This document shows, in pieces, positions 1-64,000 of a stretch of 64,000 nucleotides of DNA (position 1 is its first letter; each line of letters begins with the position of its first letter). The notes beneath the pieces were generated by a model that worked only from the letters and a program-made list of their open reading frames with translations, was not told the DNA's origin and made no database searches. Origin of the DNA: Botryllus schlosseri (lineage: Eukaryota); assembly GCA_051294905.1 (NCBI GenBank), contig CM119372.1, forward strand, positions 3,164,001 to 3,228,000, written 5' to 3'. Both the position numbers and the translations under genes were made by a program.

Positions 1-317
1 GTATTTATAAGACTTCAGAACACAAAACTTTACAGCCATTGCTATCATAGGAGATGAAATAAATCTATATCCCTGTATAGCAGTCGCAGATTGTAGTTAG
101 CTCCGACTCCCTCCCTGACCAAGCCGTGCAAGTGTGCATGGGCTCTGACCATAGTGTCGAGTCTCGAATTACACGGGAAACGTCGTATTTCTATCTCTTA
201 AAACTGCCGCTCTCTGTTCTAAGCAAGTTCTCTATTCTCCAGTGGAGGATCACCTCACCACGTCTTTACTATTTCCGAATTTCCATAATCCAGGTCAGTA
301 TATTGAGTATTGGATAG

Positions 318-1264
318 TAGGGATGGTGTGAACGTGAGGTTTACGTTCGCGTTCTGTGTCTGAACCTCAAAAATTTAGAGGTTCACGCTCACAAGCGAAC
401 CTTGGTAGGTTCTGCACTGTGAACCTTTTTCATATATGACAATATCTTACATTTTTTGCATTTCAAGTTCGGACCACTCTATGCATGGCGCTGGCAGCAT
501 AAAAAATCAACACTAAACGAGCATGGACCTTGCCAATCTCAAATATTTTACTTGCTTTGTTACAAAAGCTGCCTCGAACCATTCAGCTTTCCGTTTGTGG
601 ATATTTAGTGACTCTCTGCTGCGAGCTTGATCCGCAATAACACAACATCAAGAATGAAATACACTACATGTGGGAAGTGAGCGAATGATGCTTATTCAAA
701 CAATCAGTGAATTTGATGTGAAGAAAACATCGTTGTCTAATGTAAAAAATCTAACAGGCGTACGGGATCCATCGCGATTTTATATGTTTCTTGTATCATA
801 AAAACCAAATCCGTGCGATTGGGGTGTTGGCTACCGTATATGACTAGTTTATGGGGTAATATCGGTAGCAAGTATAGAAACCCGTGTTACACTCTGCTCA
901 ATACCAATGTAGCAATAGTCAGACCCCGAATACATTGTCCGGTCTGGCCTATAGACCTTTAGCGCGGAAGCTTATATTCCCTTGCAAGTCCTCGTTGAAA
1001 TTGTTGGCACAGCGACGCAAGATAATGATTTTATTATAGCATTTATTTGCTCCAGTTGATACATTTGGTGACGTTTGTAACAACTAAGCATTATGGCATA
1101 TGTGGCCTGAGTCGTCGCTAGCTATCGTGTACGTACGTCGTACATTAATATATTACTTTACTGAAATGTTGGGCTAGAATTAGCAATATGTTACGTGACG
1201 TCATAAGGTTCACGTTCTCGTTCACACAGAACCTGAACCTTTTTAGGAGTTCACACCATCCCTA
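318..1264. mobile_element. Non-autonomous hAT element (second diverged copy ~5916-6857)
   Basis: TIR TAGGGATGGTGTGAAC...GTTCACACCATCCCTA, perfect 8-bp TSD TTGGATAG. Confidence 0.9.
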
Positions 1265-2345
1265 TTGGATAGCACTGGTCAACACAATTTTTGTTGACTT
1301 TGATCAGACAATTGATTTCGACTAATTTTTGGGCGCTGAATTCAAAATGACCTAAATTTTTCTCTATCACGTCAAGTTGTTTTAATATTTTGTGTTTACT
1401 GTATGAAACGTTTCAAAAACCACAAGCAGCAGACAGTAAATCAATAGACTTCAAATTAACATTTGCACCGCTTTATTTGGTTGATTTAAACTGATATTGC
1501 TTCTGCAGGACAAAAAAGTGCGAGTTTCAGGGCCCAAATTTACGCTAAAAACTCGTAATTATGAGGGTTGTCTCGTTTGATACTGGAACAATGGCCAGCT
1601 AACATGTGTAAGCACCAATCTACTCTTGTATCTTAATTCAAACATCTTCAGATATAGTGGGACACTTTTTATTTGCCCATCGCTGACTATACCAAGGTTT
1701 TCCAGGAAATTATTTCGATATTTTAGCTGTTTTCAATGTCTTCTGTCCGACATAGACATACGAAAGTGGCATATGTGTATCAGGGTTACACGTGCATTGT
1801 GCAATGTGCATCCTTATTGTCTGGCCACATGATCGAACGTGAGATATCTTCTTTCTCTTGCCAAGTAACCTTTCCTCAATTCAAAAGGATGCTAAAAATT
1901 CCTAATATTTCTATTCCAAGTCCCGATGCCTAAGTAAGATCATCTAACTTGTGATGGACTACTCTACGTTCTGAACATATAATTCGATTTTTAGCACGCA
2001 TTTTATCAATATTTTTAATAAGTTTCTTTAGACTCTCGCGGGCCGCACAGAACGGTGTTGCGGGTCGCATGCGGCCCGTAGTTTGCCCACTCCTGCTTCA
2101 AGGTGATGAGATATTATAATCGTTCGGGTCCAGGTAGAGATTAAAGGGGATGGTCCCTAGTCGTAGGCTAGGGTATTGTATGCTCTTCTACTTGCTTGAA
2201 ATATGCTTCACAACTTTGAAAATTGGACCAGAAGAAAGCCATATCGAATGTCTCTGCGACGAATCGGGTCAATACACAAAGTGACTGAAGTTGAGTCAAT
2301 CTCTGTTTATGAAAATGACTCGAGTCACTGAAACGCTGGGAAGAG

Positions 2346-2633
2346 TCATTCGGAATATACGCACTTGATTATGGCGAATTGCAAGTCGATATTCCAGTAT
2401 TGCAACTCCATTTGGATCTCCTGGCTGCGTTGCATAGCAGCTAAGTATTCTTCATATGTGGTAGCATCTTGATTGACGGTAAGTTGTTCCTGCATCAACT
2501 TTATGTATTGTTTTACGAGTTCCGGAAAAGGCGAATCGGGATAGGCTGCTTTGTAGCTGTCAATCACTTCGTCGAACGCTTTGACGAGTTTTTCCGCATT
2601 AAGCGGTTGCTCCATTGCCGTGGTCAGGATCAC
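2346..2633 (-). CDS. Secreted Ly6/uPAR-like + helical protein, exon 6 (either ends at TGA 2346 or splices at GTGCGT 2364 to unseen exons)
   Basis: Acceptor gttgatatAG, phase 0, VILTTAMEQPLNAEKLVKAFDEVIDSYK...FAIIK. Same amphipathic character as exons 2-5. Confidence 0.75.
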   Translation of the reverse strand: MILTTAMEQPLNAEKLVKAFDEVIDSYKAAYPDSPFPELVKQYIKLMQEQLTVNQDATTYEEYLAAMQRSQEIQMELQYWNIDLQFAIIKCVYSE

Positions 2634-3385
2634 CTATATCAACACGGAAATGGAGGTTCTTCAAGCGTTCTTCAACTGCTGGGGAAATTCGAGACATGAT
2701 GGGCAGTGGGCACGGCTTTCCTAGCTTCGTAAACGAATGTAGTAATCCAATAGCCTGGCGTCCCGAACACAAAATTTATCAAGGCTAGCCTTGAACGAAA
2801 CCTATTGTCGCACTGACTACAGAAATATTTATTATAATAGTGTCAGGACACTGCAACCGCAACCACCTGAAAATTGCCCTCAGATATCAAATATCGGCAT
2901 TGTAGCGAACTATCAGAACGCCGCAATACTACGACCATAACAATCACCTATTGCTGCGGACTGATTGTTCGCGACCATGCCCATTTCTAGGCAACTTGGT
3001 TGCCCAACCGTGCGATCACGAATTGCGCACCTATCCTAACAGCTATCTATAAACCCGAATACTTAAAAAACCTTCGTAGTACCATGTCCCGACCATCCAG
3101 CGATTTGAAAATGAATAGCTGGTTATATATCAAATTGATTGTAGAAATGGGACCTGTGCTTTTCCTGTTACCACACAATTTAGCGGACCATGGGGTGACT
3201 TGTATCTTCTTTGAATCGGTTAAAACTATCTTATTTGTATATTCGTTTAGATCTGATTAATGACATAAGATAGTCTTATAACAATCCGACATTTATAAAT
3301 TGACTTGAATCACGGCGATAGACTCATTGTATTCCACTTTGGACTCACAAATCTCATACATGCACAGCTTCAGTAAGCTTCATAC

Positions 3386-3508
3386 CTGAATATTTTCCAG
3401 CATGGGACGCATCTCCGCTGGAACCTCGCCTCCTAATTTCGTGATGAGTTTGCTGATCAAATTGCCGACGTTTATGTTGGGCCATTTCTTGAATTCGTCG
3501 TCGATTAC
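3386..3508 (-). CDS. Secreted Ly6/uPAR-like + helical protein, exon 5
   Basis: Phase 0-0, 123 nt, VIDDEFKKWPNINVGNLISKLITKLGGEVPAEMRPMLENIQ. Donor GTATGA. Confidence 0.75.
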
Positions 3509-3908
3509 CTTGATATGGAAACACGAGATAATAAGCGTCAACAAAGCATTTCCCCTTCCCTCTCAAAGTAGCGGAGGTCTCGGGGCACAGCAAGAGTCAG
3601 CGTCACATCATAGCAAGCGCCTAAGCGAAATTCCGAAAATAAATATAAGAATGTAACAGAAGGGTGTTTTGTATACCCTGTGCTAGAACATTGAGACCCG
3701 ATTTCCAGTTTTATATTTAGATTTGACCACGGCCTACTAGTAGGCCATGATTTGACCTTCACCTACGCATTTTTCTGACTTTTCTCCTAATCATATTAGA
3801 ACCAGAATTACAGCTGAAGTATTTTTTCAATTAAACTAGAATGCATTCAATGAAGTTCAGTTCACATCAAATCAGATTTCATTATCATATGCATGACAAT
3901 GGCAAATG

Positions 3909-4193
3909 TACAATTGAATAGTATATTCATATTGAAATGAACTCGAATATTTTCGGCTGACACTCGTCAGGGGTAATCGTCAGCAACTAGTAGAGAATTT
4001 GAAAGAACAGCGTATATCAACAATCGTATCCCAAAATATGACGTAAAAATGATACTGACGTCATATTTTGGGATACGATTGTTGATATACAATGTTCTTT
4101 CAAATTCTCTACTAGTTGCTGACGATTACCCCTGACGAGTGTCAGCCGAAAATATTCGGGTTCATTTCAATATGAATATACTATTCAATTGTA
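3909..4193. repeat. Near-perfect palindrome (foldback MITE); relatives at ~4900-5230, 11487-11795, 13531-13665, 18755-19010, 38280-38365
   Basis: Arms 3909-4044 and 4058-4193 are reverse complements (3 mismatches counted by eye) around a 13-nt loop. Confidence 0.92.
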
Positions 4194-5915
4194 TATTGAA
4201 GTTCTGTACCTCCAAGAAGCTATTCAAATGGCAAGTGTGTGCACACAAGGTGTGGCTCGCTTCGCACTATACAATTCACTTGTAACAGAGATTAAATTAT
4301 AATTAAAAAATTAGAGCATAGACAGTGTATAGACACATTGCATAAATTAGGTTTGAACTAGGTTACCGGCATTTCCTTCTAATTAGTTTAATTACACAAC
4401 TAGGACTATTTTTCTAGTTATCTAAGCCTGGTGGCGTCGGCCCTGCTACCGTAATTGACTATTGTATCGCGCCCACCATGGGAACTTCATTGGTCTTTAC
4501 CATTTTAACATGAATGCTACATTAATTAATCGTGGTATCGTTTGTAGATATCATGTTGGTTCAAAACTGATGACGTATGACGTTCGCAGGACCGCATTAG
4601 GACAGCATCTCAGAGAAGAGTTCGTCCTCGATTCACTTCATGGAGCTTGATTCAAAACAGGCAACGACCGTGAATTCCGCCACTCGCAATCATTTATTGG
4701 ATAACTCTACTTGCGCAAAAATCATCAAGACAACAGATTTCGAATCGTCGGGAGTGGCCGTTTATTCTTTCATTTGTCTATCTTGGTGTGGAATTTGATC
4801 AAATTCTAGTTTATGCCAACAGATGGCGTTCGTGTATAATCTCAAGATAGTACCGTGAGCTCAATTATTCGGATTTTCATGCCCGAGACGTTCTACTTGT
4901 TGATACGTTTGTTGTTCTGCGACACTTTTTATAATTCTCTACTAGTTGCTGACGATTACCCCGGACGAGTGTCTGCCGAAAATAGCCGGGTTTATTTCAA
5001 TATGAATATGTTGTCCAATATAACGGATTTAAGCCAGAGCTACGGAAACCTGCTGTTAGCAATCGATACAGGCCCGAGATATTAGATACTGGATAGGCGC
5101 ACGGTGGTTCCTAACTCACTATTTGATGATGGTTGACGCACAATGTTCTTTTTAATTCTCTACTAGTCGCTGACGAGTGGCAGCCGAAAACATTCGGTGT
5201 AATTTCAATATGAATACATGATCCAATTATTCCCACAACTTAACCAACAGATGGTGTCGTAACAGAACATTCTGATATGTCGCGAACTCATTTGAACGCG
5301 AAATGACGTAATCTCCTGCTGCGTTCAAACATGGTCGACAGAACAGACCCAAGGCTCATGTTGAACTACAACACTATATTGTGTTTATAAGACATGCAAT
5401 AAATTTTAAACGTTGAACATTAGCGTTTATTGAAGAGCTGTCCACAGAGTACTAAACTTACCGACCCCTGCTCTCATCGATATAAAATTATTCAGGATCA
5501 GAAATAGAGTAATACAATTCCACTGATTCGAATCGGCTATAGTGAGAGAATATTATTTCAAGTACTGAAATTATACGCTTCTCGTCGAGTTAATTTATGA
5601 CAGAGAATTGATAGTATTCTCCGCTGTGGAAGGCAGTAAACCACGATCGGTCGTATCACAGCGTAGTACAAATCTAAACACGTCAGTGACAATAAGATAT
5701 CTATGATATTATATTTGACCAACTCGCAGCATTGTCAGAAAGAGCAATGAAATAGGTATGGTCGGAAAAACTAGCAACTTATCTCTAATGTGATGAAGAG
5801 AGGACCATTGCATTCTTTGTGGTCGCATAAAGGGTAATTTGAAATTTACACACCATCCATACTGTTGATCCGTCATATAACGAGCAATATTCAAATCCCC
5901 CACTCGACTAGGAGC

Positions 5916-6857
5916 TTGGACGGTGTGAACGAAAGCTTCACGTTCGCGTTCTGTGCGCGGACCTCAGATATGTAGAGATTCACGTTCACAAACGAACCTT
6001 GGTAGGTTCTGCACTGTGAACCTTTTTCATATATTACAGTTTGTCACGTCATTATAACATCTTTGATTGAAATTCTTTGCATTTCAACGTCGCACTACTC
6101 TATGCATGACGATGAAATCATAAAAAATCAACACTAAACGGACACGCCTTGCCAATCTCAAGAATTATACTTGCTTTGTTAGAAATATTTTCTCTAAATA
6201 TTCAGGTTTCCGTTTGTGAATATTTAGCGACTCTCTGTTGTGAGCTTGATCCACAATCACGCAACATCAATAACGAAATACACTACATGCAGGTAGTCAG
6301 CGAATGATGCTTATTCAACCAATCAATGAAATGGATACAAAGAATGCATCGTTGTCTAATGTAAGAAATCTAGCAGGCGCATGTTTATGATATCATAAAA
6401 AACAAATCTATGCGATTGAGGTGTTGGCTACTGTATAACTTGTTTGTTGGGTAACATCGATAGCAAGTATAGCAGCCCGTTTTACACCCTGTTCAATATC
6501 AATGTAGCAAAAGTCCGACACCGAATACATTGTCCGGTCTGGCCTAGACCGTTAGGGCGTAAGCTTACATTTCCTTGCAAGTCCTCGTCGAAATTGTTGG
6601 CAAAGCGACGAAAAATATTGAATTTAGGGGATTATTAGAGCATTTGATTGCGTAGGCGACGTTTAAAAAGTCATCATGTGCTTCAGCATTGCAGAATAAT
6701 GTGGCCTGAGTCGTCGCTGGATATCGTGTGAAGTACAATGTATATTGGTATTTCACTTCACTAAAATGTAGGGTTGGAATTAGCAGTATGACGTCATAGG
6801 CTCACGTTCGCGTTCACACAAAACCTTTCAAAAAGGTTCGCGTTCACACATCCCCAC
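5916..6857. mobile_element. Second copy of the 318-1264 element
   Basis: Colinear similarity over ~900 bp (gtgaac/gttcac ends, shared internal blocks). Ends are degraded. Confidence 0.85.
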
Positions 6858-6915
6858 TAGAAGCCTAATACCCAGCACGACCTGACTGTAAATATGTAAT
6901 CACAATAACTCTTAC

Positions 6916-7202
6916 CGTCGAGAAAGTGTCGACATAGCTAGTGTAGTCGACTGGTCCTACTTTCATGAGGTTGTAGAACGTTTTCGAAAAGTTGATGATG
7001 ATAGTTTTGAATAACGGTTGTGAATCTAAGAGACCGGGACCCAGCTGCGTTTTGAGCACATTCGTTACCATCGCGCTCAGTTTGGTCTCGGGCAATGTTT
7101 GGTCCAAGTTACGGAAGTCGAACGAATTGAATCCGTCAGCCATCTTTATGTAGACTGCTTGGATGGTAGCTTTGTCACCCGGAAACATTCTGTAGAATAG
7201 TC
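6916..7202 (-). CDS. Secreted Ly6/uPAR-like + helical protein, exon 4
   Basis: Acceptor catttgcAG, phase 1, GLFYRMFPGDK...YVDTFST. Donor GTAAGA, phase 0. Confidence 0.85.
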
Positions 7203-7428
7203 CTGCAAATGAAATGGACGTATTTTGTGGAGCCTGGTGTTGACTGGTCCAGCGCTATGTTATATACTACTTATCCGAAAATCAATTGTTCGCTTGTGGT
7301 CGTGCTTATACGCACGGCGCATTCAAAATATTGTACTGTTGCGTAATAAATCAATTGCAGCTGCTCTATACTGCAGTATTTGGCACATATCACAAAAAAC
7401 GCGTCTTAGTTATACCTTCAGTTTAAGT

Positions 7429-8080
7429 CAGGGGTCACCAACACGCGGCCCGCGAGATCATATTTTGCGGCCCGCGACCTGATTTGAAATTTCTGAAGAA
7501 CGCTTAGTACAGCATTTTGAATGTCACTATTCCTCACTAGCTGATACGGCTTCGGCGGTGGTAATATCTTTCCGTGGGGAAAAATTTGCTGATATGAATT
7601 GGCATATTGCCTTGACGTGCAATCGCCGACCACTGCCCAGACCAAGACGCTTAGAAAACGACTACGGGCCCCCAAAAGACCAAGCTCTACGAGGAGATAG
7701 TTTTCCAGCAAGTACCGTGTATATAGCTAACCACAATATCGATTCTTTAGTCCAGCAGTGGCGAATCTGCGGTAGTAGTAGGAAAATTATGCGGCCGTCG
7801 ACACTTATTTTGAATAGTATGTGTTGGCGGCCGTCAATATTCAAATTGAATTTGCGAATCGATTCCCTAATTATTGAGAAGTTTGAATCATGGTTATTCA
7901 TAACATGGCTACTCACGATTTGCCCGTCGTCCATGTTAGCGTTGTACTGACGTAGAGTTATCAAACCGTGGCTGTTATACAGCGTTGCCTATTTTTATCT
8001 CGATATTGAAGTCATGCGGCCCGCGGCCTCGACGAATTCCGAAAAGTGGCCCGCGACCCATTTTGAGTTGGCGACCCCGG
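7429..8080. mobile_element. Non-autonomous hAT (Buster-like); sister copy 58422-59430
   Basis: TIR CAGGGGTCACCAAC / GTTGGCGACCCCGG, TSD GTTTAAGT/GTTCAAGT, gcggcccgc subterminal motifs. Confidence 0.85.
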
Positions 8081-8366
8081 GTTCAAGTTGTATTGTACAA
8101 TGCGATCAGATCAGGCACAGTTTCTGGACCCATTTGTGTCCAGTTGTATGACTTTGTTAAATCATGCGCAATGACTCGGGTGCCAGTCGGGTCAATGCAC
8201 AAAGTAACTCCAGTCGAGTCAAGTCGTTTTCCATAGTTACGAAAATGACTGGAGTCTAAGTCAGGACTCGAGTCATTACAACCCAGGCTAATACATAGTT
8301 CATAGTAAATGACGACTTATAGTAAAATTACCAGGGCGACACTTATATTACGTTATTGACAGATAC

Positions 8367-8532
8367 CTGGCATCCAGTCAATGGTCGTTACGAACTCAGC
8401 GGCAGGAGGTTGCGCGGTCACCGCCGTTATGAATTTCGTCAGGGCGCTGGAAAATCGAGTAGTTGCTTGGTCTTTCACGCTATACTTCTTCAACAATTCA
8501 AGAGACCAAGTTCCCACATAGTTTGGTCTCGT
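8367..8532 (-). CDS. Secreted Ly6/uPAR-like + helical protein, exon 3
   Basis: Follows a 63-nt intron. Acceptor ttttcttttatAG, TRPNYVGTWSLELLKK...IDWMP, donor GTATCT, phase 1. Absent from the ORF track. Confidence 0.8.
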
Positions 8533-8595
8533 CTATAAAAGAAAACCGTGATTTACAAGGCTGCACCACGACTTCCGAAGTCGAAATTCGGTTAC

Positions 8596-9314
8596 CAGTG
8601 AACCCGCGACTAAATCCGGCAGCGCGTTGAAAACCGGGTCCACGTACTCTGCTATATCCGATGTAATCGGGTAAGAGCTCCGAATGGTGCTGACCATATC
8701 TTCAGCTGTTTTGGTCCAATTCGCTGGGTTTACGTTACCGACTATTTTCAACCCCACGTCGTACCACATTTCCGCTTGCCATTCCGCGGGGAAAAACGAT
8801 CTTAAAAGTCCTGGGAATTTCTCCAGCAAAGCTCCCGGCATGTCCTGACCGTACACGTCCAACCCGATGTTGTTGAAAAAAGATCGCAGGGCGCCGGAAA
8901 GGTCTGGATGCAAAGTTTGCATTTGTTTCACCGTCTGTGTGAACACATTGCTGGACTGAGATATCGCAGACGGATTTCCTCTTAGAGCAGCGTTCAGCAT
9001 GTCCGCTAACGGCTTCTTAAGTGGTTCTGCTTCCGTCAAATCGAATCCAAGATTTTGATAAAATGTGAACGCGCCGTCTACGAAGGACTGCGTTCCAGTA
9101 CCGTTTGACAGTAACTCAATCAACGAAACGGGTGTCGTTTTAATGAATTTCGTTAGAGTGTCGTTCATGTCGCGCACGATATCAGGAACCATCGACAGCA
9201 GATTCGAAGGGTCGAACGTGCTGTCTTCGGCGAACAGATTCTCGCAGTCGAGATAGTCGGCGTACGCGCTGTTGATGCACGCTCCGTAGCGAATTTCGGA
9301 CTTCAGTTTCGTGC
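8596..9314 (-). CDS. Secreted Ly6/uPAR-like + helical protein, exon 2
   Basis: Acceptor ctctttatacAG, phase 1 (G|GC), GTKLKSEIRYGAC...LDC...AGSL. 719 nt open. Donor GTAACC, phase 0. Confidence 0.85.
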
Positions 9315-9421
9315 CTGTATAAAGAGAAGCATTGTAAAAAAGCAACATCATTGAGCTGCAGTAGCTATGCCTCTTATTTAAATGTTTTTTTAATACACAC
9401 CAGCCCAGGGAGCCGTTGCAC

Positions 9422-9840
9422 CAGAATACAAAAAGAAACATAGCTCTATCAAGTATGCCGGACCCCAATTGTGTAACAGCATCTCGGCGGCTATCCGAGA
9501 GCCGTCGAGCATGTCCGCATTCAAGTCGAAATACAAGCATTTTCTTCTAAATTAATACTAGCCAGCCTTCAGGATTAAAGGACCACGACCTAACATCGAC
9601 CTCACCCTCCGCCACATGCCACCTCATTTTGTCGCTTGCATCTTATATTCTCTGTATTACTTTTCATTCTGTGTGCATGCCTCTTCTTTACTTCGCCTAG
9701 GCTAAGGTGGGTGTCTGATCTTAAAGGCTGCTCCAAGTTGTTTCGACACCTTCCTATCTTTCCATTGTGTCGCAGTCTTGTGATGTTTTGAAATGATGAC
9801 AACATTAATAAACAGATTGATTGATTGATTGATTGATTGA
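9422..9840 (+). mobile_element. 5'-truncated CR1/L2-group LINE 3' end
   Basis: Encodes the SIKYAGP.LCNSI...FKSKYKHFLLN ORF2 tail, has the shared 3' UTR and ends in (GATT)n. Confidence 0.85.
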
Positions 9841-9920
9841 GTCCGCAATCCTCAAATTCTGCGGAATCACAATAACGGAAATCTTTAACCACCTTACACA
9901 GCTAATACATGACTCTAGGA

Positions 9921-10405
9921 CAGGAGCGGGCAACTTCTCCAGACGGTAGGGCGGATATGGGAAAATGAAGTACTTGGCGAGCCGCATTCCTCAATCGATT
10001 CATTAAACGCGTAGTTATCCAACTATACAAGGATTATAGCATTTAATATGAACTTTCAAGTTTGAAGCATAGAAACCAAAGCGGTATTGAATGAATTTAT
10101 TATCGTAATATAGGTCTACTTCAATAAATGTTGAGGTCGATGAGACATCCGTGGTCGATCAAAGTTGTGTCGAGGTTTTTTTAACTCTGGCTCTCTGGCT
10201 GCATGACGGACACGAAGAAGACATAGAACTATTATCTGTGTCCGAAAAAAGAAATAATAACCTACAGTCGCTATAATTTGATGTAGTAAGCAAGTAGTGG
10301 AGAATTGCGGGACACTGTGACTGCCTCCCATATTATCATTCAAGACCAAAAACTGTCTGCGATCCTCTCAAAATCACGTTGCGGGCCGTATGTTGCCCGT
10401 CCCTG
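9921..10405. mobile_element. Non-autonomous hAT
   Basis: TIR CAGGAGCGGGCAAC / GTTGCCCGTCCCTG, TSD CTCTAGGA/CTCTAGAA. Confidence 0.75.
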
Positions 10406-10771
10406 CTCTAGAATAATAGCGCACAAAATAAACTCTGCATCCACAATACCCTGAAAAGAATAAAACCATCAAAAACATGACTTTCAAACGAAACATTATT
10501 ATTGCTAATTTATTGCAAATCAGTGGGATATAAGCGATATCAGTCGCGTCGGGTGTGTGGCTTGACCTCCCGCGAACCCGTGAGACATATGGTTCAGCAA
10601 ACCCAGTTCAGAACCACCGATTTAGGCCAAGGTGCCTATCTGCTTGAAAGACCGCTGCAGGTCGTTCCGACTCCTGCCTATCTTTTCATTCTATCACAGT
10701 CTTGTGGTGATTTGAACACTAATAAAGGAACGAACGAACGGATGAAATTGCTATTTGCAGTTTGAATACGT

Positions 10772-11070
10772 TAGGGTTACCATATTTTGGAAATCTGAAA
10801 AGAGTACATTTTTTCAAAATTTTAAAAGTTGCAAATCGGAGGAAAAATACTGACAAAATGAAGAAAAGTCAACTCTCCGGCTCAGCTCCCGAAATACCCG
10901 CCGGCCGGAGCGTTACTTCGGTGCTGATTTACGGCATCAAAGTCGAATTTGGCCGTAAAAAGAGGACAAAAATCTCAAAAAAGAGGTCAAAAGAGCGTCC
11001 TCAAAGGACACTTTCGAAAAAGTCAAAAAAGAGGACAAACCCTTTTACAAGAGCACGTATGGTAACCCTA
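10772..11070. mobile_element. hAT MITE (TAGGGTTACCATA family; copies 42340-43230, 48645-49055)
   Basis: TIR TAGGGTTACCATA / TATGGTAACCCTA, perfect TSD GAATACGT, aaaagaggac internal repeats. Confidence 0.9.
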
Positions 11071-12996
11071 GAATACGTGTATGCGGTCCTTGGGAAGCAA
11101 AAGTCGTATCAGAAATTAAACTATATACGGACGTTTACGTTTTCAAGTTTAAAATCTTACATATCGACATGAGCCTTTGATTTATGGTTCTACATCTCCT
11201 TTCTATCGACTCTATTGCAACGCTTTCCGAACCTCCCTCTAAATATGCAATTCCCTATTTCAAGGACTGATCATGAGCAGCAAGTCCATGAATATAAGGA
11301 TCCTACGCCATTTACCAATCCAACACCATTATACAGTATGGTATGTAGTAATGTAAATTTTATAAAATTTTATATCCTTTCGTTGTGGCTGCTTTCGGAG
11401 GAAATTCTCAGCATGTGGTTTAGCTTCTGTTCACACGGAGATTTTACAGTGTCCATTGAACTACAGTATAGTTAGAAGAGCTTAGAGGTACAGAACTCCA
11501 ATATACAATTGAATAGTATAATATATTCATATTGAAATAAACCTGAATATTTTCGGCTGACACTTGTCAGGGGTGGTCGTCTGCTACTAGCAGAGAATTG
11601 GAGAAAACATTGTATACCTATAATCTTAACACTAAATATGACATCACCGGCATGACATTTCGAATAATCAAGGCGAAGAGCTCGATATGCTACGTTCTTT
11701 TCGATTCTCTGCTAGTTGCTGACGAATGCCCCTGACGAGAGTCCGATGAAAATATTAGGGTTCATTTCAATATGGATATGTAATTCAATAGTATAGTTAG
11801 AGTATCCTCGCTCTACAGCCAGCGAGATCATGCTGAAAATTGGGAAATTTCGATGTGTAATCTATGAGTACACATCGGTTAGCTATATCGACATCCAATA
11901 ACATTCCTAATAATTTACTCGGGACGTGTATACGTATATAGTTGCGCGTGACATTTCTGACGATTTCTGAACATGATTGGCGTTACATCGCTATTATTCC
12001 AATCGCACAACGTCCAATACGCCACGATCACATTCAGATAGCGTCGTCTCAACATGTTCCTACTATTGAAATTTATCAATTATTTAGTGTCGAACTATTC
12101 TCGCAGAAAAGGCCTGCATAAATCCAAATACCGGTACAAGGCGGTACTGCATGCTACAGAGAGAGGACATTGGCGTATTCAAATACTTTCCATCAGGGAT
12201 ATCCCTGCTTTCTGTATCCATTATTACAAACAGATTAATTCTGGGATATACAGCCGAACGACATAAAATCTTTCACGGGCGGACTAGGATAGTGTTCGGA
12301 CCGGTTTTGGACAATTTTGAGACACTCGGATCGGATTCGGATTCTATTGCAGATATTTTCGGATAGTAGTGTAAGTTTTACTTCGAATATTTGTAAACAC
12401 GGACAGTAAACATTTCCTGATGTGACTAGTTGTAAGAGGTGGTCAGCAACGAAGTACTTCTACTTTTTGAAGTACTTGATGTAGATTTTGCCTACTCGCA
12501 CTACTTATTAGGTAGTTATGATTTTAGACTACTTCTACTTGACAATTTTTAGTTTTTTATGTAAACATAGGCGTAAAATCCCTACTTACTTGCTCGGGAA
12601 CTGCCACTCCTACTTCTACTTGAATAAAAATTCCGGCGTTACTTCTACTTCTACTCGAGTAGCGACGGTGACTACTTTGACCATCACTGCTAGTTTTTCA
12701 GTCGAAGGTCCAAGCAATATATATATATATATATATATAGTTAACCCTGACCTTAGCATTTGTAAAAAGTACTCGCAACTCAGCTGTACAATTAGGATTC
12801 TTCGGAAAAGTTTTTCGATTTGGATTTTAGACGGCATTATACGGATTCGCATGGATTTTTGGTTGAGATTGTTCGGGTTCGGACGGATAGTTCCTCAGAG
12901 ACTCAGGCTGTCGAACGGATTCGGATTCTCAGAAATCAACATCCGCTCATCACTGGTGCACACAAGCTGTGGAAAATATTTTATAGTTACACCTAC

Positions 12997-13186
12997 CGGC
13001 TAGATCCGTGTCCATTGTAACTCTTTGACCAACGCACTTGCTGTCTCCAGAGCACTCGTTTTCCTTCCAATAATGTAGAGGAATACCGTTCATCGTCATG
13101 TCGAACCCTTCATGACACTTCAAGCCATGTATTGGTGAAAAGGCACAGAGTGCAATTACCAGCAATAGGGCTATCCTACTCGTCAT
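12997..13186 (-). CDS. Secreted Ly6/uPAR-like + helical protein, coding exon 1 (signal peptide, Cys24/45/51)
   Basis: Starts MTSRIALLLVIALCAFSPIHG|LKC...C...C. Donor GTAGGT at 12996-12991. 190 nt, ends in phase 1. Confidence 0.85.
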
Positions 13187-13775
13187 ATCGGGAACAGTAT
13201 ACTGTAATAGGCCTATTTATGTTCTGTAGAGAGGGAAGAATTGCATGTAAATAATCTCACACATAGCTCTACGGTGCATAAATACAAAGCTTCTTGTCCC
13301 CGCCGATGAATTTGATGATCACACCAACAGCATACGGGATCAAATTCTCGACAGATGAAAATTCCCATTATAGACATTAGGCCTACAGTGCTGCTCAGCG
13401 AAATAACTTACGTCTATTATACAAACCCAACATGAGGCTACTGGATTAGCCGAATTTCACCATATACCTCAATCGAATTACGCTGATATACTTCTTTTTC
13501 GTAGAAAGGATTATTTGAACAGCTTCTTGGGGTACAGAACTTCGATATACAATTGAATAGTATATTCATATTGAAATAAACCCGAATATTTTCGGCTGAC
13601 ACTCGTCAGGGGTAATCGTCAGCAACTAGTAGAGAATACAAAATAACATCGTATATCAACAATCGGGTACTATCAAAAGGGCTCATGCAGACATTTTCCT
13701 AACATGTGGCTCGTCCATAATTGTATGTAGCGCATCCCAGAGGTTTTAAAACCTATGTTGACTTCCCTTGGAACA

Positions 13776-14230
13776 GACTTAGACAACGAGATAACTCCAG
13801 TAAGAGAGAAATGCCAGTAACTCCAATAAGAGAGAAATGCCAGTAATCTAACTCTAATCTCATTTGTGATATGATTATTTGCTCGAATTCTAATTCTAAT
13901 CTCATGAAATCATCATATGCTCTAATTTTAAAAAGAAATATAGTTTCCGCTTTCCTGAAAATGCTTACGGTACAATTGGATTGTGCGAAACCAATCACCC
14001 TTGCTGTACAGACAATAGACATTTACCATTCTCAGGCTTATGAGAATGGACTCTGGTTTGATATGAACTGAGCCTGATTCTATTTCCTAGTTTTCGAGAA
14101 TTCAGTAATTCAAATTCAAATCCTATTTGGGAAAAGAAATATGTAATTATCATAATAATTGTAATATAATTCGGATAAAACGTGTAGCTGCAACTCTAAT
14201 TCTATTCTAATTTGGGAAAAGCTAGTTGTC
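13776..14230. repeat. aattctaat-rich dispersed repeat (also ~15340-15670, 28890-29034 + 30305-30610, 62945-63350)
   Basis: Recurrent aattctaattctaatct, gaaatgccagtaat and gacaactagataattct motifs in all copies. Confidence 0.75.
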
Positions 14231-17200
14231 CGAGCTTTCTAATGCCGCATTCAGTGTCCTATATATGTCCAGTATCAAAGCAACCGGCGCAACCGTATCG
14301 AGACATTTATCGTCTGCTAGCTGACGCAACAATCGAGTCTGTGATCGTCAATCAAATATCGCGGAGATTGGCACAAATCGACAAAACTATCGGTATAATT
14401 TGCTGTCTCATAGTGAAACCCGAATCATAGGGTCTTCGATCAACATGATCTCGTTAAAAACGGCGTGCAAGCAGCATATCATGTGTGCTGATCAATAGAT
14501 TCATGTCGGCATTATATCTAAATTTTCTTAACCGAACTTTGACTCGGATATGGAGCCATGTTGAGGTAAATTATTTTAGATTCGGTTTTACATGGCGAAA
14601 TCAATACTGAATCAGTGCAAATCTCCACGAAACGCCTCTGGCGATTTAAGAGCATCTGAGATTTTGAAATCTGCCAACAGAAGTTTAAAATGAGAATACG
14701 ATTTGTACCAAGAACTTACAACGTATAACTTTAGACAATCGGCACACTGCTCTCTTAAGCCACACTGCGCTTCTTCGGAAGGCATATATCAGAATTTACA
14801 TGAAAGCACTACTGTCATTGCGGATGAGATATCAATCATACAGCAATAGTCCGGCAGATATTATGAAAATATTATGCAGCATTTATACTCCTACCCCTAA
14901 CCTCAGCATTACCATCTCCCTTGGCGTCATATCGTCAACATCTGATATTAATCATGCTACCAACAGTTGCAATACTCTATGAACCACTGACACAAATACC
15001 GGCAACAGTATAAACTAAAATCGTATTCGCATTCCCAAGCGTGCGTTACAGAAGAGTTTCCTTGTTCCGAGAGCAGTCCTGATATTACGCTTTCGATCTC
15101 GCCGGCAGCGCCCATTTTTTGAGATCAACTCGTGATTGGTACTGCATTGTATTTTTCTCAAATGCGTTCAACTTGCCCTACTACAGTTGATATTTGTGCA
15201 AGACAGATGACGGTTGCACGATAATTTAGCTTAATTTGAACTAAAGCTTGGAGGGGTCCGCGAAGGTCCGTGACAGTGCAAAAGAGATAAAAAGGTTGAG
15301 AACCACTGTCCTAATGCATCACCATTGGAGCGAAACGCCGATAATCTAAATTCTGATGTTTCCTTGCTCTAATTCTAATTCTAATCTAATTTCTGGTTTT
15401 CCTGAAAACGCCACATTTACCATATTCGGGTTCACTCCAATATTAATATACTATTCAAATGAAAATGCCACAGGCGTGTAGCTATAATTCTATAATTCTA
15501 GTCAAATTTTTGAAACGGAGGTGTATCTACAATTGTAATTCTACTGTAATTTTGAAAAAACTTAATAGCCATAATTCTAATTCTAGTCTATTTTAAAAGA
15601 ACTGTGTAGCTATAATTTTAATTCTAATCTAATTTGGAAACGGAGAAAATTTTCTAGTTGTCTTACTCTGATGAGTGCGTCAGTACACCTCACTGCGATA
15701 TATGTACTTGACTTGTACATCATATTTGTCCTAATTCATCGCTGTACGTATCGTGCATGAATATTACGGTGAATAAAAAAAGGAATTATTTCACGAAAAC
15801 TTGAAATAACGAAAACGCGCATTCTAAGGGAAAAATGACAAACATCTCCTGGCAGTCAAATCTTACGATGCATTTATATCTCTAAAGAAACGGAAGTGTT
15901 TCAATACTTTATATCTCGGTCGGGGCAAAGGTAGTCCACTATACCCGATCCGTGAAACCAGTCAGCATTGACCACTATATTCAAAAATCCGAGAATGCAT
16001 TCTCACTGTGACGCGACAACTGAGAACTGACATGTGCGAAGAACTTGCACGGCATAATCAATAAGGTGCTTTTTGATATAAAACCTATGCGTTTTGATCA
16101 CGACTTTTATGACATCACCACGAAAATCATTGTATTGCACAAGGATGTATACTACATGCAGCGGTTCGCACGCCGGATCCGGGAATTTTTCAAACCTGAT
16201 ACTCGAATCACGATAGTTCCTGCACAGAGTACTATACCTGTTATATACACTCTACAATACACACATCAAGTAAAAAGCAGCGTAAATCGCTCTACAGACG
16301 TGGCCTGCAGTAAGTCTGTCGAAACTTTCGACGTATGAAGACCTATCTATCTGTTCGTTCTACTAAGCGACAGGCGCCAAAGTGACAACGAAGAAGTTCG
16401 TTAAGCCGGGCAGAAAAACGCTGACGGTTTCAGCACGCATAGTTCAATAGTCCTGAACACTTGGAACAGCCAATGCGACTCACTCGCCCAATGCTGATAA
16501 CATATCAAAAATACAGACGCGTAACTCAACAGTATCTGGATTGTTCGCGATAGTGAAATACGCTGCCATTCGTTCACGACTAGCACCCTGCGACAACTTT
16601 ACACGCTAATTATATCACTCATTCCGCAGCGTCTAATCAAATAACACTTGAGGGAATATGAGTCCTTCCCGGTGTAAATAATTATCAGTATCACAAAAGC
16701 GCGTACGGTAGACGATGAGTACTCGGAAACAGGCCGAACGCGGAGAAATTTGGTGAGCTGCGACAAACGGTCTGAAATTGGAATTCCCAGGAGTGAATAA
16801 GGTTCTTGTTCGTTTCAATTTATCTCGAGCAGATACCATACCATAACCCAATGACGAAAGCAGAAGATCGCCTGAAACGTGAACAAAAATGATGATGGAT
16901 AAACACAGATTATTGCTAGGGTTGCATTTGCTAGGTGACGAGCATTCTAGTATCTCTCATTATGGCGTCATAACAGCATGTAAGACATGGAATGCTAAAA
17001 TATGTACCTTTTATCTCACCACTAAGAATATAATTCCACGTCACAATCACATTGAATATATAATTTCGTATTATTCTACCATGCCTATTTCATTGCACAC
17101 TGTGACAATGTTTAGGGTTGATCGATCAAGACTCAACATATATGTCATTTTTACTAACATAGCTTTGTTCTGCATGTTTTGTATGCTGTAATACCACCAA

Positions 17201-20200
17201 TCGAGATTCTATGCCTTTCGCAGTGGAAAATAGTAACAAAAGTTCAATTTTAGTTGGTAAATTAACTCCTAGTGGCAAGGAGCGTGTAAAGTAGCCTACT
17301 TGATTAAATCATCTGTTACTGCTCGACTTAATCATTAGAATTGATGCTCGATTCAGATTGGAGTACTCGAATCATTGTGCCAAGCCTTAGTTATAATTCG
17401 GCAATTGAACTCTGGAACCGAGCTCACATGACCTTTCCAGACGCGACAATGGTATATCGATGGTGACACAGTTATTTTTCGCACTGCTCTCGACTCTACG
17501 CCCAAGACACTGTTCTCGTTGTGCGGGGGATACACCGTCCACGAAACCCTTTTCCGCATAAAAAATGAGTCACGTTTCTGTCTTACTTTGGCGAATGCGT
17601 AAATTTAGCCATGCGCGTGCCCTCGGGGCTTTCTGGAACTTCAAGGTAATATATACAAGATTTGATCGAGAATATAGGTTTCAGCTTACGAGCCAATGTT
17701 CTTGTCAATATATACCTCGTGCTCCGAAGCGGTGATATGCAGGATTGTAAACAAGTCACAAGGTTCCGAGTCACAAGTCAACCACACAAGTCGAGTCATT
17801 TTGAGTTCGTCATCGAGTCAAGTCCGAGTCCCAATCGAGTTCAAGTCATGTTCAACTCAGTTTTTACAACTCGGCCTTGGTGACATAGAATGCCTCGCAT
17901 TCGTAATATACTGATTCCTTCACTTCCAAGAGTTTTTGGCCCTTTTTTAGAAGTACCAGTACTGATAGACGAAATATGAATAAGGCGGTAACTATTTCAT
18001 TGTAACTATTCTGCGAAGTTACATGAAATGCCTGTCTTTGCCGCCCGAGTATCGAGTCATACGATTTGATCGAGTCACGCTGAACGACGTCGAGTCGAAA
18101 CACAATTTGACTCTCAAGTCGAGTCGCGTCATTTTCCGTGTTTTAAGAAAATGACTCCAATCAGGTCGAGTAACCAAATAGTCGCGACTCGAGTCATTAC
18201 AACCCTAGTGAGATGATAATGGTATGAGGTTAAATGTAACTTGCTCAATCAACATACGGCCAGCGAAGAGATTATGAACGGCTTGCGGACAGTTTGCGGT
18301 GTTGCATGATAATACAGCCCGCAGTCACAGTGCCTCAATTCCCCACTGCTTTAGTATGTCGAATTATGGTGACTGTAGGTTGTTCTTCATATGTAACTGT
18401 TTTCTTTGTGCCCAGCACGCATCCAGAGTTCAAAAGTATAGGTGGATAAAAACGCGCTTAATGTATCAATTCAGTAATCCTGCCCGCCAAGTACGTCATT
18501 TTTCCATATCCGGCCCGTCGCCTAGAGAAGTTGCCCGCCCCTGTTCTAAGTGATTGACTTGAACAATATTTGTAGCATGATTTAGGACCAGGTGCTTTCA
18601 AAATTTTGACTGTATATACTCTACCTGCTAATTTAACGGATTTTTTGAAGGTGAAATATGTTTACTACCGCAGTCCACAAGGACATATAGTTTGAACACT
18701 TGCGTTTAACCTTTAATTCACTCCAAATGTAAAGCAGTCGAACGATGTAATCGTATTGAAATAAACTCGACTGACACTCGCCAGGGGAATTCGTCAGCAA
18801 CTAGTAGAGAATTGGAAAGAACATTGTATATCAACAATCGTATCACCATATATGACGTCACCGGCGTGATATTTTGAATAATCGAGGCGAAGAAATGGTT
18901 TGAGCTCGGAGTACAAAATGTACAATTACAACCCTGACGAATTTTAGCCGGCAATATTCGAGTATATATCAATATGGATATTTATTCGATTGTATGCTGA
19001 AGTTATGTACCTACAAAAAGCTCTTCGAAACTGAAACTCCGTCCTTCTGAAATGTCAATTATATATATAATACTTACAAGCTTATTTGTAATTGAACAAT
19101 TGGTACCACGCTGTTGCGTTTCGGCCGAAAAATACGATAATACTTTCCAAGGTGAATCCTCGCATTTCTGAACTGGTATCTTCAAGGGAACAGCCTAACT
19201 CACACCGATTTCCCATAATAATTCATTATAATGTTTTCGTTTAGTGCAAGATCATGTTTTATGGTTTTTTTTCATTCAACAATCTGTTTGAACAGTCAAT
19301 AACCACTGTATTGTAATGATATAGTCGCTGCTGAATTTATGGATTCTGCTAGACCAGTGATTCCGAAATTGAGTGCCGCCGCACGTTCTCAAATGCGCCG
19401 CATGTCTTTTGGTAATTTCGGAACTGAACGGCATGAACTATAAATACAGAAAATAAGGCATGCAGACAAGCACCACGTGACTGGAAAGCGCTCTAACTTC
19501 TTTAATATCTGATAAATAAGCAAATGCGCCGACGAAAGCAATTATACGATCATTAGACGAGATGTTTACGCTGTGAAAACCGAGGCGTTGAAGACGGGTT
19601 CGTTTCCAGCTCTTAATGAATCAATTCATAAAAGAATCATTCCGATTTTTCAGGAGTACTGTCTGGTCGTCAGCATACACTGCAGCATTACTTCTCGGAA
19701 TTTGTTGCTAATATAAGTTCAGATCGGTATGGTTAATCCATTTGCAAGCAATGAATCACACAAGCTTGCTGCATTATAATTTAAAAATTCTGACTTTTAA
19801 AATGCTGTTTCTACAGTTGTCAAAAATAATCAAAATTATATTACCATCTGCATATTCATGGGTATGTGCAGTGTGTACATTACTTTTGTGTTTGGGTTGA
19901 AATTAAAGGCTGTAAACGTGAGAGACTGCTTGGAATTGATGATGAAATGCTGTGCTGTGTTTGTCACGGATGCAACCTCGTTTCAGACGCATATGTTCGT
20001 GTTACAATGACATTCCTTTGCGTTGTACGACGCATTCAAATTACGGACAGTGGCCATCCGGTATAATAGTTGTTGAATATATCCGCTGCGACTTAACTAT
20101 ACAGCTAATACAGCTTCACCAGTTAAAACTGAATGTCGTAATCGGATGCGAAAAGTCTGCGTCTGCATGTCACTAAAGCTAGAAAACGTCCAGCTTCGTA

Positions 20201-20564
20201 ATTCATTAAATTGAATCCGTACGTTTCGATGTAGTTTTCGATTACCACGAGCATTACGCCAAAATCTATTGCTGGTGCTTATCCGTGAGGAAATGCACGA
20301 ACAACCGATTGCAATCCTACAATTGGATATAACTTGAATATTCCTAATTCACTGGTCATGTATCGCCACACGCTGTTCAATCAGTATAATTGCAATCAGC
20401 AACACCGGATATGTTTGAAGCTCATCGTCGATGGTTTACGATTCACAAATATTGCAGGCGAATTGCACCGCGATACTTTTGTACGTTGAATATTTTTCAA
20501 GTTACTTTTCGATATATCGCAATTCACTTCAATGCAGCCTTCAGTGCAGCAGCCCTGCTTGCTA

Positions 20565-20908
20565 CTGCCGCCGGAGGCCAGTATTGCATGTCCGTATTCA
20601 AATCGAAATACAAGCAATTTCTACTAAATCAATACTATTCAGCTCTCAAGGTTACCGGACCACTATCTGTCATATCGACCTCGCCTACTGACACATGCTG
20701 ACATGCAGCATTCATTTTGACGCTTACTTTTATGTTATCCCATCTTTAATCCAGTGTGCATACCATTTATTTACATGCTGTAGGCCAAAGTGGGTGTCTT
20801 ATTAAAAGGCTATTCCAAGTCGTTTTGGCACCCTCCTACCTTTTCATTCTATCGCAATCTTGTGGTGTATTGATTTGATGAAAAAATTAATAAAATGATG
20901 ATGATGAT
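20565..20908 (+). mobile_element. CR1/L2-group LINE 3' end
   Basis: Same ORF2 tail and 3' UTR as 9422-9840 and 26957-27309; (TGA)n tail. Confidence 0.85.
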
Positions 20909-21776
20909 TGTAGATGTAATTAATGCTGTATCATAGTAACCAAACTCTCTCTTATTTTATGTTGCACCGTACTTTCCTACAATGGTGTGGACACAAGCAA
21001 ATCTCACGGCTCACTGCGATTGGTCTACGTCACACTTTCCATTTGGCTAAAGGCAATTTGACGGTTATTTTTGAGCTCACTGTACACTAGGGGTCTTCAA
21101 AACGGACTTTTTTTTTCAAATTGTACTGGAGCTCAATTCCAACCAGTGGAAGCGGAGTTATTGCCTTCGAAAAATTTGGATTTGAATAAAATAGTATTTA
21201 CGGTGGGCACACGTATAATAAATAATTAAAGAATTGGTCACCGTAAATACTATTTTATTGATAATCCAAATTTTTCGGTAGCTGCTTGTCGACAATAGGC
21301 TTATTTATACGTACACCGGACAAAGATGTGAAATTTTATGCTCTGCAAATTGAACTTGACTATTTCCACGTCGAAGAATTAAATATCAACGACTGCTGAT
21401 ATAGATCATAACCGAGTCGATATTTGCCGTTACTCGTAACGGCAGTTCACAATATCTGTATTGCAGGCCGAATTGTATGTTCACTTTATTTTATTCTCAT
21501 ATGATCCTACTTGAAACGGGCACCAATCGTAATTTCGCAATTCTTTACTCAACGTTTGGATCTGCCACCATAGCCATCCGCTTATACACCATGCTAGCGT
21601 GGGTTGCAGATAGAATCAGGACCGAAACAGCACTTCGTATTCGAAAAGTTGAGGATGATCCTTGATCAATCAAACTCCCTTTTACGACCGGACTTGTGGA
21701 CACAACAGGACGATACGTTTTGATGCGATGTGGCTTTGCTGTGTATTTGCTTTCAAGTCGCGCCAAGTACGAAAAA

Positions 21777-22253
21777 TTACCGTGAGACGCACACACAAAT
21801 TGTCATTTCTTCACTTGCGCATTTTCCTCTGATGGTGCCCCGGGTGGCATTTGTATTGTGTGGCTCAGATTGGGAGGACATGATTATTCGTCGCGCCCAT
21901 CCAGTGTGGTTATGGACAAGGGATACACACACAAAGTTTCGGACACGGTATTTCTTTGGTAGCGTGATGTCACACGTTGACCGAAACTGCATATGTCTTG
22001 GTGTATCGTGGCGCGGTAATGGCCGGCACCTAAATGCCTATTTCTATAAATTATGCATATTTTTACTTGAGGTAGAGAGGTATTCATTTGAAAATCAAGA
22101 TATTTAGCGAGTTAATTAAATCTCTCGAAAACAGTCTTTAATTTATGCTGATTTACGAAATTGTGTCACCTTCGACCTCGCTCCCCACCCTCTTGGGAGA
22201 TTTGGATATGGCCCTGGATAGAATGCAAATCGTCGGGTGCAAGAAATTGTCAC
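21777..22253 (-). CDS. Candidate cystine-knot (IL-17/Trunk/PTTH-like) gene, last two exons 22253-22157 and 22029-21777
   Basis: Phase-compatible AG/GT boundaries. Joined peptide has 7 Cys and ends ...EEMTICVCVSR*. Minus-strand AATAAA at 21485-21495. No signal-peptide exon identified. Confidence 0.35.
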
Positions 22254-22774
22254 CTATAAAGATGAGCAATGGGTATATTTTGACGTAAACTGTAAATGAC
22301 GTCATCTCATTTAAAAATAGTGTCGTTCTCTTATGAGGCCTTTTCATCACGATCGTTATTGACTTCCAATATGTATTCAAAGGAGCAAAATAAATGTAGC
22401 CTAATCGTCAGTAATCATGATTACTGATTTTGCTGTAATAGTAATCGTAATCGCGTCGAGCAAGTGCGACGGTGAAGTTATCGTGCCATGTAACGGGTTA
22501 AACAGCCGCGGCAGCTGGTCTTGTAGAAATTTCAATAAATTGCAGCTCCATTACGGTGGCGTTCTGAAGGAAATGGCCGCGGCCAAAAATTTTTGTTCGT
22601 TTTTACCTTCAATTTGACACCACATCATTTTTAGAGCGCAGTGCCCCTTTAAGATCTTCATGTCAAGCTGAAACCCAGAAGATTATAAGTAAATAAATAC
22701 ACAAATATTGGCCCACACTCGTGATAACTGGTTGTTCTATTTTGGTATTAAAATTAATGGTGTTTCGACTATAC

Positions 22775-23194
22775 CAGTGGTTTCCAACGTGGGGGATATC
22801 GCCCCCCTCCCCCCAGTGGGCGACTTTGAGAAACAAGGGGGCGAAAATGCCAAAGGGGCGACTGGGGGCGATAGAGGCGAAGCTGTTAGAACGTACTGTG
22901 AGATATATTTAATTATCACGGCCAAAAATATGCGTTAAGACTGCACACTCCACATAATTCGCGAAAGTTGACCAGAAAAAAGGTGAACTCAATGGAACAC
23001 GTGGAAACCGGTTTTCCGAGCACCTACTCGAAAAAATGACCTTTTTTCTTATTGTTAATTACCCAGCGACCAGAGTTGAGTGAATATATTTCCCGTATAT
23101 ATGTCCTATTTTTTGGATCCGTAAATGTTGGGGACGAAAATTTGTGTCGAGCGTGATAAGTGGGTGATGAGTGGGAAAAGGCGGGGAACCACTG
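22775..23194. mobile_element. hAT MITE
   Basis: CAGTGGTTTCC...GGAACCACTG, perfect TSD GACTATAC. Confidence 0.85.
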
Positions 23195-24288
23195 GACTAT
23201 ACTATGATCATTTACAGCAGGTCGATATTATTAATTATTATTTCCGATCTGCCGGCCCACTTTCGTTCTAGATAGGATTTTCGTAAGAAACCACTTTTTA
23301 CGCGGATCACATGGCGAGGAGGAGCCTAGATAAACCTACAAGGTAGAAATTATAGAGTCGATATCGGTCGCATTCAAACTAGCGACCCATTGGTGTGGAT
23401 ATGTTGCGCATGACTCGAGAAAATTGGGAAAGAAACCGCCTTTTACCTGTTGTTAAGATAAAGGTGGTCAAAGTTTGTACTCAAGTACAAGTAGAATTAA
23501 CGACTTTGCAGTACAAGTAAAGTAGCGTCCTATTCCTATTCAGAGGTGGTCAAGTCAAGAAAGCTACTCAAGTAGAAGTACAAGTAGCGACGAAAATGTC
23601 TACTCAAGTACGAGTAGAAGTACTTCTTCCATAAGCCACCTAAAACTACTTCAAGTAGAAGTAGAATTGACCGACTTTAAATCTACTCAAGTAAGTAAGT
23701 AGTTTTGAAAACAGTCTTAATTCGTTCGCATGGACTGTCAGAAGCTGCGAATTGAGCTATGCGGAACGTGCAGATCGAGAGCTTGATTCGTATTGATGTA
23801 TCCCATGATATATCAATTTTCGACAGAATAAGCATTCTTTCGCATCATGGGATGCAAATTATAGTATTGATATGAAAATGCGATACTAACCCTTTGTTTA
23901 CCAGAAGACCAAGATTCAGAGTACCTCATGGCATGGCGCCCTACCCCATATTATAAGGCCTCGAGTTTCGGCGAAGAGCAATACTGAGAAGTTGTATCGG
24001 ATACGGTTTCAACACTTTGCGCGATTAGTATACGTTACTAACAAATATTGTTGATCGTAAAATTTACATTTAGTGTAGCTTTATTTTCAAAAAATAGAGG
24101 CATTACTACAGTTGCGTTTATGCTTCAACATATGTTCTGCAGACAAAAGAACTGAACGTAATAAGAACTCAAAGTATGATACTCGGAATTGAAAGTGAAA
24201 TACAAATACCACTTCTAAAAAGCGGAAATATATGTCATGTCTTTTGTCCATTAAGCTTCAAAGGTGATCAGCTAAAACAGGTGTAACG

Positions 24289-27200
24289 GCCCAGAACAAC
24301 CTTTGCATAAACGCCTCGAAATCGCAATTGCTGACAGTTAATTCAAAAAATAACCTAACCGTTAATATCGCTGGTCAGCCCGTTTCCAACACAGATAATG
24401 CCAAATATCTCGGAGTTTTACTGGACTCGAACATGTCCTGGAAGAGTCATATTCAGTCCCTAGAAACTAAATTATCACCGAAGTGCGGCCTGTTCTACAG
24501 CCTTGGGCGCTTCATGCCAGCATGGGTTCTTCTGATACTCTTTAAATCCTTAATCCAATCGAAGTTACATTATGGCATCCTCTGTTGGGGGGACTGCCAG
24601 TAAAACTGCACTCAAGCCACTGCAGAAACTACAGCATAAAGTGCTCCGAATCATAGCTATAGGGCCCCAAAGGGGCCTGGCTGCCCATCCAATAAGTCGC
24701 TGCTGAAGAGATTCGGCGTCCTAAACATAGAAGATATGCGGAAACTAGAAATCGCCAAGTTTATGTATCAGTTTCACTGCGGTCGTTGCCCCGAATATTT
24801 CGATGACTTCTTTACCTCTGAATCAAAAGCGCACAAGTACAACACACGCGCGTCCACGTCGTCCAAATATCATATGATCGACCGAAAAGATCATCGCTCC
24901 ATCAAATATGCCGGACCTGATGTGTGGAACAGTATCCCGCCGGCCATCCGACCAGGGCTGTGGAGTCGGAGTCGGAGTCGGTGGAGTCGGAGTCGGAGTC
25001 GGGGTAATTTTCGCTTGATGGAGTCGGAGTCGGAGTCGGAGTCGTGAAAACTATAATAGCTGGAGTCGCAGTCGGAGTCGGAGTCGTGGGGAAAATACTG
25101 ACTGGAGTCGGAGTCGGAGTTTGGGAGAATGACCCTGACTTCGACTCCGACTCCGACTCCAACTTCTCTATCATGAAAACATTTGCTTTCAAAGAATTTT
25201 CAATGGAACTTTTATGTACCACCAATCACTGTTATCAATAACCATACAGATCAGGTGCGGCCAGCCCGAGGCACGCAGGCCAAATCTGGCACTCGAGAAG
25301 GTTGGGTGTGGTCTGCGAGGTAATTCTCGAAATTATTTATGACATCAGGTACAATTGCAAGGCCATCCAAAATTTGATTAACATGACCGCAAAATTTAAT
25401 GATAACTAAAACAACAGTTCTGACGCATTGACGTATCCAGGGGCCAGCCACATTTATCCCAGATCTTCGTTAGTGACCATAAAGTAGAAAATTTCATAGC
25501 AGATTTATTTGACTTCAAATTTTTCTCGGTACGTCGCATGATTCATTGTCACTAGATTTCTTGCATTCAGTATTCGAGCCCCCTTCTGAAAATTATAAGT
25601 ATATATTATTCACAGAATTGAGTCTAACTATATTCCCAATTAGGAGATAACGTGTCGTCCAACATACGGCTTCGCTTGTGCACTCGCAGCGAGATCGTTG
25701 ACAAAACATTTGCACAAAATGATAGAGGCATGTTCACTGATACCGTCGATTTTGCTATGTCTAAACGTCGAATAATCCTATCCTTGCCAAATGAGCCCAG
25801 TGGTATACAGATGCTACCCCCAATGTATGTTAGCAACATATTTATTGATATAATTCAGTCATTATCTTGCAAAAAAATTTCGCGCTTTGCGCGACCAGGG
25901 CCTGATTGCGCACTGCACAGTTGCATAACATATTGTTATCAATTTTTTGAGCGTATTGATATGAGTCTTGTTTGCAATGTTAGCTAATTCGGTTCGCTCC
26001 TATCGGACGACTAAAAAAAGGTTATCAACATCTCAGTTGCCCACGCAATGATTCGCAAATCTCATGTGTCCCTTTGGCCGAAAAAGACATTACTTGCAAA
26101 TTACAACTCAGTTGCACAGGGGAAGAAAATCGCAATATGCGTTTTCGCGACGCAGTCAAAATTGATGCAATTTTTGGAGTTATACCATGATACTGTAACA
26201 GAGCAAATGCATCGGCTGGTTTTGTAAAATTGTAAAAATGATGTAAATTTGACCAAACGATGCTTCCCACTTGACAAAATTAAAAATATTTGTAGTGTAG
26301 CGCAGCTGTTTGGGTCGAACAAATGATTAAGAAAGACTGCAAGTCTCAATCCTTGAATACTTGATTAAGTACATGTAGACTAGACATAGGCTATGGTCTT
26401 TGACTACTTAACTAAATTCCATTTATGACCAATGTCTATTAGTAGTAAGAGTGTGTGTGCTTGTAATCAGTATAGTGTGAAATGACAAAATTAGTAGGTT
26501 CAATCTCTTTATTAGTTTCTGACTCATACACAAGAGCTACACTTGGATTTTTTATCTACATTTTTATTATACAGGATTGGATATCTGCCATATTTGAACA
26601 TTTCAGGATATTAGAGAGTCCATGTTATAAAAACTTGAAAAAGGAAGGATATTTAGCAAATCTTTCTTTCATGTTAATTGCATAGTGGATAATTCGAGCT
26701 GTGCCACAATGAAACAATTTAGCATGCCACCGTTAATCATATGTTTAATGGTTGTATGATAGTCATTCAACCGACAATGTGGCATATAATTTTCGAAGTA
26801 AATTGGTAATAATGCCGGAGTCGGAGTCGGGAGTCGGAGTCGGTACGTTTAAAGACCCAGGAGTCGGAGTCGGAGTCGGAGTCGGTATATTCAAAATGTG
26901 TGGAGTCGGAGTCGGAGCCGGAGTCGGTGGTAAAATTTACCGACTCCACAGCCCTGCATCCGACAGTCGACGAGCATGTCCACATTGAAGTCGAAATACA
27001 AGCAATTACTACTAAATAAATACAGTCCATCCTCAAGATTACCGGACCACGACTGACCTATCGATCTCGCTTCCCATGACATGCCGCCCAATTTCTTGTC
27101 GCATTCTTCTTCTATACTATCTTTTTTACTTTCATTCAGTGTGCATGCCTCCTCTTTACATCGCCTAGGCCAAGGTGGGTGTCAGATTCCATAGACTACT

Positions 27201-27309
27201 CCTTGTCGCTTCGACATCTTCCTGTCTTTTCCTTGTATCGCATTTTTGTGGTGTATTGAACTGATAAAATTGCTAATAAACCAATGATGACAATGAATGA
27301 TGATGATGA
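24289..27309 (+). mobile_element. 5'-truncated CR1/L2-group LINE (RT C-terminal region, frameshifted), split by a DNA transposon
   Basis: KYLGVLLDSNMSWKSHI...LIQSKLHYGILCWG, then HKYNTR...SIKYAGPDVWNSIPPAIR|QSTSMSTLKSKYKQLLL; (TGA)n tail. Confidence 0.92.
24953..26956. mobile_element. hAT element with (GGAGTC)n subterminal arrays
   Basis: TIR CAGGGCTGTGGAGTCGG / CCGACTCCACAGCCCTG, perfect TSD CATCCGAC. Confidence 0.93.
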
Positions 27310-29034
27310 CGTTAAAAAAGCTAGATTTTCCAGATTAGCAAGACACGTCATGGCCCATGGGCTGCTAGATTACGATATGATAGGTAATTGCTAGATTGCG
27401 AAACGGTAGTTTCAAACGTTATGGTGGGCCTTATTTACTGTGATGAAATATTTGACATGGGCGACAAAGCGGTGCGAGCGGAACCGAGCAATCCGGTACC
27501 TAAATTATATTCACTGATACTTTCGTGAAAACATATTTGGCACTCCATAACTACTGTACGCGAAGCGCAACAAAATTTCTGGGCTTTTCTTGACTTTTAT
27601 GAATAATAAATGTTGGTACTCCGTGAAAATAGCCCCGAAATTCCTCTGGCTATCTTTCGTATTGGGAGATTCAACTACTTCTACTTGACAAACTGAAAAT
27701 AGCGAAAAGTAAGTAAGTAGATCACAAAATATTACGAAGTAGAAGTAGAAGTAGAGAAAATCAGATATACTTGAGTAAGTACCAGAAGTAGAGGGAAACT
27801 ACTTGAGTACTTCCAAAAAGTAGAAGTACTTCGTTACTGACCACCTCTGTTCCTATTCCTAGTAGCGATTTCCAGGTAAAAGTTTCCCAAGTAAAAAGTA
27901 GCCTAAGTAAACTAAAAAAATGCGAAGTAGAAGTAAGAGTAGTCTAAAATCATAACCAATTAACCATCCACTAGAGGAAGTATTGCAAGTCACAGGCAAA
28001 ACTTGCTTGAGTAGCCTACTTCGAGATGGTAGAAGTACCTTCTTTTGAGTTCTTTACTGACCATCTCTCGAATACAGTAAGATAAATCAGTATATTATAA
28101 ATGCGTGGGATTCGTTTCACCTAAGCAGGGTTGTAAAAATGTCTGGCACATGACTTGAACTCGAAATCGAAACTGAACAAAAATAAACAGTATGACTTGG
28201 ACTCGCGCTCAAGTCTCAGCACTGAAATTCACACTCAACACCTTTACACTGATCTAGACTAGGAGTTGACTCGGTGGTGGTGACTCGAGTCTCGTCTTAT
28301 TGACTTAACTTGACTCGAGTGAAAACTAAAAAAGTAAGATGGACTTGAAACTCGGGCTTTATTGTGACTCTTTACAACCCTGGTGTACTCACCTTCATGT
28401 TGTCAAACTTGAATTTTATAAATGCCAGTTTCAATTACACATCATTATCGGGTACCGATAATGGTCTGCTGGCTCGTCAAAATTCCGTCACTGCTTTGAG
28501 GTGAGTGCTGACCGCACCTGTTCGAACTAACAACGGTGTCAACGCAGACTCCTGCGGTGCCATCGCAATTTCAGCGACATCGTTGCGTAATACCCAGCTG
28601 CGTGCCGCTGCAAAAGCACCGCGTGAGTCAGCGAAATTCGCGCGGTATAGATAGTCGTATAGTAAATAGGAAATTTTAGAGAAAAGTAGTCCATGGATTT
28701 CAGTTTTTTTGGGGAATATGATTTCTAACCCTATTCCCCGGGTGAATCTCGATGAAATTTGGTGCGTGTAGAGTTCTAGTGCCGTTGCATCGTGCGTAGG
28801 TGTCAAAAGTCCGTTACAGAATTGTTTTGAAACTCGCAAGCAAGAACGTGAATCAGCTGCGAGCTATTCGAGTTTTGAGAAGGATGATTCTAACCAGACA
28901 ACTAGATAATTCTGATTTCTAATTGAAGAAAAATGCTGGTAATCTAATTATATAATCTAATTACTGAAATGTTTCTTTGCTGTAATTCCAATATAATTTG
29001 TGAAATGTTTAATGCTCTAATTTTCTAATTCATG

Positions 29035-30304
29035 CACTACAAAAAAAAATTAGACAAATTTGGTCTCAAATTTAAGAAATGAGGATGATTTGGTCTCATT
29101 TTCAGCAATTTTGGTCTCACTGATGAATTGAGGTCTTAAAATTGAGACCGATTCAGCTTTTTAAGACCATATATAATTGTCACAATTATTTGGTCTTAAA
29201 AATAAGACCAATAAAACGCATCTTATAAGACATATTGTGCTTATTAAGACAATTTTTGCTGTGTCAGTATTTTTGGTCTTAAAATTGAGACCGATTCAGC
29301 TTTTTAAGACCAAATATAATTGTCACAATTATTTGGTCCTAAAAATAAGACCAATAAAACGCATCAAGACCAATAAAACGCATCGTATAAGACATATTGT
29401 GCTTATTACGACAGTTTTTGCTGTGTCAGTATTTTTGGTCTTGTTTTCAAGACAAATTTCGCTAATCAAGAAACGACATGATTTGTGGTCTTAAAAATGA
29501 GACCGGAAAGTTGACATGGGCCAGGAGTTCTAAGACGTAACTAGCTTATTGAGACAGTTTATGATGTCTAGCATATTGAGACAGTTTATGACGCATCAGT
29601 TTTTCTGGTCTTGTTTTCAAGACGAACTTTGCTAATCAAGAAACATCATGGTCCGTAGTCTTATAAATCAGAATGGAAATTGTCATGAGCCCTGAGCACA
29701 AGACGTAGTTAGGTTTATTTGACAAATTTTGATCCGTCAAAGGTCATTGCAAATACAATCTAGCAGTGACTTGAGATCGGAGAGCCAAAACGTATTTGGT
29801 GGTGCCATGTTTGTCCATTTCTCGTTGATCACATGTCACACTTCAAATAAGTCAAATACAGGATGCATTTGCACCAGAACAAAAATTCAAAGTACTGTAC
29901 CTTGTCACTTTTCACTGACACAATGGTGTTGGCACGTCGCACTCACCACAAATACTATTATATACTCAAACTACACTATATATTGTTTGGAGGATTGTAT
30001 ACAAATTGGTAAGTGTTATATAGAATGATAATGATATATAATGGGTAGGCTATATAATGAACTACGAATTCTGGTATATGTTATGCTTCCCTTCATGCAG
30101 AACCTAATAATGACATGAATACCCACACAGCACTCGTGGGCGACAATGGTCTTATTTTTCAGCATTTTCAGTCTCAATTTTGAGACGAAAAATCATTGTT
30201 AAGACCGATCAGTCTTTAAGACCGATTGGTCTTTAAGACATTTTTTTTCTAAAAAGTCACTTTAAGACCATAAGACCAAATTTGTCTAATTATTTTTTGT
30301 AGTG
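29035..30304. mobile_element. Non-autonomous CACTA (EnSpm/CMC)-like element
   Basis: TIR CACTACAAAAAA...ATTAGACAAATTTGGTCT / AGACCAAATTTGTCTAAT...TTTTTTGTAGTG, flanked by TG on both sides. Dense agacc/ggtct subterminal repeats and an internal ~140-bp tandem duplication. Confidence 0.85.
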
Positions 30305-31024
30305 TGGTTTTCCTGAAAATGCTACCGGACTCAGAGTCCGGGACTCTTATATGAGAACCGAGCCAAGGTGGCTGTACATAGTACGGACATTCACCATCAT
30401 CATGCTTATGATATGATAATGAACTCTCGTTTGGTATGGTATGAAGTATGAACTGAAATTGGTTTCGCAAACTCGGTAATTCTAATCTATTTCAGAAAGA
30501 GTTGTGTAGCTATAATTTTAATTCTAATCTGTGTGGCTATGTTTCTAATTTTAATATATATACAATAATTTGAAATCTGGAAAGGCTGAAAATCTTTCAG
30601 CTGTCCAACTCTTATTCTAACCCTATTTCCCCTACTGGTCTCAACAAAATTTAGTAGGCCTACAATTGAAGTTCTTTAATGCAGCTACGTCATGTGTAAT
30701 TGTCAAATGTCCGCTATAGAATCGTTTTCACGTTATCTGATATGAATCCAGCCGCGTCTAATGCAGTATTTACTAGCTTCTAGAGTTCTAGCTAAAGTTT
30801 TGAGGGTGGCTAGTAGCTTGAACCCAACAATTACCGGTATGCAATGCCTGTTATTCAAGTCTGTAAGATCAATTGAGCGAGATTTACTAGTAGGGCCTAT
30901 AGTAGATTCCGAAAAAGATTAATTCCTTTCCTTGATGATGTGTTAATAATCTCTGAGATTGCATCTCTGTTCGCAGCGTAGAAGACTCCTCTATCCATCA
31001 ATCTATATCCAATCTTATAGCAAT

Positions 31025-31552
31025 ATGTTAGCACCACGGATTATGCACTGTCGCGCACTCAACTTTTTGTCCCAGAGAAGTATAACTCAAACCCTTCACA
31101 GATGCAAGAATTTTTCGTCGATGAACTCTCCTTTTAGCGCCTTCACGCTCAAAAATCAACTTCCACATAGCAATATTCCTCGAAGAAGATGCTACTCTAC
31201 GGAGAAAATTGAAATCAATTTAATCAACCGTAAAGGAGAGAGGCTAGTTTTACAAGCTGCCCCCGATGATACCATCCTGGACGCTGTCATTGATAGTGGG
31301 ATGGATATTGAATCTTTCGGAGTATGCGAGGGAACTTTGGGTTGTTCAACTTGCCACGTGATATTGGACCAACCAATTTTCGAAATCATGGAGAAAATAT
31401 GTCCGCCTACTGCCGAGGAATTTGATATGCTTGATATGGCTTGTGGTTTGACGGAGACTTCCAGATTGGGTTGTCAACTGGAAGTTTCAAAAGACATAAA
31501 CGGTTGCACGATTAGAATACCTCAGGAGGTGTCAGATGCGAGAAACCTCTAG
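31025..31552 (+). CDS. FDX1: Mitochondrial adrenodoxin-type [2Fe-2S] ferredoxin, uninterrupted CDS
   Basis: GVCEGTLGCSTCHVI and SRLGCQ give the C-x5-C-x2-C...C ligand set. GTL matches FDX1 rather than FDX2 (ASL). Arg/Ser-rich N-terminal transit peptide. First ATG at 31025, 4 nt after an AG acceptor. Confidence 0.93.
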   Translation: MLAPRIMHCRALNFLSQRSITQTLHRCKNFSSMNSPFSAFTLKNQLPHSNIPRRRCYSTEKIEINLINRKGERLVLQAAPDDTILDAVIDSGMDIESFGVCEGTLGCSTCHVILDQPIFEIMEKICPPTAEEFDMLDMACGLTETSRLGCQLEVSKDINGCTIRIPQEVSDARNL

Positions 31553-32044
31553 CTTCAGCGATACACAATGTTGTATCGTTCACTTATGCAATTGCATCTG
31601 TTCAAAGCGGCGAATTTTACTATTTTTAGTAATATATTGAATTGCATTGTGTTAACATATTACTAGGAATTTAATGATTCCAGTGTAGTAGTGAGAGATG
31701 ATTTTTTTCCAGTTTCGTTAGTGAGATTGTACGTTCCGTGCCAGGAAGAGTAAATTTATCAACAATTATAGTTTCTACACTATTTTGTAATGTTGAACGC
31801 TGTAAACCTCAATTTGTTGTATCGCAGTATATGAAACTCTACAAAGCTACACATGTTTCTGGAAATGACATATCTGTGAAGTTGTCATCAACCCACAAAA
31901 TTGTCATGGAGTGCAATGAAATAGGTATGGTCGAACAAATACCAAATAATCTTTGATGTGATGTGGAACTGTTGTCGGATATAAGGCATATATTTGAATA
32001 TTGAACTTTCTGCATCATTCATACCGTTGCACTGTTATATTGAG

Positions 32045-32738
32045 CAGTGTTGGGATGACTCGAGTCACCTTTTTCGTATGACTTGACTTGACTTGGCGTA
32101 TCATAAATGAGGATTGACTCGTGACTCTGTGCAAAATTCACGAGCCAATTCGAAGTCGTAAAGTAATCGGCCTAGATAAAATCACTGTATCTTGCATATG
32201 TTCGGATCGTTCGCAAAATGCTGGTGTAACCCGTGAGTGTGATCAATCATTCAATGATCGTTTTATTGAGGCTCCTTTGTTCTCTCACAAATAAATTGAC
32301 CACAAACGAAGTGTTCGAAGCTTACAGTTAACGTTGTCGTAAACAAGTAGTAAAGTAATTTAATAGCAAAATATCTATTTCTGTTCTCTGTTCTTACCTT
32401 AACCAAACCTCTTGTTTTATTGCAAAGGAATTCGAATGTAGTTTATATACTCCTCAACCATTGGCGCAGACTCGAATTGTATCATATCAATATGTATAAA
32501 TGGATGGGTAATGTAGGCCTATTGCATCTTATCAATTCGTTTCTCTATTCTCTATTTTGGCAGGTAACTAAACTGAAGCTATGCAATTACGTAGTTTAAC
32601 GGTTCTACGTATATGTGAGCGATACAACACATTCTTGGGTGTATATTTAACTCAATTTTCGTTCATCGGATTGACTTGACTCGAATCTAAATGTGCAAGG
32701 ACTCGTGACTCGAAGGTAGTGACTTGATCCCAACACTG
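32045..32738. mobile_element. hAT MITE (gactcgagtc-rich; relatives ~17740-18207, 28126-28382)
   Basis: TIR CAGTGTTGGGAT / ATCCCAACACTG, perfect TSD ATATTGAG. Confidence 0.9.
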
Positions 32739-34359
32739 ATATTGAGTGATGCCCGAATACTCAACTTCAAAGCCTAATATTCCATTCAGAATTGAATCAT
32801 TCGGGGACTGGATTTTGTGCAGCCTTACTTATTACGTGAGGTCATGATTAGATTGAGAAATTGCTCCAAGCAATATATTCCGCGCATGTCAAATGGCAAT
32901 ATGAATCTGTCTTCTGTTACGTCTTTGAAGCGTAATTGATCAAATTAATAGCCCTTTGCTACAAATCCTCATCTCGGTTTGCACGATTTCATTGTAAAAT
33001 AATGAATCACAACTGATATTTGTTTTATATGCCGTGCGACTTATTTTGTGGACTTCTGTAAACTCGTTTGCCCACCAATGCTAATGCTTTGTTTGCTGAT
33101 ACCACTCCACTTTTAGATATTAGATAAATAGCTGAAAGATGAATGTTTCCCTAATTTGCCATGAATCACCATATTGCTTTGTCAGTGTGATGTAACTAAA
33201 AATCTGCACTGTCATCTCCACTTTTACAAAGTAGTATTGATAGCTTGAAGATTGGCAGTGTTTGCTTTATAGACGAGGTATCTTGGGAGGATTGGCTTAG
33301 TTTTTGAGCTGTTGGATGTATTTTAGTTGTCTGTAGTACAGCATTATCAGTAGCCTACTGACTTGCTTAATATTAGGCGGTAGACTTGAGCTGATATATC
33401 AAGATCGACGCATGAATTTTGTTGCAATTTTATCAATGCATGCATGAATTCGGTTGTAATGGGATCATTTACGTCAGATTGTCGAATATTTATACGGTAT
33501 GCAGCTCATTTTGTTGGACTACTCTCCTAATACCTGGTATGATTTTGCATTTGTAACGTGATGATTTTGAAACACAATAACCACTTCAACGCATAATTGT
33601 AGTATAACAAAGACCATATGGTGAAGGTGATATATTGTATTGTGTTATTAATTCTCAGTAAATATTAAACCTTTGATTCGGAGATTACATATTCACCAAT
33701 GGTAGTGTGTTAATTTTCAAAATCAGTTACCTTCTTGGAGACAATGAATGGATGTGTTTTAACATTTAGAAATCTAGTCTGTTAGCTTATATTGTTACTT
33801 TACGTCAACCTTGTACAATGCACATAGGTTTCCTATTTAATTAATACACAGCATGTTCTTTTAGGTTATTGTGCTGATACACATTTAGTCCATTGTGCCA
33901 TCCTGTGATTGATTATTGACACAAACAATTTAGCAAGACGATGCATTGGAATATTCTTTGTCATAACTCATAAGCAGCATTGTTTTCTTCATTACTATCG
34001 TATACATATTCATGTCTAGTGCCTTCTGTTTGCGTGTTGTGATGATTGGTGCTTGGTGGGTTTATTTTTGCAATGCCATATATAATACGGTAATTGTGTG
34101 TGGTTCTGTGATTGGTAAATAGCCGTTCCCTGTAAAAATAGTCCGATGTTTCCTGTATATTGCGAATGTTACCATAGTGAAACTATTGGCTGTTATATTG
34201 AATTGAGATAACGTTTTTGGAAAGTCGGTTCATAACAAATTGATTTAGATAATGGAAATATAGCTACCTTTCTTGATGAATTATCTTTTTTCATACCGTA
34301 TGTAATACTCTTTTTATCTCATATAGACATCTCATATATTTCTGTCAATATCATCAATA

Positions 34360-34383
34360 ATGGTGAAAGAAATCCAAACCAAG
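34360..34383 (+). CDS. TXN: Thioredoxin exon 1 (MVKEIQTK)
   Basis: 24 nt then donor GTAATG and a 60-nt intron. Same 8-codon first exon as vertebrate TXN. Confidence 0.9.
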
Positions 34384-34443
34384 GTAATGCTAATGCGATC
34401 TGCAAGTCATTCAAAAACAATTACGTTTCTGTTACTTGTTCAG

Positions 34444-34542
34444 GCTGAATATGAAGAAGCACTCGCGAGCAACGATATAGTCGTCATTGACTTCTCTGCT
34501 ACTTGGTGTGGGCCGTGCAAAATGATTGGCCCAAAGTTCGAA
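34444..34542 (+). CDS. TXN: Thioredoxin exon 2 (WCGPC active site)
   Basis: [33 protein letters not shown], bounded by cAG and GTAAGT. Confidence 0.97.
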
Positions 34543-34780
34543 GTAAGTGCGGATCACGGTACCTGGGAAATGTTCCAAAGTCTTCCCGTGTCGATTTGAT
34601 GCCAGCTGATGAATTGATCGCAACTCGCAATTTAGTTCTGGTCGACTAAAAAGTGCTATAGCATTGCCCTATGCGTTTTTGAAATAATGCTAGTAATTTA
34701 ACTTCATGTCTAGGAATTAGGTTTGGAACAAACAGTGCCTACTTTGAACAATGCTAAACAATAAACGAAGCAGTGTCAAC

Positions 34781-35348
34781 TTGGAGAAAGGTGGCGCAAC
34801 TAGCCCAGCAACGAGAAGTCAAAATAAACATTGTTTAGACCAGGGGCTGCCAACCTGTGGCCCGCGAGAAGGTTTCAAGTGGCTCGCGAGGTAACTCTCG
34901 AAATTAGTCATATTTGTAGAAAATAAATTACCCAGGTAATTTATTTTGAACTTGCAAGGACAACCAAAAATTTGATTAACCTGACTGCGAAATTTGGGAT
35001 GTTGATAACTAAAATACCGGTTCTGACGCATTGGCGTAGCCAAGGGGCCAGCGATATACAGACGTGACCAGCAATATATATTCAATTAGCAATATCATTG
35101 ACCAAATTCATTCATTGATTTCGAAAAATACCCGGGCCTTGCGCGAAATGTTCGCACACCGAGTTTTCATCACATAATTGTTAACGATTTTGTTGATGCG
35201 TAGTCAGGTAAGTCTAGTTTTCACCGTCCCCTAATCTGGTTCGCTTCTATCGGACAACTACAAATGGTCATCAACATTCAAATGGTGGCCCGTACAATGA
35301 TTCGTAAATCTCATGTGGTCCTTTGACCGAAAAGGTCGGCCACCCCTG
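34781..35348. mobile_element. hAT element in TXN intron 2
   Basis: CAGGGGCTGCCAACC / GGTCGGCCACCCCTG, perfect TSD GTTTAGAC. Confidence 0.88.
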
Positions 35349-36526
35349 GTTTAGACCAATGGTTTCTCACCCTGGTGACCGTGGAACCCCTTGTCGGTTT
35401 GTGGACTAGTTCTAAGGGGTCTATGAGAGGCCAATGTTAAAACTACTATAAAACTACATTGTCCTTTGTATGTGAACTGTGACTATTTCTGACATACGTC
35501 GTGGTGAAATCAAAGCAGCCGATGTCCACTTCTTCCAATTGATAGAAAATTAATTTTTTATGAAATTTAATCTGTTTTCGGCCATATTTATGTTTGGCTC
35601 ATTGTTTCAAAGTTCACCATAGACATTGGACAAGATACAGCCGAAAGAAAATGAAAGCTTTATATAAAGTTAATTTTCTCGAAATCTCAAAAATGGACAT
35701 ACTTGCTTTGATTCCATAGTGACAATTTTGTCTAATTTTCAATGCTCACCGTTGGTCACAAGTGGAGGTGATCGCTACGCTAGTAAAAAGGTTGAAACAT
35801 GGGTTTATGCCTTTATGCAAAGAAGAATAATTGTTTCAAGACAACTTCCATTGCAAAAATACATTTATTATAACTCAAAGACTTTCCGGGTACCGCAGAG
35901 CACAGCATGCAACATTTGAGTGGGAATCTTTCTTGCGCGGAAAGCTATAATGATGAAATGTTCGCTGTCATTGAGAGAGGGGTAATCCATAATTCATTGA
36001 AAAGTGTCGGAATCAACATTTATTCAGTTGACTAATCCCAGATTATGCAAGCGAAATGGTTTTCCGTTCAACTTACAAATCTCCCATTAGTTTGCTTTGT
36101 TTTATGTTGTCTGTTGATATATCTTCAGTTTGCTGTTATGATACCTTATGCTTCAAAGTATGTTGTTGCGATTGTTATAAGGCAAATTCCATGATCCATA
36201 ATTGTGATTGTATGCTCATACTTTGCCATATTGATTTCACTTCTGAATCAGTTTGAATCGTTCCAGTGTTCCAATAACTATCGATAAGAGACAACCGAAA
36301 GTTTTTGAGTTAAAATATATGAAAGCAATCTTCAATATATTTTTTCCGGAGCCGTTTTTGGGATATTCGTATCCAAATCTGGACTTTTTGAATCCAGAAT
36401 TAGGTAGAGATTTGTTGGGTTCATAAGTCTATACTTACCTTAGGTTTCAATATGACCCTTATATTCATTTGTTTCCCTGCACAAGCTAAATGAAGATACT
36501 GTAACTGCGTATTATCTCATCTGCAG

Positions 36527-36592
36527 GCAATGTCGCAAGAAGCTGAGTTTTCAAAGATCAAGTGCTTCAAAGTAGATGTTGATGAAGTTTCG
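36527..36592 (+). CDS. TXN: Thioredoxin exon 3
   Basis: AMSQEAEFSKIKCFKVDVDEVS, bounded by ctgcAG and GTAAGT, phase 0. Confidence 0.93.
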
Positions 36593-36617
36593 GTAAGTGG
36601 GCCCGAATCTCTATAGG

Positions 36618-38174
36618 CAGGGGTCGGCAACCTTTTGCTAGTCGCGGGCCAAATCTCGGGTGAACAACCTTTTGGCGGGCCGGATTTTTTCTTAGTACTA
36701 TATTTTACGCTCACTTCGGTATATTATCCTACATTGCTGCAATCTCAATCATACCAATCCGAAGACACCTGTATTTACACTTCAACGACACAGAATAATT
36801 GTAACAATTGACGCAGCTTGCTTTGTGAAAGGTTTTCAACTTCTGGTAACAAGTTAGATGAAACAAGAATCAGACCCTATTCAAAATGGACGTCCGAAAT
36901 ACGTGATCTTAGCTTGCTATTCGTGAACTATTGTTCACATGCGTACGTGCTTCCAAAAATTGATGCAATTTCTTTTGCATTGCTGGTCAAGCTGGGATAA
37001 AGACCAATTTCAAGAACGTACTCTTTGTCAAAGTCATGCAGCGATATGCTCTTTGTATGAAATTTGTCATTCAATTCAACTGCATCGCATTTCAGAAAGG
37101 CCCATTTAAAATTTTCAGGCAATGGTATTGGCGTCCACATCGAACAGAGTACTGAATAGTAAGAATTCATTTTGTAGAGAAGGAATGTCGGGAAAGCGGG
37201 TGAATATTCAGTAGTTAATTTTCGTATCACAGTTACAAATGTAGTGTTGGTACTAGGTTTTCTCTCCTCCAGTATAGAAAAGTGAGTATAATTTTCTTTG
37301 TACTGTTGACATTTCCAGAGTCACAGATTTGTTTTGAATGCGCCTCAACATCTCATGTATGAAGTTGTTTTCCCCTGAAGTTGCAAGTTCAATTTGTTCA
37401 GATGTGACGTTAAATGTACCAGGAAAGCAAGATGAGATACCCATTTTCGATTACAAAATTATGAGTCGGCGATATTTGTGTTTTCGAGGAAAGTTGCAAT
37501 TTCATTTCTCAATTCATACACTCGTGTAAGCATAGCTGCTCCACTCAATGAGCGAACATGACAGATATAGGCCTACATGACATCGCCATATTGATTCTCT
37601 GCTTCTAATAATATCTGGCGTAACTGATTCAGTTGATGAGACAGTTTTCACCATTGTTGCCAAAACACTATTCAGGTTTTTTGTCTTGGCACACAATGCC
37701 TTCTGGAAAATCAAACTATAGACAGGCTAACTAACATACGGAGGCTAGTTATCTATAATTTAATAGTTCGAGATTCCGTCATTGCGTCTGAGATGCTCCA
37801 AGTGTTTTTTGAAGCAAAGGAAGAACACCTTTATTGTCACACCCCGTTAGAGTGATTAACCCTTTAAAAAAACATGGAACACCTTCGGTTGCGAGATACA
37901 CCCGATTGAAATAAGCACTGGTCCAGTCTAGTCCATCTCCATCTCCTACTTCAACCATCTTCGTTTTATGGCGTAACAATAGACTAATACGATGTAGGCT
38001 ACTATTATATCGTAGCAATGCCGCATTTTTTTCATGCAGCGCTGCACTGCAGATTGAAACTCATTATGAAGCGGCGGGCCGTATTCTTGTGATAACTAAC
38101 TATTATGTCGCGGGCCGGACGATTTCGCTTGGCGGGCCGGATCTGGCCCGCGGGCCGTAGGTTGCCGACCCTTG
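36618..38174. mobile_element. hAT element in TXN intron 3
   Basis: CAGGGGTCGGCAACC / GGTTGCCGACCCTTG, perfect TSD TCTATAGG. Confidence 0.9.
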
Positions 38175-38554
38175 TCTATAGGCAACAAGTTATTGTAGTG
38201 AAGTCAAAGGCATAATTGTTTTATACTAGGTCATGTAGATTTCATCATAGAATGGAGCTAGGTTAGAAAAGTTTTGAATGATATATTCGTATTCAAATAA
38301 ACAGGATTATTTTCGGCTGACACTCCTCAAGGGTAACCATCAGCAACTACTAGGGGATAATGTGATGTATCTTTTACCGGACTTGGGACGACTAAATATT
38401 TCTAGTTGTGGAGTAGGGTTATCATGTCCTCCTTTTTGACAATTTGTCCTCTTTTTTAGCCTAAAATGCCCCAAAATACCACGAAAAAACACGAAATATT
38501 GGTCTAAAAAATCTGAAAAATTACCTTTTTTTTGTCGACACTGATAATATAAGG

Positions 38555-39674
38555 CAGGGGTGGGCAAACTTTTGAGCTCGCGGGCCGCATTCAACATCGG
38601 AATCCATTCGCGGGCCGCACTATATAAAACAGGGATTTTAAACAAAAACGCAATACTGGAATTTGATTATATAGTGAGGACATAGAGATGATATGTATGC
38701 TTATTTAAAACAAACCAAACATTGCTCTGATGATATCGTACACGCGTCAGAAACAGTGGCGAGATTTCATAGGCTGGTCGACCTCAATGACCAATTTGTC
38801 AAAACTACAGAGATGAAGATCGGCTGTCCCGATTCTTAGAATAGGATTGAAATTTAGATCTCTGAGCATCGATCTGTTCATAGATTAACTCAATTCACTT
38901 TTAATTCAGTTCCAGGACACACAATGCTGACGGCATCATAACCATGTTGGCTTCAAACACGCTTCTACTATATGTGTATATAAAATATAAATGCCCTAAT
39001 TCTACGAGAACGAATATACCTAAGTCGGGCGCGAATCGTTTTTATAAGCACATCACTGAAACAATTAAAACTGGAGTGGCTAATCTGAAATCACACTCGC
39101 GATCCGAATTATCTCTACCTCGTTTAGGATTTCTGTGTTGTTTAGCAATTGAAACCTTTCAAACTGCCTGGGCCTTGAGATCGAGCTGTGGCACCAGAAA
39201 TTAAACATAAAAAATATAGGAAGTATTTACCTTAGAACAGTGGCTCTCAAACTTTTCAAGACACGCCCCCTCCTTGTGAAGATGAAAGATTTCGTGCCCC
39301 CCTTATCGTCATATCACAAAACGCAACCAGGATGCTAGCAAACCTAACGGATAGTTTGATGGCATGGAAGGTTACGACTGTGGATGATAGATTTTTAAAT
39401 ATGAAATTTATGCTAAATACATAGCAACCATTATGAATTGGATGTAAATCGCGCGTAGCGCAAATTTCTTTTTCAGTTTGACTCAGATTCGCACCCCTTT
39501 TCACGTGCTTTCACGCCCCCAGTTTGAGAACCACTGCCTTAGAATCACCAGTTTAATCAAGTCCCTGCATTAATTTGATTTTAGTACATATTTTATCAAT
39601 ATTTTAAATAATTTTCATTAGACTCTCGCGGGCCGCACAGAACGGTGTTGTGGGCCGTAGTTTGCCCACCCCTG
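38555..39674. mobile_element. hAT element with nested MITE 39238-39536
   Basis: Outer: CAGGGGTGGGCAAACT / AGTTTGCCCACCCCTG, TSD ATATAAGG. Inner: CAGTGGCTCTCAAACT / AGTTTGAGAACCACTG, TSD CCTTAGAA. Confidence 0.92.
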
Positions 39675-39972
39675 ATATAAGGTGAAAGCAGGTATTTCCG
39701 TAGTCGAATCGAAAAAATGTAAATATTCCGAAATCAGCTGTTTTCAATTTCGGTAAACAAACTTTTCTGATTTGATAAAAGAATAGACATTATCAGATTG
39801 AACTCTGATTTGATGGAAGTGAATTGGATTTTTGTCGTATTTCTTTCCAATTCGGAATATATTCAATTTTCATTCCCACATTCGCTAATTATTTATTATC
39901 ATTCTGATTTGGAAAAGCTGAAAAGTTTCTAGTCGTCCGACCCTCTCGTTTACACTGTTTCTCCGCTCGCAG

Positions 39973-40038
39973 GAACTCAGCGAGGATTGCAACGTGGTTT
40001 CCCTTCCGACATTTATCGTCTTCAAAGCGGGTAAAGAG
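39973..40038 (+). CDS. TXN: Thioredoxin exon 4 (cis-Pro loop)
   Basis: ELSEDCNVVSLPTFIVFKAGKE, bounded by tcgcAG and GTGGGT, phase 0. Confidence 0.92.
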
Positions 40039-40558
40039 GTGGGTTGACGAATAGCTGAGCTGGCGATGTACATCGCTATCGATGGTTTGTTTTCTGTCTT
40101 CTGGAGATTCGCTGATTAAATTGTTGCGTTGCTTAACAAAATGCTGCCCACCAAATTTGGCTCGGTTCCAACTGTTCGACGTGAACGCACAGGATTTAAA
40201 TATTTTAAATTTATTTTTAAAAAATTTCAAATTTTACCGTCAACCCCATGAAATTGTTTGGTTGTCTAGAAAAACGATGCAAAACAAATTTGACGTGATT
40301 CCAACCCGTGGAAGAGAAGTGATTTGAATTTTGCGTTCGTAATTCTGGAAGTACCCACTGTCCAGGTTATTTTTGCGAATCCAAAAATTTTCAACTGCAA
40401 TAACTTTGCTTCTACCGGTCAGAGGTGAGAAAGAAATTGGTAAGCATCGTTCTTTTAGACAACTTGACAATTTCGTGGGGTTGAAAGTAGAATACGAAAG
40501 AAAAATAATTTTACTATAAATCAAAATTTTTTCAACTTCACGTTCACATCTACTAGTT

Positions 40559-41216
40559 CAGTGGTTCCCAACCGGGGGGGGGAATCCCCCCCTTGAGGGA
40601 ATTTTGGAATTTTTAGAGGGAATCTGGCTTTGGCATTGTATCGGAAGATACACTGGGTTCACAAAGGTTTTTAGATATTTATGGTATAGAATTGTTAAGT
40701 AGAAATTAGTTCTTTACAATTGTTTAAATGCCTTCCGTAGTTATTACACCCCCTGATAAAGTGTGGCTCACGAGACAATTTCGTTGGGTCCGCGACAGCC
40801 TCTCGACCGAATTGCTACTAAGCAAGAAAACGTCAAGTCAAATTCAGCACAAGGCCGCTAGTGAAATTGTTTGACTTTTTGAGTCAACATATGAGCTAAC
40901 GTGAAAAACATACCAAATTCATCGATTCAATTCAAGTCCATAGCAAGCGGACTTGGTGATTTTTTTTTCGTCAGCGGCTACCCGGCCGGTCAAAAACAGG
41001 TCAAATTTGAGTGTACTTTACCAAAGTTTAGTGTGGTCCGCATTCGCCATAGTTCGGACATATCTGAATATGTTTGGCCATTAATTGCTCAGTCAACAAA
41101 TGGTTGCGCGTTAAAAAGCACAGTTTTTTAGTCACAGGCCACTTTTTCATTGGGGGGAATTTTAGCTCAAATATCGGCAAAGGGGGACACGAGACGGAAA
41201 AGGTTGGGAACCACTG
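40559..41216. mobile_element. hAT MITE in TXN intron 4
   Basis: CAGTGGTTCCCAACC / GGTTGGGAACCACTG, TSD TACTAGTT/TACTAACT. Confidence 0.85.
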
Positions 41217-41777
41217 TACTAACTAAAACCGAGTCAAATCTGGTGTGCAGCGTTTTTGAGGCGACCTAACAATTTCATCGTTGATCCATGGAATCCGAAA
41301 AAAATAAACTTGGAATCGAGATCCAGGCCTACATTATTGTTGTACTAGAGATAGAGCGGATTATGCACTGATCAAGGATAATCCCATAATTATCAAAGAA
41401 AAACTCAAATAACTCCGCTTCTACGTTTTGCAATTGAGTCAAATTTGTTTTGCATCGTTTTTGAAGACAGCACAACAATTCCATGGGGTTGACAGAAAAA
41501 TTTGAAAAAAAAACAAACTAATTTTGCATTTTTTAATTAGTTAAAAATTTTCAAACTGTACGAAATCCGCGATAACCGTTTGGAATGAATTCAAATTTGG
41601 TGTGAGTCGATTTTCAAGGCAACCTAACGATTTAATCACCTAGCCAGCAAGATTCAGGAAAAACAGTTTTTTTCGAACAGCCGTACTGAACAAGAATAAG
41701 CCGTGTCGATAACTGTGAAATGGGCCGATTTCAATTTTGCGTCCGTCTGGCACTCGTTATAACTGTTCCCGGTTTAG

Positions 41778-41843
41778 GCCAACAGAATGATCGGAGCGAG
41801 CGAGAGCAAATTACGGGTCACGCTGACGAAGGCTTTGGAATAG
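41778..41843 (+). CDS. TXN: Thioredoxin exon 5
   Basis: ANRMIGASESKLRVTLTKALE* after gtttAG. Total CDS 321 nt = 106 aa. Confidence 0.88.
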   Translation, partial: ANRMIGASESKLRVTLTKALE

Positions 41844-42339
41844 CATGTACGTCAAGGCGCAACACTATCGATAGGATCGCGGTAGAACATTTCAAGAAGA
41901 GTTATGCATGCATTAATGATGTGTCCTGCAGCAATTTCTGTTTGTTATTTTTTAAGGATTTGATGTCAATGTACTATCATCATAACGAATCGTCCGAATC
42001 TCACCGTATGTTGAGTGTCTTAACTTAGAGCAGCCGTTTGTCAGATAGACGAGTCAGATAGACGCAGTGTATCCTCCTATACGACATTTCGTATCTAGAA
42101 TATGACAGTGCACCTCATTGCGTACGTTGGAAGGGAAACTCTTTCGGTGCAGTACTACCGGTCTTGTGGTGATCAAGCGCCCACGTTGTGATCACGTTTA
42201 TAAGTGTATTGCTTCAAGCTGTTGCTCAGCGTGCGTCCTCGTCGGGTTACCATATGTTCACCACTGATTACAAGTAGTACAGAAGTCTTTCAAACGGCCC
42301 TCCATGGGAGACTAGCGGTACCCTTGAGGTCAATACGCA

Positions 42340-43230
42340 TAGGCTTACCATTAGGGCTGGGCACAATGATTCGAGTACTCGAATCTGAATCGAGTATTAA
42401 TTTTAATGATTCGAGTCGAGTAGTAAAAGACGATTTTTTCGAGTACTGAAATTGCACGCTCCTCGCAACTGAAAGTTAATGAACCAGCGAGAATTACAGT
42501 TTTGATAATATTTCCCACTGAGGAAGCCTTGAAACCTTGATTGGCCGTGTCGTAGCATGATAGACATAGTACAAAGCTACGCACGTTACTGGAAATAACA
42601 CATTTCCGAAGTCATGATCGTTCCACAACATTGTCAAGAAGTGCAATGAAGTCGGTATGGTCGAAAACATACCGAAGTATCATTAATGTGACGGGTAACA
42701 GGCATTATGTTCTTCTCGGTGGCATAAAAGGTACATCTTTGAACTTTGACTTAGTACATTCTGTTGTGACGTCATAATGGGTGATACTCGAATACTCGAC
42801 TCGACTCGAAGCATTTTACGTGATTCAGAATCGAATCACTCAGGTACTCGATTTTGCCCAGCCCTACTTACCATACGTCCTCTTTTAAGAGAATTTGTCC
42901 TCTTTTTTGACTTTTTTGAAAGTGTCCTCGGAGGACGGCCTTTTGTCCTCTTTTTTGAGATTTTGTCCTCTTTTTTGAAAATTTTGGTCAGATTTAGAGC
43001 AAATTGCGAGTGATATGCCGTAAGTTGGTACAGAAGTGACGCTCCGGAGGGTTTTTCGGAGCGAAAAACGCTATATTGAGCTCCGAGCGGAAAGATGACC
43101 TTTTTTTTTAGTCAACCGGTCACAAAGTGGGAAAAATTCACCGGTTTTTGAGAATTCTACTCCAGTTTTGCAAGTCTCAAATTTCTGAAAAAGTGTCCTC
43201 TTTTTAGATTTCCAAAATATGGTAAGCCTA
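42340..43230. mobile_element. hAT MITE with a second element (42352-42866) inserted in its TIR
   Basis: Outer: TAGGCTTACCATA / TATGGTAAGCCTA, TSD AATACGCA. Inner: TAGGGCTGGGCA / TGCCCAGCCCTA, TSD CTTACCAT. Confidence 0.9.
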
Positions 43231-43615
43231 AATACGCATACTCAAGTTGAGTAACTCAACTGATACAAATGATTTGTGATCATACGCCCGTCTTGCTCAT
43301 CATTGGTTACAGTATAGAATGTAAACGTTTACATTCCATAGTTACAGGTAATTTGGCCCGTACAGTAATTATACAGGGAGGCTTGGGTACGAAACCGAAT
43401 CCCCTTCCTTCTGAAATTCAAATTCTATCTTCGATCTTTATGAGATAATTTGTGAAAGAAATTGGCGTCGCACTGTTCCTTTCGACCGGATAATACGATT
43501 AGTATCAGTTTAATAATATTTTCATCATCGCATAACTGCGATACAATGAAAAGATGGAAGGTGTCGAAACGACTTGGAGTAGTCTTTGAGGTCAGACACC
43601 CACCTTGGCCTAGGG

Positions 43616-44747
43616 CAGGGGTTCTCAAAGGGTGGGCCACAAGAGCATTTGGAAATAATGTAAGTTAAGTGAAATTTGTTGTGTTAATCGCTAAAAAATA
43701 AATTCATACTAGTTGATTAGGCTACATAAAGCTTTTCATCCGACTCTGATGAGACGTAGTGGTACGTTTGGAGTCAGCATTTCAAGTCAAAAATGGGAGG
43801 CAGAAACGGCGGCTTTTTCCACTGGCTATGACTACCTATGGCTATAACAGCAACTGAAATAATTTCACGTATAATACCTGGAAGGTAATGCTGAAGTAAC
43901 CAAGTAATCCGGCAGGGTCATAATGTCGTATGCCGTTGAAAGGGGTGTGCAATAAACTCGGAATGAAGTGTAATTGATGTATAGATTTACTGTACTTCGG
44001 CAGGTCATATTATTGTAAGTTAAAAATGGCCATAATTGCAAATTATTAGCAACTTCTGGTGGAGGTATACTGCACCACCGCAACGATTAGTGCTGGATTG
44101 AGGATTCAGCGGGGCGCATTAGTATTTGGAGACTGTTTAAAATGTCATGCCTGGAAATCAATGTACATAATGTAAGAGTCACATGAATTGATAGTATCAC
44201 TGGATTGAATATTCCGAATCGCAACTTCAGTTGGTTCAGTACGGGACATACAATGTGCATTGTACAGCATGCACAATAAGAAAATCTTTCTCCACTACTC
44301 TGTAGTACCCCATTCACCAATGAATTGTTTGAAGCTGGTCCAGAATGATTAGGCTATATACTATTCCCTCAATAGTGGAACTGAAATCCCAATTACACAG
44401 TGTATGCGGGAATTCGATCATTGTGTTTCGCGAAGCGAATGGAGCAGCGGACGATCATAAAATACTCAGAAGTTTTAGCATATGATCTACCAGAGCCGTA
44501 ACTGCCGCACCCAAACCCCCAAATTTCGGGGAGCTAGAAGGGGCCCAAGATTATTTCGTTGGTCGTTTGTTGGAAGATATTCATTCAACTTGAAAATTCC
44601 TGCCCCGAGTTGTCTATAGTTTCATCAGTCAATTGGGAGAAAAATGCGCATATTTTAGAGAAATAGGCATATCAGCGCCATCAATTACCACGCATTGAAC
44701 AGGATTATGACTTTAAGATTATGGGGGGGGGGGGCTGAGAAACCCTG
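43616..44747. mobile_element. hAT element inserted into a LINE 3' UTR
   Basis: CAGGGGTTCTCA / TGAGAAACCCTG, TSD GCCTAGGG/GCCTAGGC. Confidence 0.8.
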
Positions 44748-44759
44748 GCCTAGGCCTAG

Positions 44760-47700
44760 TAGGGTTCTGGTTTAAATCAGGCCGATTTAAATCATTGTGA
44801 TTTAAATCAGGTTTTTTTTCTTGATTTTTGATTTTAATTTCACCAATATTGATTTTAATGATTTTTTTGATTTTTTCAAATTTTCTGACGAGATGCGTGA
44901 ATGTGGTTTATTATAGGACAATCATGTGCGTTTTATATAAACCGGACGTAATATTTCGTCACCGGCACCGTTATGGTTCAGCTATTTGACAGACAGGCGG
45001 GTAAAGAGCAAAGAGCAGTAGTCAATCAATTACTTCGTTTCCATGCTCGGCCGACGGTCGGCCGAAAGGCCATGACGCATGCGTTGTACATGTCGGCCGT
45101 GTTTCCATGACCAGGCGTAATCCGACCGTGACTTGACCGAACTAGGTGGGCGAAGCGATCGCAATGACGTTTTTGGATTACTTTATGTAATAATTTCATA
45201 ATAATCACAAGATTGCGATAAAATGACTCGGTAGGAATGAGCCGAGATGATTTGTAGCGGTCATTCAGTCGAACAACACGCTTTGACCTTGAACACGTAG
45301 GCCTAAATCCATCCAACATGTAAAATGGTCATGATGAACCAATTGCTTAAAACTAACAGAAGATAAAATAAAATGGAAAAAAGGTGAAAATTGGTGGCAT
45401 ATCTTAGTATGTGGGGGATATGGATATGGGATATCGTGGTCCAATAATTTCGAGCGCAGAATAGTAACTTGTCCAGTAGTCTACCGGACTGTTTCTAGAC
45501 TGTTTCGTCGTCATGATTCAGACTTGAACTTCCAGTGTCCTGTTGATGATTTGCTTACAAGGGGAATGTGAATAAGTTCACCTAGTTTGTGGTCAAACGG
45601 TATAGTTTGTATTGTACCCATGCACCAGAACACAAACCCTCGAATTGTGGCAGCAGCGTATGTAATAAGATCGCGAAGATTTCGGTAGCCTACGAGTAAT
45701 TCGTAGCAGTACCGGTACTACTAAATTCCATTGCAATGGTAATTAAATTCCGGGTTTTTCAAGGCGTCCAAGATCCGTCCGGAGTGCAGCCATAGTTAAT
45801 TTGATACGAAAAGTGTATTGTAAGTAGCGAATACCAATTCGCTAATCCAAGACACAGCGCAAGCATGGCCGAAGGGCTAAGCCGAAGGGTTCACTCGATG
45901 GCCGACGAGTCGGCCGACGTGGGTGTGCAATCTGTAAATGCGCAACAAAATTCTCTCGTTCGTCGGCCGAATCTCTCCAAAATGGGCCCATCGGCCGTGC
46001 ATCGAAACGCAGTAATTATGTTAGTGGTTTGCAGTGGATACTGGATAGTTAGTTGTCTACGACATGCTGCTGCTATTTCTGAGGCACTCGTGCGATACCG
46101 AAAAGGAAGCACAATCCGGGGTCTCTATCGAAAGATTCCCTAATCTCTGATGCCTAAGCGTTGCAAAAATCAGTTTGCAGTCATTGCAGACTGGAGCGAT
46201 GGGCCAACTAGCTGTGGAATGTGAACACAAGTAAGATACTATGTCATTATGTGTGATTCATATTTATGTAGCTGCTTGAATACTGGTTATGGATTGAAAT
46301 AGAAATGAATCTGTGTGTACCGTAAACAGGAACGCATACCGTAAAACACCATATCCCTAGATTTATCAGAACACGCGCATGACGTTCGGTGAAAATCTCA
46401 CCCTCGACTCATCCCCTCAAGCTCGATGCTGAAGCAATCAAGGGCCATAACTTTGCCATTGGCAAACATCTATTGGGCAATCCCGCTTGTATATGTTAAC
46501 CAAAAATATGGTAGCTCGTAAGATTGCCATTTACGTTTAATTTTACTTCAGAAAAAGGGAGACAATACGGCACTTGGTTTTTGACTTAAACATGCATGCT
46601 GTGCTCAGAACAAGCAAGCTCCAATTACATAGAATAACTGTAAGCAATGATAGCGACATCAAAACATATAGAAAGAAAAGATTTAGACCAGTGGCTTCAA
46701 AACTTTTTTTGACTAATCGCATGTCTGAATTAAAAATCTTGCATTTTTGCAGCGATCTCTGGACAATACCTCTGCTGCCCTTCTTTTATCAAGCTGGATG
46801 TGGCTCAAGCTCGAGATTAAAAAGACTATTGCTCTTTGTGCGGACAATAAAGTCTAATGTTGTCAAAGATGCATCTACAAGAGCAATAACTCATGTCGGG
46901 GACCATCATTTAGTTTCATGGATTCTAGATCCTCGAGTTATAGGATGTAGCTTGGACAATGGACATTAATCGCAAAAGAGTTGATTGAGACCTGGCAAAA
47001 TGAATATTTTCAAAGATGGAACCAAAATGCAATGATTAGTCTGCTGGTAACCTATAATCGAACAATGAATTGGATTGATTATGATTGTAAAGTTGGTGAG
47101 TATAATTGTGTACACTCCACACACACTGAATGTCCCTTATCTTCCCTTGATTTTTAGGAATTTTCGATGCAGAATCGAGTATCTCGGTACCATATCTAAT
47201 TCATCAGCCAGCATTATTCTGGATGGATCATGCTGGTGTTCTCCAAAGCTTTCAAGACTCGCCTTTCGTCCGTTGCACATGCTGCATCTTGCGAGGGGCA
47301 TCAGGCATGTGCAGCCGCAACTGCAAACAAGAGTCGTGATTGCCTGCCACTGGCAAATCTTGAAGTGATGCTGCGAGTGAACGATCACTTCATGGACTAT
47401 GCTACTAACAAAGCAGATGAAGAGTTCAGGAAGATCAACAGTTTGCTGGCAGAGACCAATCCATCAATCAAGATGAAGATGCAACTATAATGGATGTTCC
47501 CGAGATAAATCAACATGTTCCTCGCTACTAGATCAGATCAGTAATGATTCCAACGACCCATCATTACCACATAGGTTAAACGTTTTCAGCTATGTGGGTG
47601 ATGATTCACAGCCCCACATTATGAAAGTTTAAGCGTTATCCTTCATCACCTTGATTGACAGTGTCGTCATTCATCGCATTTTCTTTTATTCGTGTTGTCG

Positions 47701-47802
47701 TTGTTATTATGAGTAAAAAAACCAAAAAAATCATGATTTGAATTAATTATTCGATTAAAATCGATTTTAATCAGAGGCAAAATGATTTAAACCGGAACCC
47801 TA
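44760..47802. mobile_element. hAT element (gatttaaatc family) with decayed transposase C-terminus near 47150-47490
   Basis: TIR TAGGGTTCTGGTTTAAATCA / TGATTTAAACCGGAACCCTA, TSD AGGCCTAG/GGGCCTAG. W..PKLSRLA...ASCE...LANLEVML remnant resembles the hAT dimerisation domain. Confidence 0.85.
45029..46016. mobile_element. Nested TIR element, probably PIF/Harbinger-like
   Basis: ATTACTTCGTTTCCATGCTCGGCCGA matches the reverse complement of TCGGCCGTGCATCGAAACGCAGTAAT. TTA/TAA flanks, internal tcggccga repeats. Confidence 0.7.
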
Positions 47803-49314
47803 GGGCCTAGGAGAATTAGAGAAGAGGCATGCACTTGCACACTGAATGAAAAGTAAAGCAGAGGATAAAAGGCAAGCGACAAAATGATGGGGCATGTGGT
47901 GGAAGGCGAGATCGATGTTAAATCGTGGTCCGGTAATCCTGATGGCTGACTAGTATTCATTTAGAAGAAATTGCTTGTATTTCGACTTGAATGCGGACAT
48001 GCTCGACGACAGTGGGATAGCCGGTGAGATGCTGTTCCACAATTGAGGTCCGGTAGGCTATACTTGATAGACTGATAGAGCAATGCGTTTTCTTGTATTC
48101 CGTCCTGATAATATGGTAGTTGTTCTTCGTTGACGAACGTGTGCCGTAGGCCTATACTTGTGCGCTTTTGACTCGGTTTTCGGTTTATTAGCAATTTTTA
48201 TCAGTTCAATACACCACACAAAAAATACGATACAATGAAAAGATAGTCAGGTGTCGAAACGGCTTGGAGTATTCTTTGGAATCAAACACCCACCTTGGCC
48301 CAGGCCCAGGGTCGGCAACCTACGGCCCGCCACGCGAAATCGTCCGGCCCGCGACATCATAATTAGTTGTCGCAAGAATGCGGCCCGCCGTTTCTTGTTG
48401 AGTTTTAAACTTCAGTGCCAGCACTGTTTATTTAGACAAATTGTAGCATTGCTAAGATATAAGTACGTTTGCTCTATTGTTACGGCCTAAAACTGGTGCG
48501 TAGGCGGAATTCTAGTATAATATATCGTACTAACCACAGTGCGAGATTGTCCGTAGAGTTAACGATAGTTGCCAAGAAGAATGCTCTTCAACCGAGTGCG
48601 TACACCCAATGGTGTAACATATATTTTAAAGCGTGTACCAATGTTAGGGTGACCATATTTTGGAAATCTGAAAAGAGGACACTTTTTCAGAATTTTCAGA
48701 CTTGCAAAACCGGAGGAAAATTCTCAGAAAATGGTAAATTTTTCCCAGTTTGTGGCCGGTTGACTAAAAATTTAAAAAGGTCAACTTTCTCGCTCAGCGC
48801 CCAACAGTTTTTTCCTCCACATTGTCAGGTGATTGACTAAAAAAAGGTCAACTTTCCACTCAGGTCCCGAAATACCCGCCGGAGCGTCACTTCTGTGCTG
48901 ATTTACGGCATCTCAGTCGAATTTTGCTATAAATATGACCAAAATTCTCAAAAAAGAGGACAAAATCTCAAAAAAAGGGGATAAAAGGGCGTACTCTGAG
49001 GACACATTCAAAAAAGAGGACAAGTCCTCTTAAAAGAGGACGCATGGTAACCCTAATCAATGTAGCATGTACCACTCTGATGGGTTGTACCAGATATCGC
49101 ATTACATTCGGCCGATGACTATAGCTATCACAACAATGCATATGCAGGCTTTCAGAAAAAGGTCGACTGGATGTAGAATACGGTATAATCATAGTGTCCT
49201 ATATGGTGTGGACACAAGCAAATCTCACGGCTCAGTGAAAACGGTCTTCGACACACTTTCCATTTGGTCAAACGCAAGTTTATGGCCATTTTTGACCTGC
49301 TGGCCGAGCCCGAG

Positions 49315-49580
49315 CGAGATAGTGTAATGGTTATGCGAACATGCGTCCGGCTTCTCGAGCGGTAGGTCGTGGGTTCGATCCCCGGCCGGGTCATACCAAA
49401 GACTCGAAAATTGGTATCCGCAGCTATCCTGCTATAGGCGCTCAGCAATCACGGATAGCATGAAGGAGAAAAAAACGGGGGCGCAGACTAGATGACCTCA
49501 TGGGGCCGTATCGCAACTCCGTCGTCAAAGCATCTCGATGGTGCAGGTGAAAAAGAATGCCATATCTCTCTCTCTCTCTC
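49315..49580 (+). mobile_element. tRNA-derived SINE family A
   Basis: A box TAGTGTAATGG, B box GGTTCGATCCC, (CT)n tail. Near-identical copy at 52295-52548. Confidence 0.9.
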
Positions 49581-50016
49581 CTAAATTCCATAAAACGGGT
49601 ATTAATGGAAAGCTGCTGCTATACTCATTACGAAAATATAAATTTTATTCTGCTCACGGTCCTGGACCCCCCCCCCCCATAACCAGCCTCGAATCTCGCA
49701 TTGTGATCTAGTTTTGAATTGTGACGCAACAATACTGCCTGATTCTTTTTTCATAGCTTCAATCTCGTTTTGCCAGACAGAATTGTTGCGTCACAATGTT
49801 AAAACTCGATCACAATGCAAAATTCGAGGCTGATTTTGAGGGGTTCCAGGACCATGAGCAGAATAGAATTTATATTTACGTAATTGGTACAGAAGCAGCT
49901 TTCCATTGATACCCGTTTTATCGAATTTAGCGCTCGGCAAGCGGGCCAAAAATGACCGTAAAGTTGCCTTGGACCAATGGAAAATGTGACGTAGAACAAT
50001 TTAACTGAGTCGTGAG

Positions 50017-50375
50017 TGGGGAAGCGAGTGGCGCAGTTGGTTAAGCACCAGCGTCGCGACACCAATGGCAGTGGTTCGAATCCCGGCTCGGACCAACTTC
50101 TATGTGTCGGAGGTTTCTCTGGGCTCCTCATCGCCGACCTCACTGCAGTCGCCTTGATATAGGTGAGCCGCGCCAAAAGTCGGCAGTAAAGATGAAGATA
50201 TACGGGCATGAAAATCGAGGGAGGCCGATGGTGAAAGAGTGCGAGTGTGAAAAGTCGCCCGGAAGATGACGATAAATCAAAGACAATGAAATATTACAAA
50301 TGTTACTGTCGTGGCGCACATGCCCTTACTAGGCGAAAAGCACCACTGTTGTTATGTCAATAAAACAAACAAACA
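50017..50375 (+). mobile_element. tRNA-derived SINE family B
   Basis: A box TGGCGCAGTTGG, B box GGTTCGAATCCC, AATAAA plus (ACAA)n tail, 14-bp TSD AACTGAG(T/C)CGTGAG. Confidence 0.9.
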
Positions 50376-51670
50376 AACTGAGCCGTGAGATTTTCTTGCG
50401 TCTTCACCATATAGGACACAATGGTATAATGTTCGCAACTTGTAAATTACATTCTATTCGGCATGCCATTAATGGCTCCTTTTGGAGTAGTTGTTTGTAG
50501 TATTTGTGGTGTTTTCCGACTGCAATGGTCATTTACACCAGGCCGATATTCCTTATTTTGGTTCTGTAGAAGCCGACTTGTAGCACGGACCACTAATTTT
50601 ATTATTGAATTTTCTCACGCTTTCCGACATTCGTTCTCTACGAAATAAATTCAGGCTATTCGGTACTCCGTTTGCTTTGAACGTCAATACCATACCCACA
50701 AAATTTCAAATGGACCTTATGTAAATGCAATGCAGTGATGAATTGAAGGAAAAATTCCATACAAAGAGCATATCGCTGCTTGACTTTTACAAAAAGTACC
50801 TCCTTGAAAGTGGTCTTCATTCCAGCTTGACCACTGACCAGTGACCAGCCATGCAAAAGAAACTAAGAGTTAACTAAGATCACGCATTTCCTACGCCTAT
50901 TTAGAAAACGTTCTGGTTCTTGCATCATCTGACTTGGTACTAGATATTGAACAACTTTCAAAAGAGAAGCAGCATCAAGTGCCACATTAATGCTGTGCTG
51001 TTGAAGTGTGAATGCATTTGCTCTTTTTGTGATTGGTATGGTTGAGATTGCAGCAATGTAGCGTAATAAACTGAAGTAAGCGTGAATTGTAGTATGAGAA
51101 GTCCGGCCCGCCTGTGAGTTGTACAAATGTACACTCGATATTTGGCCCGCGAGTAGCAAAAGGTTGCCGAACCCTGGCATATACGATGTAAAGAGGAGGC
51201 ATGCACACTGAATGAAAAGTAAAAGAAGATAGTATAGAAAAAGCAAGCGACAAAAATGGGGTGGCATGTCACGGAAAGCGAGATCGATAGGTAAAGTCCT
51301 GGTCAGGTAATCTTGTGGGCGGACTAGTATTTATTTAGTAGATATTGCTTGCATTTTGACTTGAATGTGGACAATGGACAATTGGACATGCTCGTCGACT
51401 GTCGGATGGCCAGCGGGATACTGTTCCACGTCGGGTCCAGCATATTTGATAGAGCGCTATGATCTTTTCGGTCGATCATATATGATATTTGGACGACGTG
51501 GACGCGCGTGTGTTGTACACTTGTACATGTGCGCTTTTGATTTCGACGTAAAGAAGTCTTAAACACATTCGGGTCAATGACCGCAGTGGAACTGATACAT
51601 AAACTTGGCAATTTCCAGTTTCCTCATATCTTCTATGTTTAGAACACCAAATTTTTGAGTGTGATGACTT

Positions 51671-52860
51671 GGGCCATTTTTATATGACCTTAAAAATAAA
51701 TCATATAACTTTATTTTTTGGAAAATATGACTTTATGTGAAAATTGTGTATTTTTACATGCGAACAACGTCACTCACGGAATTAAAGAGTAAAACATACG
51801 CAACATAACAGTAATACACATCCACTTTTGATTTAAACCACTGTTGTAGTATATAGTTTCATGTAGTGTTGAATGTTATAGTCTTTGAAGTTACGATTTG
51901 GACGAAAAATGACTGAAGTAAGGAAAATGAGCGCTCCACAGACGCTGATGTGGGTTGACACCTCTGCAGTTTTGCATAATGCGCTGGTGAAATGTCTTGT
52001 GTTTGTAGCTCCATAATTTGCTTCACATCGTTTTTGTTGAATCGCTTCATAATGTAATTTCTGAGCTCAAGCGGACCTTTTCCGAAATCAAGGGCATTTA
52101 GCTCAGCATGGGCCTCTTTGATGGTGTACGTACAACTTTCCATTTTGAGTATTGCGGTAAGTTTGAAATGTTGTTACAGTGGAGGCATATTTCTGTTAAC
52201 TGACTAGTCAACTTTGGATCGTTGACTTAATTTTCGACGATCTTTACAATAACTCCTTGACCTTCCTATGCATTCAGTATTTCGTCAACTTGTTGCGAGA
52301 TAGTGTAATGGTTATGTGTCCGGCTTCTCGAGCGGTAGGTCGTGTGTTCGATCCCCGGCCGGGTCATACCAAAGACTTGAAAATTGGTATCCGCAGCTAT
52401 CCTGCTAGGCGCTCAGCAATCACGGATAGCATGGAGGAGAAAAAAAACGGGGGCGCAGACTAGATGACCTCATGGGGCCGTATCGCAACTCCGTCGTCAA
52501 AGCATCTCGATGGTGCAGGCGAAAAAGAAGATCATCTCTCTCTCTCTCTGTTGAGGTCTCTCGTCATCATATTGAGCAGCATTCGACCAGCTACCCCAAC
52601 GAGTAACTACCTTACTTCCCTGGTATCAATTGCTTCACCGCTTAAATTAATCTTTTATATTAAAGTATACAACGATATGACTTTTTAACTCAAAACTATG
52701 ACTATATAACTTAAAAAACTGATTTATGACCACACCAGGAAAATATGACTTTATAACTTTCTTGATATACCTCATAGGGATGCGGTTTTTGCGTTGAAAT
52801 TGATTTCAAGACTTACTGATGCATAGAATAAAATATGACTTTAATGACTTTAAATGGCCC
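51671..52860 (-). mobile_element. TIR element with decayed hAT-like transposase C-terminus
   Basis: GGGCCATTT...AAATGGCCC ends, atatgact repeats, ISPAHYAKLQRCQPTSASVERSFS remnant. Confidence 0.75.
52295..52548 (+). mobile_element. tRNA-derived SINE family A, second copy
   Basis: Same head, body and (CT)n tail as 49315-49580. Confidence 0.9.
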
Positions 52861-52920
52861 CAATGATGACATTGATGACACTTTCCAAGGTGAAGCCTCG
52901 CATTTCTGAGCTGGTAACTG

Positions 52921-54075
52921 CAGAGGTGGTCAAAGTAGTTACTCAAGTAGAAGTAGAAGTAGCGACGCAAAAATCTACTCAAGTACGAGTAGAAGTACTT
53001 ATTTTAGGAGCAACCTAAAACTACTTGAAGTTGAAGTAGAATTGAGTGACTTTGAATCTACTCAAGTAAGTAAGTAGTTGTAAAAACGGTCGTAAGTCGT
53101 TCGCATGGACTGTCAAAAGCTGCAAATGGGGCAATGCGGAAGGTGTAGAGAGCTTGATTCATATTGATGCATGCCAGGAGGTATCAATTTTTTGACAGCA
53201 TAACCATTCGTCCGCATCATGTGATGCAAATGATAGTGTTGATATGGAAATGCCATACTAATCCTTTGTTTACTCGAACACCCCGTTTTAGAACATATCA
53301 CGGCATGGCGCCCTCCCCATATTATAAGGCCCGTAGTTTAGTCGAAGAGCAATACGGAGAAGTTGTATCGGATACGGTGTTAACACTTTGAGCGATTGGT
53401 AAACGTTAATAAAAATATATCAGATCGCAAAAATGTCATATAGTGTAGCTGTATTTTCGAAAAATAGAGGCATTACTACACTTGCTTTTATACTTCATCA
53501 TGCATGACCTCCAGAAAAAAAGAACTGGGAATTGTAAGAGAAATATCAATACTACGTCCAAAAAGCGGAAAATATATTTTATGTCTTTTGTCCAGAAAGT
53601 TTCATCGGTGTTCTGCTAAAACAAGTCTAACGCACAAAAAAGTCAGAGTCAGCACGTTTCCAGATTAGGACACACGCCATGCCCTGCTAGATTATGATAT
53701 GATAAGTAATTGCTAGATTACGAAACGGTAGTTTCAAACGTATGGGCCATATTTACTATGATGGAATATTTCATATAGGCGACAATGCGGCGTGAACGGA
53801 ACCACACAACCCGCTACCTAAAGTATATTCACCGGTACTTTCGTGAAAACATATTTGTCACTCCATATATGTACCGTGCGCGAAGCGCGACGAAAATTCT
53901 GGATTATACACTACTTCTACTTGACAAACTGAAAATAGCGAGAAGTAAGTAGATCACAAACTTTTACGAAGTAGAAGTAGCGTAAATTAGATTTACTTGA
54001 GTAAGTATCGCAAGTAGCGGAAAACTACTCGGGTACTTCAAAAAAGTAGAAGTTCTTCGTTACTGACCACCTCTG
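52921..54075. mobile_element. hAT element, aagtag-rich family
   Basis: TIR CAGAGGTGGTCA / TGACCACCTCTG, colinear with 23541-27849. Confidence 0.88.
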
Positions 54076-55107
54076 CTGAAAGGTAACATCAGGAGTCGCA
54101 CTGATTTGCAATAAATATTCATCATAATGTTTTCGTTTCGTCTGGAGACTATATTTCATTGTTTTTAACAGTATGTTGATGCGCAATTCATTTTGTGCAC
54201 CAGTATTCTATAGTAAATAATATATTAGATGTGGATTTGTGGTAGCCATATACACATTTGTTTTCATAAATGAGCGAAAGTTAGGGGTTCCTCGAATACT
54301 TGTCGATTAGAGCAAGCGATTTCCCCAGGTTGGTAAAGGTCGAGAACCACCTGATCTAGTATGACGGACAAAGACTATGGAACATTAATTCGCCGCCAAT
54401 CAGACACTCGTAGAGCATGTCATGTCCGCATTCAAGTCGGAATACAGGCAGATTCTACGAAATAAATACTGGTGTGCGGTCAAGGTGACCGTAACACACG
54501 ATCTGATATTTCTTTTTCGTCTCCCGACAGATGCCACTTCACCACACAACTTTAGCGCATTGTCGATTCACATCTAAAATACGAGCTAGCATCGTAGCAT
54601 GTATGAATAATGAATATAGGGCACCGAACTGCTATAATGTCACATGGAAAGGAAAGTAAAATCACTTAACTTGAATACGGCAGAAGTAAATGCGATTGAT
54701 ATTCAAGACAGAAGACTGAAAATACAAGGGTAATAGACTATCATCATGTTTTAGAGTTAGACCATGATATAAGGTTGATCTGCCTCTACGGCACTTGCTA
54801 TTCTTGAAACATGAATTGAATGGATTTTCTGAAGTAGAAGACCTGGTACGGTTAGTATGGCCATCGCTAGATGGCGAGAATATATTACTAAGCAAACTTG
54901 GATGTTCGACTCGAGTCGGGCAGGAAGATTTTTTTTAACAGTGTTGGGTTTATACGCCCCTTCCCACCACGAGTAATTTTATCAACGAGAACCGTAGTTC
55001 ACAAACTTCCCTCTTGCCGTAGCAACCTTGAAACCAACATAGCGTCAAAATCGTGCTTCACAAGGCTGCGCAGTGCGCACGTTGGCACGTAACAATTCCT
55101 ATAACTG

Positions 55108-56004
55108 AAGCGATTTTTTTTACATGTCAAAGTAAGTCAAAATTTTGTCAAATTTATAGCATTAGGTCAAAAAATTGTCAGAATTGTTTACAAAGTCAAA
55201 TTTTTTTCCAACCTGCATTTCGTTTGTATCGTAGATGTTTGCACTGTCGATGAACCATGCCTATATAAAGGTTATGGATGAACTTATGATTTAATATTTT
55301 ACAGCTTGTAGCCTACTCTATAGGTCGTTGTAGACGGCCCACTGTCTGTTTATTGTAAATCACAAACCGTCGAATGAACCAAATAGGTTGACATTGTGCT
55401 ATGCTCCACGTATCGCAATATCCTAACTAAAGCAAGACTGAGTGGGCATTGGTTCTTACATCGAGAAGCGCATGATGAAAAATTGTGATGTACACAACAT
55501 TGTCACAATGCAGCAACACGGTGTGTCACCAGCAGTGTACGCACAACTTCAGTGTTGCCAGCCAATAACTGCTGCTGTTGAACGTTCTTTCTTCATTCTT
55601 GGCAAACTGCTTAGTAAGGACAGACAATCTCTACCCGATAATGTAGGAAATTATCTTTTGTTAATACTACAACAAATTTTAATTATTTCTACCATAATGC
55701 GTGATGTAACTATTGGAATTCTTCATAGGTCCAGATTTCGTTAAACTACCGTAAAGTTTTTTCATGTAAAAAATTTGTCAGTATTCAATTCAAAAAAGAT
55801 TTTTCAGGCCAGACTACTTCGTAAGGACAGACAGTTCCAACCAGAAATGAAGATATAGATTAAGTAGTAAAATTCTAACATTATGTGGGAAAACACCTAA
55901 TTGGCATACATGAGGTCGAACTTCAGTCAAAATTAAGTTTTTTAATGTCAAAAATTTGATTTAGTAGGTCAAAATCTTCCGTTTTAGTTAAAAAAATCGC
56001 CCTA
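55108..56004 (+). mobile_element. DNA transposon remnant with CQPITAAVERSF transposase fragment; inverted sister copy ~61540-62383
   Basis: Shared KRMMKNCDV.NIV.M.QHGVSP...CCQP peptide and shared gtcaaa-rich ends in both copies. Confidence 0.8.
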
Positions 56005-56552
56005 CTTATAACTTATAGTAGGCCTGGTGGGTGTTTTATTGAAAGACATCTCCAAGTTGTTTAGACTCCTTTGTGATCATTTTATCGCAATCCTGTGGTG
56101 TTTTGAAATGATAACATTACTAACAAACTGCAATTATTTTCCTCCGCGGGCCAAATGAGAAAAATAAATACGTTGGCGGGCCGAGTGAAAAAATTTAGCT
56201 ATATTCTGCAGCGTTCTCAGACGTTTATAAGGCACGCCTCCCTTCATGATAGTGAACAATTTCGCGCCAAGATATCATGATATCACAAAATATTAAAAAG
56301 TGCAACCAGAATGATAGCAATTCCAACGGATAGTTTGATGGCATGGAATGGCATGGATTTTGGCTGTTTCTGAGAGAATTGTGAAATATCAAAGTCGGAC
56401 AATATATAGAGCAACAAGTACAAGCTGGGGTATGTCGCGCATAGCGCTAAAAAAAAATCAATAAACTTCGGCCTTGCGCCACCCTTGTGATGCTTTCACG
56501 TCTCCCAGTTCGAGAACTACTGCACTGAAGTGTACTTGTACAAGTACATGCA

Positions 56553-57301
56553 TCTAGAGGCCGCCGCCGCTCTTGTTGGCCTCCAGATCAACGCTAAGAA
56601 GACTGAGGTTCTGGCCATACCAGCTCTACCGGAGAACGCGACACCAATTCGACTGGGAGGTATCGATCTCAAGTATGTAACGAGTTTTGTATACCTCGGT
56701 ATTGACGTCGCTGACTCTGGAAAAGCGCTCAAGGCGAGGCGAGCAAAGGCCTGGGGCGCGGCAAGACGGCTACATAGCCTCTTCCATTCAAGTGCCTCAA
56801 CCCAGCTCAAGACCCGCATCTTCCGTGTCACTGTCGAGCAGGTTCTTCTCTACGGAATAGAGGCACTCACGCTGACAGAGAAGCTGGCTAAGACGCTCAA
56901 CGCTAACTATGACGCACTCCTCCGCTATGCACTCGGCATTCACCATCCGGAGCATATATCCACGAACGCATTGCGAGAACTCACAGGAACGGCCCCATGC
57001 CGTCTACTGGCAGCTGAACGACGCTTCCGTCTAATCGGCCATCTAGTGCGGCACCAAGACGAGCAACCAGCCGCCGCCATCATTAATCACATTCCCACGG
57101 AGCCCTGGCGCTGAGGTGGCTGGAATCGGAGAACATGGCGCTCGACAATGGAGACTGATCTAGCGCAACGCGGGCTTTCGCTTGAAGGCGTCCACGACCG
57201 CCCACGTTGGAGACGCTTAACACGAGCCCAAAACTGATTATCTTATGTTCTTTTTGTCTCCTGTTTTCTTTTGCCCTTTTTTATTTTATCTAATTGAAAA
57301 G

Positions 57302-57332
<31 letters not shown>
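56553..57332 (+). mobile_element. 5'-truncated RTE-clade LINE
   Basis: GLQINAKKTEV...FVYLG...KTRIFRVTVEQVLLYG.E..TLT...RRFRLIGHLVR...DRPRWRRL. One in-frame TGA at 57112, (AT)n tail, 9-bp TSD GTACATGCA. Confidence 0.92.
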
Positions 57333-57337
<5 letters not shown>

Positions 57338-57945
57338 TGCAATATAGTACAAATCTTCTATTCTTCGTCGCTGCCTTGCGAGAAGTGTGCAGGTTAAATA
57401 ACCTTATGTTGAGCGAAGCTTGCAGTTTATCTGAACTTCGCCCTCCCTTGACCGAGAGTTTCGTGCTTTTTTCATAAGACCGACTTTAATTAAAATCCTT
57501 AATCTCGGCGACATGGTCGGCAAACCCTAAAAAGATGGGTCGGACTCCAGTATGCGAATATTTAGTGCTCTAAATTCTAAACCTAAACCTTCTTCGAATT
57601 TCAGTTTTCGGCTTTCTTTTTTTGGCATGTCCGTTAATCCTTTGTGGGTGATAGAGTCATATAGTAATTGCGAGCACTGATTGATTTGTTTTACGAATTA
57701 TAGGGATTTGGTAACATATCACGTCACAAATTGAAACACATACCGCGTATAATGCGTAATGTGGCAGTTTCAACAAGAAAGGTTTGAACTAAACTATATG
57801 GAAAGAGTGATTTCATGTGACTTCAATTGCTACTCATACTTTGCCACATTGCCTTTATTTTGAATCTGGATTACGCACGCCAGGTACGAGCGTAATCGTG
57901 GCATATTAATGAACAGGCTTCAAAGTAAACGAATTTCATGTTCAT

Positions 57946-58145
57946 TAGAGGTCGACCGATATTGATTTTAACAGGCCGATACCGATACCGATATATCGGC
58001 CCCCTACAAGGCCGATAACCGATATCATAGGCCGATATTAATACGGAAGGAGCAGAGAACAATTTCACCCAAAATGCCGATAATTGGGAAAAGCTCTAAA
58101 TATCGGCCTCGATAATCGGCCATTTCGATTATCGGTCGACCTCTA
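57946..58145. mobile_element. hAT MITE (ccgata repeats)
   Basis: TAGAGGTCGACCGATA / TATCGGTCGACCTCTA, perfect TSD ATGTTCAT. Confidence 0.92.
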
Positions 58146-58421
58146 ATGTTCATTTGATACAGCCTATGGTTTAGTCATTCAAAAATCAAGTGTTACGTTT
58201 TCAATTCCAAGCAATCTTTCGCGGGCCGCCCAGAAGAGCTTCGCGGGCCGCATTTGGCCCGCGGGCCGCACTTTGCCCAGGTCTGAAGTAACCTATACTG
58301 CCTAGTTCTTGTTCTGGCACGATTCAACAGGTCCACGAGATGTGTCCTAGTTAAAAAACTCTATATGCGAAGAACATCATATCGATATAGCGGTAGTGGC
58401 TGTCTAATGCTTCAAGTAAAA

Positions 58422-59430
58422 CAGGGGTCACCAACACGCGGCCCACGAGGTCATATTTTGCGGCCCACGATTTGATTTGAGATAAGAAAGCATGAAAAAA
58501 ACACATTTTGGAATGCTGAAATTGATCACAGTTTCAACACATCGTTATTGCTGTTTCAAAATAAACTATTCTCCTGTCCCTAACATCACTATTCGTCACT
58601 AGCTAAAACGGGTTTGGCGATGGCAACAGCATTCCATCGAGGGAGAATAATCAGCTGACATGAATGGGCTGGGCATATTGCCTTGACGTGCAATGGCCCA
58701 AACACTGCCAAGACCGAGACGCTTAGAAAGCGGCATAATATGGCAGTGGTTTTCAAACTGGGGGCGCGCCCCTCTTGTGGGAGCGTGAAAGCATCTGAAG
58801 GGGACGCGGAGCTGCGGTCAACTTAAAATTTTCTCGCGCTCCGCGCGATTTACGTCGAGTTCCAATTTTGTGTATAGTCCGAAATACACATTATAAAATT
58901 CTTTCATCAACAGTCATAACCTTCCATGCCATCAAACTATCCGTTGGCATTGCTAGCATTCTGGTTGCATTTTGTGATATGACGATAAGCGTGGAGCGAA
59001 GGTTTTCGGTATCATAAAGGGGGGCATTAGGGGCATGTCCAAAACTTTTTTAAAACGACTGGCTTAGAGCTTCCCCACCAGATCAAGCTTTACGTGGAGA
59101 TGGTCGTTCAGCTAGTAACGTATCTCGCAAGCCCAAATATCGATTCCTTACTCCCTGAAAAGCGTTTCCAGATATCGTGCACAGCTCAGAGTTCAAAATA
59201 AAATGAAATTGAGGATAATGATTTTTTGTTGTATTTGTATTTCTTTAATAAAATATTACTTCTATTGTGGTCACTATGCCCATCGCCTATGTTAGGTAGC
59301 ACGGCGTTGCACTGACGTAGAGTTTTATACGGTGGTTGCCTAGTTTATATCGATATTGAATTCATGCGGCCCGAGGCCGCTACGAAATTTGAAAAGTGGC
59401 CCGCGACTCGTTTTGAGTTGACGACCCCTG
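58422..59430. mobile_element. hAT element with nested MITE ~58744-59062
   Basis: CAGGGGTCACCAAC / GTTGACGACCCCTG, perfect TSD AAGTAAAA. Confidence 0.9.
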
Positions 59431-59810
59431 AAGTAAAAAGACACTCAGGTAATAACTTGCATTCACAGCGACTTATGCATCATCGCTGAGAATATAGAAC
59501 TAGATCATGAAGAATGGCGACATGCAGCGTGCAACTCGTGAGCATGTGGGTTAAGCTTAACGTACGGGTTGCCTTCGATTCTATCTATAAAGTCACGTAG
59601 CTGTGTTGCTCAACTTACAAGGAACATCCACTCAAAAGAGATAGGTCGACTTTTGATCACTTGATTGCATGCCAGTAAATGAGCATAGTTGAACAACAGG
59701 AACGTGTACGAGAGTTTATTTTTTGAACGATGAAATAGGCCTACATAATTTGAGAAAATATAAGAATATATAAGCGAAATTGCTCGATGCATGGAAACAA
59801 TGACTTAATT

Positions 59811-60553
59811 CAGATGGTTCTCAACCTTTTTTGTCTTCATGGACCTTTGGATCGTCACGGAGCCCCGCGGACCCTTCCCCCAGTGTTAATTTCAAAGTTA
59901 GCTCAATCATCGTGCAACCGTCATCTGTCCTGTGGAGATATCAACTGTAGGTTTGTGATAAACAGCAACAAAATGAGTTTTCCTGACAATAACATCATAC
60001 TATGTATGTAGAAATTGGGAAGACTTTTATTATTTCAAAGCGAATTTTGTAGCTGCATTTCTTTAAATAGGCGGTCGTGTCTTGAAAATCCGCGTCATTG
60101 ATTTGACATGAACGAGTGCCGAAAATCCATTTCTACAAAGTTACATGACACCATAATTAAGAAACAGATTTTTATCGAACATATAACGCCCAGCCTCTTC
60201 ACTTCTATCACGCAGCTAATATTGAAGTCATTCTGGAATATTCTGTAAATATTCTGTAATGTCTATCTCAGGAGAATATGGATTATTGAAAACCTCAACA
60301 AAACATCTCCAATCGGCAATATATTTGCATCAGTAGACTCTTGGCAATTTGCCAATAAAAATAAGTTCGCGCAGTATAATATTTCATTTCAGATAGCCAT
60401 TCTGTTAATGTCAGTCCTGAAGTTTTAGCAGTTTTGAAGGGAGTCTTCCTAGTGACTTCTCTAATGCAAATTTGGTTATCAATCATTTTGCAAATTTGGA
60501 GATTTCGCGGACCCCCTGAAAATGCTTCGTGGACCCCCGATTGAGAACCGCTG
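59811..60553. mobile_element. hAT MITE
   Basis: CAGATGGTTCTCAA / TTGAGAACCGCTG, TSD ACTTAATT/ACTTAATG. Confidence 0.8.
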
Positions 60554-60947
60554 ACTTAATGATACGCGTCGAAATCGAAATGACATTTCGCGTGGTGATT
60601 GCTATTCTCTGTACAACCATATATCTTTATTTTAAGTAGACAGACCGTTCTACCTATCTCCAAATATCGATACTACTCTATAATTGGTCAAAGACATATA
60701 TCAGAAACACAGGGAAAACTCAAATTGAACGATATCGCGTCTGTCGATACAAGCCTTCAGGTCAATCCCCGATTCGCTGGCGGATTTATTCAATTAAATG
60801 CGCCCACATCTTACAAGATGGCTTGCCAGTGATAAATAATGTTCGTGAGGTGCACGGTGATATTCTGCACAGCGAATTATACCCCTGCGCTATTCTCTCA
60901 AGACTAAGGATGTATAAATGATCACATCCCGATATATTTACAAGTCA

Positions 60948-61471
60948 TCATACATTGCTATCGCAACTACTCCGACCATCTTTTATATCGTCCTCAGACG
61001 GAACATCCGAAACGATTCTTCCTCGGCCAAATTCTGATACGAGCCCCACTTTGGAAGCGAGGTAAATTCGTATGTGATATAACAAAAAAGCGATGGAATG
61101 TAACAATGGGGATATTATTACCACGACGCTAGTAAACACTGCGATCGATATAGCGGGATTCATTTCCCAGTCGACAACCTTGTGATAAATGCAAGATGTC
61201 ACCCCGGACCAATGCAATACGAGAGTAAATACTGCATAAATGACAAAATATAGAGACGGGTATAAAAAATGCAACAATCGCACCGGAACTTTCGATAAAA
61301 ACAAGTCCACCGTGTGTAAGACAGAACATATGGCGTGGCGATGTACGCTTGACGCGAGACTGGTTCGACTCTGCACTCCAACGCTATAGAACATGATAGT
61401 CACCAGGTAGCTTGACACGATGGATGCGTCCCGTATCATCCACGAAGCCTTGTACCACCACGGTAATCGAC
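60948..61471 (-). CDS. rost: Rolling stone-like multi-pass membrane protein, terminal exon (upstream exons not identified)
   Basis: Acceptor cctttgtcatAG, phase 1. LPWWYKASW...LVTIMFY...VHRHAICSV...DLFLSKVPVRLLHFLYP...IY..VDW..NP...PLLH resembles the rolling-stone/FAR-17a-like pattern, with several hydrophobic segments. Confidence 0.85.
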
Positions 61472-64000
61472 CTATGACAAAGGCAACACTAAGTCCTTAA
61501 CGCTTCGGTGGGGTTCATTCTGTAATAGGTCGTACGATTATTTGTTTTTACATAAAAAAACGGAAGATTTTGACATTTTTTCACCATAAACTTAATTTTG
61601 ACAAAATTATGACCGCACGTATGTAAATTGGGTGTTTTCGCACATAATGTTAGAATTGTACTACTTGTCTTCATTTCTGGGTGGAACTGTCTTTCCTTCA
61701 GAAAAAGTTTGGCCTGAAAAACTTTTTGACTTAACAATTGACAAATTTTTACGCGAATTTTTTTTAATTTTAACATAATCTGGACCGAATTCCAGCAGTT
61801 ACATCTCGCATTATGGTAGAAATTATTTAAATTTGTTGTAGCACAACAACGAAATATACTTTCCTACATTCTCTAATTGAAAGTGTCTGTCCCAACGCCT
61901 AAGTAGCTTGACAAGAATGGAGAAAGAACGTTAACAGTAACAGTTGTTGGCTGGCAGCACTGGTCACTGGTGAGTGGTGACACACCGTGTTGCTTCATTC
62001 TGACAATGTTGTCTACATCACAATTTTTCATCATGCGCTTCTTGATAGAAAAACCAATGTACATTCAGTCTTGCTTCAGTTAGGATATTGCGGTACGTTG
62101 AGCAGAGCATAACATACCATGGCAACCTATTTCTTTCATTTGACCGTTTATGATTAACAATGGGAAGACGATGGGCCGTCTGTAACGGTGGGCCTGTGAA
62201 GTAGGCTACAAGATGTAAAATGTCAAATGATAAGTTCATCGACAGTGCAAACATCTACGATACAAACGAAATGCAAGTTGCAATCAAATTTTGACTTTGT
62301 AGTTAATTTTGACAATTTTATGACCTAACGCTACACCTTTGACGAAATTTTCTCTTTTTGTGACCTGTTAAACAATCGCCCCAGTAACAAGGTGTTGTAG
62401 GCTACGCCAGTTTACAGTTTACTAAATCCGAAGAGTGAAAATTAACTAGTTTTGCCTAAAAACTGTCAAGCGGAAGAGGGAATAATAAAAAACCATTACC
62501 ATTTGATCAAGTAAGTATAGGAAAAACCGACTTGAGCATACGGAAACAGAGTACTTCGCTATTGGCCCATCTAAAGCAGTGCACAGCAGTATGGCTGTTA
62601 TGTGCAGCGGTAACACAGTACACAGACGAGTAGGTCTACAAACCAACGGTCAATCTTTTGCGTCAACGAGATTAATCGATAGATAATCAGAGTGCACACT
62701 AGCTTATCACATCAATTCGTCGTGCACGGATTATCCTCCGATTCCGGAAGGTTTTCGGGTATCAATGCTACTCAATTGGCCCATTTTCAGAATCTCTGTA
62801 TTCAGATCGCTGTCGCTTACGTAAATCTCAAATCTAACGAAAAACATTACAACAACTTTGAAGGTGCATATCTGGACTATCAAACTACAACGATTACAGA
62901 TACGGTTAAGATTTTCCGTAAAACACATGGCCAATATAGCGTAGCTTGACAACTAGATAATTCTAACTGTCTAATTAAACTAATTAGAGTGAAATGCCAG
63001 TAATCTAATTAATTCGTGAAAGGTTTGTTTGCTCTACTTCGAATTGTAATCTGATTTGTGAAATGTTTCTAGGCTCTGATTACAACCTAATTTTTAGTTT
63101 TACTGAATATGCTACACGAGAGCTGAATAGTGCGAAACAAGCCAATTTTGCTCTACAGAGATTTGCAATTCTCGTGCTTATGGGAATGAACTATGATTTC
63201 ATAAGAACTGAACTTCATGCAATTTCAAGTCATTCTAATTTTAATCTAATTTTGCAAAACCTGGTAATCTAATTTGAAATGCAAACAGTGTAAGTATAAT
63301 TCCAATTCTAATCGAATATAGAAAAGCTGAATTTATTCAGTAGTCCATGTCTGGCTTAGTGTAAATCAATATAGTCACTAATATTTACTCGACAATGATC
63401 AGTCAAGTCGCGATATCAATTAATGTCAGTCTCTAAAGACGACCCAACCAAATGCTTGCGCGACATAGTCTTTTCCCAACGAACCACAATCTTTCGCCAC
63501 GGAATTGATTTTTATAAGAACTGTTACTTTCAACTAGTGCTATCCCGCATAGACTCCACATCTGACTTAGATGCATAATTTACGGTTGGCCTAGGGGGCG
63601 GGAACCGTTTTCCTCAAAAGAGCCATATTGGTCCAATATTTCCAATTGCAATTCCCAAAGAGCCATACGGCGAAGCAAAACAACTGTGACGTCACAATTG
63701 AAAATTCGTGATGTCATGATGGCTCGATATCGAAGTTCACTACGTGGGACTTGAGGTTATTACACCCACACCCGCACTAATCAAGCCGGTTGCCAAAGAT
63801 TTTAGCATGCAATAAGTTAGCTTAGCTATATAGGGGTCGGGAATCCTTTGGAGGCTATATATTTTAATTTGCATTCCCTTGAGAGCTATATGATATTATT
63901 CGAAACTAATTTGACTTTCTAATTGGGAATGTCACCTCCAAGGAAGTTCATTTCTCGCCGATTAACATGAAGAAAATCGGGCTTTCAAAACTGCATTGTC

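Follow-up and report, generated by a model that had tools for sequence, protein, structure and literature searches.

A likely GPI-anchored A74-family glycoprotein of Botryllus schlosseri with a long, predicted helical repeat insert in a likely LU domain

The window analysed here is a stretch of 64,000 nucleotides of Botryllus schlosseri (contig CM119372.1, positions 3,164,001 to 3,228,000). It contains most of a real and expressed gene (table 1). A sequence-only reading had proposed six minus-strand exons with phases 1, 0, 1, 0, 0. Their GT/AG ends and phases are confirmed, and raw RNA reads of run X23 cross all five in-window junctions: 12997/9314 (12 reads), 8596/8532 (15), 8367/7202 (25), 6916/3508 (33) and 3386/2633 (27). 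Three further runs, which have no RNA label on record and whose RNA nature is presumed, also show these five junctions within single contigs. The donor at 2364 leads, as predicted, to a further exon: contigs exit the window there, and their overhang maps some 340 bases ahead of the first letter of the window. The exon 7/8 junction is crossed by 55 X23 reads and 17 X21 reads, and RNA support extends to 7/7 junctions of the gene. The RNA evidence comes from the raw reads of runs X23 and X21; the expression reads are bulk and unlabelled single-cell. The six exons join as proposed, but the length of 585–590 aa given to the protein does not hold: the spliced product has 739 aa, and the supposed C-terminal Cys586 at the end of exon 6 is intron read-through. 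The pyrimidine tract and AG ahead of the ATG may mark a trans-splice site or the acceptor of an exon in the 5' UTR. Contigs of three studies carry exon pieces that deviate from the genome by 0–1 letters. This is only weak evidence against hyper-polymorphic allorecognition, because contigs drop rare variants.

Table 1. Features of the focal gene. Positions are those of the window, except where prefixed by contig C2.
Feature	Position	Strand	Content
Exon 1, coding part	13186-12997	-	Signal peptide aa 1-21 (putative boundary), LU N-half, Cys24, Cys45, Cys51
Exon 2	9314-8596	-	YGAC76, Cys87, start of helical insert (aa 88-303)
Exon 3	8532-8367	-	Insert aa 304-358; belongs to the 246-aa repeat unit common to a giant paralogue
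Exon 4	7202-6916	-	Insert aa 359-454; contains the position aligned to the A74 ITAM-like motif
Exon 5	3508-3386	-	Insert aa 455-495
Exon 6	2633-2365	-	Insert aa 496-585; GT donor at 2364
Intron 6, start	2364-2346	-	Apparent Cys586 and stop, intronic
Exon 7	C2:3163661-3163404		Outside, just before window start; aa 585-671
Exon 8	C2:3162047-3161598		Outside, just before window start; Cys673/678/683, Asn684, S/T spacer, hydrophobic tail, stop, 3' UTR
Pyrimidine tract and AG	13224-13240	-	Just upstream of ATG; longest RNA contig begins here

Signal peptide and GPI calls for the product were made from hydropathy. The N-terminus is hydrophobic, in agreement with the signal peptide claimed earlier, and is probably cleaved. 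The C-terminus has a spacer with an S/T share of 0.27 and, within the last 30 aa, a 15-residue hydropathy of 2.2. Of the long-insert genes of the family whose tails were compared, 8/8 finish with a spacer rich in S/T and then a hydrophobic tail that lacks any charged cytoplasmic run; a ninth looks alike. Such a tail is GPI-like, so that the protein, earlier called secreted, is likely GPI-anchored at the cell surface.

Apart from Cys14 in the signal, the cysteines of the 739-aa product are 24, 45, 51, 76, 87, 673, 678 and 683, the last followed by Asn684. The 585 residues between Cys87 and Cys673 are cysteine-free. A closing C..CN had been expected on a later exon, and exon 8 supplies it as C-x4-C-x4-CN. 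The consensus cysteines 1, 4, 5, 6, 7, 8, 9 and 10 of the LU (Ly6/uPAR) domain are thus present in order, with Asn directly after the last; these eight were counted as the LU core, pair 2-3 being optional. In the paralogue alignment, Cys1/4/5 are invariant in 12/12 exon-1 rows, Cys6/7 in 12/12 rows, and Cys8/9/10 with the Asn in 11/11 aligned rows plus a twelfth found separately. Disulfides of the three-finger LU fold follow the pattern 1-5, 4-6, 7-8, 9-10; the corresponding pairing here would be 24-51, 45-76, 87-673 and 678-683. The domain halves likely form such a fold, an LU domain cut in two by the insert and stapled shut by the predicted Cys87-Cys673 bond. The large insertion in finger 3 proposed by the sequence-only reading is supported by the closing exon, the invariant cysteines and the predicted all-helical insert.

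The spacing of the focal protein (C-x20-C-x5-C-x24-C-x10-C-[585]-C-x4-C-x4-CN) parallels that of an in-genome type I TGF-beta-receptor-like ectodomain (C-x15-C-x6-C-x22-C-x12-C-x10-CC-x4-CN), although Cys8 and Cys9 are adjacent in the latter and four residues apart in the former. As one LU study describes them, GPI-anchored single-domain Ly6/uPAR proteins and TGF-beta receptor ectodomains share with the focal gene a signal peptide, cysteines 1 and 4-10 of the consensus, the invariant Asn, clustered genes and a canonical intron of phase 1 where loop 2 has its tip (PMC6600238). Intron 1 of the focal gene is in phase 1 and falls at codon 64, in the stretch from Cys51 to Cys76; it has the canonical position and phase as defined there (PMC6600238). 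The focal gene differs in lacking the 2-3 bond and in having the signal peptide on the same exon as the LU N-half. LU domains span 60-90 residues, whereas here 585 separate Cys7 from Cys8; with that contiguity lost, the domain is therefore an LU variant rather than a plain LU member. A family-specific disulfide domain that merely resembles LU, its halves not rebuilding the three-finger fold, is improbable. It would suit the extra residues between Cys8 and Cys9 and the lack of a significant profile match to LU families: LU-family Pfam entries matched no exon or full-length homologue, and PDB sequences gave no LU match for either half. The family core profile scored a weak 4.5 bits against the in-genome LU ectodomain, a value reached by 0/200 shuffles, and did no better than shuffles against four other frames. 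The number, order and spacing of the eight cysteines, the G-x-C before Cys6, the terminal CN and the intron position and phase nevertheless fit LU. A 2026 survey of invertebrate LU proteins, in which no tunicate was sampled, lists LU fusions and no split LU (PMC13719153).

At least 13 paralogues are encoded in the genome. Their inserts, of about 330 to 4,270 aa, consist of helical repeats, and the focal gene is a member of a four-gene tandem cluster. The giants have 74 and 198 N-glycosylation sequons. The family is under purifying selection (dN/dS 0.34 and 0.15 in two paralogue pairs); in the closer pair, LU exons are 90-93% identical and insert exons 67-93%. Four short-insert paralogues, and likewise one 46%-identical outside homologue, end in KxEL, which resembles an ER-retrieval signal, instead of the GPI-like tail. 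An exon-1 match on C11 was rejected as a family member. In Styela clava, the uncharacterised proteins LOC120338161, LOC120343116, LOC120342692 and LOC120342139 have the same split frame around inserts of 580-630 or about 2,450 aa; the compact homologues are 30-33% identical to the focal protein. In XP_039262231.2 (1,398 aa) of the same species the A74-like part runs on into a GPS and 7TM adhesion GPCR, a fusion that may be a merged gene model; a search for an adhesion GPCR on contig C2 found no match among 52 listed, with 63/194 candidates scored. The Styela and Halocynthia homologues were reached only by exhaustive protein search. Word-indexed protein search returned two unnamed ORFs for a one-exon paralogue query, one for the family profile and, among longer proteins, nothing for exon 2.

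The 585-residue insert is predicted to be all-helical, and it is built of repeats: a 246-aa unit is common to the focal protein and a giant paralogue. Structure models were of one whole insert and one repeat, both from proteins other than the focal one. Foldseek gave no match at E 0.001 for either, and VIA-align gave generic three-helix matches only (best Z 9.1 for the whole insert, 5.8 for the repeat). In Pfam, neither exons nor repeats nor the A74-like portions of homologues scored above cut-off, and no family was common to more than 1/15 repeat rows. PDB sequence searches gave nothing significant, and the ESM Atlas yielded a pair of bacterial clusters with low scores and otherwise no usable result. 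None of the solved folds searched matches the helical repeat. The MA-domain, saposin-like and nematode polyprotein allergen folds are candidates on which the VIA-align matches are too generic to decide. An enzyme role was rejected: neither His nor Cys is invariant anywhere in the insert, and polar residues are seldom so; the invariant residues are mostly Pro, Gly and hydrophobic. The lipid-binding, carrier or pore-forming bundle first suggested draws on the all-helical models, on amphipathic helices (mean hydrophobic moment 0.35 versus 0.25 shuffled) and on the existence of the ER-type branch. A 2 x 6-helix repeat reminiscent of insect MA-domain lipid capsules also speaks for it. The amphipathicity is, however, ordinary, as are GRAVY (-0.14) and hydrophobic share (0.44); the insert has no 19-residue hydrophobic span (maximum 0.79) and no membrane-spanning helix, and neither Pfam nor the fold comparisons offer an outstanding match. 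A bundle or lipid capsule of this kind is accordingly not supported and is given a low probability.

Blastp aligns the focal protein with A74 of Halocynthia roretzi (UniProt O15983, BAA22658.1; P0027, 722 aa) over aa 1-690 at 34% identity (E 1.7e-132). A74 has the same eight cysteines and CN, a 565-aa insert between Cys85 and Cys651, an S/T spacer and a hydrophobic tail. The match is end to end, which places the focal protein in a family of which a single member has been characterised. The architecture, unrecognised at first reading, thus has a precedent in A74, while literature searches outside the original A74 papers turned up no paper in which a split LU domain is described, or A74 treated as an LU or GPI-anchored protein. 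The best match to A74 among 12 inserts tested is that of the focal gene (317 bits; next 303), and A74 groups in the tree with the tandem-cluster genes (support 100/99). Three paralogues share the group of the focal gene and A74, so that orthology with A74 need not be one-to-one.

We take A74 to be the H. roretzi ITAM glycoprotein of a published review. In that review, it is described as an ITAM-bearing membrane receptor with two ITAMs, associated with phosphorylated proteins and with PI3K and calcium signalling, and active, on antibody-based evidence, in hemocyte aggregation and phagocytosis (PMC5465252). The focal gene, in contrast, has no strict ITAM and lies in a tandem cluster. That it encodes a membrane-spanning receptor with cytoplasmic ITAMs is highly improbable, despite the signalling just described and the ITAM-like strings in 7/13 inserts scanned and at A74 353-372. 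The strings sit at differing places, between Cys7 and Cys8 and among N-glycosylation sequons; that of A74, too, is inside the insert. The pattern YxxL/I-x6-12-YxxL/I has no match in the focal insert, where YxxF-x10-YxxM, which is no canonical ITAM, stands opposite A74 357-372 in the alignment. Hydrophobic peaks of A74 occur only at 3, 61 and 702. As neither protein has an internal membrane span and the A74 motif lies inside the insert, the published receptor picture is doubtful. A74 papers reportedly describe tyrosine phosphorylation, which is not simply explained by an all-extracellular protein. Since a cytoplasmic part is lacking, signalling would be only indirect, through clustering or a membrane-spanning partner and not through ITAMs of its own.

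The same architecture could instead belong to a structural glycoprotein that coats the surface of epithelia, mucus or tunic, or acts there as a spacer, and recognises nothing specific. The variation of insert length through tandem repeats, the heavily sequon-bearing giants and the nature of the invariant insert residues would all agree with this. The focal protein, however, is compact, has 4 insert sequons and, of those tested, comes closest to A74, for which the review gives antibody-based blood-cell evidence (PMC5465252); a coat function is rather unlikely. At slightly better than even chances, we favour a 739-aa A74-family surface glycoprotein, likely GPI-anchored, whose likely LU domain, with its predicted closure by Cys87-Cys673, would hold out a 585-residue, predicted all-helical repeat domain. 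This domain likely serves in cell adhesion or recognition, a role that A74 is reported to have on blood cells; by analogy, the focal protein may have a blood-cell role.

A wider picture, on which we are evenly divided, is that in ascidians finger 3 of an LU domain became a socket for an undescribed all-helical repeat fold able to extend from 330 to more than 4,000 residues, that an ER-KxEL branch and a GPI-surface branch split early, and that A74, which is cited as an ITAM receptor of invertebrates, is wholly extracellular with its 'ITAMs' in the insert. The KxEL branch points to another function of this scaffold, in the ER lumen. A family that conserves its cysteine frame around inserts of 330-4,270 residues would mean that entire domains can be accommodated in the 7-8 loop, and the split of the frame explains why profile searches miss such proteins. 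Through the homology to A74, the 1997 ITAM claim becomes open to direct test. GPI anchoring of A74-family proteins would preclude cytoplasmic ITAMs in A74, and signalling in the aggregation of blood cells would then require a partner; were the lipid anchor true, the supposed signalling motifs of A74 would be outside the cell.

The minus-strand focal gene, in the window G000:C2:3164001-3228000, adds a new member to the A74 family, whose namesake is a blood-cell protein of Halocynthia roretzi (UniProt O15983). Its six exons in the window, proposed by a sequence-only reading, are borne out: the splice sites are canonical and join in frame, and the five internal junctions are supported by 12, 15, 25, 33 and 27 raw RNA reads of run X23. 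In each of three further runs, presumed to be RNA, all six exons lie on one contig. The donor GT at 2364 is used. Contigs exit exon 6 there, and their unmatched letters map about 340 bases ahead of the window start. Exons 7 and 8 are situated before the window start, and their junction is crossed by 55 reads in X23 and 17 in run X21. After splicing the product comes to 739 aa, and the introns are in phases 1,0,1,0,0,2,2; Cys586 and the stop of the six-exon reading are intronic and not part of the protein. A splice-acceptor-like tract directly 5' of the ATG (window 13224-13240; also at about 5940-5955 of genome stretch L011), at the RNA contig start, may reflect either a 5' UTR exon or trans-splicing. 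Intron 4 contains a short interspersed repeat (window 3900-4230), two copies in opposite orientation, which attracts many reads from other genome sites.

Residues 1-21 are hydrophobic and signal-like. The mature cysteines are 24, 45, 51, 76 and 87, followed by a cysteine-free insert of 585 residues. The closing C..CN motif predicted on an exon beyond the donor exists, as Cys673, 678 and 683 with Asn684, and is followed by an S/T-rich spacer and then by a hydrophobic C-terminus. Ly6/uPAR (LU) domains are described in a review as 60-90 residues long, with bonds 1-5, 2-3, 4-6, 7-8 and 9-10, a last cysteine invariably followed by Asn, an intron at the loop 2 tip, usually phase-1, and known cases of 2-3 bond loss (PMC6600238). 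Against this consensus, the focal cysteines fit as 1 and 4-10, the insert sits between cysteines 7 and 8, and intron 1 is phase 1, between Cys51 and Cys76. An intronless type I TGF-beta-receptor-like gene of the same genome (L084:1372-2952; C7:23.36 Mb), which we judge to be such from its GS box and kinase, with a Pfam PF00021 match below cut-off, has eight ectodomain cysteines without the 2-3 pair. This eight-cysteine frame is common to both proteins, with ten residues there in place of 585 here. The joined family core profile scores only 4.5 bits on that ectodomain, a value reached in 0 of 200 shuffles; on four other frames it does no better than shuffles. Pfam and PDB-sequence searches return no LU-family match. 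A disulfide domain of non-LU kind is nevertheless improbable; the cysteine pattern and gene structure argue for an LU origin, which is very likely. Literature searches found no description of such a split LU variant. The accessible text of an LU protein survey across invertebrates, from 2026, mentions fusions and contains no split domain; the lancelet is the sole chordate sampled there (PMC13719153).

Structure prediction for inserts of this family gives helices. The AlphaFold2 model of a one-exon paralogue (642 aa, 7 rows) is all-helical (pLDDT 66.5, pTM 0.41), and that of a single repeat (15 rows) has 12 helices (pLDDT 81.0, pTM 0.62). Neither model has a Foldseek match at E 0.001. The best VIA-align matches, Z 9.1 for the whole insert (87 residues, rmsd 3.4) and Z 5.8 for the repeat (63 residues, rmsd 2.4), are both at a level that common helical arrangements also reach. 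The focal insert has a GRAVY of -0.14 and a mean hydrophobic moment of 0.35 (0.25 when shuffled), and contains no hydrophobic span, every 19-residue window being <=0.79. Its sequence is that of a predicted soluble helical domain. The earlier suggestion of a lipid-binding, carrier or pore-forming role finds no pointer to a lipid cavity or pore in these values, and has a low probability.

An exhaustive profile search over 1.84 billion representatives yields 15 matches at E 0.001. Of ten looked up, five clusters are uncharacterised Styela clava proteins, one contains A74 and four are unnamed; the named relatives are ascidians without exception. A74 is 34% identical to the focal protein over aa 1-690 (E 1.7e-132), with eight cysteines and tail alike. 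Among 12 inserts tested (two giants and the broken gene left out), the focal insert matches A74 best, and a tree, which carries a warning on A74 letter composition, places A74 in the tandem-cluster group at 100/99. One-exon genes top an exon-by-exon genome search only because their matches are longer. A review describes an H. roretzi membrane glycoprotein with a role in hemocyte aggregation and phagocytosis, two ITAMs, and signalling via PI3K and calcium (PMC5465252). In A74, hydrophobic peaks occur at the signal, at residue 61 (1.38; within LU finger 2) and at the C-terminal end, and an ITAM-like string (353-372) lies between Cys85 and Cys651. The glycoprotein of the review is presumably A74. 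No strict ITAM occurs in the focal protein, and an ITAM receptor is a very remote prospect. The S. clava gene model P0025 (XP_039262231.2) joins an A74-like ectodomain to a GPS + 7TM adhesion GPCR, either a real fusion or a merged model. Another homologue, P0028, contains the closing motif twice and could be a merger of two genes.

Neighbouring genes in the window, and paralogues in the 495 Mb genome (C, contig; L, genome stretch)
Feature	Location	Strand	Remarks
2Fe-2S ferredoxin (adrenodoxin-like)	window 30950-31552	+	single-exon
Thioredoxin exon	window 34327-34599	+	
Rolling-stone-like membrane protein	window 60948-61496	-	
Three tandem neighbours	C2:3.07-3.16 Mb		intact, eight exons each
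Three genes	C2:21.5 Mb		insert mostly or wholly on one exon
Giant paralogue	C2:13.44 Mb (L038:1262-8743)		insert 2,445 aa, single-exon; 246-aa period
Thirteenth paralogue, giant	G000:C2:13407245-13420186		insert ~4,270 aa, single-exon; 210-aa period; read without its first exon
Short-insert (KxEL) paralogue	C6:12.777 Mb (L069)		
Short-insert (KxEL) paralogue	C6:2.82 Mb (L075)		
Short-insert (KxEL) paralogue	C3:22.10 Mb (L081)		
Short-insert (KxEL) paralogue	C3:22.147 Mb (L073)		

Paralogues were sought with exon 2, exon 1 and the one-exon paralogue as queries; 12 of 13 exon-1 matches are real. The cysteine frame is invariant among aligned rows (12/12, 12/12 and 11/11). The two giants adjoin each other and are both rich in N-glycosylation sequons. 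Eight 246-aa repeats make up the 2,445-aa insert, and the repeat profile matches the focal protein over the whole sequence (E 3.8e-21). The two closest neighbours compare at a dN/dS of 0.34; for the focal gene against one neighbour the value is 0.15, with dS close to saturation. Five introns lie within the insert in the tandem cluster (C2:3.07-3.18 Mb) and none or one in other paralogues, for example at C2:21.5 Mb, a difference of intron gain or loss.

Two kinds of C-terminus are present. All eight long-insert genes compared have the S/T spacer and hydrophobic tail, and all four short-insert genes terminate in KTEL, KLEL, KLEL or KSEL shortly after the closing CN, endings that resemble an ER-retrieval signal. 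An unrooted 11-row tree divides the two groups at 100/99, and its KxEL side is long-branched. The three intact KxEL genes have 0-1 insert sequons. In the fourth, on C3 at 22.10 Mb, the big exon is frameshifted and contains an inserted stretch (L080:8705-9901, L081:1-1240; C3:22.137-22.139 Mb), and the first intron harbours a retrotransposon-like 909-aa frame; this copy is likely a pseudogene. An unnamed outside protein (P0021), 46% identical to the insert at C6:12.78 Mb, ends in KTEL too. In a reporter screen, the second position of KxEL tolerates every residue except Pro, and human ER proteins with KTEL exist (PMC2140024). The termini suggest that the KxEL branch is resident in the ER.

For the focal protein, a structural coat is conceivable, though unlikely. 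The simplest model, which we hold to be somewhat better than an even bet, is that of a glycoprotein attached by a GPI anchor. The LU domain would form a disulfide-locked base presenting the helical repeat domain, which would work in adhesion or recognition, and signalling would occur only by clustering or through a partner.
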